Below are positions 1-54,304 of a stretch of 54,304 nucleotides of DNA, piece by piece (within the stretch, counting starts at the first letter, position 1; every line of letters begins with the position of its first letter). The notes under the pieces are model-generated. The model saw nothing but the letters and a program-made list of their open reading frames with translations, had not been told where the DNA came from and did not search any database. Location: positions 1-54,304 of the forward strand of contig JAYQPX010000004.1 in assembly GCA_038145565.1 (NCBI GenBank). The letters are read 5' to 3'. This stretch comes from Chloroflexota bacterium. GTDB taxonomy: Bacteria > Chloroflexota > Limnocylindria > Limnocylindrales > Limnocylindraceae. The position numbers were made by a program, and so were the translations under genes.

Positions 1-864
1 AGTTGGCTCCGGTGCGGAGATGTGGAAGGCGTCGGCGGTTGCGCCAGCACCGAGGAGTTCGGCGCGAATGGTGGCGTTGCGCGCGCGGGCGTGCGCGAGT
101 GACTCTACGACGAAGACGGCGCCACCTTCGCCGAAGAGGAATCCGTCGCGGTTCTTGTCGAACGGGCGACTGGCACGCGTTGGTTCGTCGTTGCGCTTGC
201 TGAGCGCCCCCATGTTGCCGAGCGCGGCAAAGGCCATGGGGAGGAGCGGCGCCTCTACGCCGCCAGCGATGACGATGTCCGCTTCGCCGCTGCGAATAAG
301 TCGCAACGCGTCCTGGAAGGCGAGTACACCTGTGGCGCAGGCAGCGGCCTGCGTAATTGCGGCGCCAGTGAGACCGTACTTCATGCTCACCATGCAAGCG
401 CCCATGCTCGGACTGAGGGCGGGGATGGCGAAAGCGCTGACGAAGCGGCCCCCCTTCTCGCGGAAGGCATCGGCACCCATCGTGACCTGCTCAATGCCGC
501 CACCGCCCGTGTTGATGACAGTGGCGACGCGATCGCGTCGCTCAGCATCCCACTCGTGGATATTGGCAAGGCCAGCGTCCTCCATGGCCTCCGTTGCGGC
601 GGCCACTGCGAACTGGACGAAACGGCTCATGCGGCGCGCCATCTTCATCTCCATCGTCTTCGTTGGATCGAAGTCCTTCACCTCTGCGGCGATCTTCACC
701 TCGTTCGCTGATGGATCGAAGTGCGTGATGCGGTCGGCGCCAGAGGTGCCGGCGATCAGTGCCGACCAGTAACTTGCGGCGCTGTTGCCGATCGGCGTGA
801 TGGCGCCGTAGCCGGTGATGACGGCGCGCTGCGTGTCGCTTCGTGGTGCGCTCTGCTCCGTCAT
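1..864 (-). CDS. fabF: beta-ketoacyl-ACP synthase II paralog (3' end runs off the window)
   Basis: Manual translation from ATG at 864: MTEQSAPRSDTQRAVITGYGAITPIGN...AAACATG...SRPFDKNRDGFLFGEGG. GGAGG RBS overlaps the stop of the upstream fabF. Absent from the ORF track because no stop lies in the window. Confidence 0.93.
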   Translation of the reverse strand, partial: MTEQSAPRSDTQRAVITGYGAITPIGNSAASYWSALIAGTSGADRITHFDPSANEVKIAAEVKDFDPTKTMEMKMARRMSRFVQFAVAAATEAMEDAGLANIHEWDAERRDRVATVINTGGGGIEQVTMGADAFREKGGRFVSAFAIPALSPSMGACMVSMKYGLTGAAITQAAACATGVLAFQDALRLIRSGEADIVIAGGVEAPLLPMAFAALGNMGALSKRNDEPTRASRPFDKNRDGFLFGEGGAVFVVESLAHARARNATIRAELLGAGATADAFHISAPEPT

Positions 865-872
865 CTCGCCTC

Positions 873-2138
873 CTACTTTCCGGTCCAATGTCGCAACACC
901 ACGGCGCCATTGTGTCCGCCGAGCCCGATGTTATTGCTGATGGCGGCGCGGAGGGGTGCCTGGCGCGTTTCGAGGGCCACCGTCAGGTTGCATTCAGGGT
1001 CCACGTTCCGCGTGTTCAGCGTCCCTGGGATGGTCTGATGGTGGAGCGAGAGGGCGGTGAAGATCGCCTCCACGGCGCCAGCGGCACCCATCAGGTGTCC
1101 GGTGAGCGACTTCGTGGCGGAGATTGGGATCTGCGCCGCGCGTGCTCCGAGCGCGCTGTGGAAAGCGAGCGCTTCGCGCGCATCCCCTACGGGCGTGCTC
1201 GTCCCGTGTGGATTGATCATGTCGATCTCAGACGGGTCGATCTTGCCGCGCTGTAGCGCCCACGTGATGGAGCGCGCGGCGCCCGCACCACCCTCAACGG
1301 GCTGGATCATGTCATGCGCGTCAGCTGATGAGCCGTAGCCAACCACCTCTGCATAGATCGTTGCGCCGCGCGTTTTCGCGTGTTCGAGGTCTTCCACGAT
1401 GAACGCGCCCGCCCCTTCGCCCAAGACGAATCCGGCGCGATCCACATCGAACGGTCGCGACGCACTCGCAGGACCTTCGCCGTCGCGCGGTGCGCCGAGG
1501 CCGCGCATGTTCATGAAGCCGATGTGCGCCACTTCAATGAGCGGGTTCTCCGTGGAGCCTGAGATGACGGCGGTGACGTCACCGCGCTTGATCGCCTCGG
1601 CCGCCTCACCGAGTGCGTGTGTCCCCGTGGCGCAGGCGGAGACCACCGCCATGTTGTGACCAACGGCACCCGTCTCGATCGAGATTATCCCTGAGGTGCT
1701 GTCAACCAAGCCGTGTGCAATAAACGTTGGCGCCACGCTGCGCGGCCCCTTCTCCTTCCAGGCCATCTGGTTGTCAATGAAGAGTCCCTGCCCTCCAGCG
1801 CCAGACCCAAATACCACACCGATCTCCTCGCGATTCGCATCGGAGATCTCGAGCCCCGAGTCCTTGAGCGCCTGCTTTGCGGCGGCCACTCCCCAGTGAA
1901 TCTCCGGTCCGGTGCGGCGAATGGATTTGGGATCGAGCCAGGCGGCTGGATCAAAGTGTTGGATCTCACCAGCGACCACGTATGGCGAGTACGCCGTTGG
2001 ATCCCAGTGCGTGATGCGACCAAGGCCGCTCTTCATCTCCGTCAGCGACGTCCAAACGCTCGCTAGATCGTTGCCGATCGGCGAGACGATGCCGAGACCG
2101 GTGATGACAACGCGACGGGTGTGATCTGCCTCTCGCAT
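873..2138 (-). CDS. fabF: beta-ketoacyl-ACP synthase II
   Basis: RRVVITGLG start, catalytic ACATG, HGTSTPVGD and KSLTGHLMGAAG motifs. Confidence 0.95.
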   Translation of the reverse strand: MREADHTRRVVITGLGIVSPIGNDLASVWTSLTEMKSGLGRITHWDPTAYSPYVVAGEIQHFDPAAWLDPKSIRRTGPEIHWGVAAAKQALKDSGLEISDANREEIGVVFGSGAGGQGLFIDNQMAWKEKGPRSVAPTFIAHGLVDSTSGIISIETGAVGHNMAVVSACATGTHALGEAAEAIKRGDVTAVISGSTENPLIEVAHIGFMNMRGLGAPRDGEGPASASRPFDVDRAGFVLGEGAGAFIVEDLEHAKTRGATIYAEVVGYGSSADAHDMIQPVEGGAGAARSITWALQRGKIDPSEIDMINPHGTSTPVGDAREALAFHSALGARAAQIPISATKSLTGHLMGAAGAVEAIFTALSLHHQTIPGTLNTRNVDPECNLTVALETRQAPLRAAISNNIGLGGHNGAVVLRHWTGK

Positions 2139-2147
2139 AGCGCCTCC

Positions 2148-3101
2148 TTACGACACTACCGCTGCGGTGAGCGGAAGATCGTCAATAGAGACGATCTCTG
2201 CGCCAGCCGCCGATGGGATGCGCTTGACGAGTCCACTGAGGACGCGGCCGTAACCAATCTCTACGTAGCGTTGCGTTCCGGCGGCGGCGGTAGCGCCGAT
2301 GGCGGCAATCCAATCGACGCCAGTCGTCAGGTGATCAGAGAGTTCGCGCCGCAGCTCTGCAGCGGTGCGAATCGGGGCTGCGTTCGCATTGGCGAGCATC
2401 GTGATCTTCGGATCGTGCACGGTTACGGATTCAAGTGCCGCGCGCATTCCTGCCGCCGCCTCTTCCATCAGTGGCGAGTGGCTGGCGATGCTGACCTGCA
2501 GCCGCACGGCGCGCTTCGCGCCAGCGGCACTTGCGGCGGCAACGGCGTGCTCGACGGCGGCAACTTCGCCAGAGAGAACGATCTGACCCGGAGAATTGCG
2601 GTTCGCCAAGACAAGGACGCCGCGCGCTGCCCCTTCGGCAACAATGCGCGACTCTTCTGATTCTGGGAGTCCAAGGATTGCGGCCATTGCGCCAGGGCGT
2701 CCGCCGCCTGAAGTCTGCATTAGGTCACCACGAATGCGCGCGAGCTTCACCGCATCACCAACGCTGAGCGCGCCCGCCGCAACTGCGGCGGCATACTGAC
2801 CGGCAGAGTGGCCTGCGGCGAAGATTGGTGTCTCGAGTGTTTCGCCACGGGCCGCGGCTCGCTCGCGCGCCGCCTCGAGAAGCGCAATGGAAATGATCAA
2901 AATCGCTGGCTGCGCTTGCTCGGTACGCTCAAGCGCGTCCGCTGGGCCGTTCGCGATCAGTGCGCCAATCTTCTCGCCGAGTGCTTCTTCGGCTTCGGCC
3001 AAGACGGCACGTGCGGCGGGGGAGGCGGCGAGGACTTCGTTGCCCATGCCGACTGCTTGCGACCCCTGCCCAGGGAAGATCCACGTAGTGATTGGGGACA
3101 T
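2148..3101 (-). CDS. fabD: malonyl-CoA:ACP transacylase
   Basis: FPGQGSQ, catalytic GHSAG and ASHSPLM motifs. Leaderless TACGAT-N6-ATG start. Confidence 0.95.
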   Translation of the reverse strand: MSPITTWIFPGQGSQAVGMGNEVLAASPAARAVLAEAEEALGEKIGALIANGPADALERTEQAQPAILIISIALLEAARERAAARGETLETPIFAAGHSAGQYAAAVAAGALSVGDAVKLARIRGDLMQTSGGGRPGAMAAILGLPESEESRIVAEGAARGVLVLANRNSPGQIVLSGEVAAVEHAVAAASAAGAKRAVRLQVSIASHSPLMEEAAAGMRAALESVTVHDPKITMLANANAAPIRTAAELRRELSDHLTTGVDWIAAIGATAAAGTQRYVEIGYGRVLSGLVKRIPSAAGAEIVSIDDLPLTAAVVS

Positions 3102-3139
3102 GCGCGCATCGTAGTGGAGTCACCCAGGGGAGCGGTGTA

Positions 3140-3161
3140 TTGTATGCGTGTATGCATACAA
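3140..3161. promoter_or_regulatory. putative MarR operator TTGTATGC-N6-GCATACAA
   Basis: Perfect 8-bp inverted repeat containing the nested palindrome TGTATGCATACA (3149-3160). It lies between divergent fabD and marR and overlaps the marR ATG. Confidence 0.7.
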
Positions 3162-3724
3162 ATAGGCGGCGCCGTCTACCCGACCTCTCTCGTGCTGCGG
3201 GTGAACTGCGGAGCCGTATCGCTGGCGTGGGCCGCGCGCCACTCGGGAGCGGGATCGATGAAGTGGCGAGGCGTCGACAGAGCCTTGGAGAGATCGGCGG
3301 TCGGATCGTCTCCATTCGCAGGCTCTGGCGAGAGCTCGTCCTCTCCACCGCGCAGCAGTTGGCGCCGACGGATCTGTCGCTCGCGCAGGTTGCGGCGCTC
3401 TATCTCCTTGCAGACGGCCGCGCGCGCAACGTCGCTGAGATCGCGGTGGAACTCGGTCGATCACACTCCGCCACGAGTCGACTTGTTGCGGGACTCGTGA
3501 CGCGGAGGCTGTTGCGAGTGATCCCAGCTGAGGATAGGCGTAGGCGCGTGCACCTACTCGCTGCGGCAGGCGAGTCGATGCTCACGGCTATCGATCGCGG
3601 GCGTGCGGAGCAGTTTGTTGGCGTGGTGCGCAGGCTGCCCGCTGCAGAGCGTGGACTTGTTGCGGCCGCAGTTGCCGCGCTTGCGACGCGCGCGCCGGTT
3701 ACTCCCCCGCGTACCCCATCGTGA
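3152..3724 (+). CDS. MarR-family transcriptional regulator
   Basis: LSLAQVAALYLL...NVAEIAVELGRSHSATSRLVAGLVTRRLL...EDRRRRVHLL winged HTH. Start moved to ATG 3152, 8 nt after the -10-like TATTGT. Confidence 0.88.
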   Translation: MHTNRRRRLPDLSRAAGELRSRIAGVGRAPLGSGIDEVARRRQSLGEIGGRIVSIRRLWRELVLSTAQQLAPTDLSLAQVAALYLLADGRARNVAEIAVELGRSHSATSRLVAGLVTRRLLRVIPAEDRRRRVHLLAAAGESMLTAIDRGRAEQFVGVVRRLPAAERGLVAAAVAALATRAPVTPPRTPS

Positions 3725-5204
3725 CGTCGTAGAGGACCTCAACGCCCCAGGCGAGCGCCTCCTGTGAGACTCGTTCGTCAACGCCATGGAAGCGCTCCAT
3801 GAATCGCTCTTTCGGATCCAGCAGATATGGCGAGAATCCGTACGTGGGAATTCCTGCAGGCACCGTGATCTTTGCGTCGGTGGCATACGGTGCCACCGCG
3901 GGCATCAGGATTGCCTCCGCATCGCGCGCGCGGATCGCGGCGGATGCAATGCCGAGAATCTCGTGATCCATTGGATTGCTCACCGCCGCACCAAACTCCG
4001 TGAGGTCCGCCTTCACAAATGGCGCGAGGTCTGCTCCGATGCGCTCCAACATGTTCGCCTGCGCCTGTTCGCGCGTCGTCCCTGGCAGGATGCGGCTATC
4101 GACCGTGAGCGTTGCAGAACCCGGGAGGACGTTGGAGCGAATCCCTGAGGCGATGATCGTTGGGGCGAACGTGTCGCGCAGCACGGCGCGCAGTGCACGA
4201 AGGAGCTCAGGAGCGCAGCCGGCAGTTGGCGCCTCGCTGTTTAGTGGCGCCGCGTCGCTGAAGGTCTTCTCCGCGAGGAGGCGCTCGAGCCGAGCGATGG
4301 CAGCTTCCGGGAGTGCGGCGCGGAGCGCGCCAACAAGGGCCTCGTTCTCTTTCACGAACTGCACAGGACCAGGGACGGAGACGCGCTCCACGATCTGTGC
4401 GGCGCGCAAGAGTGCGTTGTCGCTGTCTGGCATGGAGGCGTGGCCCCAGCGTCCGCTGACAGTGATGTTGAATCGAGCGAAGCCCTTCTCGGCGACTTGA
4501 AGCGGATAGATGCGTCGACCTGCGGCGGTGATGGTCATCCCACCCGCCTCGGTGAGTCCAACCGCAGCATCCAGCCAGTGCTTTCGGTCGCGCAGCACAA
4601 GTGCGATCCCGTCTTCGCCACCAGTCTCCTCGTCTGCGGTCGCGGTGAGGATGATGTCGCGCCGTAGGCCAGGGATCGGATCCTTCGCTGGATCAAGCCC
4701 TGCGGCTCTTGCACGTGCGCAGAGGAGTCGAATCACTCCAACTTGGACGGCGAGCGCCCCTTTCATGTCCACTGCGCCACGTCCCCAGACGTAGCCGTCT
4801 TTGACAACGCCTTCGAATGGGTTCACCGTCCAGCCGTCTTGGTTGGCGGGAACCACGTCAAGGTGTGCAAAGAGGAGGAGCGCGCCGTTCTCTTTGTCAC
4901 GCGGGTCCAGCTTCGGGTTCGCCGCAGAGGCGCTCCCTCGCAGTCGAACGCTGACGTTGCCGCGATCAGGGAGTGGCTCGTAAAACTCAGGCTCCAGACC
5001 TTCGCGCTTCAGTAGCTCAATGAGCACCTTCGCCGCGCGCGTTTCGTTTCCGGGTGGATTCACACTCTCGGCGCGGATCAGTTGCACCAGGTCATCCGCG
5101 GCATCTGCGCCGATCTTCCTCATCAGGGCGGCATCAACGCTGGCGGAGGGGAGTCCCTTCGGGAATCGCTCGGCGGCGGTTGCGGCGAACTGTGAACTAC
5201 TCAT
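3699..5204 (-). CDS. M20/M25/M40 family metallo-hydrolase (aminoacylase/carboxypeptidase-like)
   Basis: AHLDVVPA, WGRGAVDMKG, ADEETGG and HGVDERV metal-binding motifs. ATG 5204 follows GAGGGG (alternative GTG at 5210). Confidence 0.9.
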   Translation of the reverse strand: MSSSQFAATAAERFPKGLPSASVDAALMRKIGADAADDLVQLIRAESVNPPGNETRAAKVLIELLKREGLEPEFYEPLPDRGNVSVRLRGSASAANPKLDPRDKENGALLLFAHLDVVPANQDGWTVNPFEGVVKDGYVWGRGAVDMKGALAVQVGVIRLLCARARAAGLDPAKDPIPGLRRDIILTATADEETGGEDGIALVLRDRKHWLDAAVGLTEAGGMTITAAGRRIYPLQVAEKGFARFNITVSGRWGHASMPDSDNALLRAAQIVERVSVPGPVQFVKENEALVGALRAALPEAAIARLERLLAEKTFSDAAPLNSEAPTAGCAPELLRALRAVLRDTFAPTIIASGIRSNVLPGSATLTVDSRILPGTTREQAQANMLERIGADLAPFVKADLTEFGAAVSNPMDHEILGIASAAIRARDAEAILMPAVAPYATDAKITVPAGIPTYGFSPYLLDPKERFMERFHGVDERVSQEALAWGVEVLYDVTMGYAGE

Positions 5205-5225
5205 GCCCACCCCTCTGCTCTACGG

Positions 5226-5444
5226 TTACGCCCCAAGTCGCTGGGCGATGATGTCGAGGATCGTAAAGATGATGGCGATCCCCACGAGTCCGCCCACGAT
5301 GAGTTTCACGCCGAAGAGGCCGCGCCGCTCCTGCTCTGCCGCACGCTCTGGATCTGGCGGTTCGCTCCCTGGGATGACGGGCGAGTCGAGACCGCGGAGG
5401 CCGCGTCGCGGGTCGCGAGGATCAACTTCTTTCGTTCGAGCCAT
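5226..5444 (-). CDS. 72-aa hypothetical protein with a C-terminal transmembrane helix
   Basis: MARTKEVDPRD...LIVGGLVGIAIIFTILDIIAQRLGA. Strong GGAGGAG RBS overlaps the ilvD stop. Confidence 0.75.
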   Translation of the reverse strand: MARTKEVDPRDPRRGLRGLDSPVIPGSEPPDPERAAEQERRGLFGVKLIVGGLVGIAIIFTILDIIAQRLGA

Positions 5445-5452
5445 CTCTCCTC

Positions 5453-7210
5453 CTACTGCTCCGCTGCGGAGTCGAGTGCGCGTTTCAGTCGCTTCCCTGT
5501 GGTGATTGCGCCATCGGAGGCGCTGCTCACCACTGCGGCGTATTTGGCCCAGACGCCACCCGTGTACTTGGGCGCCGGTGCTCGCCACGCCGCACGGCGC
5601 TTGGCGAGCGTTGCAGGGTCAACTTCCAGTCGCAGTTCGTGGGCCGCAACATCGATGGTGATCGTGTCACCCTCTTCAATGAGGGCAATCGGTCCGCCGA
5701 GTGCCGCCTCTGGTGCAACGTGCGCGACCATGAATCCGTGGGTCGCGCCAGAGAAGCGGCCGTCGGTGATGAGCGCAACCTGATCGCCGAGCCCTTGGCC
5801 AACGAGGGCGGCGGTGACGGCGAGCATCTCGCGCATCCCTGGTCCGCCAACGGGACCTTCGTAGCGAATTACCACCACGTCACCCGCCTTAACGCTGTTC
5901 GCGCGAATCGCCGCGAAGGCGGCCTCTTCACCATTGAAGACGCGCGCGGGACCACTGTGATGTCGGCGTGAGTGTCCGGCGAGTTTGACGATCGCCCCCT
6001 CTGGTGCAAGTGAGCCGCGAAGTACGGTGAGCCCACCGTTTGGCGACATCGGTGCGCTGATCGGGAAGATCACCTTCTGGCCGGGTGCCTCCACGGCACT
6101 GCCAGCGATCTCCCCAATGGTTCTTCCATCGACGGTGCGTTCGTTGACGTGCAGCAGGTTTGCCGAGACCAGCTCGCGCAAGACCAGTGCAATTCCGCCA
6201 GCCTTGTAAAGATCGAGTGCCGCATAGCTGCCACCAGGGATGAGATTGCCGATCACTGGCGTCGACTCCCCGAGTCGCTCAAAGGCCTCAATCTCAAGCG
6301 GCAAGTCGAACTCGCGTGCAATCGCGAGAAGGTGCAGCACTGCGTTCGTTGAGCCTGCGGTTGCACCGACCGCGCGAATCGCATTCTCCAGTGCGCGCTC
6401 CGTGACGAGTGCGCGTGGCCGAACATCATCGCGCACCAGTTGTACGGCGATCTCGCCAGAGCGTTCCGCCGCTGCGATCTTGTCTGGGTCTGGCGCAGGG
6501 ATGCCGTTGAGCCCAGCGGGGGAGAGCCCGAGCACCTCCATCGCCATGCTCATCGTGTTCGCGGTGAACTGTCCGCCGCACGCGCCAGGCCCTGGGCAAG
6601 CAGCGTTCTCAAGCGCCCAGAGCTCTTCGGCGCTGATCTTCCCTGCGCGGTACGCGCCGACCGCCTCAAAGACGCTCTGCACGGTGACGTTCTTTCCGTT
6701 GAAGGAGCCAGGGAGGATCGTGCCGTTATAGAGGATGAGTCCAGGGATGTTGAGACGACCGAGCGCCATTGCGGCTCCAGGGCTCGTCTTGTCACAGCCG
6801 GTGAGGCAGACGATGCCGTCAAAGCTGTGTCCTGCAGCGACGAGCTCAATGGAGTCGGCGATCAGGTCGCGTGAGATCAGCGATGCCTTCATCCCTTCGG
6901 TGCCCATGGCCACGCCGTCTGAGACGGAGATGGTGCCGAACTCCATCGGCGTGCCGCCTGCGCGTCGAATGCCGCGCTTCACCGCATCCGCGAGTTCGCG
7001 TTGGTTGTAGTTGCACGGCATCGTCTCGATCCAGGTGGTGGCAACACCGATGATCGGCTTGGCGAGATCTTCGTCGGTGAAGCCGATCGCCTTCAACATC
7101 GCGCGTGCAGGCGCGCGATCTGGCCCGTCGGTCATGGCGGCGGAGTGCCGCTTCGCCGGGTCGCTCGGTCGGTTGTAGGGGTTCTTCTTCTTGTCGCCGT
7201 CGTCGCTCAC
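5453..7210 (-). CDS. ilvD: dihydroxy-acid dehydratase
   Basis: [29 protein letters not shown] and TDGRFSG motifs. GTG start overlaps the leuD stop. Confidence 0.97.
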
Positions 7211-7839
7211 TGTGCCGCCCCCGCCGCCTTGGTGTTGACGGTCCCTGGGTGCGCTCGCTCATGCGCCTCGATGTCGGCCATCTTGGAGCGGACGAAGTCG
7301 AGTTCGTCGAGCCCCGCGAGGAGCATCTTCTGCGCAAACGGATCGATCGCGAACTTCACGGCCTCTCCGCTCGGTGTTGTCAGCGTAGCGCTCGCAAGAT
7401 CAACGCTCGCCTGCGCCGCGTCGCCGCCGCGCGCAGCGTCCATGAGTTGTGCATGCAGCGGCGCATCCACAGCGATCGGCAGGATGCCGTTCTTGAGGGC
7501 GTTGTTCTTGAAGATGTCGGCGAAGCTCGTGGAGATGATCGCCTTGATCCCAAACGCATCGAGCGCCCAGGGGGCATGCTCGCGGCTTGAGCCGGTGCCG
7601 AAGTTGTCGCCCGCAACGAGAATGCTTCGCCCGGCGAAGCGTGGGTCATCAAGGACAAACGGTGGCGTCTTCTTGCTGCCATCTTCGTTGAAGCGCCAGT
7701 CGTGGAAGAGTGCATCGGCGAGTCCGGACTTCACGACCACCTTCAGGTAGCGCGCGGGGACGATCTGATCCGTGTCCACATTCTCCGCAGGGAGCGGAAT
7801 CAGTGCGCTGCTGAAGCGCTCAACCTTTGGCGCCGCCAT
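7207..7839 (-). CDS. leuD: 3-isopropylmalate dehydratase small subunit
   Basis: NVDTDQI and [15 protein letters not shown] motifs. True start is ATG 7839 (ATGA overlap with the leuC stop). Confidence 0.96.
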
Positions 7840-9239
7840 CAGGCGAGTGTCCGCGGGTCGGTGATGCGACCGTTGAGCGCCGTTGCGGCGGCGGTGAGCG
7901 GTGAAGCGAGGAAGGTTCGGCCGCCCTTCCCTTGGCGACCTTCGAAGTTGCGATTGGAGGTGCTGATCGCGTATTCGCCCGGTGCGAGCTGATCGCCATT
8001 CATGGCGATGCACATGGAGCAGCCCGCTTCGCGCCAATCGGCGCCAGCATCGCGGAAGATCGTGTCGAGCCCTTCGCGCTCCGCCTGGCGTTTCACGTCA
8101 GCGGAGCCAGGCACCACCATGACGCGCACGCCGCTCGCCACACGCTTCCCCTTGAAGACGTTTGCGGCGATGCGCAGATCGCTGATGCGGCCGTTGGTGC
8201 AGCTCCCAATAAAGACGGTGTTCACTGGCTGATTCAAGATGCTCTGCCCCGCGGTGAGATCCATGTACTCGAGTGCGCGCGTCAGCGCGCGTGCGCTCGC
8301 GGGATCGCTCTCCGTGGACGGATCTGGGACGTTGCCGCTGATCGGCAAGCCCATTCCAGGATTCGTTCCGTAGGTGACCATCGGCTCAAGCGTGTTCGCA
8401 TCGATCACGATCTCCTTGTCATACGTTGCGCCAGGGTCGCTCGGTAGCTGCTTCCAGCTCGCCACCGCCTCGTCCCACGCCGCACCCTGTGGCGCGTGCG
8501 GTCTCCCCTTCAGGTAGGCGAAGGTGGTCTCATCTGGCGCCACGAGTCCGGCACGGGCGCCACCCTCGATGCTCATGTTGCAGATCGTCATGCGCTCCTC
8601 CATAGAGAGGGCGCGAATCGCTTCGCCGGCGTACTCAAAGACGTGTCCGGTGCCACCACCCACGCCGATGCGTGCGATCAGGGCGAGGATGATATCCTTC
8701 GCGGAGACGCCGTTCTGCAGTTTTCCGTCAACGCGGACGAGATACGTCTTTGGCGTGCGCTGGAGCAGGCACTGTGTGGCGAGCACCATCTCCACCTCAC
8801 TCGTGCCGATACCGAACGCGAGCGCGCCGAATGCACCGTGCGTGGCCGTGTGTGAGTCGCCGCAGACGATCGTTGCGCCAGGTTGGGTGAGGCCAAGCTC
8901 TGGCCCAATGACGTGGACGATTCCTTGGTTGGGCGACTCCCAGCCGTGGAGCGGGATGCCGAATTCGTTGCAGTTCGTCTCAAGCTGCTTCACTTGCGCC
9001 GCAGCCATCTCGTCGGCGATCGGCAGGTTGCGTGGTGTGGTCGGGATGGAGTGGTCGGCGGTTGCCACCGTTTTGTCTGGGCGACGCACCGTCAAGCCGC
9101 GCGTCCGGAGCCCGGTGAATGCCTGCGGACTGGTCACCTCGTGGATCAGGTGCAGGTCGATCGCGAGGATGGCGGGCGCCCCCTCGTCTTGGCTCACCAC
9201 ATGCTGATCCCAGATCTTCTGGACGATAGTCTTCGCCAT
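7839..9239 (-). CDS. leuC: 3-isopropylmalate dehydratase large subunit
   Basis: [32 protein letters not shown] and CSMCIAMN Fe-S motifs. Start MAKTIVQK at 9239 after TACGCT-N6. Confidence 0.97.
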
Positions 9240-9301
9240 GCGCCGAGCGTACCAGAGCGGCGCGGCGCCACAGTGAGGCAGGGGCGTGCGAGAATCCCAC
9301 C

Positions 9302-9961
9302 ATGACCACGCATCCAAACGCCCTCAATCCGCTGACCGTACTCGCGCAAACCCGACTACTCCCCGCAATCAGTCCGTTGGAGAGCAGTGTGGTGAACGCG
9401 TGGGCCGACGCGTGCATTGATAACGGCGTGTTGGCGCTCGAGCTGCTCCTCCGCGGGGACGGATCCGAGCGTGCGGCATTCGACGCAATCGCTCGACTTG
9501 CCAATTCACATCCGCAGCTTGCTGTTGGCGTGGGGACCGTATTCGACGCGACGACTGCTCAGCGTGCCTGCGACGCGGGCGCCCAGATCGTCGTTTCGCC
9601 GATCACAGATCCAGCGACGGGAAGCACATGTGCTGCAGCGGGCGTAGACTGGCTCCCCGGCGCATTTACCCCTACGGAGATCGCACTCGCAGAGCGTTCG
9701 GGGGCGACGCAGGTGAAGCTCTTCCCTGCGCTGGCGATCAACGCCCCTGCCTTCCTTCGCTCCTACCTTGCGACGAAGCCCTCCTCGCGGATCATCCCCA
9801 CCAACGTGTCGCTGGATGAGATCCCTGCACTCGTCGCCGCAGGGGCCGCTGGGTTCGGTGTGGGGGAGCGGCTCCTCGCTGGGGCGGACCCGTGCAGTGC
9901 CAGCGCGATCGGCGAGCGGCTTCACGCCGCCCTCTCAGTCGTCGGAGGGGGCGCGTACTAG
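9302..9961 (+). CDS. eda: KDPG/KHG aldolase family protein
   Basis: LELLLR (Glu/Arg), [18 protein letters not shown] and Schiff-base KLFPA motifs. Confidence 0.82.
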
Positions 9962-9982
9962 CCTCACCGCGCACCCCTCTGG

Positions 9983-9988
9983 TAGGCT
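9983..9988 (+). promoter_or_regulatory. extended -10 element (TG-G-TAGGCT) of the ilv leader
   Basis: TAnnnT hexamer preceded by TGn, 9 nt upstream of the leader ATG. Confidence 0.55.
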
Positions 9989-9997
9989 GCACACCTA

Positions 9998-10117
9998 ATG
10001 AAGACGAATCGCGCACTCACGGTTGCACCTGCGGGCGCCGGTTTCGTACGCCTTGATTCGGCGCTCGGCAGCGAGATTGCGCTCGTCGAGCTCCTTATTC
10101 AGCCCAGGCGGGGCTGA
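9998..10117 (+). CDS. ilv/leu operon leader peptide (39 aa)
   Basis: MKTNRALTVAPAGAGFVRLDSALGSEIALVELLIQPRRG*. Six of eight residues in IALVELLI are Ile/Leu/Val, and the last codons overlap the antiterminator arm. Confidence 0.8.
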   Translation: MKTNRALTVAPAGAGFVRLDSALGSEIALVELLIQPRRG

Positions 10118-10171
10118 GGAGACCAACGGGTAGCGCGAAAGACGCACCGAAGGGAACTCAGAACCCCCGCC
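10107..10171 (+). promoter_or_regulatory. antiterminator of the ilv attenuator
   Basis: GGCGGGG-CTGAG (10107-10118) is complementary to CTCAG (10157-10161) and CCCCGCC (10165-10171), the 5' arm of the terminator. Confidence 0.75.
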
Positions 10172-10192
10172 AGAGAGGCGGGGGTTTCGTGT
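10162..10192 (+). terminator. attenuator intrinsic terminator
   Basis: 10-bp stem AACCCCCGCC / GGCGGGGGTT with an AGAGA loop and a short T-rich tail, about 20 nt upstream of the ilvB ATG. Confidence 0.78.
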
Positions 10193-10210
10193 ACTTAGAG
10201 AGGAGTTGAG

Positions 10211-12115
10211 ATGACGCAAGCGAAGCACGTGCCTGGTGCGGGATCAACCGCGGCACTCGCCTCGGAGCGTGCGCGCAAAGAGATGCTGCGCGATGCGCGC
10301 ATTGAGCGTCGTGGCGGGCCACGTCCACGCATCGGCGCCGATGCACTCTGCGAAGCGCTTCTCCTTCAGGGGAGCACGACCATCTGGGGGTATCCGGGCG
10401 GCGTGATCCTTCCTCTCTACGACGTGCTCGTTGACCATCCTGGACTGCGTCACATTCTCGTCCGACACGAACAGGCCGCGGCACATGCCGCTGATGGATA
10501 CGCGCGCGCATCGGGGAAGGTCGGCGTATGTCTTGGAACGTCGGGTCCTGGTGCGACGAATCTTGTGACCGGAATCGGCACCTCCATGCTCGACTCCGTA
10601 CCCGTGGTCGCGATCACCGGCAACGTTCCTGGCGTCTTGCTTGGGAAAGATGCCTTCCAGGAGATTGATATCACGGGCATCACGCTCCCGATGACAAAGC
10701 ACAACTATCTCGTGCGTAGTGCGGATGAGATCCCGCACGTCATTGCAGAAGCGTTCCATATTGCGCGCAGCGGTCGCCCTGGTCCCGTGCACGTGGACAT
10801 CACGAAAGATGCGCTGATGGGCGAGACGAACGCGCCGCACCCGACGCAAGGTGCGGTGGAGGCGGGCCTCCCTGGATACCGACCGAAGTTGGATGGAAAT
10901 GCGCGGCAGATCAAACTGCTCGCCGAAGCGATAGCTGCCGCCAAGCGGCCGCTCATCCTCGCCGGACACGGTGTGCTCATCGCACAGGGAGAGCGCGAGC
11001 TGCTCGAACTTGCGCGTCAGGCGCAGATTCCGATTGCTTGGACGCTGCTTGGGATTGGCGTGGTGGATGAGAGCGATCCACTCGCATATGGATACATGGG
11101 GATGCACGGATGGAAGCATGTGAATCGCGCCATCCAGTCGTCTGACCTGCTGATTGGGATTGGCATGCGCTATGACGATCGCGTCACCGGCAATGTGCGC
11201 ACCTTCGCCCCATCCGCAAAGATCGTGCATATTGATATTGATCCCGCCGAGATTGGGAAGAATGTCGTTGCAGATATCCCAATCGTGGGTGACGCGAAGC
11301 GCGTGCTCGAAGCGCTGCTTCCAGTGACACAGCGGGTTGAGCCTGCCGCACGCGCCGAATACTTCACGGAACTCGCCGCATGGCGCAAGGAGAGCGAGAG
11401 CTCCGCCTGGCACGGCTCTGGTGGCTGGCGTGATGGCGTTCTCTCCGCCGATTTTGTGGTGGAGCGCATTGCCGCAGGGTCCGGCTACGACGCAAACGTG
11501 ACCGCTGATGTGGGCCAGAACCAGATGTGGGTGGCGCGATACGGTGGCTTCAAGCGTGCAAATTCGCACCTCTCATCGGGTGGCCTCGGTACGATGGGCT
11601 TCGCCCTCCCAGCCGCAATGGGTGCGGCGATCGGCACACCAGAGAAGACCTCGTGGGCGATCGCGGGTGATGGCGGTTTCCAAATGACGCTGCAAGAGTT
11701 GGCCACCATTGTGCAGGAGCGCATCCCTGTGAAGATTGCGCTGATGGACAACAAGAAGCTCGGCATGATCCGCCAGTGGCAGGAGATCGTCTACGCCGGC
11801 AACTACCACTCTGAACAACTTGCGGGACCCGACTATCTGAAACTCTGCGAGGCATACGGGCTCCCGGCATGGAAAGTCGCCAAGCCCGAAGAGGTGGATG
11901 CCGCGGTTGCGGCCGCACTCGCCGTGGATGGACCTGCGCTGATCTGGTTCGAGATCGCAGAGCGGCAGAACGTCTATCCAATGATGCCGGCGGGGAAGGG
12001 CCTCTCGGACCTCATCGACAAGTGGGGCGACGACGGGGAGGATGTCACCGAAGGGTCGAGCGGTCCCCGCCTTGATCCAACAGATCCGAACGCACCGAAG
12101 GGTGGTACCGAGTGA
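10211..12115 (+). CDS. ilvB: acetolactate synthase large subunit
   Basis: GYPGG, RHEQ, TSGPGATN, FQEID, HLSSGGLGTMGF and the ThDP motif GDGGFQM...N. AGGAG RBS. Confidence 0.97.
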   Translation: MTQAKHVPGAGSTAALASERARKEMLRDARIERRGGPRPRIGADALCEALLLQGSTTIWGYPGGVILPLYDVLVDHPGLRHILVRHEQAAAHAADGYARASGKVGVCLGTSGPGATNLVTGIGTSMLDSVPVVAITGNVPGVLLGKDAFQEIDITGITLPMTKHNYLVRSADEIPHVIAEAFHIARSGRPGPVHVDITKDALMGETNAPHPTQGAVEAGLPGYRPKLDGNARQIKLLAEAIAAAKRPLILAGHGVLIAQGERELLELARQAQIPIAWTLLGIGVVDESDPLAYGYMGMHGWKHVNRAIQSSDLLIGIGMRYDDRVTGNVRTFAPSAKIVHIDIDPAEIGKNVVADIPIVGDAKRVLEALLPVTQRVEPAARAEYFTELAAWRKESESSAWHGSGGWRDGVLSADFVVERIAAGSGYDANVTADVGQNQMWVARYGGFKRANSHLSSGGLGTMGFALPAAMGAAIGTPEKTSWAIAGDGGFQMTLQELATIVQERIPVKIALMDNKKLGMIRQWQEIVYAGNYHSEQLAGPDYLKLCEAYGLPAWKVAKPEEVDAAVAAALAVDGPALIWFEIAERQNVYPMMPAGKGLSDLIDKWGDDGEDVTEGSSGPRLDPTDPNAPKGGTE

Positions 12116-12684
12116 GCGGCGCACCGAAAGGCGCAGCAGGCGCGGCACCCGCACGAGCACTCCCAGGCTCAGGTGATGAACGTCGCCACCTGATCGTGGC
12201 GATCGTGAACAACCGTCCCGGTGTGTTGAATCGCGTGGCCAGCCTGATGCGCGCTCGCAACTTCAACATTGAGTCGCTCGCCGTCTCCGCGACCGAGCGG
12301 AGCGACACGTCGCGTATGACGTTGACAATCGTTGGCGACGAGGTGCACGTGGAGCAGGCGACGAAGCAGCTCTACAAGTTGATCGATGTCCTCAAGGTGC
12401 AGGACGTGACCGACGAGGCGATCGTTGAGCACGAACTGGCCCTGATCAAGGTCCGCGTGACTGGCAAGAGCCGCCCTGAGGTCGTGAGCATCGCCGAGAT
12501 GCATCACGGCCGCGTGGTGGATCTGAGCGACGACGCGGTGATCGTGGAAGTCGTGGGTGAGCCCAGCGAGGTGGACCGAGTGGTCGAACTCCTTCGGGAG
12601 TTCGGAATCAAGGAGCTGGTGCGAACCGGCTCAGTAGTGATGTCCCGCGGCAGCGGGTCAATTGAGGAGCAGGTGAAGCGATGA
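12112..12684 (+). CDS. ilvN: acetolactate synthase small regulatory subunit
   Basis: NRPGVLNRVASLMRARNFNIESL ACT domain; ELVRTG C-terminus. Confidence 0.95.
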   Translation: MSGAPKGAAGAAPARALPGSGDERRHLIVAIVNNRPGVLNRVASLMRARNFNIESLAVSATERSDTSRMTLTIVGDEVHVEQATKQLYKLIDVLKVQDVTDEAIVEHELALIKVRVTGKSRPEVVSIAEMHHGRVVDLSDDAVIVEVVGEPSEVDRVVELLREFGIKELVRTGSVVMSRGSGSIEEQVKR

Positions 12685-13730
12685 GTTTCAAGATGTACTA
12701 CAGCGCCGAAGCACCGTTCACGAGCATCGAGAAGCAGCAGATTGCGGTTGTTGGCTATGGGAGCCAGGGCCATGCGCATGCGAAGAACCTGAAGGAGTCG
12801 GGACTCAACGTGATCGTCGCACTCGCCGAAGGCTCAAAGAGCCGCGCCGTTGCACAGGCGGACGGCTTTGAGGTGGTGACCGCCGCTGAGGCGGCGAAGC
12901 GCGCTGACGTGATCATGATCGCCATTCCGGACACTGCTCAGAAGAAGATGTACGAGGCGGAGATTGCGCCGAACATCAAGCCTGGTGCGCTCCTCCTCTT
13001 CGCACACGGGTTCAACATTCACTTCAAGCGCATCTCGCCTGCAGAGGGAATCGATGTCGGCATGGTTGCGCCGAAAGGTCCAGGGCACCTAGTCCGCTCT
13101 GTCTATGTCTCAGGCGGCGGCGTCCCCGCACTCTTTGCTGTGCATCAGGACGCAACGGGGACCGCTCGCGCGCGCGTGATGGCGTACGCAAACGGACTCG
13201 GGTGCACGCGCGCGGGAATCATGGAGACAACCTTCAAGGATGAGACGGAGAGCGACCTCTTCGGTGAGCAGGCGGTGCTCTGCGGTGGTACTGCGCAGCT
13301 CGTGAAGAGCGCGTGGGAGACGCTGGTTGAGGCCGGCTACGATCCGCAGCTCGCCTACTTCGAGACAATGCACGAGCTGAAGCTGATCGTAGACTTGATG
13401 TACCGCGGCGGTCTCGACTTCATGCGCTTCTCGATCTCGGACACTGCGGAGTACGGTGACTATGTCTCCGGGCCACGCATCATTGACGCGTCAGTCAAGG
13501 CGCGCATGAAGGAGGTTCTCAACGAGATCCAGGACGGCACGTTCGCCAAGGGCTGGATCGCTGAGGATGAGGCGGGTCGACCGAACTACAAGAAGTTGCG
13601 CGCCGCAAACTCTGGGCACCCAATCGAGAAGGTTGGCCGAGAGCTTCGTCGCCAGATGACCTTCCTCAACCCTGTTGAGGTCGACATTGACGGTGCACAG
13701 GGCGCTGCGGAGAAGGGCGCTGGCAAGTGA
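12681..13730 (+). CDS. ilvC: ketol-acid reductoisomerase
   Basis: GYGSQGHAHA, APKGPGHLVR, ESDLFGEQAVLCGG and SISDTAEYG motifs. Confidence 0.97.
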   Translation: MSFKMYYSAEAPFTSIEKQQIAVVGYGSQGHAHAKNLKESGLNVIVALAEGSKSRAVAQADGFEVVTAAEAAKRADVIMIAIPDTAQKKMYEAEIAPNIKPGALLLFAHGFNIHFKRISPAEGIDVGMVAPKGPGHLVRSVYVSGGGVPALFAVHQDATGTARARVMAYANGLGCTRAGIMETTFKDETESDLFGEQAVLCGGTAQLVKSAWETLVEAGYDPQLAYFETMHELKLIVDLMYRGGLDFMRFSISDTAEYGDYVSGPRIIDASVKARMKEVLNEIQDGTFAKGWIAEDEAGRPNYKKLRAANSGHPIEKVGRELRRQMTFLNPVEVDIDGAQGAAEKGAGK

Positions 13731-15367
13731 ACGGCGCACCTGGACCCGGCGTCGCCACCGGTGCCGTTCGCATCTTCGACACCACGCTACGTGACGGTGA
13801 GCAGGCGCCCGGCGCTGGCCTCACCGTTGCGGAGAAGCTGGAGGTTGCGCGGCAGCTCGCCAAGCTGAAGGTGGACGTCATCGAGGCCGGCTTCCCAGCC
13901 GCCTCAGAGGGCGACTTCGAGGCGGTGCGCCAGATCGCCGAGTCAACGAAGGGGATCGGCATTGCCGCGCTCGCGCGCTGCAAAGATGGCGACCCGCAGC
14001 GGGCAATCGACGCGATCAAGGCCTCGGACCGGCCGCACTTGCACCTCTTCATTGCAACCTCAGATATCCATTTGACGCACAAGCTACGCACCACGCGCGA
14101 GGCGGCGCTTGCGGAGGCGGTGAGGTGGGTGAAGTACGCGCGCGAGCGACTCGGGCGCGACGCTGAAGTGGAGTTCTCCGCCGAAGATGCGAGCCGCACG
14201 GATTATGACTATCTGATGCAGGTGTACGAGGCGGTGGTGAGTGCCGGTGCCACCACGGTCAACATCCCAGACACCGTGGGTTACGCCATCCCATCTGAGT
14301 ATGCGGCGCTCACCAAGCGCGTCGTTGACCTGGTCGGCCGCGATGCCACCATCAGCGTCCACTGTCATAACGACCTTGGCCTCGCCACCGCAAACACGCT
14401 CGCCGCCGTCCAGGCAGGGGCGCGCCAGGTGGAGGTCACCATCAACGGGCTCGGCGAGCGCGCGGGTAACGCGTCACTTGAAGAAGTAGTGATGGCGCTG
14501 CGAACGCGACCGGGTCAGTTTGAATCGCACGACATCCGCGTCCAGACCGAACAGCTCACCGCCGCGAGTCGCTTGGTGAGCTACCTCACCGGATTCGCCG
14601 TGCAGCCGAACAAGGCGATCGTTGGCGCAAACGCGTTCGCGCACGAGTCGGGGATCCATCAGGACGGCGTGCTGAAGAACCCGCTCACCTACGAGATCAT
14701 GACGCCGCAGTCGGTTGGCCTGCTCGGCTCATCACTCACGATCGGCAAGCTCTCCGGACGACGCGGACTCCAGGCGAAGCTCACCGAACTCGGGCACGAC
14801 CTCACCGGCGAGGCGCTCGACGCGCTCTACCGCGAAGCGATCGCGCTCGCTGACATCAAGAAGGAGCTCACCGACGCCGACCTGATCGCACTCGTGGACA
14901 AGCGTGCCGCCACCGGGAGCGCGGCAACCATTGAACTGCTCGATTGGAGTGTTGCCTCGTCGCGAGGTGGCGGCTCGTCTGGTCGCGTGGAGGTGCGCAT
15001 CAACGGTGAAGAGCAGAAGGCCGAGGCCTCCGGCAATGGGCCTGTTGATGCGCTCTATGAGGCGATCGACCTTGCGATCGAACCATCACTCGGCTGGCGG
15101 CCAAACCTGTCTGAGTACGAGATTCGTGCCGTATCCGAGGGTGAAGATGCACAGGGACAGGTCTCTGTGAAGTGCCGACGCTCCATTGATGTGGATGCGG
15201 CAGGGAAGCCGCTTCCGGAGACGAGCATTGTCAGCGGCCAGGGGTTGAGCGTGAACATTATTGATGCCTCGCTTGTGGCGTATATCACCGCAGCGAACAA
15301 GCTCGCGGCAATCTCCTCTGGCGCACCGAGCGCCCCCACGAAGGGATCGCGCGAGGCGATGCAGTGA
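13727..15367 (+). CDS. leuA: 2-isopropylmalate synthase
   Basis: DTTLRDGEQ, HCHNDLG, GLGERAGNA and HESGIHQDG motifs; C-terminal regulatory domain with GNGPVDA. Confidence 0.96.
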   Translation: MNGAPGPGVATGAVRIFDTTLRDGEQAPGAGLTVAEKLEVARQLAKLKVDVIEAGFPAASEGDFEAVRQIAESTKGIGIAALARCKDGDPQRAIDAIKASDRPHLHLFIATSDIHLTHKLRTTREAALAEAVRWVKYARERLGRDAEVEFSAEDASRTDYDYLMQVYEAVVSAGATTVNIPDTVGYAIPSEYAALTKRVVDLVGRDATISVHCHNDLGLATANTLAAVQAGARQVEVTINGLGERAGNASLEEVVMALRTRPGQFESHDIRVQTEQLTAASRLVSYLTGFAVQPNKAIVGANAFAHESGIHQDGVLKNPLTYEIMTPQSVGLLGSSLTIGKLSGRRGLQAKLTELGHDLTGEALDALYREAIALADIKKELTDADLIALVDKRAATGSAATIELLDWSVASSRGGGSSGRVEVRINGEEQKAEASGNGPVDALYEAIDLAIEPSLGWRPNLSEYEIRAVSEGEDAQGQVSVKCRRSIDVDAAGKPLPETSIVSGQGLSVNIIDASLVAYITAANKLAAISSGAPSAPTKGSREAMQ

Positions 15368-16554
15368 ACACGCTCACTCAACAGGAAGCTCTCGCGCAGC
15401 GTGCGCGGAGTGGGGAGTACGACCATCTGATCGTCACCGCCCCTGGAGATGGCGTGGGGCCAGATGTCGTTGGGGCGGCACGTCGCGTTCTTGATGCCGC
15501 AGGCAGTCGCTTCGGATTCCGTATCCAGTGGCAGGAGATTGCCGCGGGCGGGTGCGCGATCGATGCGCACGGTGTGGCGATCCGCGAAGAGGATTTGCAG
15601 GTTGCAGACAGCGCAGATGCCATCCTTCTCGGCGCCGTCGGCGGACCACAGTGGGACAACCCGAACGCCAGCGTTCGACCAGAGCAGGCGCTCTTTGCGT
15701 TGCGCACCCGCTACGAACTCTTCGCCAACCTCCGTCCCGTCACTATCCTCCCAGAACTGTACGACGCGTCCCCGCTCAAGTCGGAGCGACTCGTTGGCGT
15801 CGACCTCATGATGGTGCGCGAACTGACTGGCGGCCTCTACTTCGGCAAGCCGTCTGGCGAAGAGGTGACGCCGAGCGGTCGACGCGCCGTGGACACGCTC
15901 CCGTATCACGAAGATGAGATTCGCCGCATCGCGGTGGTCGCCTTCGAACTCGCGCGCACGCGCAGCAAGCGCCTCGCATCTATTGACAAGGCGAACGTCC
16001 TCGCCACCAGTCGCCTCTGGCGCAAGGTTGTGACTGAGGTCGGTGCCGAATATCCCGACGTGAAACTGGAGCACCGTCTGGTGGACTCTACGGCGATGCT
16101 CCTCGCTACCTGGCCAGCAACGCTCGACGTGATCGTCACCGAGAATCTCTTCGGCGATATCCTCTCCGATGAAGCGGCGGTTCTTGCCGGTTCGCTCGGC
16201 ATGCTCCCCTCGGCGTCGCTCGGCACCAAGCGCACCGCACACGGCACCTTCGGGCTCTACGAGCCGATCCACGGTTCGGCCCCAGACATTGCGGGGAAGA
16301 ATCTGGCGAATCCGATCGGCACCATTCTCTCAGGCGCAATGATGTTGCGCGAGTCGCTCGGTCACGCCGATGCCGCACTCGCCGTTGAGGCGGCGGTTGC
16401 CGCCGCCGTGCGCGCGGGTGCGCGGACCGCCGATCTTGCAGGCGGCGCGGATGCTGCGGCGCTCAAGGCGGCTGGCCTGACGCTCGTCGGCACGCGTGAG
16501 GCAACCGACCTCATTGTTGAGCAGGTGCTGAACCTCAATGGTGGCGCGCAATGA
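15364..16554 (+). CDS. leuB: 3-isopropylmalate dehydrogenase
   Basis: GDGVGPDV, LLGAVGGP, NLFGDILSDE and EPIHGSAPDIAG motifs. Confidence 0.96.
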   Translation: MNTLTQQEALAQRARSGEYDHLIVTAPGDGVGPDVVGAARRVLDAAGSRFGFRIQWQEIAAGGCAIDAHGVAIREEDLQVADSADAILLGAVGGPQWDNPNASVRPEQALFALRTRYELFANLRPVTILPELYDASPLKSERLVGVDLMMVRELTGGLYFGKPSGEEVTPSGRRAVDTLPYHEDEIRRIAVVAFELARTRSKRLASIDKANVLATSRLWRKVVTEVGAEYPDVKLEHRLVDSTAMLLATWPATLDVIVTENLFGDILSDEAAVLAGSLGMLPSASLGTKRTAHGTFGLYEPIHGSAPDIAGKNLANPIGTILSGAMMLRESLGHADAALAVEAAVAAAVRAGARTADLAGGADAAALKAAGLTLVGTREATDLIVEQVLNLNGGAQ

Positions 16555-18203
16555 GCGGTGTGTTGGGCGGCGATAAGGAGCCGGTCCTTCTCTACGACAC
16601 CACCCTGCGTGATGGTGCGCAGCGCGAGGGTCTCGTCCTCTCACTCCAAGACAAGCTTCGCATTGCGCGTGCCCTCGATGAGTTCGGCATGCCAGCGATC
16701 GAGGGTGGTTGGCCAGGGTCGAATCCGAAGGACATCGAATTCTTCGCGGCGGCGAAGAAGGTCCGCTGGGAGCGCGCCAAGCTCGCCGCCTTCGGCAGCA
16801 CGCGCCACAAGTCGAACCGACCAGAGAGCGACCCGAACCTGAACGCGCTCTTGGATGCAGAGACGCCGATCGTCACCATCTTCGGGAAGAGCTGGACGCT
16901 GCACGTGGATGAGGTGATTGAGGCAACGCGCGCAGAGAACCTCGCCATGATCGCCGAGAGCATTGGCTATGTTGCTGAGCGAGGACGCGAGCTGGTGTAC
17001 GACGCGGAACACTTCTTCGACGGGTATGAGGCCGATTCCGCCTATGCGCTGGATACCCTGCGTGCGGCACGCGATGCGGGCGCATCCACGCTGGTGCTCT
17101 GCGACACGAACGGTGGAACCTTGACCAGCCGCATGAGTGAGATCGTGCGCGATGCGCGCGCGAAGCTGGCGGCAGACAAGGGTGCCCGTGACGTGATCTT
17201 GGGGATCCACTCACATAACGATGCCGAGCTCGCCGTTGCGAACGCCCTCGCAGCGGTCGATGCTGGCGTGCGCCACGTGCAGGCCACCATCAACGGATAC
17301 GGGGAGCGTGCAGGGAACGCGAATATGGTCTCCCTCATGGCGAACCTCGCCCTCAAGAGCGAACACAAGGTGGTGGGTGCAGATCGACTCGCCGACCTCT
17401 CGACGCTTTCGCACGAGGTTGCGGAGATCGCGAACCTTGCTCCAGATGACCATCAGCCGTACGTTGGGCGTTCCGCGTTTGCGCATAAGGGTGGCGTGCA
17501 CGGCGCGGCACAGTTGAAGACGCCGCGCGCCTATCAGCACATTGATCCCGCACTCGTGGGGAATCGTGGCCGCTTGGTCGTCTCAGAGCTCGGCGGGAAG
17601 GCGAACACGGGGAGCCGCGCCGCAGAGCTCGGCGTGGAGCTCGCAAACTCTGGCCTCGACTCGAAGACGCTCTCGGCACTCGTCAAGGAGATGGAGGCGG
17701 GCGGCGCAAGCTACGAAGGTGCAGAGGCGTCGTTCGAACTGCTCGTTGAACGCCACAAGCCCGGGTACTCCGCACCATTCAAGATCATGGACTTCACGGT
17801 GATCGTGGAGCAGCACGAAGGGAGCGCCTCTCGCGCGCAGGCAACGGTGCGCGTGCAGGTTGGCGACGAGGATCTGCACACTGCATCCGATGGGAACGGC
17901 CCCGTGAACGCGCTCGACCGCGCGCTTCGCAAGGGGCTCGGTGCCTTCTATCCGCAGCTGGATGCGGTGCACCTTGTGGACTACAAGGTGCGCATCCTTG
18001 ATGGCGAATCCGCCACGGGTGCCAAGACGCGCGTGGTGATTGAATCGGTGGCTGGCGGCAACGCCTGGTCCACCATGGGCGTGGGCGAGAACATCATCGC
18101 TGCATCGGCGCTCGCCCTCGCAGATTCGTTGGAGTATGCGCTGCTCAAGGGTGACGCCGCGGTTGCGCGCCGATCTGAGCGCAATGTCCCGGGCCCGCGC
18201 TGA
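16551..18203 (+). CDS. cimA: citramalate synthase (LeuA-like)
   Basis: DTTLRDGAQREG, GGWPGSNPKD, YDAEHFFDG and AFAHKGGVH motifs typical of the bacterial CimA family. Confidence 0.88.
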   Translation: MSGVLGGDKEPVLLYDTTLRDGAQREGLVLSLQDKLRIARALDEFGMPAIEGGWPGSNPKDIEFFAAAKKVRWERAKLAAFGSTRHKSNRPESDPNLNALLDAETPIVTIFGKSWTLHVDEVIEATRAENLAMIAESIGYVAERGRELVYDAEHFFDGYEADSAYALDTLRAARDAGASTLVLCDTNGGTLTSRMSEIVRDARAKLAADKGARDVILGIHSHNDAELAVANALAAVDAGVRHVQATINGYGERAGNANMVSLMANLALKSEHKVVGADRLADLSTLSHEVAEIANLAPDDHQPYVGRSAFAHKGGVHGAAQLKTPRAYQHIDPALVGNRGRLVVSELGGKANTGSRAAELGVELANSGLDSKTLSALVKEMEAGGASYEGAEASFELLVERHKPGYSAPFKIMDFTVIVEQHEGSASRAQATVRVQVGDEDLHTASDGNGPVNALDRALRKGLGAFYPQLDAVHLVDYKVRILDGESATGAKTRVVIESVAGGNAWSTMGVGENIIAASALALADSLEYALLKGDAAVARRSERNVPGPR

Positions 18204-19048
18204 TGGGTGAGAACGTCCGCGTTGCGTATTCGGGTGAGCCCGGCGCATTCGCAGAGGATGCACTCATCGCCTTCTTTGGTGAGTCAGCGAACAGTCTCCC
18301 CGTTGGCTCGTTCGGAGAGGTTCGCGAAGCGCTCCTAGACGGGCGCGCACAGTTTGGCATCCTTCCGATCGAAAACTTGGTGAACGGCACTGTTCGTGAA
18401 ACGCTCGATTTGGTTCGCGACGGTGCCCTCAAGATTGTGGGGGAGGCAGTCGTTCCCGTAAACCTCGTCCTTGCTGCGCTCCCTGGTGTCACCATCGATG
18501 AGGTGACACGCGTCTACAGTCACGCCCAGGCACTCGCGCAATCCGAACCGTTCTTGCGCACGCGAGGATGGCAGTTGCTCTCCACATACAACACGGCGGG
18601 AGCGGGTGCCTCAATCCGTGAACGAAGTGAGCGCGATGCGGCTGCTGTCCTCTCTCCTCGCGCAGCGAAGCTGCACGGTCTGGTGGAGCTTGCGAGTGGC
18701 ATCGAGCGAGATCCAGGGAACCGCACGCGCTTCTGGGTGTTGCGCTCCTCAGGGAGTACCGCTGAGGTGAGTGCACGCGCAGGTGCGCCGCGCAGCACCC
18801 TTTTGGTTGGCGTACGAAATGAGCCGGGGACCCTGCTTGCGGTGCTGCAGAAGTTTGCTGCGGCTGGCGTGAACATGAGCAAACTTGAATCGCGACCGAG
18901 CCAAGGGGGCGACTGGGAGTACGTCTTCTGGATCGATCTTGACGCCGATGCGAGTGAGCCTGCGCTCCAGGGCGTACTTCGGGAGCTGGAGGCGGTGACG
19001 AGCGAACTGCGCATCTTGGGGAGTTATCCGCGCAGCGAAGCGCTCTAA
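18203..19048 (+). CDS. pheA: prephenate dehydratase
   Basis: GEPGAFAE, LPIEN, SHAQALAQ and NRTRF motifs; ACT domain with KLESRP. Confidence 0.93.
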   Translation: MGENVRVAYSGEPGAFAEDALIAFFGESANSLPVGSFGEVREALLDGRAQFGILPIENLVNGTVRETLDLVRDGALKIVGEAVVPVNLVLAALPGVTIDEVTRVYSHAQALAQSEPFLRTRGWQLLSTYNTAGAGASIRERSERDAAAVLSPRAAKLHGLVELASGIERDPGNRTRFWVLRSSGSTAEVSARAGAPRSTLLVGVRNEPGTLLAVLQKFAAAGVNMSKLESRPSQGGDWEYVFWIDLDADASEPALQGVLRELEAVTSELRILGSYPRSEAL

Positions 19049-19078
19049 GTGGCCACACGACTCCGCTAGACTCCCAGC

Positions 19079-20515
19079 ATGAAGCCACAGAAGATCCTGG
19101 TTGCCGGTTCCTGGGAGGAGTCGCGGCACCCACATGAGGTCCGCTCTCCGTTTGATGGGCGCGCGGTCGGGAGCACCTTCCTCGCAAGCCCCGAGCAGAT
19201 GGAACGCGCGGTGATTGGCGCGCAGGCGGGATTTGAGCGAATGCGTGCGCTCGGCGCATGGGAGCGATCCGAGATCCTGCGCAAGACCGCCGCTGGAATT
19301 AGCGCGCGGAGGGAAGAACTTGGCGCACTCCTCTCCGCTGAGGCGGGGAAGCCGATCCGCGACGCACGCGCCGAGATTGATCGTGGCGCGCTCACCTTCC
19401 GGCTCGCCGCCGAAGAGGCGGAGCGGATAATCGGCGAGACGATCCCGCTCGACCTTGCCCCGTCCAGTAAAGGACGCCTCGGCATCACGCGTCGCTTCCC
19501 AGTCGGTCCAGTGCTCGGTATCAGTCCCTTCAACTTCCCGTTGAACCTCGCCGCACATAAGGTGGCGCCAGCGATCGCCGCCGGCTGCAGCATCGTCTTG
19601 AAGCCGCCCTCCGCGGACCCACTGATCATGTTGAAGGTGGCGGAGATCATGACGGAGGCGGGTCTCCCAGAAGGTGCGCTCAGCGTGATTCCCACCGCGC
19701 GCGACGTTGCGGACAAACTCATCGACGACGAGCGCTTCCGCCTACTCTCTTTTACCGGCTCACCAGAGATCGGCTGGAAGATGAAAGCGCGCGCAGGGAA
19801 GCGACGCGTCCTTCTCGAGCTTGGCGGCAATGCCGCCTGCATCGTGGATGCGAGCGCCAACCTTGACTGGGCGGTGAAGCGTGCACTTGTCGGCGCCTTT
19901 GCCTACGCCGGACAGGTCTGCATCAGTGTGCAGCGCATTTTCCTCCATGAGTCAATCGCTGAAGCGTTCGAAACGCGCTTCGCTGCGGGCGCCGCGAAGT
20001 TGAAGGTGGGCGATCCAGCCGACGAGGCGACCGATGTTGGCCCCCTCATCGATGACGGTGCAGCGGAGCGCACTCAAGAGTGGATCGCCGAAGCGGTCGC
20101 CGCGGGGGCGCGACTCCTCGCGGGTGGTGCGCCTGTGAAGGCGAGCGAGCCACGCCTCTTCGCACCAACCATCCTCACCAACGTGCCGCGCAGCGAGCGC
20201 ATCTGCAGTGACGAAGCCTTTGCCCCTGTGGTGATCCTTGAGCGCTACAGCGATTTTTCCAAAGTGATCGAGTCTGTTAACGAGAGCCGCTTCGGCTTGC
20301 AGTGCGGCCTCTTCAGCAACGACCTTGCCCATGTGCGCACGGCATTTGACCAGTTAGAGGTGGGTGGCGTGATTGTGAATGACGTCCCTACCTATCGCAT
20401 TGACAACATGCCGTACGGCGGCGTGAAGGAGTCCGGTCTCGGCCGCGAAGGGATTCGCTGGTCGATTGAAGAGATGACGGAGCTCCGCCTCCTCGTCCTC
20501 GCCGACCCTCAGTAA
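19079..20515 (+). CDS. NAD(P)-dependent aldehyde dehydrogenase
   Basis: PFNFP, SFTGS, LELGGN, catalytic GQVCIS and YGGVKESGLGREG motifs. Substrate not assignable. Confidence 0.93.
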   Translation: MKPQKILVAGSWEESRHPHEVRSPFDGRAVGSTFLASPEQMERAVIGAQAGFERMRALGAWERSEILRKTAAGISARREELGALLSAEAGKPIRDARAEIDRGALTFRLAAEEAERIIGETIPLDLAPSSKGRLGITRRFPVGPVLGISPFNFPLNLAAHKVAPAIAAGCSIVLKPPSADPLIMLKVAEIMTEAGLPEGALSVIPTARDVADKLIDDERFRLLSFTGSPEIGWKMKARAGKRRVLLELGGNAACIVDASANLDWAVKRALVGAFAYAGQVCISVQRIFLHESIAEAFETRFAAGAAKLKVGDPADEATDVGPLIDDGAAERTQEWIAEAVAAGARLLAGGAPVKASEPRLFAPTILTNVPRSERICSDEAFAPVVILERYSDFSKVIESVNESRFGLQCGLFSNDLAHVRTAFDQLEVGGVIVNDVPTYRIDNMPYGGVKESGLGREGIRWSIEEMTELRLLVLADPQ

Positions 20516-20529
20516 GCGCGAGCTGCGCG

Positions 20530-20907
20530 CTAGGTTGAGAGACCGTCGGGCGCGTCGGAGGAAAGGCGTTCAAGCACCTCCTCGACTCGCTTGACCGCTC
20601 GACGTTGCCGTTTGCGGGCATCTCGGACCGCCTCGTACGCGTCGCCGCTCAACGTTGCAACGTTTCCTGCGATCAGAACTTCGCGATCGCCGCGCGGGGT
20701 CTCCTCATCTTCGCATGCTGTCTCTACGCGCGCGGCAGGACGCGACGTCGGACCCGATGCCGATCCAGGGAGCGCCGCGCGCCCAAGGAGTGCGGCAATC
20801 GCACGCACCGCCTCTACCGGCGCGGCCTCACCCGCTTCTGCGCTCGGTGTGCTCAGTGCAGGAGGGAGCGGCACGCTTCTGCGTTTGGCTCGTGACTCAT
20901 CACTCAT
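20530..20907 (-). CDS. hypothetical Ala/Pro-rich protein (125 aa)
   Basis: Fills the gap between two real genes. GAGAAT-N6-ATG start at 20907; charged helical C-terminus. Confidence 0.6.
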   Translation of the reverse strand: MSDESRAKRRSVPLPPALSTPSAEAGEAAPVEAVRAIAALLGRAALPGSASGPTSRPAARVETACEDEETPRGDREVLIAGNVATLSGDAYEAVRDARKRQRRAVKRVEEVLERLSSDAPDGLST

Positions 20908-20978
20908 CGTCCTATTCTCACCGATCCTTGGACCGCCTGCGATGAGGTTGGGCTGCGGGTGAGTGCTACGCTCGTTGA

Positions 20979-21794
20979 ATGTCCGTCGAGAGCATTGCCC
21001 GTTCACTCGCCTTCATCAACTGGGTGGTGCTTGTGGCCCTCGCCGTTGGCTCGCTGGCCGCGCTCCTCCTGCTCACTCATCGCGCAGAGTCCACACGCGG
21101 CTACCGCGGCTTTACCGTGTTCGCCGCGGGCGGCTGGGCCTTCCTCGCCTGGCTCGCAGACGGCGCACTCCCTGTGCCAGATGCCGGGGCACCGATTCAG
21201 TCAGCGGGTCCAGAGCTCGATGCGCTGCGTCGGCTTCTTCTCGTCCTCGTTGCATCGCTCGCCACGCTCTGGACGCTGCGGATTGCCCGCGGAAGCGACG
21301 GTCGGATCGTCGGCGCGATCACGGTGGCGGTTGGCGTGGGCGTGATTCTGGTCGGGACACTCGGCTGGGGGACCACGCCACTCATCGCGATCGCGCTCAC
21401 GTCACAACTCCTCATCCTTGCCTACGTCACCGGCTGCGCGTTTGCTGCCATGATCTTGGCGCACTGGTACCTGGTGACTCCGAAGCTTCCAGAGTCACCA
21501 CTCCTACTGCTCAGTCGCGCGCTCGGGATTGGCATTGCTATACAGATCGCGCTCTTCCTGATCTGGCAGCTGATGGGGCTTGGCGGACTCGGTGCCGGCT
21601 GGGACTTCTTCGCAATCCTGCGGCTCCTCATCGGACTCATCTTCCCGGCACTTCTCACATACGCCGGCTGGCGCACTGCTCGCGCTCGTTCCATGGAGTC
21701 GGCCACCGGCCTTCTCTACATTGATCTTGGCGCGGTGATCACGGGTACGATCCTTGCGAGCGGCCTCTTTTTCGGCGCGGGCATCCTCGTCTAG
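20979..21794 (+). CDS. multi-pass membrane protein (MILAHWYL motif)
   Basis: About 7-8 hydrophobic segments. Leaderless TACGCT-N6-ATG start; ends 2 nt before the moaD-moaE ATG. Confidence 0.8.
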   Translation: MSVESIARSLAFINWVVLVALAVGSLAALLLLTHRAESTRGYRGFTVFAAGGWAFLAWLADGALPVPDAGAPIQSAGPELDALRRLLLVLVASLATLWTLRIARGSDGRIVGAITVAVGVGVILVGTLGWGTTPLIAIALTSQLLILAYVTGCAFAAMILAHWYLVTPKLPESPLLLLSRALGIGIAIQIALFLIWQLMGLGGLGAGWDFFAILRLLIGLIFPALLTYAGWRTARARSMESATGLLYIDLGAVITGTILASGLFFGAGILV

Positions 21795-21796
21795 CA

Positions 21797-22555
21797 ATGC
21801 AGGTGCGCGTCCGACTCTTCGCGATGCTTCGGGCTCGTGAGGGTGCCGACCAAATTGAGATCGACCTTGACGATGGCGCAAGCGCTGCGCAACTCGTTGA
21901 TAACTTCTTCTCCACACGGCCCGAACTCGAATCACTCCGACCGCACCTGCGGTTGGGGTTGAACGGAGTCTTACTGGCCCGTGATGCCAATCTTTCGCAG
22001 ATCCGAGTGAATCCAGACGATGAGATCGCGCTCCTTCCGCCAGCGAGTGGCGGTTCGCGTGGGCGGCGATCGGTGAAGATCACCACAGCGCCGCTGCCAG
22101 ACGATGCCGCGGAGCAGCTCATCTCCGAGATTGCGACGAGTTCCGAGGGTGCAATCGTGGTCTTTGTCGGACGCACACGGATCTCGCCTGGAACGCCAGC
22201 GCCAGGCGAAGAGGCAGCGGCTGCGCAGTTCGCAGGGGAGCGCGTGCTGGCTCTTGAGTACGAGGCGGCGGAACCCTATGCGCTTGCAGAGATCAACGAC
22301 ATCTGCGAACGCCTGATCGACGATGGGCTTGCTGGCGAGGGTGGCATTGGGGTTTGGCACGCGGTTGGGAGAGTTCCAGTCGGTTCGATCAGCATCATCA
22401 CCGTGGTGGCGTCACCGCATCGCGATCGTGCATACATCGTGAGCCGTGCGCTGATTGACTCCATCAAGCAGGATGTGCCGATCTGGAAGGCGGAGCTCTA
22501 CGAGAGTGGTCGCGTCTGGAACGCGAACCGCGACGCGCTTACGAAATCTTCTTGA
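21797..22555 (+). CDS. moaE: MoaD-MoaE fusion (molybdopterin synthase, MoaX-like)
   Basis: N-terminal beta-grasp VRVRLFA...DEIALLPPASGG, then MoaE motifs GAIVVFVG, LEYEA, SPHR and VPIWK. Confidence 0.88.
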   Translation: MQVRVRLFAMLRAREGADQIEIDLDDGASAAQLVDNFFSTRPELESLRPHLRLGLNGVLLARDANLSQIRVNPDDEIALLPPASGGSRGRRSVKITTAPLPDDAAEQLISEIATSSEGAIVVFVGRTRISPGTPAPGEEAAAAQFAGERVLALEYEAAEPYALAEINDICERLIDDGLAGEGGIGVWHAVGRVPVGSISIITVVASPHRDRAYIVSRALIDSIKQDVPIWKAELYESGRVWNANRDALTKSS

Positions 22556-23009
22556 TCGTGTAGGTCACGCTTTCGCCGTTAGGCAGTGTGACCTGAACCT
22601 TCTCGCCAATCTTCTTCCCAAGCAGTGAGGCGCCGAGTGGGCTGACGTTTGAAATCTTCGGTGGGTCACCACTCGGATCCGCCTCGGTAGAGCCAACGAT
22701 CATGTAGGTGCGCGTCTTTCGTTCCGCGGTCACCTCAACGGTGGAGCCGAGTCCAACCTGGTCGGTGCTCGCATGCTCGTCGATCATCTCGGCGTTGCGG
22801 AGCTTCTCTTCGATCTCGAGGACCTTCCCCTCAATGAAGCTCTGCTCGTTGCGAGCGATCTCGTAGTCGGCGTTCTCTCGCAGGTCGCCGAGCTCCTTTG
22901 CCGCTTTGATGCGCGCGATCACCGCTGGGCGCTGATTGTGGACGAGGTCATGCAGCTCGGCTTCGAGTGCCTCACGTCCCGCCTTCGTCAAATAGACCGG
23001 TCCAACCAT
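22539..23009 (-). CDS. greA: transcription elongation factor GreA
   Basis: GDLRENADY and ISNVSPLGASLLGK motifs. Confidence 0.97.
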   Translation of the reverse strand: MVGPVYLTKAGREALEAELHDLVHNQRPAVIARIKAAKELGDLRENADYEIARNEQSFIEGKVLEIEEKLRNAEMIDEHASTDQVGLGSTVEVTAERKTRTYMIVGSTEADPSGDPPKISNVSPLGASLLGKKIGEKVQVTLPNGESVTYTIKKIS

Positions 23010-23019
23010 GCGGGGGAGT

Positions 23020-23430
23020 CTAGCCGTTCCCGCTCTCGCCGGCGCGAATGAGGCGCAGTGAGGCAGTGGCGAGGAGCGCGAGCGCGATCATCGTGATCTG
23101 CGGCACGAGGGGATTCCCCGCAGCGATCAGCAGAAGCGAGATGGCGGTACTCCACGCTGCGTGAAGGGTGACAGTGCGATCCGCAGGGAGGTTCAGTGCG
23201 CGGAGGCGCAGCGCGGTCGCGGCAAAGAGCGCAGCAAAGAGGAGGTCAACCGCTCCGAGTCCGATGGTGATGAAGGAAGCGATCGCCACCGGTTGATCAA
23301 GGCCGCCAGCGGGCGGCATCACGCCACCCATCAGTCCATAGGTGAGAGCTCCTGCTGCAACCAGGCCGATCCCACGAACCCACTCTGCAGCGACGAGAGC
23401 AGCGAAGCCGAGCATTCGCGCTGTTTCCAT
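23020..23430 (-). CDS. hypothetical membrane protein (about 4 TM)
   Basis: Hydrophobic ORF with a TACGCT-N6-ATG start at 23430. Confidence 0.7.
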   Translation of the reverse strand: METARMLGFAALVAAEWVRGIGLVAAGALTYGLMGGVMPPAGGLDQPVAIASFITIGLGAVDLLFAALFAATALRLRALNLPADRTVTLHAAWSTAISLLLIAAGNPLVPQITMIALALLATASLRLIRAGESGNG

Positions 23431-23521
23431 GCTCGTAGCGTACGACCTCTCACGCAAGCCTGCGCACGCGCTAAGCTCTCGTTGAGGGCTGGCGCAGCTG
23501 GCCGCAGCGAGTGAGGGTGTG

Positions 23522-23776
23522 ATGGCAGACGAGAAGAAGATCACGATGTACGGCGCGGACTGGTGCGGCGATTGCAGGCGCTCCAAGGGCTACCTCGACG
23601 CGCATGGCGTTCCATACACCTACGTGGACGTTGATGCAGATGCAGCGGCAAAGGAGATGATCGAGAAGCTCACCGGAGCAAAGTCAATCCCTGTGATCAT
23701 CTTCGACGATGGAAGCTACTTGATCGAGCCTTCCAACGACGCGCTCGGCGCAAAGGTTGGCATCGCGAAGATCTAG
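23522..23776 (+). CDS. glutaredoxin-like protein (mycoredoxin/NrdH type)
   Basis: YGADWCGDCRRSK active site and SIPV cis-Pro motif. GAGGG RBS. Confidence 0.9.
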   Translation: MADEKKITMYGADWCGDCRRSKGYLDAHGVPYTYVDVDADAAAKEMIEKLTGAKSIPVIIFDDGSYLIEPSNDALGAKVGIAKI

Positions 23777-24468
23777 TCAGATCGCGACGCGCCACCCGAG
23801 GCGAGAGGAAGCTGATCGAGGCTCGTAAGGATCACATCTGCGTACGCGTCTGCGCCGGCTGACGACGGTGCACCATCGAGCGGCACCAAGACAACGGTCA
23901 TTCCTGCCGCCTTTCCCGCCCGCGCGCCCGCGAGCGAGTCCTCAATCGCGAGGGATCGCTCCGGGGTGATCCCGAGTCGCCGGCACGCCTCTAGATACAC
24001 GTCGGGGAGCGGCTTCCCGCCTGCCACTTCGTCGCAGCTGACGTATTCGCGAACCACGTCGCTGAGTCCGAGTATCTCAAGCACGGTGCCGATCACTTCA
24101 CGCGGGCTCCCTGATGCAACAGCAACGGGTCCACGAGCGGCGGCGCGACGCAGTGCGGCGATTCCACTTGGGATCGGCCGAACCGCACCGTTTCGGTATG
24201 CAGTGAGCAGATGGTCGATGGTGAGGCGTGCAACGTGTGCGGGATCTGGGTGGTTGAACAGCTTCGCCATCCCAGCACTCCACTGCAACGTGTTGGATCC
24301 ATAAAAGGCGTGGAAGTCGTCGATCGTGATGCTGCTGCCGAGCGCTTCCGCGACGGCGTACCGCGCGTCGGCCCAGAGCGGCTCGCTATCGCAGAGCACG
24401 CCATCCATATCAAATACCACCCCTTCAGGGTCGAGCGCGATCGGCGGGAGCGGTGGCCCTGGCATCAC
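23773..24468 (-). CDS. HAD-family phosphatase
   Basis: FDMDGVLCDSEP, ASGS, GKPLPDVY and IEDS motifs. GTG 24468 lies 7 nt after TAGGCT. Confidence 0.9.
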   Translation of the reverse strand: MMPGPPLPPIALDPEGVVFDMDGVLCDSEPLWADARYAVAEALGSSITIDDFHAFYGSNTLQWSAGMAKLFNHPDPAHVARLTIDHLLTAYRNGAVRPIPSGIAALRRAAARGPVAVASGSPREVIGTVLEILGLSDVVREYVSCDEVAGGKPLPDVYLEACRRLGITPERSLAIEDSLAGARAGKAAGMTVVLVPLDGAPSSAGADAYADVILTSLDQLPLASGGASRSD

Positions 24469-24503
24469 GCGCACAAGCCTAGCGGGGCGCGTACCCTTAC
24501 CGC

Positions 24504-25598
24504 ATGATTGACCAGATCGTGATCCTTCGTGAAGGTCCAGATGCGTGGGGTGCGCGGCTCGAACAGGCCTACGCCGCAGGTGAGATCGCCGAACTTCCGT
24601 TCACCCAGACTGCCGCCTGGGCGACGTCGAAGGCGCTCACTGGCTGGGAGGCGGTTCGGATCGTTGCACTTCATCCGAGTGGCGGTTGGGCTGGCGCGCA
24701 GTTCCTGCTGCAGCGCCTCCCTGGACCACTCGGACGACTCGCCTATGCGCCACGCGCACCACTCGTTGCATGCGCGGACGCAGTCGTTGCCGAGACGCTA
24801 CGTGTGGAACTACTGCGTGGACTGCGTGCACTTCGCGCCGACGGCGTGACCCTCGTCCGCCTTGAGCCTGGGAGTTCGCTCGTCGTTGACCCAACGAGCA
24901 ACGTGGTGCAGCCCGACCCCACGCTCACCGCCAACCTACGCGCGCCGTGGATCAACGCAGCAGCGCAGATCGGCGCGCGGCTGCACCTCGCAGCGCCAAT
25001 CCAGCCGCGCTCGAGTCGGCGCATTGCTCTCGCAGGCGGCGTTGACGCAGTGCGCGCGGGCTGGCGCAGCAAGTGGCGACAGTATGCGCGTCAGGCGCTG
25101 ACCGATGGCGTGACGGTACGCCTCGGTACCGTTGATGAGCTCCCTGCACTGAGTGCCGTGATGAGTGCGATCAGCGAGCGGACTGGGAGTAAGTCGCGTA
25201 GTGGCGAAGCATTCGCCCAACTGATGCGCGCGTTTGGTCCGCGCGCAGAGCTCTTGATCGCCGAAGGGGCGCGCGCCGATGGCGCCTCTGAACTTCTCGG
25301 TGCGCTTCTGGTGGTGCGCACGGAGAGTGGGAGCACCGAACTGTTCGGCGGAGCAACGAATCGTGGGGACGAGATCCCCGCGCCATACGCGCTCAAGGCG
25401 TTTGCGATCGAACGTGCCATCGACCAAGGGAGTTCCTGGTACGACATGTGGGGCCTCGTCACCCCTGGGATTGCGCACTTCAAGGCGGGTTGGGGCGGCG
25501 ACGTGCACGCATACCCTGGGGCGCTCGATCTGGATCTCGATCCGATCCGCGGGCCGCTGGTCCGCCTCGCGCTGCGGATTCGCCGCGTGGCGAGCTAG
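24504..25598 (+). CDS. FemAB/FemX-family aminoacyl-tRNA-dependent transferase
   Basis: FTQTAAWA, LAYAPRAP, SKWRQYAR, YDMWG and HFKAGWGG match the FemABX pattern. Confidence 0.8.
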   Translation: MIDQIVILREGPDAWGARLEQAYAAGEIAELPFTQTAAWATSKALTGWEAVRIVALHPSGGWAGAQFLLQRLPGPLGRLAYAPRAPLVACADAVVAETLRVELLRGLRALRADGVTLVRLEPGSSLVVDPTSNVVQPDPTLTANLRAPWINAAAQIGARLHLAAPIQPRSSRRIALAGGVDAVRAGWRSKWRQYARQALTDGVTVRLGTVDELPALSAVMSAISERTGSKSRSGEAFAQLMRAFGPRAELLIAEGARADGASELLGALLVVRTESGSTELFGGATNRGDEIPAPYALKAFAIERAIDQGSSWYDMWGLVTPGIAHFKAGWGGDVHAYPGALDLDLDPIRGPLVRLALRIRRVAS

Positions 25599-26152
25599 GC
25601 GCTGTAGGGGGGAGTCTTCACGCGCGATCGACGCAGTGCCAGCAGTGTAAGTAAGCCAACGACGAGGACCGACCCCCAGATCAGATGCGGTGCGGCGGCG
25701 ATCAGCAGCCCGATGGCCCCGAGGAGTGTGACCAGAAGCGCGTAGTGCTGAAGCACGCCGCGTTCGGCCGCTGGCGTGAGTCGCCAGATGCGCGCTGCGG
25801 CGAGACCCGACGCAACGCCAGCTGGGATGAAAAGCGCAACGCCAACAAAGAGCGCCGCGAGAAGATCGCGCGCGAAGCGATCGAACGAGGGTAGTCCTTG
25901 GGCCGTGACGAACTCTTGAAGCAGTGCTCCAGGGTCAGCCTCAAACAACGTCAGGAGTGCAACAAACTCCTCGCCGAGTTCCGCCGCTGCGCGTGCACCG
26001 AGGAGGGACCAACTTGTGTTGCTTGCAACGAGCGCGAGGTTGATGAGTCCTCCAATCAATACGACTCCAACGAGGAGGAGGAGGAGCGAAAGGAGCGCGT
26101 TCGCGGCCGCTGCCACGATTAGCAGCACGCCTCTTCCGTTCTTAATGCTCAC
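25595..26152 (-). CDS. hypothetical membrane protein
   Basis: Four hydrophobic segments. ATGA-type overlap with the upstream PRTase stop. Confidence 0.7.
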   Translation of the reverse strand: MSIKNGRGVLLIVAAAANALLSLLLLLVGVVLIGGLINLALVASNTSWSLLGARAAAELGEEFVALLTLFEADPGALLQEFVTAQGLPSFDRFARDLLAALFVGVALFIPAGVASGLAAARIWRLTPAAERGVLQHYALLVTLLGAIGLLIAAAPHLIWGSVLVVGLLTLLALRRSRVKTPPYSA

Positions 26153-26631
26153 TCGCCCCCCTTGTATGGGTAGATCACCCAGCTCGTTGCGGTGTCGGCA
26201 AAGTGATCGGGTGCGCGATCAACCTCGCTGCGCTCCGGTTTGTAGTGAAGGACGGTGGTCCGAACCGCTGCCCCCGCCGCCTCTGCGGCAGCGACGACCT
26301 GCTGCAGTGTCCGTCCACTCTCCCAGACCTCGTCGACGATGAGAACTCTGCGACCGCGAAGCGAATCGGCGGGCGGCATCCGTAGCAGTGCAGCCTCTGG
26401 CCGGCGGCCGCTTGCGTCGTAGTGTTCGGCCACTGCGACCAAGAGATCGCGCAGTCCCATGCGGTAGGCGAGCATTGCGCCAGGAACGAGTCCGCCGCGA
26501 CTCACCGCAAGGATTGCCTCAGGTTGCTCAGTTGCCGGCAGTGCACCAATCTCTGCGGCGAGTCGCTCAACCGCCTTGTCGAGCTCTTCCCAGCTGAGAT
26601 AGAGTGCGTCGGCTGGTGGCTGCACTCCCAT
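26149..26631 (-). CDS. type I phosphoribosyltransferase (purine-salvage-like)
   Basis: AVSRGGLVP, PRPP loop VLIVDEVWESGRTL and WVIYPY motifs. Confidence 0.88.
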   Translation of the reverse strand: MGVQPPADALYLSWEELDKAVERLAAEIGALPATEQPEAILAVSRGGLVPGAMLAYRMGLRDLLVAVAEHYDASGRRPEAALLRMPPADSLRGRRVLIVDEVWESGRTLQQVVAAAEAAGAAVRTTVLHYKPERSEVDRAPDHFADTATSWVIYPYKGGE

Positions 26632-27816
26632 CTACTTCACGTGTGCGAGCGCGCGATCAAAATCTCGGATGATGTCGTCTGACCCCTCAATGCCCACGCT
26701 GATGCGGAAGATTCCGCCGCGCTTCGGCATTGGATAGACGAGCGTGTCGACTTCGCCAAGGCTCACCCCTACGCCGAAGAGTGCGATGTTGTCGGCAAAT
26801 GCGCGCATTGCATCGAGCGGATCGACGCCTGCGGCTGCGCGCGGCTTGAATGACAGCATGCCGCCCCACTTCCCACCAAGGATTCGATCCGCCACCGCGC
26901 GATCAGGATGTGAGGCGAGGCTCGGGTGACGCACCCACTCCACCTTCTCGTGACCCTCCAAGAAGGCGGCCAGCTTCGTTGCATTCGCTGTGGCGCGTTC
27001 GATGCGGAGTGGCAGTGTGCGCGCGCCGCGCGCAATGAGCCAGGAGTTGAACGGCGAGGGCGCGCCACCGAGAAGATCGGTTTGTCGGCGAATCGGATCA
27101 ACGAGCGCTTTCGACCCGGCGGCAACTCCGCCGAGCGCATCACCGTGTCCAGAGATCCACTTGGTGGTGGTCTGCAACACGAGGTCCGCGCCGAACTCAA
27201 GGGGGCGAATCGTGACCGAGCTCAAGAAGGTGTTGTCGATGACGAGCAGCGCGTTCGCGTTGTGTGCAATCGTTGCGAGCGCTGGGACATCGCTGATCCT
27301 CATCCACGGGTTGGAGAGCACCTCTGCGAAGATGATCTTCGTATTAGGCCGTATTGCCGCCTTTACCGCTGCAAGGTCCGTGATCACGACCGGCGTCACG
27401 TCGATGCCGCGAGACGGGAAGTCCTCGGCGAAGAGGATCTGGCTAATGATGAAGAGGTCGTCCGCAACGATCAAGTGGTCGCCGCTCTTGAGATGCGCAA
27501 GCAGACCGGCGGAGATTGCAGACATGCCTGCCGCCGACGCGATCGCGCTCTCCGAACCTTCGAGTGCGGCGAGCTTCTCCTCGAGCGCCGCCGTGGTGGG
27601 GTTGTTGGTGCGCGTGTAGAAGTATCTGTTCGGCTCCCAAGCGAGTGCGCCGTCAACCGCCGCCTCTTTCTCATCCGCCGTCTCGAATGTGAAGGTGGCT
27701 GTCTGATAGATGGGGAGGTTGTGTGCGCGAGTGGTTGGATCAGCCCCCTCGCCCGCGTGCACGGCGATCGTGTCGATCGCCGCCTTCTTGAGGTCCTGCT
27801 TCCCGTCTTTTGCCAT
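26632..27816 (-). CDS. PLP-dependent Cys/Met metabolism (trans-sulfuration family) enzyme
   Basis: PIYQTATF, YTRTNNPT, GMSAI, VIDNTF, PLP-Lys TTKWISGHGD and RISVGIE motifs. Confidence 0.9.
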   Translation of the reverse strand: MAKDGKQDLKKAAIDTIAVHAGEGADPTTRAHNLPIYQTATFTFETADEKEAAVDGALAWEPNRYFYTRTNNPTTAALEEKLAALEGSESAIASAAGMSAISAGLLAHLKSGDHLIVADDLFIISQILFAEDFPSRGIDVTPVVITDLAAVKAAIRPNTKIIFAEVLSNPWMRISDVPALATIAHNANALLVIDNTFLSSVTIRPLEFGADLVLQTTTKWISGHGDALGGVAAGSKALVDPIRRQTDLLGGAPSPFNSWLIARGARTLPLRIERATANATKLAAFLEGHEKVEWVRHPSLASHPDRAVADRILGGKWGGMLSFKPRAAAGVDPLDAMRAFADNIALFGVGVSLGEVDTLVYPMPKRGGIFRISVGIEGSDDIIRDFDRALAHVK

Positions 27817-27843
27817 GGCGGCAGTGTAGTGGGGCGTGAGGAG

Positions 27844-27919
27844 TGGAGCGGGAGACGAGGTTCGAACTCGCGACCTTCTGCTTGGGAAGCAGACGCTCTA
27901 CCAACTGAGCTACTCCCGC
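27844..27919 (-). tRNA. tRNA-Gly (anticodon CCC), CCA encoded
   Basis: Reverse complement GCGGGAGTAGCTCAGTTGGTAGAGCGTCTGCTTCCCAAGCAGAAGGTCGCGAGTTCGAACCTCGTCTCCCGCTCCA folds as a 76-nt cloverleaf with U73. -10 TATCCT upstream. Confidence 0.97.
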
Positions 27920-27969
27920 GTGGGGGGTGAGGATAGCGCATGAGGAGTGGGGGAGGCTACGCTCTGGGC

Positions 27970-28701
27970 ATGGAGAGTGGACGTCATCCGATCACGTACC
28001 GCTGGCTCGGCAGGCTCGGCTATGACCAAGCGCACGCGGAGCAGCGTCGTCTTGTTGATGAACGCGTGGGCGGGAGCGGCGTAGATACGCTCTTGGCGCT
28101 TGAGCATGAACCGGTGCTGACGTTGGGGAAGAACGCAACGCTCGCCCATCTGCATCTCCCAGAAGCTGAGTACGCGGCGCGCGGCATTGCGCTGCGGCGG
28201 GTGGAGCGTGGGGGCGAGGTGACGTATCACGGGCCCGGACACCTGGTGGCGTATCCCATTGTCAACTTGCGCGCGGCGGGAATTTCACTGCGACAACACA
28301 TCTGCGCGCTCGAGGACGCGCTGATCGCGGTCTGTGCGCACTACGGCGTGGCAGCGGAGCGGCGCAGCGGTGCGCCGGGCTGTTGGGTTGGCGAGCGCAA
28401 GATCGGCGCTGTTGGCGTGCGCGTGGAGAGCGGCGTGGCGTGGCATGGCCTGGCACTGAACGTAGGTCGCGACCTTGAGGCCTTTTCGCTGATCAATCCG
28501 TGTGGGCATGCGGGGGTGGTCTCAACCTCCATAGCGCTGGAGCGCGACTGGGCGGCGGTTGCTTCGGGCGATCGAGATGCGGTTGGATCTGCAGCACCTT
28601 CAGTCGAGGAGGTTGCCGAAGTGGCGGCACTTGCCTATGCGGCGGCGATCGGTGCGTATCTTTACGACGCTACGATGAGTGAGATGAGTGTGAGCAGATG
28701 A
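27970..28701 (+). CDS. lipB: lipoyl(octanoyl) transferase
   Basis: LEHEPVLTLG, RGGEVTYHGPG, RKIGAVG, HGLALN and INPCG motifs. Start at TACGCT-N6-ATG 27970. Confidence 0.95.
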   Translation: MESGRHPITYRWLGRLGYDQAHAEQRRLVDERVGGSGVDTLLALEHEPVLTLGKNATLAHLHLPEAEYAARGIALRRVERGGEVTYHGPGHLVAYPIVNLRAAGISLRQHICALEDALIAVCAHYGVAAERRSGAPGCWVGERKIGAVGVRVESGVAWHGLALNVGRDLEAFSLINPCGHAGVVSTSIALERDWAAVASGDRDAVGSAAPSVEEVAEVAALAYAAAIGAYLYDATMSEMSVSR

Positions 28702-29666
28702 GTGGCGGCGGCATGTGGGAGCTGCGACGCGACGAGATCACCGGGTGGTGGTCCGCAACGGTTGTCGATCGCGAGTATCAACCGGAGCGGTTTCATGAAG
28801 AGCGCCTCTCAGGCGCACGAGACGCGACGTGCGGGAACTGCGAGAAGGGTGAAGCGAGAGGAATCTCACGCCGCATGTTGCGCCAAGGAGCGTTTCACTC
28901 GGTTGGGACCCGAACGGATGTGGCGGCGGGGGAGTCGGGATTCCTGACGCTGAGCGATGTGGATCGTGCCGGATCATGGTCAACGCTGATTGCACCGCGC
29001 GGCGAGCACGGTGAACTTGATGAGGTACCGACCCCGCTGATCGTGGACTTCCTCTCGGCAATCCGCGATCAGATTCGCGCGGGCCGAGAGCTGGGGAGCA
29101 CCGCCTACATTCAGTTCGTTCGCAATGCGGCGGCCCAGGCTGGCGCAATGACGGATCACCTCTGCTTTGAGTCGTACGACCTTCCGCAGGTGCCGCACCG
29201 GCTCGCGGAAGAGATCGGAGGTGCGGCGCGACTCTCCATTCGCGCAGGAGGGTGCGCCTTCTGTCACATGGTGCAAGACGAAGTGGCGAGCGGGCGACGC
29301 TTGATCCATCGAGATCCATACGGTGCGGTGATCGCCCCGTTCGCGAGCCGCTCTGCCTTTGAGACGTGGATCGTTCCGAACAACCACGGATCAGATTTCG
29401 GCGATGTTGACACCGCGACGCTGCGCGGCTTCGCTGAGACGTTGCAGGCGGCGGTGAAGGCGCTGCGCGCGATCGGCATGCCGCCCTACAACCTGCTCCT
29501 CCACACGGCGCCGCTCCGTGAGCGTGTGGACCTCACCTATCACTGGCACTGGGAGCTCCATCCACGCCTTCGACCGATCGGTGGGCTGGAGTTGGCCTCG
29601 GGCATCCCGGTGGTGCCGATCGCGCCCGAGGAGGCGGCGGCGGAACTGCGCCGAGCCCTCACCTAG
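28698..29666 (+). CDS. GalT-like (HIT superfamily) protein with an altered nucleophile motif
   Basis: ELRRDEITG, CAFC, PFASR, YNLLLHTAP, YHWHWELHPR and PEEAAAELR motifs. The HxHxQ motif reads HLCFE. Confidence 0.85.
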   Translation: MSGGGMWELRRDEITGWWSATVVDREYQPERFHEERLSGARDATCGNCEKGEARGISRRMLRQGAFHSVGTRTDVAAGESGFLTLSDVDRAGSWSTLIAPRGEHGELDEVPTPLIVDFLSAIRDQIRAGRELGSTAYIQFVRNAAAQAGAMTDHLCFESYDLPQVPHRLAEEIGGAARLSIRAGGCAFCHMVQDEVASGRRLIHRDPYGAVIAPFASRSAFETWIVPNNHGSDFGDVDTATLRGFAETLQAAVKALRAIGMPPYNLLLHTAPLRERVDLTYHWHWELHPRLRPIGGLELASGIPVVPIAPEEAAAELRRALT

Positions 29667-29689
29667 CCCCCTGCTAGCATTCGGCGGCA

Positions 29690-29723
29690 CCCGCGACGTG
29701 GTCGGCAGAGATCGGCAGGCGGG
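29690..29723 (+). promoter_or_regulatory. candidate PyrR-binding stem-loop in the pyrR 5' UTR
   Basis: CCCGC/GCGGG lower stem, internal loop, GTCGG/TCGGC upper stem and CAGAGA hexaloop. Lies downstream of -10 TAGCAT and abuts the RBS. Confidence 0.55.
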
Positions 29724-29738
29724 AGAGAGGAGACCCAG

Positions 29739-30311
29739 ATGGCACGCATGGTCATGAATGCGGAAGAGATCCGCCGAGCCCTTACCCGCATCTCCCACGA
29801 GATCGTTGAGAAGGAGGGGACCAAGGGGCTTGTGGTGGTCGGCATTCAGCGCCGCGGCGTTCCACTTGCGAAGGTGATCGTTGAAGCGATCAAGGAGCAT
29901 GAAGGCGTAGAAGTTGAATACGGAACGCTAGACATCAGTTTCTACCGTGATGATCTCTCCACAATCTCCGTTGCCCCCGTTCACCGAGGCACGAGCATCC
30001 CGGGCGACATCACGGACAAGACCGTGATCTTGGTCGATGACGTGCTCTATACGGGTCGCACGATTCGCGCGGGGCTTGATGCACTCATAGATTACGGACG
30101 ACCAAAGGCGATCCGCCTAGTCGCACTGATTGACCGCGGACATCGAGAGCTTCCGATCCGTGCAGATCATGTGGGGAAGAACATTCCCACCACGAGTGAC
30201 GAAGTGGTCCGCGTATGCGTGAAGGAGTTTGACGGCGACGATCTCGTGAAGGTGGAGTTGCTCGCGGAGCATCTTGCCGCGAACGAGGCGGCCGCGAAGG
30301 CGAAGGGCTGA
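29739..30311 (+). CDS. pyrR: pyrimidine regulator / UPRTase PyrR
   Basis: RALTRISHEI, LDISFYRDD, LVDDVLYTGRTIRAGLD and GHRELPIRADHVGKN motifs. Confidence 0.96.
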   Translation: MARMVMNAEEIRRALTRISHEIVEKEGTKGLVVVGIQRRGVPLAKVIVEAIKEHEGVEVEYGTLDISFYRDDLSTISVAPVHRGTSIPGDITDKTVILVDDVLYTGRTIRAGLDALIDYGRPKAIRLVALIDRGHRELPIRADHVGKNIPTTSDEVVRVCVKEFDGDDLVKVELLAEHLAANEAAAKAKG

Positions 30312-30334
30312 GCACGGAGAGGCGGGAGACGCCA

Positions 30335-31330
30335 ATGCCACCCTCGGCCGCTCCCCATCGCCACCTGCTTGATGTTGCGGGCCTCTCGTGGAGTGATCTG
30401 AAGCTGCTGCTCGGCACCACCGAGGCGGCACGTCGCATTTTGGGCTCGCCGACCGGTCGCGTGGATGCACTGAAGGGTGTGAACGTCACCACGCTCTTCT
30501 ATGAGGCCTCTACCCGAACGCGCATCTCCTTTGAGAACGCTGCGAAGGCACTCGGCGCGAATGTCAACAGTGTGGCCGTTGCCAACTCATCGGTAGGGAA
30601 GGGTGAGTCGCTTGTTGACACGGTGAAGACGCTCCGCGCGCTGGGGAGCAACGTGATCGTGTTGCGCCACGAGCGCGCGGGTGCGCCGTGGCTTGCTGCG
30701 CGCGTCTTTGACGGGTCCGTACTCAACGCTGGTGACGGCTGGCATGCGCATCCAACGCAGGCACTCCTCGATCTCTCTGTGCTTCTCCGCAACATTGGTG
30801 GAAAGGACGGCACGCTGAAGGGGCGCCGTGTGGCGATCATCGGGGATCTTCTCCACAGCCGTGTGGTGCGCTCGAATCTCCACACGCTGCGCGCTGCGGG
30901 CGCGGAGGTTCGACTTGCCGGTCCAGCCGCGCTCACTCGTGGATTCGCCGAGGCTGCGGCGAGAGGTGGCGGCGTGACGCTCTGTGCGTCACTTGCAGAG
31001 GCGCTGGAAGGTGCGGACGCAGTCATGGCGCTGCGCATTCAGCGCGAGCGACTCGATGGCGGCGAGGTGAGCTCGTTCGAGGCGTATCGCGAAGCATGGG
31101 GGCTGACGGAAGAGCGCATCGCCGCATACTCAGCGCGAGCGTGCGTGGTCCTGCATCCGGGCCCAATGAACGAAGGAGTGGAGGTCGACCCAGACGTTGC
31201 CGACGGTCCGCGAAGTCTCATCTTGGAACAGGTCGCCGAAGGGATCCCTGTGCGGATGGCGGCGCTCTGGCGCACTCTTCGCGGCGATGCACCGTTGCCT
31301 GCGCTTTCACCATCGAAGGCGAACTCGTGA
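30335..31330 (+). CDS. pyrB: aspartate carbamoyltransferase catalytic subunit
   Basis: STRT, HPTQALLD, GDLLHSRV, LRIQRER and HPGPMN motifs. Confidence 0.96.
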   Translation: MPPSAAPHRHLLDVAGLSWSDLKLLLGTTEAARRILGSPTGRVDALKGVNVTTLFYEASTRTRISFENAAKALGANVNSVAVANSSVGKGESLVDTVKTLRALGSNVIVLRHERAGAPWLAARVFDGSVLNAGDGWHAHPTQALLDLSVLLRNIGGKDGTLKGRRVAIIGDLLHSRVVRSNLHTLRAAGAEVRLAGPAALTRGFAEAAARGGGVTLCASLAEALEGADAVMALRIQRERLDGGEVSSFEAYREAWGLTEERIAAYSARACVVLHPGPMNEGVEVDPDVADGPRSLILEQVAEGIPVRMAALWRTLRGDAPLPALSPSKANS

Positions 31331-32730
31331 GTCGACCGCGCGCGGAACGGACGCTGCTGAAGGAGCACTGGATTGTTGACCCCGTGAGTCGACGCGCAGG
31401 CGTTGCCACGATCGAAGTGCATAGCGGGAAGGTGGCGCGAATTGAGTGGCGCGATGGAGTGGCTGAGGCGCGCCGCGCATTCATTGAGGGGGCTGAACCA
31501 GGGCCGAAGGATCCCAAGAGACTTGTCCTTCCTGCACTCATCGACCTCCATGCGCACTTCCGTCAGCCCGGGGCGGGCGCGTCTGAAGATGTTGCGAGCG
31601 GTGAGGCGGCCGCCGCCCATGGCGGATACGGTGCGGTTGCGCTGATGCCCAACAGTGAGCCAGCTGCCGATCACCCTGCACTTCTTCGGGAGCTGACACG
31701 CACCACTGCGCCGCGTGGTGTGACCCTCATGCCGATTGCCGCCGCAACCCTCGGTCGTGCTGGTCGCACGCTCGCGCCGATGGCGGAGCTCGCCGCCGCA
31801 GGCGCCGTTGCCTTCAGTGATGACGGCAACCCGATCGCCGACCCTGCGCTCTTTCGAAATGCGCTGATAACTGCGGGCGCGCTTGATCTGCCGCTCATCG
31901 AACACTGCGAAGATCCTGCACTCACTCTGGGTGGAGAGGCGGCGGATGGCGTGGTTGCTACCGCACTCGGTCTCCGGCCGTGGCCCGCCGCCGGTGAGAT
32001 CAGCGCGGTGGTCCGCAACATCGCGCTGTTGCGCGACGCGATTCGTGACGAGCCGCGCGCGCGACTTCACCTCACGCATCTTTCAACCCGGGCAGCGCTC
32101 GATGCCGTTCGCGCAGCACGTGCAGAGGGGCTCCCAATCACGTGCGACATCACGCCGCATCATCTTGCGCTCACCGATGCCTGGATTGCGGGAGATCAGC
32201 GGTGGGCGTGGGAGTACAACGATCAATTTCAAGCGAGCCTTACACCGGCCGCTGACGCGTACGACACGAACCTGCGCGTCTGTCCGCCGCTGCGTGACGC
32301 GAGTGATGCGGCTGCGTGCAGAGCTGCGCTCCGTGACGGTACCGCGTCCGCAATCGCAACCGATCACGCGCCGCACTCGCGCGAGAAGAAAGAGGTGGAG
32401 TTCGGCCTCGCCGCGAATGGGATTGCGGGGATCGAGACGGCGCTCAGCACACTCCTTGCGGCACGCGCCGCTGGCGAGTTCCCGCTCTCGCTCGTTGTGG
32501 CGCTGCTCACAACGGGCCCTGCGGCGGTGTTGAATTCACCAGCGCTTGCACGTGGGCTCGTCGTTGGTGAGCCCGCGAACCTGGTCGTGGTGGACCTGAG
32601 TGCTACCTGGGTGCCGAGCCGAAAGACGCTGATCGGACGAAGCATCAACACGCCGCTCCTCGGCAAGCCCCTCCCTGGGGCGGTGCTCCTTACGCTGCTC
32701 AACGGTGAAGTCGCGTGGAAGGCAGAATGA
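31327..32730 (+). CDS. pyrC: dihydroorotase
   Basis: DLHAHFRQPG, AFSDDG, HCED, PHHL and TDHAPH motifs. GTG start at 31327 overlaps the pyrB stop. Confidence 0.93.
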   Translation: MSRPRAERTLLKEHWIVDPVSRRAGVATIEVHSGKVARIEWRDGVAEARRAFIEGAEPGPKDPKRLVLPALIDLHAHFRQPGAGASEDVASGEAAAAHGGYGAVALMPNSEPAADHPALLRELTRTTAPRGVTLMPIAAATLGRAGRTLAPMAELAAAGAVAFSDDGNPIADPALFRNALITAGALDLPLIEHCEDPALTLGGEAADGVVATALGLRPWPAAGEISAVVRNIALLRDAIRDEPRARLHLTHLSTRAALDAVRAARAEGLPITCDITPHHLALTDAWIAGDQRWAWEYNDQFQASLTPAADAYDTNLRVCPPLRDASDAAACRAALRDGTASAIATDHAPHSREKKEVEFGLAANGIAGIETALSTLLAARAAGEFPLSLVVALLTTGPAAVLNSPALARGLVVGEPANLVVVDLSATWVPSRKTLIGRSINTPLLGKPLPGAVLLTLLNGEVAWKAE

Positions 32731-32734
32731 GGAG

Positions 32735-33100
32735 ATGAGCAACCTACCCGCACCTGAGATGCCCGAGTACAAGGGGGCACCGCTGAGCCCAGATCGCGGC
32801 CCTGGCCTCGGCTGCTTCTGGATTCAAGTGGTGGCGCTCGTCGTCTTTGTCATCCTGGCGCCCCTCTCCGCGGTGTTGAACTGGGGACCTACGATCGCCA
32901 CGCTGCTCTTGATTGGCGTGGTGATCTTGCTGCTCCTTGTAGGTCAGACCTCCATCTTCCTTCTGCGACTTGTGGCGGCTGACCGTCGCGGTCGGCGTGC
33001 GCCGCTCGCGAGTAAGAGCAAGACGGTGGGGGAGCTTGAGGACGAGGCGCAGCGAGCAGCTCGCGACAACGAGGACGCCGGCATGGGAGAATCGCGCTGA
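32735..33100 (+). CDS. hypothetical 2-TM membrane protein
   Basis: GGAG RBS before ATG 32735; two hydrophobic helices; coupled to the next ORF. Confidence 0.75.
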   Translation: MSNLPAPEMPEYKGAPLSPDRGPGLGCFWIQVVALVVFVILAPLSAVLNWGPTIATLLLIGVVILLLLVGQTSIFLLRLVAADRRGRRAPLASKSKTVGELEDEAQRAARDNEDAGMGESR

Positions 33101-33426
33101 TGCCAGTGCTTGCTACGTACTTTTCGATTCGACGGGGGCGTGACCCGTTCTTCAAGTTTTTCATGCGCACGCTCTTTCCAAAGACCGTGAAGTCTTATGA
33201 AGAGAAGTTCGGCATCAAGTTTCTTGGGTGGTACAACGTTGCGCACGGCTGGGACTTTGACAACGTGATTCTCTTCGACCTGCCGGACTACGGCACGCTT
33301 GACCTTCTTGAGCGCGACGAATCTTCACGGGCACTCGGGCACCGCGCCGGCGAGTGGATGTTCGAGCGGCACCACTCCATGTTCCTGCGTGAGCGACTCT
33401 CGCGCGACCTTGAGTACCGCGGCTGA
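33100..33426 (+). CDS. hypothetical soluble protein (possible dimeric alpha/beta barrel, NIPSNAP/GYD-like)
   Basis: TGATG coupling at both ends. The pattern GIKFLGWY...DNVILFDLPD suggests a ferredoxin-like fold (inference). Confidence 0.7.
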   Translation: MPVLATYFSIRRGRDPFFKFFMRTLFPKTVKSYEEKFGIKFLGWYNVAHGWDFDNVILFDLPDYGTLDLLERDESSRALGHRAGEWMFERHHSMFLRERLSRDLEYRG

Positions 33427-33917
33427 TGCCTTCCAAGCGCCCCGCCAAGCCGCTCAAGAAGAAGATCACCCTGACCCGGGCGACACGCGCACGTGCCTTG
33501 CAGACGCGCAGCGCCCTCGCACCAGAACTTACGCGGAAGCTTGCGCACGCCGCGGAGGCGGCAGGCTCCGAGCGACTCACGGCGGTTGAGCACGCTGCGG
33601 ATCGCCTCGGGAGCTATCTTCGCGAACATCGCAACACGCTCAAGGTTGTTGCTCCGCTGCTTCTGGCGGGGAGTGCAAAGGCGCCGCAGTTGATCTTGGA
33701 GAGCGACCTCTCGTTCCGCGTACGCTCAATTGACGCGCGCAAGCGCAGCAGCCTCGATCGCGCATCCACCGCGGAGGTGGTGGAGCTCTGGGCGCCTGCA
33801 GATCTCTATGACCGAATCGAGGCTGCGTTGCGCACCAAGGCGGGCCTTGCGGTGCGTCCTACGGGGGCGATCGTTGCCGGACTCGGCGCCGCCGGTGATC
33901 ACGGCGCAAAGGTCTGA
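33426..33917 (+). CDS. hypothetical protein with a basic N-terminus
   Basis: Coupled ORF filling the operon gap; MPSKRPAKPLKKKITLTRATRAR. Confidence 0.7.
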   Translation: MPSKRPAKPLKKKITLTRATRARALQTRSALAPELTRKLAHAAEAAGSERLTAVEHAADRLGSYLREHRNTLKVVAPLLLAGSAKAPQLILESDLSFRVRSIDARKRSSLDRASTAEVVELWAPADLYDRIEAALRTKAGLAVRPTGAIVAGLGAAGDHGAKV

Positions 33918-33923
33918 CGCGCG

Positions 33924-34766
33924 ATGGGCGCTGCGCCCGTACGCGCCCAACTGCTCGCCGTTGGTGAGCTTGCGCCAGGACGCAGTGCAATCCTCCTTCG
34001 ACTCCCTCAGCTGATCGCGTCACTCCGCGCGGGGCACGCACTCCACCTCCTCCACGCCGAAGCGGGCGGATACCGTCTTCGCCGCGTTGCACCAGTGACG
34101 CAGATCGACCTCATCGCTGGGAGTGTCCAGGTTGCGCTGCAACCGCGCGCCGATGGGGGTCGCGACTCACTCGCGGAGCTCTTGCCTGGTGCGCAGCTCT
34201 CCGTCGTCGGACCGATCGGACAGCCCATTGAGATAGATCCGGACGCGCTTCAGATCTTGATCGTCACTGACGTTGAGGGTTTCCCATGGGTTCGACTCCT
34301 CGCCACCTCACTCGCCGCTGCAGGGCGATCCGTGACGATGCTGTTCGAAGCGAACACCGCCGCTGAGATCCCTCCCGCCTCGCTGCTCCCTGAATCGGTT
34401 GAGATCCACGTTGCGACAGAGGACGGAAGCCTTGGCCACCACGGGAGTGCTGCAGATCTCGTTGCAACGTATACAGCATGGGCGGACCAGGTCGTTGCTG
34501 CAGGATCCAACGAGGTGCTTCGTGCAACCACAACGGTGCTGCGCACAGCGGGAGTCAGTGATCGCACGAGCGCGCGCGTCTCTCGTCCACGTGGCGAGGC
34601 AGGCGCGAAGCAGTTGCAGTTGATCGTGGCGCACGAGATCGGTTGCGGGAGCGGAGTCTGCGGCGGGTGTACGTACCAGAGCGCTGCAGGGAGCGTGCGC
34701 CTCTGCAAAGAGGGCCCGGCGGTCACGCCGTCAGGCAGCACCGGGCGAATGCGGGGTGCGCGCTGA
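33924..34766 (+). CDS. pyrK: dihydroorotate dehydrogenase electron-transfer subunit-like protein (divergent)
   Basis: CGSGVCGGC...RLCKEGP [2Fe-2S] motif and position before pyrD. The Gly-rich NAD motif is absent. Confidence 0.75.
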   Translation: MGAAPVRAQLLAVGELAPGRSAILLRLPQLIASLRAGHALHLLHAEAGGYRLRRVAPVTQIDLIAGSVQVALQPRADGGRDSLAELLPGAQLSVVGPIGQPIEIDPDALQILIVTDVEGFPWVRLLATSLAAAGRSVTMLFEANTAAEIPPASLLPESVEIHVATEDGSLGHHGSAADLVATYTAWADQVVAAGSNEVLRATTTVLRTAGVSDRTSARVSRPRGEAGAKQLQLIVAHEIGCGSGVCGGCTYQSAAGSVRLCKEGPAVTPSGSTGRMRGAR

Positions 34767-35731
34767 TGGAGGCGCGAGTCGGCGCGGTGAGCGTTCGGAC
34801 GGATCTTGTACTCGGTAGCACTCACCCGTTGCGACTTGAACGGCCGATTGTGATCGCGAGTGGACCACTCGGATTTGGCGCAGAGGCGAGCGAACTGCTT
34901 GACCTGCGAGATGTGGGTCTCTTTGTCACGCGCGGCGTCTCGCTCGCCCCGCGGAGCGGTCCAAGCCTCCCACGAGTGGTGGAGGTTCCTGGTGGATTGC
35001 TTCACGCTATCGGGCGAGAGAATCCTGGAGTTGACGAGGTGATCGATCGACACGCCCCCGCGTGGCGTGCCGCTCCTTGCGCTGTGGCTGTTTCGCTCGT
35101 TGCGACGGATCAGAAGTCCCTAGCGCCGCTAATTGCACGGTTTGAGTCACGCGCTGATCAGACCCGTATTGACGCATACGAGATCGATCTGACGTCGCCG
35201 AGCGATGCACTGAAGGGAGTACGATGGGAGAGCGCGTTTGATGAATCCGTCCAACTTGTTGAGGCTGCAAGAGAGAGCACAGAGCTCCCGATCATCGTGA
35301 AGGTCTCACCCGATGCAGCGTCGTTGCGCGCGCTCGCTGAGGCGGCGGCAGATGCGGGCGTTACGGCACTTTCGGTCAGCGGATCGCCGATCGGATATCT
35401 ACCGAATCGGGGTCGCACGCGAGGGGCGCTCGCTGAAGGTGTGGGTGAGCTCTCTGGTCCACTCATTCGACCACGTGCGCTCGCTACGGTCGCTGCTGTC
35501 CATGGAGTTCTTCCAATCATTGGCGGTGGCGGCATCGGCTCTCCCGCTGACGCGCTCGACGCGTTCGCCGCAGGGGCGGCGGCAGTCAGCCTCGGGAGTG
35601 CGCTTTGGGCTGATCCTGGTTTGCCGCGCGCGGTACTCGAGTCGGCACGTCGTGCCTCCGCTGCACGCGGGTTTGCGAGCATCTCGGATCTCGCCGGACT
35701 CGCACTCAGCGGCGCGAGCGAGCGTGGCTGA
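34766..35731 (+). CDS. pyrD: dihydroorotate dehydrogenase family 1B-like flavoprotein (divergent active site)
   Basis: PRVVEVPGGLLHAIG.ENPG, VKVSP, GELSGPLIRP and IIGGGGI motifs. ATG 34766 is coupled to pyrK. Confidence 0.8.
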   Translation: MEARVGAVSVRTDLVLGSTHPLRLERPIVIASGPLGFGAEASELLDLRDVGLFVTRGVSLAPRSGPSLPRVVEVPGGLLHAIGRENPGVDEVIDRHAPAWRAAPCAVAVSLVATDQKSLAPLIARFESRADQTRIDAYEIDLTSPSDALKGVRWESAFDESVQLVEAARESTELPIIVKVSPDAASLRALAEAAADAGVTALSVSGSPIGYLPNRGRTRGALAEGVGELSGPLIRPRALATVAAVHGVLPIIGGGGIGSPADALDAFAAGAAAVSLGSALWADPGLPRAVLESARRASAARGFASISDLAGLALSGASERG

Positions 35732-35747
35732 GAGTAGGCTGCGAACC

Positions 35748-36458
35748 ATGGGCGAGCCACTCCTCCCACTTCGCGAGCCGTTGAGGCCGCCCGCCGAGTA
35801 TCCGCAGTCGCGCGTTGCCTCGCATGATGAGGCGCTGAGCGCCCGACGTGTTGAAGGACTCTTTCTTGCGACAGGTGCACTGCAGCGTGGGCACTTCCTC
35901 CTCAAGAGCGGCCGCCATGGAGATCGTTACCTTGAGAAGTGGGCGCTCCTGCAGCATCCCGATGCCGCTGCGGAAGTGTGCGCGCTACTCGCCGAGCGAG
36001 CGCTCGTCGTGGCGCAGGCTGCCGCCGTTGAAATTGATCTGGTGGCTGGACCAACCACGGGCGGCGTCCTGCTTGCGTATGAGATCGGTCGACTCCTTGG
36101 CGTGCGCGGCATCTTTGCCGAAGAGGTGGCAGGTGACGCAGGCGCAGTGCGGAGAGAGTTCCGTCGCGGATTTCAGATCCCACCGCGTGCGCGAGTCCTG
36201 ATGGTGGATGACATCTTGACCACTGGCGGATCGCTCCAGGCGCTCCTGCCGCCACTCCTCGCCGCTGGCGCACATCCGATCGCCGCGGCGGTGGTGGCAA
36301 GCCGTTCACCAGATCTGCGAAGGATTGAGATCCCTGGTCGCGAGAGCATCCCTCTGATCACAGCGCTCACCCTTGACCTCCCAACGTATGAGGCGAGCGA
36401 GTGCCCACTCTGTGCGGCTGGCGAGCCGATCGGTGCGCCGGGGAGTAGCGGCCGCTAG
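35748..36458 (+). CDS. pyrE: orotate phosphoribosyltransferase
   Basis: GHFLLKSGRH, GPTTGGV, FRRGF and VDDILTTGGS motifs. Own TAGGCT-N7-ATG start. Confidence 0.94.
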   Translation: MGEPLLPLREPLRPPAEYPQSRVASHDEALSARRVEGLFLATGALQRGHFLLKSGRHGDRYLEKWALLQHPDAAAEVCALLAERALVVAQAAAVEIDLVAGPTTGGVLLAYEIGRLLGVRGIFAEEVAGDAGAVRREFRRGFQIPPRARVLMVDDILTTGGSLQALLPPLLAAGAHPIAAAVVASRSPDLRRIEIPGRESIPLITALTLDLPTYEASECPLCAAGEPIGAPGSSGR

Positions 36459-37411
36459 TCGGCGTCAATCTCCAGAATCGCGGCGTCAAGCTCCGCATCA
36501 CCAATCACCCCTTCGAATGAGTGGATGATCACACCGTTCGTATCCACGGTGTAGATCCACGGCTCCACGGGGAGTCGCCATGCCGTCGCAACGTCGTTCG
36601 GCTGCAGTCGTCCGCTTGCGTCCAGGGTGGGGATGACGCGGGTTCCGTTCCATTCCATCAGATATGGCTCGACGTGAAGGATCAGCGCACCTGGGTGCCG
36701 CGCCGCGGCCTTCTTCACCACGGAGATCGTTGGCCCACACGCCTGCGAGACACAGAAGGCGGGTGAGGCGAAGACGATGACAAACGGTGTTCCCGCAGCG
36801 ATCAGATCCGCTGCTGAGTACTTGTAGAGTCGCGGGAGCGGATCAGGATCGGTGCTGATCCCTGCAAGGCCGTGTTCACTTGTCTTCTGGGTTGGCGTTG
36901 CGATCCCCGGCGCGGATGCGCCTGGGCGAAGGGCAGTTCCAACGCTAGCGATCCGCGTCGTGAATCGGATGGAGAGGGGAGTGCCGTCTGCATCTGCGCC
37001 AACGATTGAGAGCCCAATCTCCTGCGCGCCCGAAGGAAAATCTGCAGTGCCAATGAAGAAGCCGCGTACCTCGTTGATTGACCATACGAATGGGAGTTCA
37101 GCGGCGGGTGCGAGCGGCACGCAGCCGTCTCTGGTGATGTCAAATGCCTGCACCTTGATTGACCACGCGGGTCCGCCGAGCGGGAAGCCTTCCGCATCTA
37201 CGAGCCCGAGAAGGAGTCGATTCTCTCCCACGGCGAGGTCGCTGTTTGCAAGAAGCGGGATCGGCCCAGAGCTCACCGTTTTTCCTGCGAGTGGCCACTC
37301 GCCAACGCAACCGCGGCGCGTCAGTTCAGACGCGGAAGGTGACGGAGTGCTGGGCGCTCCCGCACATCCGGAGAGGAGCGCGATGAAGAGGAGTGCGTGG
37401 AGAGATCTCAC
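36455..37411 (-). CDS. lipoprotein with a C-terminal thioredoxin-like CxxxxC domain
   Basis: Lipobox LSG-C, FASPAFCVSQACGP and EPW cis-Pro-like motif. TAGAGT-N6-GTG start. Confidence 0.75.
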   Translation of the reverse strand: MRSLHALLFIALLSGCAGAPSTPSPSASELTRRGCVGEWPLAGKTVSSGPIPLLANSDLAVGENRLLLGLVDAEGFPLGGPAWSIKVQAFDITRDGCVPLAPAAELPFVWSINEVRGFFIGTADFPSGAQEIGLSIVGADADGTPLSIRFTTRIASVGTALRPGASAPGIATPTQKTSEHGLAGISTDPDPLPRLYKYSAADLIAAGTPFVIVFASPAFCVSQACGPTISVVKKAAARHPGALILHVEPYLMEWNGTRVIPTLDASGRLQPNDVATAWRLPVEPWIYTVDTNGVIIHSFEGVIGDAELDAAILEIDAD

Positions 37412-37458
37412 CTCGTCACTCTACCGCAGGCTTTTGAGATGCCGCGTATCATTGAGGA

Positions 37459-39270
37459 ATGCAGGGCTTCCGACGCTCGCTCGCCACGCTCCTCGGCGCA
37501 ACGATCGGACTCGTCGTGATTGGGGTGATAGTCCGCGCCACCGACTCAGGCATGGGCTGCCCAGACTGGCCCCTCTGCTACGGACAGATCATCCCCCCAC
37601 TTGATGATTACAAGGCGTGGCTGGAGTGGATCCATCGCGCCGCCGCAGCGTTCATTGGACTGATCACACTGATCGTGGTTGCGCTGGCCCTCCGCTCACT
37701 GAAGGGGAGGCGTTCGCTCCAAGGTGCCTCGCTAGCGCTGCTGGCGCTCGTCGTCTTCCAAGCGTGGCTCGGTCGGCAGACCGTCCTTGAGTTCAACTCA
37801 GGACAATCGGTGACGGCGCATCTTGCTACTGCGATGGCGTTTGTTGGACTGCAAGTCTGGGTCCTCGCCCGCAGTGGTTACCCCGAGCGTCTGAACGGCA
37901 TCCTGGAGGCACGGGGGGCCGTCATTGCACCGATCATCGCCGCAGGCTCCATCTATGCGCTGCTGATGTTCGGCTCGAACGTCACAGGTACGGACACTGG
38001 GCTCCTTTACCCCGACTGGCCACTGATGGGTGGGACCGTCTTCCCTCCGGTGACGGAGCTCTCCACGCCACACATCGTCCACCGCTATGCCACGGGGATC
38101 GTCGGACTGATCTTGATCTCGGCGCTCTGGATCGTACGCCGCGAGCCCGGGAGTCCACTTCAGACTGCCCGCCTCCTCACTGCAGCGATCGGACTCTTCC
38201 TCGTTCAGTGTCTGATCGGCGCGTTGCAGATCTTCACCAAACTCGCCCCATGGACACAGACGCTACACGTAGCTCTTGCCACCCTGATCTGGATCCTGGT
38301 CGTTGCTGCAGCGGCGATCGCGCTCCTCGAAGCGCGCCGTGCGAACACCGGATCTGGCGATAGTGAGCGGCAAGCCACGCGTGGCGGCAAGACGCGGAGC
38401 ACGGTGAGCGCATACATCGCGCTGACGAAGCCGCGCATCGTTGAGCTGTTGCTGATCACCACCGTCCCTGCAATGTTCCTTGCGGCGCAAGGGGTGCCTC
38501 CGCTCACTCTGATTCTCTGCACGCTGATCGGCGGAACGCTGAGTGCCGCGAGCGCCAACGTCTTCAACTGCATCGTGGATGCAGATATCGATCAGCAGAT
38601 GACTCGGACGGCGGCGCGTCCGCTCGCTACGGGTGAGATCAGCACGGGTGCCGCGTTGCGCTTTGCGTCGGTGCTCGGCGCCGCGAGCTTCCTCTTCCTC
38701 GCAGCAACGACCACGCTGATGGCGGCATTCATCTCGCTTCTGGCAATCGGGTTCTATGTGCTGATCTACACACTGATCCTCAAGCGTTCCACACCACAAA
38801 ACATTGTCATTGGCGGCGCCGCTGGTGCGCTTCCACCGGTGATCGGCTGGGCGGCGGTGACTGGTGATATTTCGCTCGCGCCTATCCTTCTCTTTGCGCT
38901 CGTCTTCTACTGGACGCCACCGCACTTCTGGGCGCTCGCGCTCCGCATCGGTCCCGACTATGCCGCTGCGGGGGTGCCGATGCTCCCCGTCACCGCAGGT
39001 CCTGTGGAGACGGCACGACAGATCTGGCTCTACACAATCTTGCTGGTTGTCATGAGCCTGATGCTCTGGCTCGTTGCGGGGATGGGTGCGGTATATCTCG
39101 CGGTAGCCGTTGCTTTTGGAGCGGTGTTCCTGCTGCGCGCCTGGTGCCTTCGAAGCGAGGTGCTCGGTGACGGCCTTCTTCGCGGTGCTACTCGCCTCTA
39201 TCGATTCTCTATCACGTATCTCACGGTGATCTTCGCAGCGATTGCGATCGACGCGATCCTGCCCCTCTAA
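37459..39270 (+). CDS. ctaB: fused heme A synthase (CtaA/COX15) and heme O synthase (CtaB/COX10)
   Basis: N-half GMGCPDWPLC, EWIHR and four His helices; C-half LTKPRIVELL, DQQMTRTAARP and WTPPHFWAL. Confidence 0.93.
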   Translation: MQGFRRSLATLLGATIGLVVIGVIVRATDSGMGCPDWPLCYGQIIPPLDDYKAWLEWIHRAAAAFIGLITLIVVALALRSLKGRRSLQGASLALLALVVFQAWLGRQTVLEFNSGQSVTAHLATAMAFVGLQVWVLARSGYPERLNGILEARGAVIAPIIAAGSIYALLMFGSNVTGTDTGLLYPDWPLMGGTVFPPVTELSTPHIVHRYATGIVGLILISALWIVRREPGSPLQTARLLTAAIGLFLVQCLIGALQIFTKLAPWTQTLHVALATLIWILVVAAAAIALLEARRANTGSGDSERQATRGGKTRSTVSAYIALTKPRIVELLLITTVPAMFLAAQGVPPLTLILCTLIGGTLSAASANVFNCIVDADIDQQMTRTAARPLATGEISTGAALRFASVLGAASFLFLAATTTLMAAFISLLAIGFYVLIYTLILKRSTPQNIVIGGAAGALPPVIGWAAVTGDISLAPILLFALVFYWTPPHFWALALRIGPDYAAAGVPMLPVTAGPVETARQIWLYTILLVVMSLMLWLVAGMGAVYLAVAVAFGAVFLLRAWCLRSEVLGDGLLRGATRLYRFSITYLTVIFAAIAIDAILPL

Positions 39271-39953
39271 CGGCGGCTGCTCGAGAGCGACTGCTGCTTC
39301 GCGCGTCCCGTTGGGTCGATCCGCGTGAGCCAGAACTGCACTTGCGGTCCAATCGTCAGCGCAAACCAGATCGTTCCGAATCCGAACGTCCCGCCGAGTG
39401 CGATTCCCACAAGGCCCACAAGCACTTCGATCACGGTTCGAACGAGCCAGATCGGTCGGCCCGTAACGCGATGGAAACCGGTCATGAGTCCATCCCTAGG
39501 TCCTGGGCCATTGCCGCTGCCGATGTAAATCCCTGAACCGAGCCCAACAAGCCCGGTCCCGATGACAGTGAGCGCAAGAGCGACTGGCGGATTCTGGCCG
39601 ATGACCTCCTGCGGCGGAACGCCGAGTACCCGCATGGTGTTCAGTGTGATGTCCATCACAAAACCAATCACAACGATGTTCGAAATCGTCCCGAGGCCGG
39701 GGGCCTGTCGGATGGGAATCCAGAGCAAGATCACAAAGAGGCCGCTCAACTGTGCCGCCTGTCCGATGGTGATGCCAAGGTTGTAGCTGAGACCTTGGTG
39801 AAGGATCTCCCATGATGGAAGGCCAATGCCACCATTCACCATCAGCGAGATCCCAACGGCGAAAATGGCTTGACCGGCGATCGTCTGAGGAAAACGACGC
39901 AGCGCCTGAGCGCTCATGGCGTTGGCGAGCCAGTTGCTACGCGGTGCGGTCAT
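39267..39953 (-). CDS. YczE/YyaS/YitT-family membrane protein
   Basis: GLPSWEILHQG, PGLGTISN and GPGPRDGLMTG motifs. Start uncertain. Confidence 0.85.
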   Translation of the reverse strand: MTAPRSNWLANAMSAQALRRFPQTIAGQAIFAVGISLMVNGGIGLPSWEILHQGLSYNLGITIGQAAQLSGLFVILLWIPIRQAPGLGTISNIVVIGFVMDITLNTMRVLGVPPQEVIGQNPPVALALTVIGTGLVGLGSGIYIGSGNGPGPRDGLMTGFHRVTGRPIWLVRTVIEVLVGLVGIALGGTFGFGTIWFALTIGPQVQFWLTRIDPTGRAKQQSLSSSRR

Positions 39954-39963
39954 GACACTCCGT

Positions 39964-41031
39964 TCAACGCTGTGCGCTTGCGCGTCGGAGTCGGTCAGCA
40001 ATTGCAGCGCCGAGTCCTGGCTCAGGATAGGGGGTGGTCAGGATCGTGTCGTGCGCATCTCCGTCGACCCGAAGCGCCTCATCAAGCTGATGGAGGAGTT
40101 CGAAGAGCCGTGACGCAGCGCGCACGGGATCGAGCTGCTCGCTCAGTGCCGCGCGCGCAACCACGGTGAGCCCGGCGGCGAGTTGATCGAGCCGAGCGAG
40201 GGTTGCGTCGTCAGGTGCCAGGAGTGCGACACGTGAGAGGTTGCGCAGATTTGGCGCTGCGGTGTCGATGATGCGAACCTGCGCTCGAGGGGCGTAGTGC
40301 GACGCAGTCATCCCGGGCGCGGGGAGAGCGGCGTCTGCTCTTGACGAAGCTGTGGGACCAAGGAGTGGACCGAACGGCGCGAGGGCGCGTTCCACGAGTT
40401 CGCGCGGCACGCCGCCAGGTCGCAGTAGTCGCGCGGGCTCCCGAGGGAGCAGTGAGACGACGGTTGACTCAACCCCCACGCGCGATGGCTCGGCGACGAC
40501 GATCGCATCGATCCTTCCGCTCAACTGCTCCGCCACGTGCGCGGCGCTGGTGGGGGAGAGTTGACCGAAGAGATTGGCGCTGGGTGCTGCAATCGGTGAC
40601 CCTGCTGCGCGAATCAGTGCGCGCGCGGTTTCGTGCGCTGGGAGTCGCACCCCAACACTCGGGAGCCCTGCACGCACGAGTTCGGGAATCGCGGTGGAGG
40701 CGGCGGCAACAATCGTGAGTGGCCCTGGCCAGAACGCATCTGCGAGCGCGCTCACGCGCGGATCACTGAGCGCACTGGAGGAAAGGACGCGAGGGAGTTC
40801 AGGGCGATCGGCAATGTGTACGATCAGCGGATCAAAGGTTGGTCGACCCTTCGCCGCGAAGATCCGTGCGACGGCGATCGGATTTGTTGCGTCGGCGCCG
40901 AGACCGTAGACCGTCTCCGTTGGGAAGGCGACAAGTTTTCCTTCGCGAAGCAGGGCGGCAGCACGTGAGACTGCAGTTGCGACCTCGCCTGGGTTGCGTG
41001 CGTTGAGGAGCTCTGTCTTGATGGCTCCCAT
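39964..41031 (-). CDS. tsaC: L-threonylcarbamoyl-AMP synthase (Sua5 type with C-terminal domain)
   Basis: VAFPTETVYGLG, AKGRP, FWPGPLT, APSAN, GVESTV and PGM.ASHYAP motifs. Start at 41031 overlaps the xth stop. Confidence 0.94.
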   Translation of the reverse strand: MGAIKTELLNARNPGEVATAVSRAAALLREGKLVAFPTETVYGLGADATNPIAVARIFAAKGRPTFDPLIVHIADRPELPRVLSSSALSDPRVSALADAFWPGPLTIVAAASTAIPELVRAGLPSVGVRLPAHETARALIRAAGSPIAAPSANLFGQLSPTSAAHVAEQLSGRIDAIVVAEPSRVGVESTVVSLLPREPARLLRPGGVPRELVERALAPFGPLLGPTASSRADAALPAPGMTASHYAPRAQVRIIDTAAPNLRNLSRVALLAPDDATLARLDQLAAGLTVVARAALSEQLDPVRAASRLFELLHQLDEALRVDGDAHDTILTTPYPEPGLGAAIADRLRRASAQR

Positions 41032-41858
41032 CACTCTGCCCTGACCGTAAGCGTGATCGGTGCATGATCTGAGGGGAGTGCCCCTTTCCGCTCTTCGCGA
41101 TCCACACTGAACGCGATCAGTGCTCCAACCGATGGAGAGACGAGGAGGTGGTCGATCCGCATGCCGTGACCGCGATGAAACGCACCTCCACGATAGTCCC
41201 ACCACGTGAAGGCGGGCTGCTCACCAGCTGGTGCGAGTTGTAGGGCCGAATCTGTGAGCCCTGTGGCTAGCAGAGCCTGGTGCGCCTCGCGCTCTTCCCG
41301 GGAGACGTGCGTTGCGCCGACGAGGGCGGCGGGATCCCACACGTCTTCGTCTCTTGGGGCAATGTTGAAGTCCCCGCCGAGAATCAGTGGTCCCGTAGTG
41401 AGTGCTTCGCGCGACCAGTGCGCGAGCGCTTCCATCCAGCGCAACTTTGCGCGCCAGTATCCGCTCCCAACTTCGCGACCGTTCGGCACATAGACGCTGG
41501 CACACTGGATCCCTGCGCAGCGCGCCGCGATCAGACGCGGCTCTTCGCTGAGGTCAGGATCGTCCGCGTGGACGGGGCTTGTTGCAGCGACGGATGCTAC
41601 GGGGAGCCCGAGCAGCGGCGCGTCAAGGCCGACGCGTGAGGCAATCAGCACACCGTTGCGTCCCCCTGCTCCGATCGCGGCCCACTGATAGCCGTGCGCG
41701 TCGAAGAGGTCAGCGGGAACCTGATCCGGATTGCACTTCGTCTCTTGGAGAAGAAGGACGTCAGGTCCTGCGCGCTCAATGAGTGCGGCGAGTCGTTCGG
41801 CGCGCGCGCGGATGCCATTCACATTCCAAGAGGTGATGGTGATCGTTTCAGCGCCCAT
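41031..41858 (-). CDS. xth: exodeoxyribonuclease III / AP endonuclease
   Basis: SWNVNGIRAR, LQETK, YVPNG, GDFNIAP, TWWDYR, RIDH and SDHAP motifs. Confidence 0.95.
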   Translation of the reverse strand: MGAETITITSWNVNGIRARAERLAALIERAGPDVLLLQETKCNPDQVPADLFDAHGYQWAAIGAGGRNGVLIASRVGLDAPLLGLPVASVAATSPVHADDPDLSEEPRLIAARCAGIQCASVYVPNGREVGSGYWRAKLRWMEALAHWSREALTTGPLILGGDFNIAPRDEDVWDPAALVGATHVSREEREAHQALLATGLTDSALQLAPAGEQPAFTWWDYRGGAFHRGHGMRIDHLLVSPSVGALIAFSVDREERKGALPSDHAPITLTVRAE

Positions 41859-41867
41859 GCGCGCGCG

Positions 41868-42149
41868 TTACGTTCGAGGGCCGTGAAGGATTGCGCCGAT
41901 CAAACCGTCCGCTCCACCTGGCTCCGCTCCTGCACCGTTGTCCAGTTGCACGGAAACTCCGAGCGCACCGAGCGCGGCAAGCGCGCGCTCGAGTGCGCTG
42001 TCCGCCACGGCAAGGTGCACCACTCCGTCACCGCTCTCCGGGCTGCCAACAACGCCTTCAATCGCAATCCTCTCTGCGGCGAGTGCAGACGTGACCGCGG
42101 TAAAGCTGCCAGCGGCGGGGGTGATGGTGATGCTGAACCAGGCGCTCAT
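41868..42149 (-). CDS. small ACT-like domain protein
   Basis: beta-alpha-beta-beta-alpha-beta hydrophobicity pattern (ITPAAGSFTAVTSALAAERIAI). TACGAT-N6-ATG start. Confidence 0.6.
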   Translation of the reverse strand: MSAWFSITITPAAGSFTAVTSALAAERIAIEGVVGSPESGDGVVHLAVADSALERALAALGALGVSVQLDNGAGAEPGGADGLIGAILHGPRT

Positions 42150-42163
42150 CCGCGTATCGTAGG

Positions 42164-43750
42164 CTACCGCGCCTGCGCAGCGTTCGGCGTGGCACCAGAG
42201 ACTGCGATCGTCCGCTGCGTGCCACCAAGCGTGACCTCAATGACCAAGTTGCTGCGCAGCGCACGGCGTCCGTCTGCCGGATCTCGCTGTGGTCCGAGCG
42301 GCTCTGGGGTAGCGCTGGCACTCCCCACCGAATAGGTTCCAAGGAGCGCATCCGAGATCCACCATGAGCTGATCGATGGCGTGCCACCAGTGCGCGGGGT
42401 GGCGAGGAGTGAGACCTCAAGTCGCCCATCAACAGTGGGGGCGAGGAGTGCGACCTCATCGCGATCATCTGCGTTGCGATCCCACACGGTGAGCTCAATC
42501 TGATCGAGCGCTGCCGAAGAGGTGCCAACCAGCTGCGGCGCACCGAGTGCGGGCGGTTGAATCCGCTTTGCGACCCAACGGCGCTTCTCTGAGAGTGCCA
42601 CCCAGATGCCACTCTGTCCGCCACCCGTCGCAACACGTGCTGCGGGAGTTGGGGCCTTGATGACGAGATCGTCACTTCCATCTCCGTTGACATCTGCAGT
42701 AAGGATCTCCATGCGCGTCACGTCTATGCCCGTGGCGGCGAGGTCCGTCACGCTCCAGATGTCGTCGCGCCAGAGGTACTCATCACCCCGCCGCTCAACG
42801 GAGCCCATCGCGGCACTTGTCACAGGGAGACCAGTGGCTGGATCGGTGGCGCTCCAGATTCGGAGCGTTGCGATTTCTGGGAAGAGGTCGCCGTCGAAGT
42901 CTCCGCGGAACTCGGTGAGCGTTCCGTCACTCCAGCCGGCTGGAAGCGACCACGGCTCGGCAAACGGATCGACGGCGTAGTCCACCAACGTTGCATCAGC
43001 CTCGCTCGGAAGGGGCTGATAGAGCGCCACGTTCGGCCCGTAGAAACGCCGGATGAGCGCTTCAAACGTCTCACCATCTCGCGCACAGCGGCGGGCATTC
43101 TGTTGATAGAGGTGGAAACCGGTGTAGTACTTGTCGCAGCCTTTGCGGTAGTTTCCAGCGCGATACCCCGTATGCGCGAATCCCTTGCGCCCACCTGCGG
43201 TGCGCCAGATTGAGAGTGGCCAGATTGCGTTGATAGCAGACCGGATGAGGGGGAGTCGAGCGGGGAGCCCCTTCTTGATGCGCGCAGCATCTGACTCCTC
43301 CTGCTTCCGCGTAGCATTCTCTCGGTAGAGCTGGAAGGTGACCGTTGAACCAATATCAAAACAGTCGCCGTTCTTGTCTTTCAGTTTCTTGTTCGGGTGC
43401 GTGATATACCACCATGCGTACTGTTTGACGATCTGCGCGGCGGCGAGGAGTTGCGCGCGATGCGTCTCGTTCGGACCCCACTCATTGATGACGACTCGCT
43501 CGACGTAGGTCTTGAAGTCAACCTGTACGCGCGTCCCCATCTTGTACCGCCGACCCTTCTTGATGGGGATGTGCACCCAAATGCTCTCTGGGGGCCTGGT
43601 CAGCGAGGTCCATGGGGTGCACTGGTAGGAAGCGGCGTGTGCCGTCTCTGCATCTTCGCCCGCAACCGGACCTGACGCTGGGACCACCAGCAGCGAGAGG
43701 GCTAGCGCAACGAAGATCGCGCGCCTAAAACTCCGCAGGCGCACCAGCAC
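42164..43750 (-). CDS. secreted SpoIID/LytB-like protein with FG-GAP-type repeats
   Basis: Signal peptide; YVERVVINEW...AAAQIVKQYAW; LYQQNARRCARDG...RRFYG; DxDGD/DxNGDG repeats. RBS GAGGGAG. Confidence 0.7.
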   Translation of the reverse strand: MLVRLRSFRRAIFVALALSLLVVPASGPVAGEDAETAHAASYQCTPWTSLTRPPESIWVHIPIKKGRRYKMGTRVQVDFKTYVERVVINEWGPNETHRAQLLAAAQIVKQYAWWYITHPNKKLKDKNGDCFDIGSTVTFQLYRENATRKQEESDAARIKKGLPARLPLIRSAINAIWPLSIWRTAGGRKGFAHTGYRAGNYRKGCDKYYTGFHLYQQNARRCARDGETFEALIRRFYGPNVALYQPLPSEADATLVDYAVDPFAEPWSLPAGWSDGTLTEFRGDFDGDLFPEIATLRIWSATDPATGLPVTSAAMGSVERRGDEYLWRDDIWSVTDLAATGIDVTRMEILTADVNGDGSDDLVIKAPTPAARVATGGGQSGIWVALSEKRRWVAKRIQPPALGAPQLVGTSSAALDQIELTVWDRNADDRDEVALLAPTVDGRLEVSLLATPRTGGTPSISSWWISDALLGTYSVGSASATPEPLGPQRDPADGRRALRSNLVIEVTLGGTQRTIAVSGATPNAAQAR

Positions 43751-45398
43751 GAGAACTCCCTCTCAATGGAATCTCTTCAATGAGCGTTGCAGCAAGCAGC
43801 GCGACAAGGCTCGCCACAACAGCGAGCCAGAAGATAGAACCGATTGCGTCGGCAATCCCAGCCTTGATCGCGCGGAAGAATGCCTCCACGTACTCCGGAG
43901 GAATCAGCGATAGAAGCGCAGGGTCGAACTTTCCACCGACGTTTGTCAGCTGGTCAAGATTGCCACCTGCCGCAGCAAAGAACGGATCAAACGTTCCAGC
44001 AGGTGCCGCCGCGTTGAGCTCAGCAGGAATCGTGCTGGTCAGCTGTCCGCCAAAGTACGAGCCGACGATTGCGAGTCCGACTGAGCCACCAACTTGACGG
44101 AAGAAGGTGAGGTTGGAAGTTGCCGCGCCGAGAAATTTGAAGGGAACGGCGTTTTGGACGACGATCGTGAAGACCGAGAGCGTTGGCCCAACGCCGAGGC
44201 CGGCGAGGAACATCCAGCCGCGAAGTACCCATGGGTCTGTATCAGCCTTGATATTCGTGAGGAGGAGTGATCCAGCGGTGACCATGACGATCGCCCCAAG
44301 AATGAGCGCTTTATAGCGACCACGCCGTGCTACGAGCTGGCCGGCGCCAATCGAGCTAATGATCACTCCAAGGAGGAGTGGAAGGGTGGCGTAGCCAGAA
44401 TTTGTTGCCGACTCTCCAAGCACGGTCTGGAAGTAGCGCGGAAGGAAGATTACGGAAGCGAAGAAGCCGAACGATGCGAAGAAGGTTGCAGCAGCAGCGG
44501 CGGCGAACGTTCGATTCCGAAAGAGCTCCAGAGGAATGATCGGCTCATCAGCCTTCGCCTCAATGAAGAGGAACACGCCAAGAATCGCAAGGCCTGCGGA
44601 GATCAGACCTGCCACGGCTGGAGTCGCGAACTCGTTGGTCTGCACATTCGTCAGACCGATGAGCACAGGGATGATGCCTGCGGCGAAGACGATCGCCCCG
44701 AGGAAGTCGATCTTCTGATTCGGGCGCCCGCGGAAGGTTGGCAGTTCGAGAAGGATGATGGCGATGCTGAGCAGACCGATCGGTAGGTTCACATAGAAGA
44801 TTAGGTGCCAGCTGAACGTGTCGGTCAACCAGCCACCAAGCGCTGGCCCTACGAGGCTTGATAGGCCAAAGACGGCGCCGAAGAGTCCCTGGTAACGTCC
44901 GCGCTCCTTTGCGCTGAAGAGATCACCGATCGTTGCGAGTGCAATGGGGAAGAGCGCACCAGCGCCAAGCCCCTGAACCCCTCGGAAGAGGATCAGCTGT
45001 TCAATGTTCTGTGAGAGGCCCGCGAGCGCCGAACCGATCAAGAAGAGCCCAACGCCCGTGAGGAGGAGAGGCTTGCGGCCGTACATGTCAGAAAGTTTCC
45101 CGTAGATGGGCACGGTCACGGTACTGGCAACGAGATAAATCGTGACAACCCACGTGTAAAGGTTGGCACCATTCAGTTCAGTAATGATCTGGGGCAGTGC
45201 GGTCCCTACAATTGTCTGGTCAAGGGCGCCCAAGAAGAGGGCGAGCATGATTGCAACGACGATGCCCTGCTTTGCGCGCTTGGGGAGATCCTCTCCAGCG
45301 TGGTGACTTGCTGGTGGCGTCGCCTTCGCTGACTTTGTGGGTCGCTTCGCTGATGGGGTTGCCGCCGCACGCGCAGTGCTACGTCGTGGCTGTGCCAT
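43725..45398 (-). CDS. DHA2 (EmrB/QacA) MFS transporter
   Basis: ALDQTIVGTALP, GKLSDMYGRK, FRGVQGLG and IFYVNLPIG motifs, 14 TM. GGAGG RBS before ATG 45398. Confidence 0.94.
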   Translation of the reverse strand: MAQPRRSTARAAATPSAKRPTKSAKATPPASHHAGEDLPKRAKQGIVVAIMLALFLGALDQTIVGTALPQIITELNGANLYTWVVTIYLVASTVTVPIYGKLSDMYGRKPLLLTGVGLFLIGSALAGLSQNIEQLILFRGVQGLGAGALFPIALATIGDLFSAKERGRYQGLFGAVFGLSSLVGPALGGWLTDTFSWHLIFYVNLPIGLLSIAIILLELPTFRGRPNQKIDFLGAIVFAAGIIPVLIGLTNVQTNEFATPAVAGLISAGLAILGVFLFIEAKADEPIIPLELFRNRTFAAAAAATFFASFGFFASVIFLPRYFQTVLGESATNSGYATLPLLLGVIISSIGAGQLVARRGRYKALILGAIVMVTAGSLLLTNIKADTDPWVLRGWMFLAGLGVGPTLSVFTIVVQNAVPFKFLGAATSNLTFFRQVGGSVGLAIVGSYFGGQLTSTIPAELNAAAPAGTFDPFFAAAGGNLDQLTNVGGKFDPALLSLIPPEYVEAFFRAIKAGIADAIGSIFWLAVVASLVALLAATLIEEIPLRGSSRAGAPAEF

Positions 45399-45443
45399 GG
45401 GAACCTCCTGCTTCACGTTTCTGCCACATGCTGCGGTAGTTCA

Positions 45444-45453
45444 CGTTGCAACG
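45444..45453. promoter_or_regulatory. palindrome CGTTGCAACG at the predicted start site of the MFS promoter
   Basis: Perfect 10-bp palindrome directly downstream of the minus-strand -10 TATGAT. Confidence 0.5.
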
Positions 45454-45501
45454 ATCATACTCCTCGACTCCAAGGCTGTCCTCACACGCTAGGGTTGCCT
45501 C

Positions 45502-46443
45502 ATGAAGATCGGCATCGTCGTTGAGGGCCAGATGGGACTCACCTATGCGCAGCAACTCGCAATCGCGACGCGCGCTGAGTCACTCGGCTTCGATGCCTTC
45601 TATCGCACCGATCACTATGAATCCTTCCCAGGTCCCGCAGACCAGGCGACGAGCGACGCATGGAGCGTCCTTGCGGGAATTTCGCGCGAGACCTCGCGCA
45701 TCACACTCGGCACGCTGGTGAGTCCAGTGACCTTTCGCTACCCAGGCGAGTACGCGAAAGTCGTCGCCACCGTTCAGGAGATGGCAGGACGGCGCATGCA
45801 CGCAGGCATTGGTGCTGGCTGGCACGAGTCGGAGCATCGCCGGTACGGATTCCAGTTCCCAGAGATGCAAGTCCGGGCGGCGATGCTCGAGGAGCAGCTC
45901 AGCATTGTGCGCGGCCTCTGGTCAGGCCCTGACGGTTGGTCGTTTGACGGAAGGCACTATCAAATCAGCGACGCACTATTCCGGCCGAAGCCAGATCCCG
46001 TGCCGTGGGTGATCACTGGCGGCGAGGGTTCGCCGCGCGGCATGCGCATCGCCGCAGCGCACGCTGACGAGTTCAATTTGACCTCATCAACGCCGCAAAC
46101 AGCGCGCGAGAAGTTTGCGGCGCTTGACGCAACCTGCACCGCCGCTGGACGCAATCCCGCAACGCTCGTGCGATCGGCGATGAGTGGACTCCTCATTGGC
46201 CGGAGCCGCGCCGACTATCTGGCTGGCGTTAGCCGCTTCATGGAGCGGATCGGAGGGGCTGGGGACCCAGAGGAGTATCTTGCGCCGCGACGTCCGCGCT
46301 GGGTCACAGGGACGCCAGACGAGGCGGCGACCCAGATGCGCGCCTTCCGCGACGCTGGTGCGCAGCGCCTGTTGCTGCAGCACTTCCTGCCACTGGAACT
46401 TGAGCCGCTCGAAGTGCTCGCCGAGATCCGCGACACGCTTTAG
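45502..46443 (+). CDS. luciferase-like monooxygenase (LLM) family oxidoreductase, probably F420-dependent
   Basis: YRTDHY, DAWSVLAG, LGTLVSPVTFRYPG and GIGAGWHESE motifs. Confidence 0.88.
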   Translation: MKIGIVVEGQMGLTYAQQLAIATRAESLGFDAFYRTDHYESFPGPADQATSDAWSVLAGISRETSRITLGTLVSPVTFRYPGEYAKVVATVQEMAGRRMHAGIGAGWHESEHRRYGFQFPEMQVRAAMLEEQLSIVRGLWSGPDGWSFDGRHYQISDALFRPKPDPVPWVITGGEGSPRGMRIAAAHADEFNLTSSTPQTAREKFAALDATCTAAGRNPATLVRSAMSGLLIGRSRADYLAGVSRFMERIGGAGDPEEYLAPRRPRWVTGTPDEAATQMRAFRDAGAQRLLLQHFLPLELEPLEVLAEIRDTL

Positions 46444-46808
46444 CGCACGAAGCCGCGCCGCCCAGCGGGTCCGGTGCGGAAGATGACAAGACCCCGAAGG
46501 GCGCTGAGTGGGACGGGTCCACCGTGACGTGAGTCACTCGAAGCGGCCGCATTGTCACCGAGGAGCCAGAGCGCATCTGATTGGTGCGGCGCGCTCTTCA
46601 GCGCGCTACTCGGCGAGCGGGCGACGCGCTTCACGTCGAGTCGCCCCTCACGTTCGGCGATCACGATGCTCCCGATGTGCGGCGCGCGGCGCAGCCAGGG
46701 GAGGCCGTTGGGTCCGGCGGGAAGTACAAGGAGTGAGTCGCCCGGCAGGAGCGCCGGCGCCATGGAGTTCTCTGCAACGACCGCGCGCCAGATTCGGCGC
46801 GCGGTCAT
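46440..46808 (-). CDS. sodX: nickel-SOD maturation protease (S26 family)
   Basis: Ser/Lys dyad motifs SMAPALLPGD and VKRV, LGDN..SSDSR; directly downstream of sodN. Confidence 0.85.
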   Translation of the reverse strand: MTARRIWRAVVAENSMAPALLPGDSLLVLPAGPNGLPWLRRAPHIGSIVIAEREGRLDVKRVARSPSSALKSAPHQSDALWLLGDNAAASSDSRHGGPVPLSALRGLVIFRTGPAGRRGFVR

Positions 46809-46826
46809 CGCCACGTGTTGATCTCG

Positions 46827-47258
46827 CTACGCCTTGGAGGCGGCGAAGGACTTCGCGAACGCTTCGGTTGCTGCAACCAGCTCTGCGGCGGCTGCTGCGT
46901 CAACGCTCTGCTTGTTCTTCGAGGCGAGCTTCAGGAGCTTCCAGACCTGATCATGGAGATCTGGCACCTTTGCGAGGTGCTCCGGCTTGAAGTAGTCGGA
47001 CCAGATGACCTGAACCTCGCGCTTCACCAGTTCCGCATGCTCCTCCTTCACAGCGATGCAGCGGGCAACCTTGTTGCGGCCAGCGTGATCGGCAGGCCCG
47101 CCAATCTCTGTGGTCGTGATCAGTTCCACCATGCGTGCCACGGTCTTCGCTGCGAGCACCGCGCCAGCCGGATCGTAGATCCCGCATGGAATATCGCAGT
47201 GCGCGTGAACGGTGACGGGAGTGAGTGCAGACCGAATATTCTCGAGAGTGTTGCGCAT
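46827..47258 (-). CDS. sodN: nickel superoxide dismutase precursor
   Basis: 19-aa propeptide ending VHA followed by the Ni-hook HCDIPCGIYDP; KEEHA and IWSDYFK motifs. GGAGG RBS. Confidence 0.97.
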   Translation of the reverse strand: MRNTLENIRSALTPVTVHAHCDIPCGIYDPAGAVLAAKTVARMVELITTTEIGGPADHAGRNKVARCIAVKEEHAELVKREVQVIWSDYFKPEHLAKVPDLHDQVWKLLKLASKNKQSVDAAAAAELVAATEAFAKSFAASKA

Positions 47259-47266
47259 GTTCCCTC

Positions 47267-47614
47267 CTACTTTACAAATACGGCGATCGCCACATTGGTG
47301 ATCGCGAGAATTCCCGCTGCGTGGTAGGTGCCTGCTGGAATCTCTTGATCGCGTCGTCGAGGCCAAGTGATCAGCGCGAGCACCACAACAATGGCGAGCT
47401 TGATCCCAACCTTGGCGTGGTTCACTGGCTCATCACCCATCGCCTCCGCAATCCCAACGAGCAGAACGCCCGTGAGGAGCTGCAGCAGGGTGCCGTGCAC
47501 CATTCCGGCTGAGAGGCGCTTCGGCACGTTGCGAAGGCCAGCGAAGTAGCCACCCACAATCGCCGCCATCCCGAGCAGATGAGCAAAGACGAGAACTCCC
47601 TCTAGCGCCTCCAT
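47267..47614 (-). CDS. 115-aa His-containing 4-TM membrane protein
   Basis: GGAGG RBS before ATG 47614; four hydrophobic helices each with a His; its stop overlaps the sodN RBS. Confidence 0.82.
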   Translation of the reverse strand: MEALEGVLVFAHLLGMAAIVGGYFAGLRNVPKRLSAGMVHGTLLQLLTGVLLVGIAEAMGDEPVNHAKVGIKLAIVVVLALITWPRRRDQEIPAGTYHAAGILAITNVAIAVFVK

Positions 47615-47722
47615 CAGAACCTCCTCTGTCTCACGGCGCCAACGCGCCTCCCTACTAAGGTAGCCGACTCGTGGCGCGGCGGGTCCCTCCGCACGCCGCG
47701 GTCGGCGTGTAGGGTTGCGGAG

Positions 47723-48499
47723 ATGGATGAGCGGAAGGTTCGGGCGTACAGCAGCTACAGCCGTGACGCGCTGACTCCGCCCGACTGCGGGGAAGGAGTA
47801 GCCTGGCTCGGAAGAGCACCGTGGGCGAAGGCGAGTCCGGCCTACCGGCTTCTGCGCTTCTCCATGCGATCCGTCGGCTGGATCTTTGGACTGCGCGTGC
47901 ACGCATACGGGCTTGATCGGCTCGAGCACTCAGGGCCGCGCATTCTCGTCGGCGCACCGCACCGTCGCTACTACGAAGCCTTCGCCCTAGGCATTGCCGC
48001 GCCAGCGCAACCGCGCATCTGGTGGCTCGGTCTCGGGCCGTTCATTGTCGGTCGAGGGCGCGTCCGTGCAGGAATCCTGCGCAGGCTCGGCGGACTCCTT
48101 CCAGTCTGGAGAGGTTCGAGTGGCATTGAAACGCACCTCGCCGCCGCGACAGCAGTGTTTCGCGCGGGCGCTCATTACGCCGTCATGCCAGAGGGTGGCA
48201 CGAGCGGTCCCACAGATCGATTCGCAGAGTTTCGCCCCGGCGCTGCTGTGATTGGAATTCGCACGGGCGTCCCTGTCGTACCAATCGTCTTCCGCTTTCA
48301 CAATCGCCGGATTGGCCTCCCCCGCATCGAGGTCATCGGCCTCCCAGACGTCAGCGTTTTAGAGGCAGGAGCCAAACCTCCGGCGCCAGGGTCCCGAGAA
48401 GAGTTGACGCTCGCGGCAGCCTGGAGCGATGCGCTCGCGGATCGGATGGAGCGCGTCTGGCGTGAGGGGGTCAGTGAAGGGATAAGATCGGCGGCATGA
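47723..48499 (+). CDS. lysophospholipid acyltransferase (PlsC family)
   Basis: Block I PHRRYYE (HX4E), block III MPEGG, FRPGAAVIG and VPVVPI motifs. Confidence 0.8.
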   Translation: MDERKVRAYSSYSRDALTPPDCGEGVAWLGRAPWAKASPAYRLLRFSMRSVGWIFGLRVHAYGLDRLEHSGPRILVGAPHRRYYEAFALGIAAPAQPRIWWLGLGPFIVGRGRVRAGILRRLGGLLPVWRGSSGIETHLAAATAVFRAGAHYAVMPEGGTSGPTDRFAEFRPGAAVIGIRTGVPVVPIVFRFHNRRIGLPRIEVIGLPDVSVLEAGAKPPAPGSREELTLAAAWSDALADRMERVWREGVSEGIRSAA

Positions 48500-49299
48500 G
48501 CGGCGCACAGGTTTGTCCATTTCTTGCCATCGCAACAGATTCCAGCAAGCGCCTCTCCACCCCGCACATCACGCATGCCTGCTTCGCTCAACGCCCTGCG
48601 CAACCGATCGAACTTGGGCATCAGGGGGGCTACTGCCTCAACGCCACATTCACCTCGTGTCCTGCATTCGTTGCGTGGGCGGCTCGCGAGGCGGCGCAGC
48701 CACTCGCGACAGCGGCGCCACTCCCAACGGAAGAGCTCGCCGCCGCGTCTCGAGGTGATGAGGGCCTTGTGGCGCAGCACCCGGATGACGGCACCATCTG
48801 GTCAACGACGGGCCGTGCCGCTACGCCGGATGTGGAAGTTGACGATGAACGCGCGCGTGTGCTCCCGCTGCATCGTCGGAGGAGCGTTGAAGATGAGTTG
48901 CCAAAAGCGCTGATCCGTCTCCCGCGCGCGCTCAGCAGCCTGCGCAGTTTCGCCGCGTTTGTGGTGTTGTTTGGCGTGATCCTCTTCGCAACGCCATCCA
49001 TTTTGAAGTGGTCGCAAAACCTGTTGAGCGGAGTTGGCCAAGAAGCCTCACCAAGCGCAACCGCCACGCCAGAGGAGAGCACTTCACCAACGCCGACTCC
49101 AACACCCGCGCCAGTGATCCATGTGGTGAAGCGCGGCGACACCCTCTACGCGATCAGTCAGGAATACAAGGTGAGCATTGAAGTGATCCTTGGCGCGAAT
49201 CCACAGGTTGGAAACCCTGACAATCTGAAGATCGGGGAGCAACTGCTGATTCCGAACGTTCTCCCGAACGTGGAGATCTCGCCGACCCCCTCGCCGTAA
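48496..49299 (+). CDS. bitopic LysM protein with an N-terminal Cys/His-rich domain
   Basis: VCPFL...HAC...HQGGYCL...SCP, one TM, Pro/Thr linker, then LysM HVVKRGDTLYAIS...NLKIGEQLLIP. Confidence 0.88.
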   Translation: MSGAQVCPFLAIATDSSKRLSTPHITHACFAQRPAQPIELGHQGGYCLNATFTSCPAFVAWAAREAAQPLATAAPLPTEELAAASRGDEGLVAQHPDDGTIWSTTGRAATPDVEVDDERARVLPLHRRRSVEDELPKALIRLPRALSSLRSFAAFVVLFGVILFATPSILKWSQNLLSGVGQEASPSATATPEESTSPTPTPTPAPVIHVVKRGDTLYAISQEYKVSIEVILGANPQVGNPDNLKIGEQLLIPNVLPNVEISPTPSP

Positions 49300-49312
49300 C
49301 AGAACGCTGGCG

Positions 49313-49648
49313 CTACCCCTTTGCGGGGGAGAGATTGATCGAGGTGATCTTTCCGGCTTCAACCTTGATCGTGGCGTCTAGCTTGTGACTCTTTGCACCA
49401 GGACGGACCACGAGGATGTCGCACTCCACCTGGTGTCCCGTGTCTTTGATGTCGCCTGGAATCATGCGCAAGCCCTTGTCTGCGCGGAGGAACCAACCGC
49501 CAACGCGCTCAAGACCTTTGAGCATCTGCACCCCTTCGCCAACATGGATGCGCATCTCCACACGCTCCTCCATGAGTTTCAGCGCTTCGTCACGGCTGTC
49601 CGCGTTCAGCAGTTCAAAGAAGGCGTCGGTTGTGTCTTGTGCACCCAT
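49313..49648 (-). CDS. hypothetical protein (possible SnoaL/NTF2-like fold)
   Basis: TACCAT-N6-ATG start; alpha-then-beta pattern. Confidence 0.65.
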   Translation of the reverse strand: MGAQDTTDAFFELLNADSRDEALKLMEERVEMRIHVGEGVQMLKGLERVGGWFLRADKGLRMIPGDIKDTGHQVECDILVVRPGAKSHKLDATIKVEAGKITSINLSPAKG

Positions 49649-49670
49649 GCGCTGATGGTACCCTGCCGCG

Positions 49671-51455
49671 ATGAACTCTGATCGGCTCGACGCAGCGGGA
49701 CTTCTCGCTCGCTACGCCGCCTTGCACCCCGTTGCCGCAACAGCCACCGGCATTCACGATCACGACGGGGAGTGGGACCGCTTCGGCGCCGCGGCTGATG
49801 CACGCGTGCTGGCATGGGTGGATGATGAGACTGCGCGCCTTCGGGGGATCCCTGAGGGAGCGCTTGATCGAGACGATCTCGCCGATCGCGACCTCGCACT
49901 GGCCACACTCGCGGGGATTCGCTTTGAACGCACGGAGATACGCACCACGGCCTGGGACCCACTGAACATTGTGGCGACCGTGGGCGGCGGACTCTTCCCG
50001 TTGATCGCACGAACGTTCGGGAGTCGCGAGCAGCGCGCACGTGATCTTGCCGCACGCCTCAACGGAATCCCGCGGTTGCTCGACGAAGCGGTGGACGCAC
50101 TTGTCGGCGTGCCAGAGTTGAGCGTTCCCGCAGACGATGGAGCACCGAGGCGACCTGGCGCGACTGCGCGGAGTGGCACGCTGACGCTACCGCCACGACC
50201 AGTCAGCCGGCTGCACAGTGAGACGGCAATTGCACAGGCGGAGGGTATTGCAGAGCTCGCCGAGATGGGGGTCGAAACATACGGAGAGGTGCTGCGTGCA
50301 CCGGCTGATGTGGCACGTGCGGCGGCGGCGCGGTTCATTCAGCGGTTGAAGGACGAAGTGTTGCCGCGGAGTGAGGATGAGGGCCGCTACGGTGCCGCTC
50401 GGTACGACCGCGCGCTTCGACACACGTTGTTTGGTTCGCATGACCGCGCCGCAGTCGGTGCCGCCGCGGCTGAGGAGTTCACCGCCGTACGCGAACGGAT
50501 GATCAGCATTGCGCGAGAGATCGCACCGCAGTGGATTGGCGATGAGGCGTCGCGCCTTGCGGATAGGCCGCATGAGCTTGTGGCACAGGTCTTACATGCG
50601 ATCGGTGGCGAACACTGTGCCGCGGCGGATCTACTCGAACGTTGCCGAGAGGAGACGGCGCGCTGTGAGGCCTTCGTGATGCGCACAGGGCTGATCGACC
50701 TCCCGAAGGAGCCGCTGCAGATCACCTGGACCCCACGCTTCTTGCGTGCGTACGGCGGCGCATTCCTCGATTCTCCAGGGCCGCTGGATAAGGGCGAGAT
50801 GAGCTTCTTCTACGTGACGCCACCACCGGATGACGCCACACCCGCGCAGGTGGAGTCCATGCTTCGCGAAGACAACGATCGGATGCTCGCCCTCCTCGCC
50901 ATTCACGAGGCGATCCCTGGTCACTACTTGCAACTCGCTTCGGCGAACGAGACCGACCGCCCGCTGCGTGCTGCGTTCGGCTCCGGAGTGTTCGCCGAAG
51001 GCTGGGCTGTCTATGTGACGCAGGTGATGCTCGATGAGGGGTTCGGCGACGGTGACAAGGCGCTTGAGTTGGTTCACTGGAAGTTCTATCTCCGCTGCGT
51101 CGCGAATGCGCTCCTTGATGTTGGCATCCACGCGGATGGGCGCGATGAGGCTTGGGCGCTCAACCTGATGGTGGGGGAGTCGTGGCAGGAAGAGTCGGAG
51201 GCCAAGGCGAAGTACCTCCGCGCGCGCCTCACCGCAACGCAACTTCCTACCTACTTCATTGGCTCTGTTGGCTGCTGGGAGCTTGAAGATCGCGCGCGCG
51301 CCACAGTGAGCGGCATCTCAGTTGGAAACCCGGGCCTTCCAGGAAACCGCCCCGCAACCGCTGGGTTCAGTCGCCCCGCGCACCTGCGCGCGATGCTGCA
51401 ACACGGTACGCCACCGATCCCACTCCTTGAGCGCCTGATGGGCGCGAACGAGTAA
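49671..51455 (+). CDS. DUF885 family protein (putative metallopeptidase)
   Basis: HEAIPGHYLQ and FAEGWAVY motifs; Q..TYFIG C-terminal motif. Confidence 0.88.
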   Translation: MNSDRLDAAGLLARYAALHPVAATATGIHDHDGEWDRFGAAADARVLAWVDDETARLRGIPEGALDRDDLADRDLALATLAGIRFERTEIRTTAWDPLNIVATVGGGLFPLIARTFGSREQRARDLAARLNGIPRLLDEAVDALVGVPELSVPADDGAPRRPGATARSGTLTLPPRPVSRLHSETAIAQAEGIAELAEMGVETYGEVLRAPADVARAAAARFIQRLKDEVLPRSEDEGRYGAARYDRALRHTLFGSHDRAAVGAAAAEEFTAVRERMISIAREIAPQWIGDEASRLADRPHELVAQVLHAIGGEHCAAADLLERCREETARCEAFVMRTGLIDLPKEPLQITWTPRFLRAYGGAFLDSPGPLDKGEMSFFYVTPPPDDATPAQVESMLREDNDRMLALLAIHEAIPGHYLQLASANETDRPLRAAFGSGVFAEGWAVYVTQVMLDEGFGDGDKALELVHWKFYLRCVANALLDVGIHADGRDEAWALNLMVGESWQEESEAKAKYLRARLTATQLPTYFIGSVGCWELEDRARATVSGISVGNPGLPGNRPATAGFSRPAHLRAMLQHGTPPIPLLERLMGANE

Positions 51456-51494
51456 ACGCGCGTCATACTACACGCGAGTCAGGCTACCTGCGCG

Positions 51495-52868
51495 TCAGCG
51501 CGGCGGTCGAGCGGGTCGTCCGTCTCCCTCTGGCTCTGCACCCGGTGCGGAGAGCGCCGCGGTTGCTGCAGCCGAGTAGGCCACATCCGTTGGGCTCGAC
51601 GAACCTTTGACGGTGACTGACTGCGCACCCGTTGGTGGTTGCGCAGTTGCCGGGAGGATTGAGCGGCCAGGGAGGCGATGCTCGAGCTTCACCGTCACGT
51701 CGTAGTCCTCACAGATATCAAGGAATGGATCTGGATCGAACGCGTCAGGCGACTTCACGCCCGCGCCACCCCAGACTCCTTCCGCAATCAACTCCATCGC
51801 CATGATCGGCATGACGCCGGTCTGCCAGGCGACCGGTTGCAGGTTGTATCGACCCATCGTCTCTGCCGCGTCACAGACTTGGTAATGGAACGTTTCGCGT
51901 GGGCGGCCATCCTTGGTGCCGCTGACGAGCGCACCGACGATGGCGCGTCCCACCATGTTCTTGCCGAGCGTTGCGGGATCTGGTGAGAGCGCGCCGATCA
52001 CGTCACGGGGCGCAACCTTCGTCCCCTTCACGTTGATCGGCTCCTTGCCATCAAGGCCGAGGCGGTGCAACAGCTGCAGCGTCTCAATGAAGTCGGCGCC
52101 GAGCGCGTACTTGAAGGTGATCAGATCTGCCTTCATCGTGCGCGGCAGCTGCACCACCTCTTCGTGCTCAACATTGACGCACATCACGGGGCCAACGCCC
52201 TCAGGAAAGACGAAGTCCTCTGGTTCGCTGAATGGTGCGCGCACTTCAACCTTCCCGTTGCGCCAGACGATTGGCGGGTTCAGGCACTCCTCGATGACGG
52301 TCCAGAGGCTGAAGACGGTTGCGAACGGATAGCCTTCGATGCGCAGGTCACCGCCGTCGCGGATGTGCACGGCGCTCACGTCATCAAACGTCCACTTCTT
52401 CGCGTATGCCGCAAAGATGTTGGAGAGGCCTGGGTCCATCCCCATGCCGATCAGCGCGACCTTCCCCTTCGCCTCCCAGAGGCCGCTCTTCGCCACCTGG
52501 TAGTCGCCGAGCATTTCGCCGGGGACGGTGTACGGATTCTGCTTATCGGGCACCGAGAGGCTTGTGGCCATGTCGATGTAGTGCACGCCAGCCTCAAGCG
52601 CCGCATCGAAGATCGCAGGCACGAAGCGCGGATCCACGGCGTTGAGCACCAGGTCGGCCTTTGAGGCAACGATCAGCTCCTTGAGCTGCTGCGCGTTCCC
52701 CGCGTCAACTTGCGCCACGTCGTATCCAGCGCCTACGGCGTCTGCCACGGTGCGCGCTCGGTCGAGTGAGTAGTCGGCGAGGGTCATCTTGCCGAGCCAC
52801 TTGCGCCCTTTCACGAGGTGGGCGATCGCCTCTCCGACCGTGCCGGTACCAACCAACAAAACGTTCAT
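51495..52868 (-). CDS. saccharopine dehydrogenase family protein (carboxy(nor)spermidine/homospermidine synthase-like)
   Basis: GTGTVG Rossmann motif, NAVDPRF, YIDMA, GMGMDPG, EECLNPP and EHEEV motifs. Confidence 0.85.
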   Translation of the reverse strand: MNVLLVGTGTVGEAIAHLVKGRKWLGKMTLADYSLDRARTVADAVGAGYDVAQVDAGNAQQLKELIVASKADLVLNAVDPRFVPAIFDAALEAGVHYIDMATSLSVPDKQNPYTVPGEMLGDYQVAKSGLWEAKGKVALIGMGMDPGLSNIFAAYAKKWTFDDVSAVHIRDGGDLRIEGYPFATVFSLWTVIEECLNPPIVWRNGKVEVRAPFSEPEDFVFPEGVGPVMCVNVEHEEVVQLPRTMKADLITFKYALGADFIETLQLLHRLGLDGKEPINVKGTKVAPRDVIGALSPDPATLGKNMVGRAIVGALVSGTKDGRPRETFHYQVCDAAETMGRYNLQPVAWQTGVMPIMAMELIAEGVWGGAGVKSPDAFDPDPFLDICEDYDVTVKLEHRLPGRSILPATAQPPTGAQSVTVKGSSSPTDVAYSAAATAALSAPGAEPEGDGRPARPPR

Positions 52869-52960
52869 AAACGTCCAGACCTTTCCCGCAGGGGCCCAGT
52901 TTGCCGGGCTGCACCTGCACCAGGGGAGACCGCTGAGGCCTCAACCCAGTAACTTCCCCC

Positions 52961-52991
52961 AGCCTACGCCTCCCCCCTGGGGGGTCGTCAA
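52961..52991 (-). promoter_or_regulatory. sigma70-type promoter TTGACG-N19-TAGGCT with a C6-A-G6 dyad in the spacer
   Basis: -35 at 52991-52986, -10 at 52966-52961, 19-bp spacer, dyad at 52972-52984. Confidence 0.55.
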
Positions 52992-53043
52992 ACGCAACAG
53001 TTTTGTGCGGGATTCTTAACATCGCATGGAAAAGTGCACGCGG

Positions 53044-53049
53044 TACAAT
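53044..53049 (+). promoter_or_regulatory. -10 element TACAAT of lemA-htpX
   Basis: Near-consensus hexamer about 50 nt upstream of the lemA GTG; AGGAGG RBS at 53088-53093. Confidence 0.55.
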
Positions 53050-53097
53050 CAGAACAGCGCACGGTTTCGTGCACCACCGTTCACATTAGGAGGACTC

Positions 53098-53658
53098 GTG
53101 GAACTTATTCTCCCAATCGCCATCATTGGAGCCGTTTTACTGCTCGTGGTCTCGTCATATAACGGGCTCGTCAACGCACGTAACCGTGTGGATGAAGCGC
53201 TCGGTCAGATTCAGGTTCAGCTGAAGCGACGCTACGACCTCATTCCGAACCTCGTGGAGGCGGTGAAGGGACAGATGGGATTCGAGAAGGGCGTCCTTGA
53301 GAGTGTGACCGCCGCGCGTGCCGCCGCCGTGAACGCCGGAGCAACTGGCAACACCGCCGAACAGGCGAAGGCGGAGAACATGTTGAGCAGTTCGCTGCGC
53401 ACCCTGTTCGCCAACGTTGAGGCATACCCCACGCTTAAGTCGAACGAGAACGTGATTCAGTTGCAAGAGCAGCTCACCTCCACGGAGAACCAGATCGGCT
53501 TCAGCCGCCAGCACTACAACGCTTCGGTGCTCTCCTACAACAACTCCGTGCAGACCTTCCCTGGACTTCTCTTCGCCGGCGCACTCGGCTTCGCGAAGCG
53601 AGACTTCTTCGACGCGCCGGACTCCGAGGAGGCCGTCCCGAAGGTCAGCCTCTCCTGA
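53098..53658 (+). CDS. lemA: LemA family protein
   Basis: YNGLV, VQLKRRYDLIPNLVE, VEAYPTLKSN, ENQIGFSRQHYN and FP motifs. Confidence 0.95.
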   Translation: MELILPIAIIGAVLLLVVSSYNGLVNARNRVDEALGQIQVQLKRRYDLIPNLVEAVKGQMGFEKGVLESVTAARAAAVNAGATGNTAEQAKAENMLSSSLRTLFANVEAYPTLKSNENVIQLQEQLTSTENQIGFSRQHYNASVLSYNNSVQTFPGLLFAGALGFAKRDFFDAPDSEEAVPKVSLS

Positions 53659-53681
53659 GCCAGTTGGAATAGGGGAGCAGC

Positions 53682-54304
53682 ATGGCCACCTTCTACGATC
53701 TCGCAGCGGCGAATCGGCGCAAGTCGGCGCTGCTCGTCCTGCTCGTCATCGCTATCTTCGCCGCGCTTGCCACGGCTGCTGGCGTGGCTTTCACGGGCGG
53801 TATTGAAGGTGCGCTCCCATATTCGCTCTTCGCCTTCGGGCTCGGCTTCGTCTTGACGCTCGGCGCGTGGTTCGGCGGGGATCGTGCGGTGCTGGCCGCT
53901 TCGGGCGCGAAGCCGCTCGATCCGGCAGCAGGGCCTGAAGAGTTGCAGCTGGACAACATCACCGCTGAGCTCTCCATTGCCGCAAGCATCCCGAAGCCGA
54001 AGATCTACGTCATTGATGACACCGCTTTGAACGCTTTCGCCACAGGGCGCGATCCTCAGCATGCAAGCATTGCCGTCACACGTGGCCTGATGGCGAAGCT
54101 CGACCGCGAGGAGATGAGCGGCGTGATCGCGCATGAGCTCTCGCACGTGCGCAACTTCGACATTCGCTACAGCCTCCTGGTGGCGGCGCTGGTTGGCTCG
54201 CTCGCACTTCTCAGCGACATGCTGCTCCGATTTGCGATGTTCGGGGGCGGGGGTCGACGCGACAACGAGAAGGGGGGCGGCGGCATTCAGATGATGGTCG
54301 TCTT
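53682..54304 (+). CDS. htpX: M48 zinc metalloprotease HtpX (3' end runs off the window)
   Basis: Manual translation MATFYDLAAANRRKS...NAFATGRDPQHASIAVTRGL...GVIAHELSHVRNFD (HExxH); follows lemA. Confidence 0.93.
   Translation, partial: MATFYDLAAANRRKSALLVLLVIAIFAALATAAGVAFTGGIEGALPYSLFAFGLGFVLTLGAWFGGDRAVLAASGAKPLDPAAGPEELQLDNITAELSIAASIPKPKIYVIDDTALNAFATGRDPQHASIAVTRGLMAKLDREEMSGVIAHELSHVRNFDIRYSLLVAALVGSLALLSDMLLRFAMFGGGGRRDNEKGGGGIQMMVV

Follow-up and report, generated by a model that had tools for sequence, protein, structure and literature searches.

Leader-peptide attenuation of branched-chain amino acid (BCAA) synthesis is classic in Proteobacteria and Actinomycetota. The enterobacterial ivbL-ilvBN, ilvL-ilvGMEDA, and leuL-leuABCD attenuators have leaders with a Shine-Dalgarno sequence and runs of consecutive control codons. 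Among characterized systems, those closest to the locus described here are the ilvB attenuators of Corynebacterium glutamicum and Mycobacterium tuberculosis. At C. glutamicum ilvBNC, the transcript begins 1 nt from the start codon of IlvL, and regulation involves three hairpins (PMC11857589). At M. tuberculosis ilvB1NC, a ribosome at the leader stop codon masks the antiterminator, giving way to a Rho-independent terminator, while stalling at Leu, Val, or Ile codons leads to the antiterminator (PMC13236596). A comparable ilvB leader of Streptomyces coelicolor reportedly showed no response to mutation of its candidate control codons (PMC1262725); by itself, attenuator-like anatomy thus does not prove the mechanism. 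No published report of a leader-peptide attenuator in Chloroflexota was found.

The window (the whole stretch of 54,304 nucleotides that was analyzed) derives from Ca. Limnocylindrus, an uncultivated freshwater Chloroflexota lineage with a streamlined genome of ~1.2 Mb (assembly of 1.24 Mb) and few regulators. Folding models and comparative data indicate that the region preceding ilvB is most probably a ribosome-mediated transcription attenuator of ilvBNC-leuAB-cimA-pheA, which would sense charged tRNA-Leu, charged tRNA-Ile, and, less strongly, charged tRNA-Val. The mechanism so envisaged is ordinary, that of a classic amino-acid-sensing attenuator. The putative target operon spans 10211-19048 on the plus strand, and every gene overlaps or abuts its neighbor. 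The gene content given in the original prediction was borne out by the ORF list together with NCBIfam equivalog matches, the best model exceeding its curated cut-off for the products of ilvB (10211-12115), ilvN (12112-12684), ilvC (12681-13730), leuA (13727-15367), leuB (15364-16554), and cimA (16551-18203), and falling just under it for pheA (18203-19048; 214.8 versus a cut-off of 219). Judged from this gene content, the products serve Leu, Ile, and Val synthesis. Upstream of the leader lies a KDPG-aldolase homolog, and no regulator gene is linked to the locus. The ilvB Shine-Dalgarno sequence GAGGAG (10200-10205) and ATG at 10211 together occupy 10200-10213 on the plus strand. Only 24 nt separate the predicted terminator stem from this ATG, too short a distance for a promoter, so operon expression would require read-through.

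The leader ORF, predicted earlier to have 39 codons, is found at 9998-10117 on the plus strand (MKTNRALTVAPAGAGFVRLDSALGSEIALVELLIQPRRG, then the stop), with its ATG at 9998 and an end of the form ...IALVELLIQPRRG-TGA (stop at 10115-10117). The promoter sequence proposed for it, TG-G-TAGGCT, is present as the extended -10 motif TGGTAGGCT (TGn plus TAGGCT; 9980-9988, plus strand); the hexamer at 9983-9988 agrees with TATAAT in 3/6 positions, and a simple consensus scan for promoters did not call it. Among 29 readable loci of congeneric genomes, which underlie the counts out of 29 given below, this putative promoter element is kept as TG[GC]TA[GCA][GC]CT in 29/29, constantly 6 or 9 nt ahead of the leader ATG. 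A Shine-Dalgarno sequence is absent before the ATG at 9998. Genome-wide, the motif TGnTAnnnT with an ATG 5-9 nt on opened an ORF of at least 100 codons in 26/30 instances, as compared to 24.7% of all ATGs (p = 1.4e-12). Because this spacing marks real gene starts, translation of the leader ORF probably proceeds on a leaderless or near-leaderless mRNA. As a separate observation, TGnTAnnnT also occurs ahead of a tRNA gene and of an rpsL-like gene, the latter judged from its first residues.

The control cluster I-A-L-V-E-L-L-I was located at 10076-10099 (plus strand), as had been claimed. Within it, only the last two to three codons (CTC-CTT-ATT, 10091-10099) are positioned, in the folding model, for a stalled ribosome to lie over the first pairing segment. 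The pair CTT-ATT (10094-10099) is invariant in all aligned sequences and is preceded by a Leu codon at 10091-10093. Leu, Ile, and Val make up 11/39 codons of the window's own leader, a modest overall excess, and 11-17 of 37-39 codons across congeneric leaders, versus a proteome value of 23%. CTT accounts for 20% of Leu codons and ATT for 27% of Ile codons; these are minor but not rare, and an argument from rare codons was accordingly dropped. NCBIfam and Pfam leader-peptide families (IvbL, IlvL, LeuL, and similar) gave no match at E <= 10 to the window's leader or to four related leaders.

Downstream of the control codons, four segments on the plus strand can form three mutually exclusive pairings (1:2, 2:3, and 3:4). 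Segment 1 (CTTATTCAGCCC, 10094-10105) overlaps the Leu-Ile-Gln-Pro codons and is the 5' arm of an anti-antiterminator, pairing with 10111-10121. Segment 2 (GGCGGGGCTGAGGAG, 10107-10121) holds the leader stop TGA; it contributes the 3' arm to 1:2 and the 5' arm to the antiterminator. In the predicted folds, segment 3 (CTCAGAACCCCCGCC, 10157-10171) supplies the 3' side of the antiterminator or the 5' side of the terminator. The anti-antiterminator hairpin 1:2 (CTTATTCAGCCC with GGGCTGAGGAG, 10094-10121) was absent from the original prediction, whereas the pairing strands that it did describe were found, GGCGGGG-CTGAG at 10107-10118 with the stop TGA inside and CTCAG-AA-CCCCCGCC at 10157-10171. 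Segment 3 can thus pair with either 10107-10118 (antiterminator) or 10177-10186 (terminator), and in the core of this shared strand 10164-10171 faces either 10107-10113 or 10177-10184. The antiterminator 2:3 spans 10107-10171 and has at its apex a middle hairpin (10128-10148, plus strand) supported by comparative pairing. The predicted intrinsic terminator is AACCCCCGCC-AGAGA-GGCGGGGGTT followed by TCGTGTAC (10162-10194, plus strand). Its stem lies, as claimed, at 10162-10186 and is GC-rich (10-11 bp, -22 kcal/mol); TCGTGT comes next, the tail reads UUUCGUGU, and a simple consensus scan for terminators did not call the element. The T-run after the stem is short, and the U-tract is degenerate throughout the window's clade (TTTCGTGT). 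Within the leader ORF, RNAalifold returned an additional small hairpin (10065-10069 with 10085-10089, plus strand), which may be a pause or spacing element.

The 231-nt leader folds more stably than its shuffles (z = -2.87). Calculated energies in the window are -13.1 kcal/mol for hairpin 1:2 and -31.3 kcal/mol for the antiterminator including the middle hairpin. Four divergent representatives gave -13 to -15 (1:2), -30 to -33 (2:3), and -19 to -22 kcal/mol (3:4), and in these the terminated state is the most stable overall, by about 15 kcal/mol. The antiterminator therefore has to be kinetically trapped, as it is in classical attenuators too. One single-sequence fold showed the leader CTCCTT masking the ilvB Shine-Dalgarno sequence; this pairing is not conserved in other clades, and Shine-Dalgarno sequestration was rejected on that ground.

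The effect of ribosome position was modeled by ribosome-mask folding, in which the RNA left free by the ribosome was folded before segment 4 exists and then with segment 4. With the A site at codons 24-33, the antiterminator pair probability was 0.99-1.0; from codon 34 to the stop, it was 0. The state thus switches between codon 33 (CTT) and codon 34, and the L-I codons and the stop are placed exactly at this switch. Upon addition of segment 4, the terminator became dominant (P >= 0.98). In naked RNA without segment 4, the antiterminator is also the thermodynamic optimum, and the model consequently requires either a kinetic advantage for the local hairpin 1:2 or occlusion by the ribosome. The logic put forward in the original prediction, with stalling leading to the antiterminator and translation to the stop leading to the terminator, was reproduced in these calculations, and the architecture is kept across the genus and, in a longer form, the class. 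The 1:2 hairpin, the probable leaderless start, the assignment to Ca. Limnocylindrus, and the narrowing of well-placed control codons to the last two to three of the cluster are additions to that prediction.

In the proposed mechanism, transcription would start a few nucleotides past TGGTAGGCT, at the leader ATG or immediately ahead of it, and a 70S ribosome would initiate on the 5' end. When BCAAs are ample, the ribosome would read the 39 codons to the TGA within segment 2 (GGCGGGGCTGAGGAG). While on codons 34-40 it would cover segment 2, and after its release the local 1:2 hairpin (CTTATTCAGCCC with GGGCTGAGGAG) would sequester that segment. Segment 3 (CCCCCGCC), free either way, would then pair with segment 4 to form the terminator, and RNA polymerase would halt some 24 nt short of ilvB. 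Under Leu or Ile shortage, the ribosome would be expected to stall at CTC-CTT-ATT (10091-10099) or at BCAA codons further upstream. A ribosome stalled on CTC-CTT-ATT would cover segment 1 and expose segment 2, which would pair with segment 3 once this is transcribed; the resulting antiterminator (about -31 kcal/mol) would block the terminator and permit read-through into the operon.

This scheme has the multivalent Leu/Ile/Val codons and the 1:2 / 2:3 / 3:4 competition of the enterobacterial attenuators and, like them, a terminator, here a predicted one, directly before the first structural gene. It differs from them in its probable leaderless start, its dispersed control codons, of which only L-L-I adjoins segment 1, its stop inside the antiterminator 5' arm, and its lack of a match to any Rfam leader family. 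C. glutamicum ilvBNC (IlvL; "ilvB-II motif") likewise combines a BCAA-rich leader, an essentially leaderless transcript, and ilvB-led BCAA genes with anti-antiterminator, antiterminator, and terminator hairpins, the latter two overlapping (PMC11857589, PMC10272879). In contrast, IlvL has 15 codons as compared to 39 in Limnocylindrus, its leader region measures 292 nt as compared to about 215 nt, and the Limnocylindrus operon adds leuA, leuB, cimA, and pheA; the two elements, from Actinomycetota and Chloroflexota, respectively, have no sequence similarity and no common Rfam or NCBIfam family. M. tuberculosis ilvB1NC has a BCAA-rich uORF and the same two-state logic as the mask folding. The sequences differ, and Limnocylindrus has an extra local 1:2 hairpin with control codons. 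The M. tuberculosis case is backed by SEnd-seq, ribosome profiling, and reporters (PMC13236596), whereas the Limnocylindrus element is predicted from sequence.

The predicted elements are conserved within the genus. The -10 element, an ATG 6-9 nt on, a frame of 37-39 codons, and the terminator are all kept in 29/29 congeneric loci, so that the leader ORF, whose lack of conservation would have spoken against attenuation, retains both frame and length; the length is exactly 39 codons in 27/29 genomes. The leader C terminus reads L-I-(Q/R)-P-R-(R/Q)-G-TGA in 29/29 loci. The terminator lies 47-49 nt past the leader stop in 29/29, with a clean T6 run in 17, and 21 to 55 nt before ilvB. In contrast to the C terminus, the N-terminal two thirds of the peptide have completely different sequences between clades and are not alignable. 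The sole indel within the leader ORF in the congeneric alignment measures 6 nt, and no codon position is favored among the variable sites (6:5:6 and 12:10:14 for positions 1, 2, and 3), indicating that frame and codon content are conserved but peptide sequence is not. Nowhere in the region is conservation across the genus higher than in the 100-nt core (10086-10187), with about 80% identity as compared to about 70% at the ilvB start. A covariance model of this core found a single copy in each genome, that of the window being at 10090-10192. No second attenuator copy was found before a PucR-type regulator, the sole HTH_30 protein being a 531-aa PucR without a leader, and a crude scan of the 1.24-Mb assembly for other attenuators (a small ORF rich in one amino acid plus a terminator) returned nothing convincing.

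Pairing was tested in 21 sequences. Both alternative structures are 97-100% base-pair compatible, and compatibility falls to 51-60% when the partners are slid by one column. All 10 pairs of helix 1:2 are 100% compatible, and 9 of 10 never vary. Segment 2 is invariant in the genus save for one G-to-A change in one genome, and a C-to-U change in segment 3 of two species retains a G-U pair in both alternative helices. Covariation, which had been suggested as a check on the predicted structure, was obtained in part. Double-sided changes occur in two accessory hairpins, namely the middle hairpin 10128-10148 (2/5 pairs altered on both sides, GC/CG and GC/UG/CG; 97% of cells paired) and hairpin 10065-10089 (2/5 pairs altered on both sides; 94% of cells paired), but none occurs in the core helices 1:2, 2:3, and 3:4, as these are nearly invariant in the genus.

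Beyond the genus, the same predicted switch logic recurs with a different sequence: in the sister family and elsewhere in Limnocylindria, 33 loci have a longer leader rich in Leu, Ile, and Val, and an analogous terminator is present in 33/35 of the other Limnocylindria loci checked. These longer ilvB leaders, found in soil Limnocylindrales and other Limnocylindria, are homologous to that of Limnocylindrus. They share the core CTY-ATT...CCCGGCGGG, the GC-rich terminator, the site directly before ilvB, and the mimicry of segment 4 (GGCGAGGG) by segment 2 (GGCGGGAG). One stem position of their terminator shows U-A, C-G, and U-G variants, and with a ribosome placed on the conserved ATT, folding yields the antiterminator. 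RNAalifold on the sister-family alignment recovered only the terminator and a 6-bp antiterminator core, because the middle region is poorly aligned. The longer leaders have ~55-70 codons as compared to 37-39 and run 8-12 codons beyond segment 2, with the stop in the loop of a hairpin showing covariation, whereas the Limnocylindrus stop lies inside segment 2. Some of these loci have an SD-like GGAG upstream of a GTG or TTG start, so the longer leaders are probably not leaderless.

Other explanations of these features were weighed against ribosome-mediated attenuation. A genuine terminator/antiterminator switch could be thrown by something other than codon-specific stalling, with the BCAA codons incidental or secondary; a protein or RNA acting in trans, general transcription-translation coupling, growth rate, or (p)ppGpp might then set read-through. 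The reported indifference of the S. coelicolor ilvB leader to candidate control codon mutation (PMC1262725) and the weak BCAA excess in the window's own leader would fit such a switch. Invariance in the 30-nt block CTTATTCAGCCCCGGCGGGGCTGAGGAGAC goes beyond what pairing alone demands and could reflect a binding site; however, it is explained by the triple constraint of coding, 1:2 pairing, and 2:3 pairing. With the stop and the L-I codons sitting exactly where mask folding switches state, BCAA richness recurring in mutually unalignable leaders across the class, and no regulator gene linked to the locus (the upstream neighbor being the KDPG-aldolase homolog), control of this kind is considered quite unlikely. 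A second possibility, that the leader ORF is a small-protein gene in its own right (e.g., for a hydrophobic membrane peptide), ends at a terminator of its own, and lies before ilvB only incidentally, draws on the main-clade peptide (MTNSALLLTPVLGGLLVLFAALIGGISNLLGLLIQPRRG), which resembles a single transmembrane helix with a basic C terminus, and on the sister-family leader, which is longer (about 55-70 aa) and has conserved motifs. The window's peptide, in contrast, is not hydrophobic, alignment between clades fails over its N-terminal two thirds, and it has no Pfam or NCBIfam match. Substitutions lack a third-codon-position bias, the conserved C terminus coincides with the RNA pairing segments, and no promoter space for ilvB remains after the terminator, making a small-protein gene very improbable.

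High conservation, secondary structure, a biosynthetic operon downstream, and one hairpin with covariation would also fit the 100-nt core being a riboswitch, T-box-like or new, that binds a metabolite or tRNA and needs no translation. Searches of 9000-11000 against Rfam families (Leu, Thr, His, and Trp leaders, T-box, and others) gave only chance-level matches at E <= 10, and an rnk leader match at this permissive threshold covers the terminator stem alone. At the gathering score, the window and 30 related Chloroflexota loci matched neither T-box nor any other family, nor was one found within 1.5 kb upstream of ilvB in 19 other Chloroflexota or related metagenome-assembled genomes and one Paenibacillus. 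The core consists of a simple three-hairpin competition with no multi-helix junction or conserved unpaired pocket, and a riboswitch would leave unexplained why the ATG, the frame, the length, and the position of the stop are conserved; this is the least probable of the explanations weighed.

A more speculative and unlikely extension holds that the Limnocylindrus element is a streamlined derivative of the ~70-codon leader of other Limnocylindria, with the stop moved into the antiterminator 5' arm and a leaderless start, and that its almost fixed length acts as a timing ruler, the switch reporting both Leu and Ile supply and the general capacity for translation and its termination. The near-fixed ORF length would then synchronize the 5'-end 70S ribosome with RNA polymerase reaching the terminator, and the invariant ...P-R-R-G-UGA-G might slow termination and lengthen occlusion of segment 2.

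Ribosome-mediated attenuation in response to Leu and Ile, with Val contributing less, would leave the understanding of the attenuation mechanism itself unchanged. The 39-codon ORF will escape gene callers and belongs to no Rfam, Pfam, or NCBIfam family; the more than 60 related leaders are a basis for a curated RNA or leader model. The short, probably leaderless form and the 55-70-codon soil form constitute a small natural experiment in attenuator compaction. For the organism, the element would mean that leader-peptide attenuation of BCAA synthesis has been retained in genome-streamlined freshwater Chloroflexota with few regulators.

Comparative and folding evidence supports the interpretation of the element ahead of ilvBNC-leuA-leuB-cimA-pheA as a classical leader-peptide attenuator, which we consider highly probable. 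Downstream of a KDPG-aldolase homologue (9302–9961), which forms the 5' boundary of the intergenic region before ilvB, a predicted -10 element TGGTAGGCT (9980–9988) is followed by an ATG at 9998; the 9 bases between the two contain no Shine-Dalgarno sequence. This ATG opens a 39-codon leader ORF (9998–10117; product MKTNRALTVAPAGAGFVRLDSALGSEIALVELLIQPRRG, then stop). The ORF precedes a 21-nt middle hairpin (10128–10148) and a GC-rich predicted terminator hairpin, AACCCCCGCC-AGAGA-GGCGGGGGTT (10162–10186), followed by TCGTGT; GAGGAG (10200–10205) then precedes the ilvB ATG (10211). The coordinates of the original prediction were all correct upon re-inspection of the sequence. With only 24 nt left between the terminator stem and the ilvB ATG, no further promoter for the operon is apparent.

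The successive genes ilvB, ilvN, ilvC, leuA, leuB, cimA, and pheA overlap or abut, and all seven proteins match the expected NCBIfam equivalog, with the curated cut-off exceeded by all except PheA (best score 214.8 bits versus a cut-off of 219). The pheA gene (prephenate dehydratase; 18203–19048) shares an ATGA overlap with cimA, i.e., translational coupling, at the end of the branched-chain amino acid (BCAA) operon; Phe codons number one to three in every leader variant and lie far upstream of segment 1 of the RNA switch. IlvB carries an N-terminal extension of ∼40 residues (MTQAKHVPGAGS...ERARKEMLRDARI...; 10211–10330), the TIGR00118 domain starting at residue 42, and congeneric genomes keep this extension, as does the sister family in part.

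To assess conservation, a 369-nt query was compared with 36 congeneric (Limnocylindrus) species genomes, giving matches in 32, with the region complete in 29 loci. The best-kept stretch among these matches was 10086–10187, at ∼80% identity versus ∼70% for the first 120 nt of ilvB. All 29 complete loci contained TG[GC]TA[GCA][GC]CT, an ATG 6 or 9 nt after this -10 element (first base exactly 7 nt after it in the main clade and 10 nt in the window's clade), the leader C terminus L-I-(Q/R)-P-R-(R/Q)-G-TGA, and a terminator starting 47 to 49 nt 3' of the leader stop. Absence of leader conservation was to have counted against the proposal; a frame open for 37 to 39 codons was found in every one of the 29 (39 codons in 27, 37 in two). 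Over the same genomes the spacer from terminator to ilvB (10187–10210 in the window) ranged from 21 to 55 nt, while leader length was almost fixed. A clean T6 run followed the terminator stem in 17/29 loci, and the U-tract is degenerate in the window's clade (UUUCGUGU). Over its N-terminal two thirds, the peptide took at least five unalignable forms (MKTNRALTV..., MKTSSASTTFF..., MTTVGAFQG..., MTNSALLLTPV..., and MMTRATFQIP...), variable sites within clades showed no preference for any codon position (6:5:6 and 12:10:14), and the only indel inside the ORF was of 6 nt. Leu, Ile, and Val accounted for 11 to 17 of the 37 to 39 codons per leader (proteome value, 23%), overall enrichment being mild in the window's own leader. 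Given the unalignable N termini, the even codon-position variation, and the nearly constant length, what is conserved is therefore a fixed-length, presumably translated frame rich in Leu/Ile/Val codons rather than a protein sequence.

RNAalifold and single-sequence folds agreed on two predicted states that share strands, segment 2 (10107–10121) pairing with either segment 1 or segment 3, and segment 3 with either segment 2 or segment 4. State T combines the anti-antiterminator hairpin 1:2, in which CUU-AU-UCAGCCC (10094–10105) pairs with GGGCUGA-G-GAG (10111–10121; −13 to −15 kcal/mol), with the middle hairpin and the terminator 3:4 (−19 to −22 kcal/mol). In state AT, GGCGGGG-CUGAG (10107–10118) pairs with CUCAG-AA(C)-CCCCGCC (10157–10171), enclosing the middle hairpin (−30 to −33 kcal/mol). 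State T is the minimum of the full-length RNA by ∼15 kcal/mol, so state AT must be kinetic, an arrangement that, as modeled, is that of a classical attenuator. Both structures were 97 to 100% pair-compatible in 21 distinct sequences, versus 51 to 60% with partners slid one column. The block CTTATTC[AG]GCCC[CA]GGC[GA]GGGCTGAGGAGAC is invariant in the genus save the three bracketed positions, which fits a triple constraint of coding, 1:2 pairing, and 2:3 pairing. Covariation across related genomes, named at the outset as a check, was lacking in the three core helices, which hardly vary; genuine double-sided changes were thus confined to a small ORF-internal hairpin and the middle hairpin. Searches with a covariance model built on the genus core found exactly one copy per genome (10090–10192 in the window's genome) and weak matches in sister families. 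A strong Shine-Dalgarno-like GAGGAG (10116–10121) overlaps and lies directly 3' of the leader stop (TGAGGAGAC, invariant in the genus); it has no start codon within reach and belongs to segment 2.

Segment 1 includes the invariant CTT-ATT, and segment 2 the leader stop TGA. To mimic a ribosome, all bases as far as 12 nt beyond the first A-site base were masked, and only the RNA transcribed ahead of segment 4 was folded; the antiterminator then formed with P = 0.99–1.0 for an A site at codons 24 to 33 and was lost with the A site anywhere between codon 34 (ATT) and the stop, reproducing the proposed logic of antitermination upon stalling and termination upon reaching the stop. With charged tRNA-Leu and tRNA-Ile plentiful, the ribosome would reach codons 34 to 40 and cover segment 2, and upon its release hairpin 1:2 would form; in either case the terminator could form, and transcription would stop ∼24 nt before ilvB. 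A ribosome held on CTC-CTT-ATT would instead cover segment 1 and leave segment 2 free to capture segment 3, and the operon would be read through. Until segment 4 exists, naked RNA likewise has the antiterminator as its thermodynamic optimum, and the model accordingly needs either hairpin 1:2, being local, to have kinetic priority or the ribosome to occlude segment 2. A ribosome stalled on earlier BCAA codons would not cover segment 1, so such a stall would count only if occlusion of segment 2, not hairpin 1:2, is the main brake. The amino acids predicted to be sensed match the cargo: ilvBNC serves all three BCAA, leuA and leuB serve Leu, and cimA serves Ile via citramalate.

TAGGCT matches TATAAT poorly, and a consensus scan called no promoter. 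Genome-wide, of 30 ATGs located 5 to 9 nt after TGnTAnnnT (e.g., window 20978 and 49670 on the plus strand and 45065 on the minus strand), 26 opened ORFs at least 100 codons long, as compared to 24.7% of all ATGs and 3/8 at control spacing (Fisher p = 1.4e-12); the motif also occurs 5' of a tRNA gene and of an apparent rpsL. We therefore infer that TGnTAnnnT functions as a -10 element in this organism, in whose streamlined genome leaderless mRNAs from extended -10 promoters appear common. A leaderless or near-leaderless start is the best reading of the leader ATG; in the window's clade, where it lies 10 nt after the -10, the untranslated stretch would be a few bases at most.

The window's assembly comprises 1.24 Mb at 62% G+C. 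Among named relatives, its ilvB is nearest to "Candidatus Limnocylindrus sp." MAGs (88–92% identity), followed at ∼70% by "Limnocylindrales/Limnocylindria" and "uncultured Chloroflexia" MAGs; NCBI places Limnocylindrus in Chloroflexota, Ca. Limnocylindria. Limnocylindraceae are described as freshwater, genome-reduced bacteria that have few sigma factors and little space between genes (2026 paper, PMC13212565). The assembly encodes only one PucR-type (HTH_30) protein, full-length at 531 aa, directly 3' of another coding region (contig C10, ∼11770–13370, minus strand); a small PucR-type regulator preceded by a BCAA leader is absent from this genome.

Beyond the genus, a longer Leu/Ile/Val-rich ORF precedes ilvB in 33 loci of the sister family and other Limnocylindria (one example ending in SLLSLLRSLLVGLESLVGLLITGSRRENGGTRRNGR before the stop; two deeper members containing LLVLSILRLVILLGWRDGG), and 33 of 35 loci checked carry a terminator CCCTCGCC-GGGA-GGCGAGGG-T(n), one stem position of which varies as U-A, C-G, or U-G. 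Segment 2 is here GGCGGGAG, again mimicking segment 4, with the same CTY-ATT upstream. With a ribosome placed on the conserved ATT, the remaining RNA of most tested representatives folded into a long antiterminator; in several naked RNAs, segment 2 was held instead by upstream Leu-codon sequence. The longer ORFs end 8 to 12 codons past segment 2, in the loop of an apparently covarying hairpin. From the common core CTYATT...CCCGGCGGG, with the stop inside rather than past segment 2, the Limnocylindrus leader is thus, judging by sequence, a shortened homologue whose stop would have moved into segment 2.

The soil Limnocylindrales leaders (loci L032–L067, L076, L085, and L095) are ∼55 to 70 codons long and lie ∼100 to 450 nt upstream of ilvB. 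They share the blocks (G)LFxGRxRRxVAVVVTxDGRRVxxP and SLLxLLRSLLxGLxxLLGLLITGSRRENGG, the N-terminal one kept as protein sequence, a constraint not required of a leader that only counts codons. Their terminal hairpin stem varies with apparent covariation (GGCGC-UAG-GCGCC, GAUCGC-AGCUA-GCGAUC, and GUCGC-AGCUA-GCGAC). A perfect palindrome, CCGTCGTC-GT-GACGACGG (∼1120–1140 in L036), occupies the Val-rich beginning of the long leader (codons VAVVVT); the block recurs in most sister-family loci, is absent from Limnocylindrus, and might form a 5' hairpin or serve as a protein operator. Two soil MAGs also carry c-di-GMP-I-GGC riboswitch aptamers (RF03167; L036:561–638 and L045:138–214; 65–66 bits, above the gathering score) ∼0.9 to 1.3 kb upstream of ilvB.

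Every functional feature of the element has a precedent; textbook examples of such attenuators are enterobacterial ivbL, ilvL, and leuL. The probable near-leaderless start and three-hairpin competition are reminiscent of C. glutamicum ilvBNC, where transcription starts 1 nt from the start codon of IlvL and mutations support action of an anti-antiterminator, an antiterminator, and a terminator (PMC11857589). The BCAA-rich uORF with the antiterminator masked by a ribosome at the stop resembles M. tuberculosis ilvB1NC, supported by SEnd-seq and reporters (PMC13236596). As a caveat, an attenuator-like ilvB leader of S. coelicolor is reported to have shown no response when its candidate control codons were mutated (PMC1262725). 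The element had no Rfam, Pfam, or NCBIfam match and therefore lies outside every curated leader family, and full-text literature searches returned no description of attenuation or leader peptides for the phylum Chloroflexi. The mechanism is not new; the element is the first well-documented case for the class Limnocylindria, with a tidy compaction story.

Follow-up and report, generated by a model that had tools for sequence, protein, structure and literature searches.

A divergent PyrK/PyrD-like pair in the pyr operon of Candidatus Limnocylindrus is held under purifying selection and has probably been repurposed

Candidatus Limnocylindrus is a freshwater Chloroflexota bacterium whose genome encodes the pyr operon studied here, contained in a window of 54,304 nucleotides. 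The locus reads lipB, GalT-like, pyrR, pyrB, pyrC, unkA, unkB, unkC, pyrK-like, pyrD-like and pyrE, and all features located below lie on the forward strand. This gene order is kept throughout the genus Limnocylindrus, except that two genomes that have lost the pathway (G056 and G061) lack pyrB and pyrC. Every genome compared was a metagenome-assembled genome. The initial annotation had listed pyrR, pyrB, pyrC and pyrE as intact, and profile scores agree. The bifunctional regulator/uracil phosphoribosyltransferase PyrR (29739–30311) scored 230 bits on NF003549 (cut-off 138), the aspartate carbamoyltransferase PyrB (30335–31330) 320 bits on NF002032 (cut-off 263) and the dihydroorotase PyrC (31327–32730, start approximate) 290 bits on TIGR00857 (cut-off 279), while the Thermus-type orotate phosphoribosyltransferase PyrE (35748–36458) is taken as intact though its 146.9 bits on TIGR01367 fall slightly below the cut-off of 150.25. 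Across the genus PyrR is 91–99% identical, with dN/dS of 0.01–0.05. A separate promoter had also been proposed for pyrE, and this was unsupported: a gap of 16 nt between the pyrD-like stop (35731) and the pyrE ATG (35748) leaves no space for one, and a scan of positions 27800–37500 found no promoter-like site.

Just 5’ of the pyrR ribosome-binding site, a leader hairpin (CCCGC...GCGGG; 29690–29723) carries a CAGAGA hexaloop on its inner stem. The hairpin is kept in eight congeners, both pathway-loss genomes among them, and in L006, L007 and L041 one G·U pair is replaced by U-A. A search of the leader for the Rfam PyrR element gave no match at E ≤ 1; the hairpin is probably a PyrR-binding site. 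At the front of the locus, positions 28698–29666 encode a GalT-like protein of the HIT superfamily, previously described as a cysteine variant. Alignment with its closest solved structure, 1Z84 (At5g18200; 94 bits), confirmed this, with HSHSQ, the HxHxQ nucleophile motif of that protein, matching HLCFE in the window. Having neither the nucleophilic histidine motif nor the curated score (32.6 bits on NCBIfam galT, NF008724; cut-off 448), the protein does not qualify as a GalT or ADP-glucose phosphorylase. An HLCFD variant adjoins lipB on a further Limnocylindria contig (L054), which carries canonical PyrKD. The GalT-like gene is a neighbour of the module rather than a demonstrated member.

Three genes annotated as unknown lie between pyrC and the pyrK-like gene, joined to one another by 1-nt TGATG-type overlaps, and none has a Pfam or NCBIfam match. 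The first, unkA (32735–33100), encodes a small protein, predicted to span the membrane with two helices, and is also found between pyrC and unkB in genus g2 (59% identity); its dN/dS is 0.05–0.17 inside subclades and 0.30 in the most divergent pair. The 108-aa product of unkB (33100–33426) is the most conserved of the locus, with dN/dS of about 0–0.03 and an identity of 100% where PyrB has 83%, and of 91% where PyrB has 66%. A total of 317 relatives were found, and the best 120 of these are all at least 73% identical, contain no Pfam domain and, in the few cases that are named, all belong to Limnocylindria or Chloroflexota. An AF2 model of UnkB (pLDDT 64) had no significant fold match in the PDB. 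The 163-aa product of unkC (33426–33917), for which PDB fold comparison likewise gave no match, is the counterpart of the N-terminal module of an acidic two-module protein of 300–330 aa that is encoded 5’ of pyrK across the order (31% identity, E = 1e-9, with the N-terminal half of the proteins from L055 and L054). It belongs to a family of more than 4000 members that are annotated as hypothetical throughout. The unk genes are tightly linked to the PyrK/PyrD-like pair. The GalT-like gene, unkB and unkC adjoin canonical PyrK/PyrD in other Limnocylindria as well, so none of the three is peculiar to the variant pair.

The PyrK-like subunit (33924–34766) overlaps the PyrD-like TIM-barrel subunit (34766–35731) by 1 nt, and in the PDB the pair is best matched by the class 1B dihydroorotate dehydrogenase (DHOD) of Lactococcus lactis (1EP1–1EP3; PyrD-like 125 bits, PyrK-like 32–35 bits). 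As in class 1B systems, pyrK precedes pyrD within a pyr operon; the CxxxxCxxC...C cluster motif is present at the C-terminus, as are Lys170 and the FMN-phosphate motifs of the TIM barrel. Both subunits, unlike class 1B enzymes, fall under the NCBIfam cut-offs and have lost defining residues. In PyrK-like, which scored 56 bits on NF000796 (cut-off 224), comparison with 1EP1_B and canonical Limnocylindria PyrK shows RRP(F/Y)S replaced by RRVAPVT and GGxGxAP by TDVEGFPWV; across all copies RPxS has become RRVAPV(T/S), GxxT has become DGGRDS and GGxGxAP has become (T/S/A/C)D(V/G)EGF(P/A)WV. The loss of NAD binding residues suggested by the initial annotation is therefore real and extends to the FAD motifs RPxS and GxxT. 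The four [2Fe-2S] cysteines (GCGSGVCGGC...C) are present in every copy, and PF10418 scored 25.5 bits (cut-off 23.9).

PyrD-like belongs to the DHO_dh family by fold (PF01180, 124.5 bits, cut-off 27; best PDB matches 5UE9 and 1EP1), with PF01180 scores in this genus of 105–125 bits against 200–275 for canonical class members. It lies below the curated scores, at 184 bits on NF005574 (cut-off 269) and 168 bits on TIGR01037 (cut-off 270). Alignment with 1EP1_A revealed K48R, N72H, ELNISCPN replaced by EIDLTSPS, and INT replaced by SGS, and the losses also stand out against canonical Limnocylindria PyrD. The position of the catalytic base, which is Cys135 in class 1B and Ser in classes 2 and 1S, holds serine in the window, and among 22 genus sequences it is valine in nine, alanine in eight, serine in four and phenylalanine in one. 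The loss of orotate-binding residues that had been claimed is real: the four asparagines of the orotate pocket are all replaced (Asn72 by His, Asn132 by Asp, Asn137 by Ser, Cys or Ala, and the INT Asn by Gly), as are the catalytic Cys and the FMN-contacting Lys48 (to Arg). Conversely, R48, H72, R76, D132, T134, K170 and SGSP are invariant in the 22 sequences, and the pocket also carries an invariant R-W-E loop. The FMN phosphate and ribityl motifs ASG, GGGG and G(S/T)A are kept together with Lys170. However, three contacts to the FMN ring (K48, N132 and the INT Asn) are changed and GGLSGP has become GELSGP, so FMN binding by PyrD-like is not assured.

Purifying selection acts on this altered state. 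By the NG86 method, dN/dS inside subclades was 0.06–0.19 for pyrK-like (0.24 in the most divergent pair) and 0.02–0.12 for pyrD-like (0.18), on a par with pyrB (0.08–0.12; 0.23) and pyrC (0.07–0.11; 0.20), and canonical pyrK/pyrD pairs of sister genera gave 0.10–0.19. In the alignment, 101 columns are invariant across the genus, replacement residues included. The PyrD-like clade lies within the Limnocylindria radiation of class 1B PyrD; the stem leading to it is long (1.42 + 0.43 substitutions per site) and its inner branches are short. Open reading frames of the pair were intact in all of the approximately 40 genomes with a match, copies at contig ends being cut by the assembly, and were full length in all aligned genomes. 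The earlier view that this is not simple pseudogenisation is upheld by the dN/dS values (0.02–0.19) and the invariant columns. With selection on the variant residues far from neutral and the unk genes linked, a new, lineage-specific role of the pair is likely.

The initial annotation also reported that carAB and pyrF are absent, which is correct for the locus but not for the genome. The carA and carB genes lie on contig C1, where TIGR01369 scored 1290 bits and TIGR01368 scored 367 bits, and contig C2 carries pyrF (TIGR02127, 201 bits). A second, distant DHO_dh paralog, referred to here as type B, adjoins cdd on contig C3, its gene being broken in this genome (G000) by a 10-N scaffold gap. Type B retains the catalytic Cys, the four Asn and K170 (N72, N132, C135, N137 and the INT motif) within the motifs LNAFG, E(F/L)N(V/A)SCHNV, AIN(T/A) and LK(L/V)SPD, and its dN/dS is 0.07–0.09. 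At the position of the FMN N5-contacting Lys (K43/K48) it has Arg, within VRT.T, and it scored 159 bits on NF005574, below the PyrD cut-off of 269. In a scan of the class, type B occurred in five of five genomes combining a degenerate operon PyrD with the pathway and in two of approximately 55 with a canonical PyrD; in two genomes of a different family (G209 and G322), both with pyrB, pyrC and pyrF, it is the sole PF01180 match. Its presence thus tracks the de novo pathway, and we infer that type B is the actual dihydroorotate dehydrogenase, in which case UMP synthesis in this genome would be complete. Because carAB and pyrF are found elsewhere, as is another DHO_dh paralog, the lineage-specific variation proposed for this locus stands for the pair and not as one coherent remodelled pyrimidine pathway. 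Nothing in the analyses shows the alternative dihydropyrimidine oxidation or modified-base handling that had been put forward.

The two pathway-loss congeners separate the pair from the pathway. G056 and G061 lack pyrB, pyrC, pyrF, carB and type B; for carB and pyrF this absence rests on assemblies that are each 91% complete, while the deletions of pyrBC and type B were seen directly on long contigs. In both genomes pyrR directly abuts unkA at a near-identical junction, and type B has been precisely excised, while its neighbours on either side (azlC/azlD and cdd) remain in place. The run unkA-unkB-unkC-pyrK-like-pyrD-like is nevertheless retained, and between the two genomes dN/dS was 0.09 for pyrK-like and 0.04 for pyrD-like, at dS of 0.85–1.09; PyrD-like, that is, does not track the pathway. 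The pyrE of G056 is near-canonical despite the missing pyrF, and that of G061 is degenerating (dN 0.25–0.27; 69 bits against a cut-off of 150; motifs lost), with a dN about six times that of pyrD-like in the same operon. Retention of the pair where the pathway is gone indicates that its role lies outside UMP synthesis.

The reading that best accommodates these observations, to which a probability of about 0.6 is assigned, is that the operon pair descends from a class 1B enzyme, is no longer a DHOD and was repurposed after type B took over. Type B would have assumed dihydroorotate oxidation and displaced the operon enzyme, and a burst of change would then have stripped the catalytic base, orotate pocket, FAD site and NAD site from the pair, which purifying selection would since have held in its new state. 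The retained motifs, Lys170 and cluster cysteines make a flavin/[2Fe-2S] redox protein the most likely identity of the pair today. The former active site, lined by invariant His72, Arg76, Asp132, Thr134, SGSP and the R-W-E loop, may serve another substrate, and electrons would pass to a partner other than NAD+. UnkA, being translationally coupled, and the highly conserved UnkB are candidate partners, and transcription would still start from the putatively PyrR-controlled leader. The Arg of type B, its score below the cut-off, the dihydrouracil oxidases known among 1A-like proteins (PMC10395836), the changed FMN-ring contacts of PyrD-like and the near-canonical pyrE that G056 keeps in the absence of pyrF count against this reading. 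Genus g2, moreover, has its own, intermediate array of substitutions, which drift would explain as readily as adaptation.

The same selection would fit just as well with a non-catalytic pseudoenzyme that serves as scaffold, as regulator or simply to transfer electrons, for instance for UnkB/UnkC. The variable residue at the former base position (V/A/S/F) is consistent with this, as is the order-wide cluster unkB-unkC-pyrK-pyrD-pyrE, which occurs with canonical enzymes too and implies that the ancestral complex may have had a second, non-DHOD role that is the sole survivor here. A scaffold for aspartate carbamoyltransferase or dihydroorotase is impossible, both being absent from G056 and G061, and the retained Fe-S ligands, FMN-phosphate motifs and Lys170, together with the new invariant polar set (H72, R76, D132, T134, R-W-E), look more like a working redox site, making a pseudoenzyme rather unlikely. 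The pair keeps its place in the operon, after pyrC and ahead of pyrE and under the PyrR leader, which could instead suggest that it is still a DHOD of non-canonical type, relying for example on His72/Asp132 for the base and on something other than NAD+ as acceptor, and that type B has a different task such as dihydrouracil oxidation near cdd. Type 1S enzymes work with FMN and Fe-S, without NAD or fumarate (PMC5881531, citing Sorensen & Dandanell 2002); type B does lack the FMN-contacting Lys, whose equivalent mutation K45A abolishes class 1A activity, and class-1A-like proteins whose SCPNV is intact can oxidise dihydrouracil instead of acting as DHODs (PMC10395836). Such an arrangement is improbable: none of the four ring-binding Asn is left, nor is the Lys, 18 of the 22 sequences have Val, Ala or Phe at the base position, and in the two genomes without pyrB, pyrC and pyrF a pair at dN/dS 0.04–0.09 would be making orotate with neither substrate nor outlet. 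Type B, moreover, disappeared along with the pathway, and two unrelated genomes with pyrB, pyrC and pyrF encode no other DHO_dh homolog.

Slow decay of a pair made redundant by type B and awaiting deletion is very improbable. In its favour, no proteins of the locus are less conserved than PyrK-like and PyrD-like (56–62% identity where PyrB and PyrC have 61–68%), and assorted partial losses occur in the related lineages g2, P0251, P0259 and P0261. Decay is contradicted by the intact reading frames, the low dN/dS, the 101 invariant columns and the short inner branches past the long stem. These streamlined genomes of 1.0–1.4 Mb also remove unneeded genes cleanly, as with pyrBC and type B, and pyrE of G061 displays what relaxation looks like within the same operon. 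Repurposing of the pair therefore remains the preferred reading, and a fuller version of it can be offered tentatively, with somewhat less than even confidence: the class 1B heterotetramer may have been displaced by type B, a divergent DHOD of a single subunit, and have turned into a novel FMN/[2Fe-2S] enzyme whose substrate pocket was rebuilt and whose coupling to NAD(H) was given up, partnered by the lineage-restricted UnkA, UnkB and UnkC, controlled by PyrR and indispensable even to pyrimidine auxotrophs. If true, an undescribed redox activity would reside in a lineage that ranks among the most abundant of the freshwater bacterioplankton.

Precedents exist for parts of this proposal. The type 1S DHOD of Sulfolobus solfataricus (Sorensen & Dandanell 2002) combines PyrD with a PyrK-like Fe-S subunit, has FMN and Fe-S and does not use NAD+ or fumarate, according to PMC5881531 and PMC10395836. 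Set against 1S by description and not by sequence, the probable cofactor content of the Limnocylindrus pair would be the same, whereas type 1S is an active DHOD whose catalytic residue is Ser and whose orotate pocket is intact, and the pair has a non-conserved base and a replaced pocket. Certain fungal enzymes annotated in error as class 1A DHODH are dihydrouracil oxidases that keep the SCPNV catalytic motif (PMC10395836); they set a precedent for another substrate in the DHO_dh family and call for care with the operon pair and with type B alike. The pair differs from them in lacking SCPNV; type B keeps SCHNV, but its presence follows de novo synthesis and not salvage. Pseudomonas aspartate carbamoyltransferase contains PyrC’, an inactive dihydroorotase-like structural subunit. 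Trypanosomatid prozymes are inactive paralogs kept for function (PMC6221367, PMC3663545). As far as its residues tell, the pair resembles both in being a catalytically dead enzyme copy under selection; PyrC’ and the prozymes, however, act with an active enzyme of their own pathway, whereas the Limnocylindrus pair outlasts its whole pathway and keeps its redox-cofactor motifs.

The source MAG, in which the window forms contig C4, comprises 1.24 Mb in 73 contigs and is 89.7% complete with 62% GC; the public genomes nearest to it bear the names Candidatus Limnocylindrus / Chloroflexota. Following a minus-strand tRNA gene (27847–27919; Rfam 72.8 bits) directly upstream of lipB, the forward strand carries lipB (27940–28701), a GalT-like gene (28698–29666), pyrR (29739–30311), pyrB (30335–31330), pyrC (31327–32730, approximate start), the three genes without family match termed unkA (32735–33100), unkB (33100–33426) and unkC (33426–33917), pyrK-like (33924–34766), pyrD-like (34766–35731) and pyrE (35748–36458). 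This order from lipB to pyrE is kept in all congeners examined. A minus-strand lipoprotein gene and then a COX15-CtaA and UbiA fusion (heme A synthase/heme O synthase; 37459–39270) lie 3' of pyrE. The ctaA-ctaB fusion shows 80% identity across the genus, precedes ctaG and cytochrome oxidase genes in relatives, and sits adjacent to pyrK-pyrD-pyrE in all same-order loci long enough to include it.

The initial annotation described pyrR, pyrB, pyrC and pyrE as intact, and the first three each score above their curated NCBIfam cut-off; pyrE is an ORF as described but scores 146.9 against TIGR01367, slightly below the cut-off of 150.25. The absence of carAB and pyrF is true of the locus but not of the genome, where carA-carB is located on contig C1 (367 and 1290 bits) and pyrF on C2 (201 bits). 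A separate promoter for pyrE found no support, given that the gene starts 16 nt past the pyrD-like stop and a scan of 27800–37500 returned no promoter-like site.

Comparison with the class 1B dihydroorotate dehydrogenase (DHOD) of L. lactis (1EP1_A numbering) confirmed that ligand-binding motifs are replaced in the PyrK/PyrD-like pair, which scores 56 bits (PyrK-like, cut-off 224) and 184 bits (PyrD-like, cut-off 269). In PyrD-like the changes are K48R, GN to GP, N72H, L76R, ELNISCPN to EIDLTSPS, INT to SGS and GGLSGP to GELSGP, with ASG, Lys170, GGGG and G(S/T)A retained. In PyrK-like, RRP(F/Y)S has become RRVAPVT, G(K/R)GT has become DGGRDS, AGGxGIAP has become TDVEGFPWV and ACGP has become AAGS, with all four [2Fe-2S] cluster cysteines kept. 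An alignment of 22 PyrD-like sequences of the genus, as little as about 60% identical, has 101 invariant columns out of 326, including the replacements R48, H72, R76, D132, T134 and SGSP. The position of the catalytic base is variable in the same set (V in nine sequences, A in eight, S in four and F in one) and that of N137 is S, C or A. When 1.84 billion representatives were searched exhaustively with HMMER, only about six clusters at 50% identity proved to be of this kind, the next matches being canonical 1B enzymes at 35–40% identity, so no wider characterised family exists from which a function could be borrowed.

Pairwise Nei-Gojobori dN/dS within subclades is 0.06–0.19 for pyrK-like and 0.02–0.12 for pyrD-like, compared to 0.08–0.12 for pyrB and 0.07–0.11 for pyrC. 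For the most divergent genome pair (dS 1.3–1.6) all four genes fall at 0.18–0.24, and the canonical pyrK and pyrD of sister genera give 0.10–0.19. A maximum-likelihood tree placed the PyrD-like clade within the class 1B PyrD radiation of Limnocylindria, with the exact sister group uncertain owing to long-branch effects. Its stem is long (1.42 substitutions per site, plus 0.43 common to one intermediate sequence) and its internal branches short. The overall pattern is one of a burst of change and subsequent constraint.

The window genome contains exactly two DHO_dh (PF01180) loci, the operon gene and a paralog on contig C3, here termed type B. Type B retains N72, N132, C135, N137, the Asn of INT and K170. 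It has Arg at K48 and His where the GN motif has Asn, contains an insert of some 18 aa, and evolves at a dN/dS of 0.07–0.09 with a dN approximately one third that of PyrB. Among 61 genomes scanned across the class, nearly all encode a canonical PyrD (200–275 bits) with PyrK 5' of it, and degenerate operon copies are restricted to the window's genus and the related genus g2. Type B is present in all five degenerate-PyrD genomes that retain the pathway, in two of about 55 with canonical PyrD, and in 11 of 301 genomes phylum-wide. In two genomes of an unrelated family (93% and 91% complete), type B is the only PF01180 match and pyrB, pyrC and pyrF are present. Two published observations are caveats to the assignment of type B as a DHOD: mutation to Ala of the Lys that is Arg in type B inactivates a class 1A enzyme, and class-1A-like proteins with an SCPNV motif are sometimes dihydrouracil oxidases (PMC10395836).

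In the window genome the type B gene (C3, approximately 73140–74230; positions 1113–2202 of the compared locus L002) is split by a 10-N scaffold gap flanked by a duplicated, slightly differing stretch, TTQPPHAHFTRKE* and TTQPREGHFTLKES. The gene is unbroken in congeners, and the break is an assembly artefact rather than a pseudogene. Type B is followed by cdd in this genome and in G011, though not in G044, and in other Chloroflexota (loci L057–L059, 9103–9474) a 123-aa phosphoribosyltransferase-domain gene lies directly 3' of it; nucleotide-metabolism neighbours are recurrent but varying. Differently eroded operon PyrD/PyrK copies occur in genus g2 (L042, L043) and in proteins P0251, P0259 and P0261, with K48R and N72V/L but Cys kept, with N72H and INT lost but Cys kept, or with Cys lost but INS kept. 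Such erosion of class 1B DHOD may have recurred commonly where type B is found.

Two congeners, G056 and G061 (each 91% complete), act as a natural knockout of the pathway. Neither has carB, and pyrB, pyrC, pyrF and type B were not found by concatenated-protein search of these 91% complete genomes. With these genes lost, both organisms are probably pyrimidine auxotrophs and, lacking carB, may also be arginine auxotrophs. On the long contigs of both (G056 contig C4, L040 8060–12624; G061 contig C1, L050 7170–11431), unkA lies directly 3' of pyrR and the run of unkA, unkB, unkC, pyrK-like, pyrD-like and pyrE is present. The pyrR/unkA junctions are near-identical between the two genomes; two independent pyrBC deletions were rejected on this basis, and the loss is a single event or one allele spread via recombination. 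Type B has gone from the azlC/azlD-cdd interval, where the F420-quinone reductase gene, azlC, cdd and rmuC are still found. Between the two genomes, dN/dS is 0.09 for pyrK-like and 0.04 for pyrD-like at a dS of 0.85–1.09. An internal control is provided by pyrE of the same operon, which in G061 (L050 10511–11431) is an intact ORF with a dN of 0.25–0.27, about six times that of pyrD-like, a TIGR01367 score of 69 bits against the cut-off of 150, and KSG, GPTTGG and RREFRRG lost; pyrE of G056 is near-canonical despite the absence of pyrF, a further caveat to type B as the DHOD. Taken together, the knockout results show selection on the pair for a purpose other than UMP synthesis, and show type B to track the pathway. 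In both genomes pyrR is 92–94% identical to that of the window, perhaps retained for uracil phosphoribosyltransferase activity.

The evidence best supports a history in which a paralog displaced the operon pair and the pair was then repurposed. Type B would have taken over as dihydroorotate dehydrogenase, and the operon pair, having lost its orotate pocket, catalytic base, and FAD and NAD sites, would have become fixed in a new state in which the Fe-S ligands and FMN-phosphate motifs remain and a new polar pocket is invariant. We infer that the pair serves in redox chemistry through flavin and [2Fe-2S], with a partner other than NAD, for which unkA and unkB are candidates. According to PMC5881531, the Sulfolobus type 1S enzyme has the same cofactor set as that predicted for the pair.

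That the pair instead acts as a non-catalytic scaffold is unlikely, and a scaffold for ATCase in particular was rejected, as neither G056 nor G061 has an ATCase. A still-active, non-canonical DHOD is contradicted by the persistence of the pair in these knockout genomes and is distinctly improbable. Slow decay of the pair is the least credible reading (the initial annotation had raised decay of the locus toward auxotrophy as its alternative); it runs against the selection data, with dN/dS similar to that of pyrB and pyrC and replacement residues that are invariant. Dihydropyrimidine-acting enzymes share the ring-binding Asn set, and a dihydrouracil dehydrogenase role was rejected because this set is gone from the pair.

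No account of the PyrK/PyrD-like variant turned up in the literature that could be searched, which included a 2026 comparative-genomics study of Limnocylindria. Automatic annotation names it ‘dihydroorotate dehydrogenase’ and would have Limnocylindrus counted as a 1B user; the evidence points to a working enzyme that is a poorly characterised paralog in which Arg replaces a Lys regarded as essential. This is relevant to metabolic reconstruction of a dominant lake bacterium and to the definition of DHOD classes. The operon pair offers a clean case in which the reaction was lost and selection kept, with pathway-less congeners as a built-in knockout, opening other capabilities of the PyrK/PyrD scaffold to direct testing.

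The initial annotation grouped the neighbouring genes with the pair. The three unknown genes do lack a family match, with unkA, unkB, unkC and the long form of unkC giving none in Pfam (E ≤ 10) or NCBIfam, but unkB and unkC are not confined to loci with the variant pair. The window's unkC corresponds to the N-terminal module of an acidic two-module family of 300–330 aa whose more than 4000 members are all annotated as ‘hypothetical’. In both large Limnocylindria contigs examined, a cluster of unkB, long unkC, pyrK, pyrD, pyrE and ctaAB encodes a fully canonical PyrK/PyrD. Long unkC lies directly 5' of pyrK in 12 of 12 same-order (family f2) loci checked. In the loci of the class that belong to other orders, this arrangement is absent. 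The reported GalT variant motif was verified, HLCFE aligning to HSHSQ of At5g18200 (1Z84), and HLCFD occurs next to lipB in the distant Limnocylindria contig L054, marking a stable family variant and no local operon oddity. There the lipB-adjacent GalT-like gene lies beside a canonical pair. As unkB, unkC and GalT-like all occur near canonical pairs, they represent an ancestral neighbourhood; unkA was seen solely in the window's genus and g2.

The 108-aa, Cys-free unkB is clearly an important protein and the best conserved of the locus, being 100% identical where PyrB is 83% (dN/dS about 0–0.03). It has 317 relatives, none with a Pfam domain; identity is 73% or higher among the 120 listed, and the few organism names given there are all Limnocylindria or Chloroflexota. 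Foldseek found no PDB match at E ≤ 0.001 for its AF2 model (pLDDT 64), the best being a non-significant NIPSNAP domain (TM 0.45, probability 0.28), and no significant PDB match for that of long unkC (pLDDT 76). Both are very conserved families without Pfam or PDB match that accompany PyrK/PyrD order-wide. Where present, unkB is always 5' of unkC-pyrK-pyrD.

An Rfam scan of 27000–38000 returned no PyrR element at E ≤ 1, only the tRNA and a chance snoRNA match. The pyrR leader contains a conserved hairpin (29690–29723) directly 5' of the ribosome-binding site, with an inner stem bearing a CAGAGA hexaloop. One G·U pair is replaced by U-A in three congeners, and the hairpin is identical in both pathway-loss genomes, where the retained block presumably remains PyrR-controlled.
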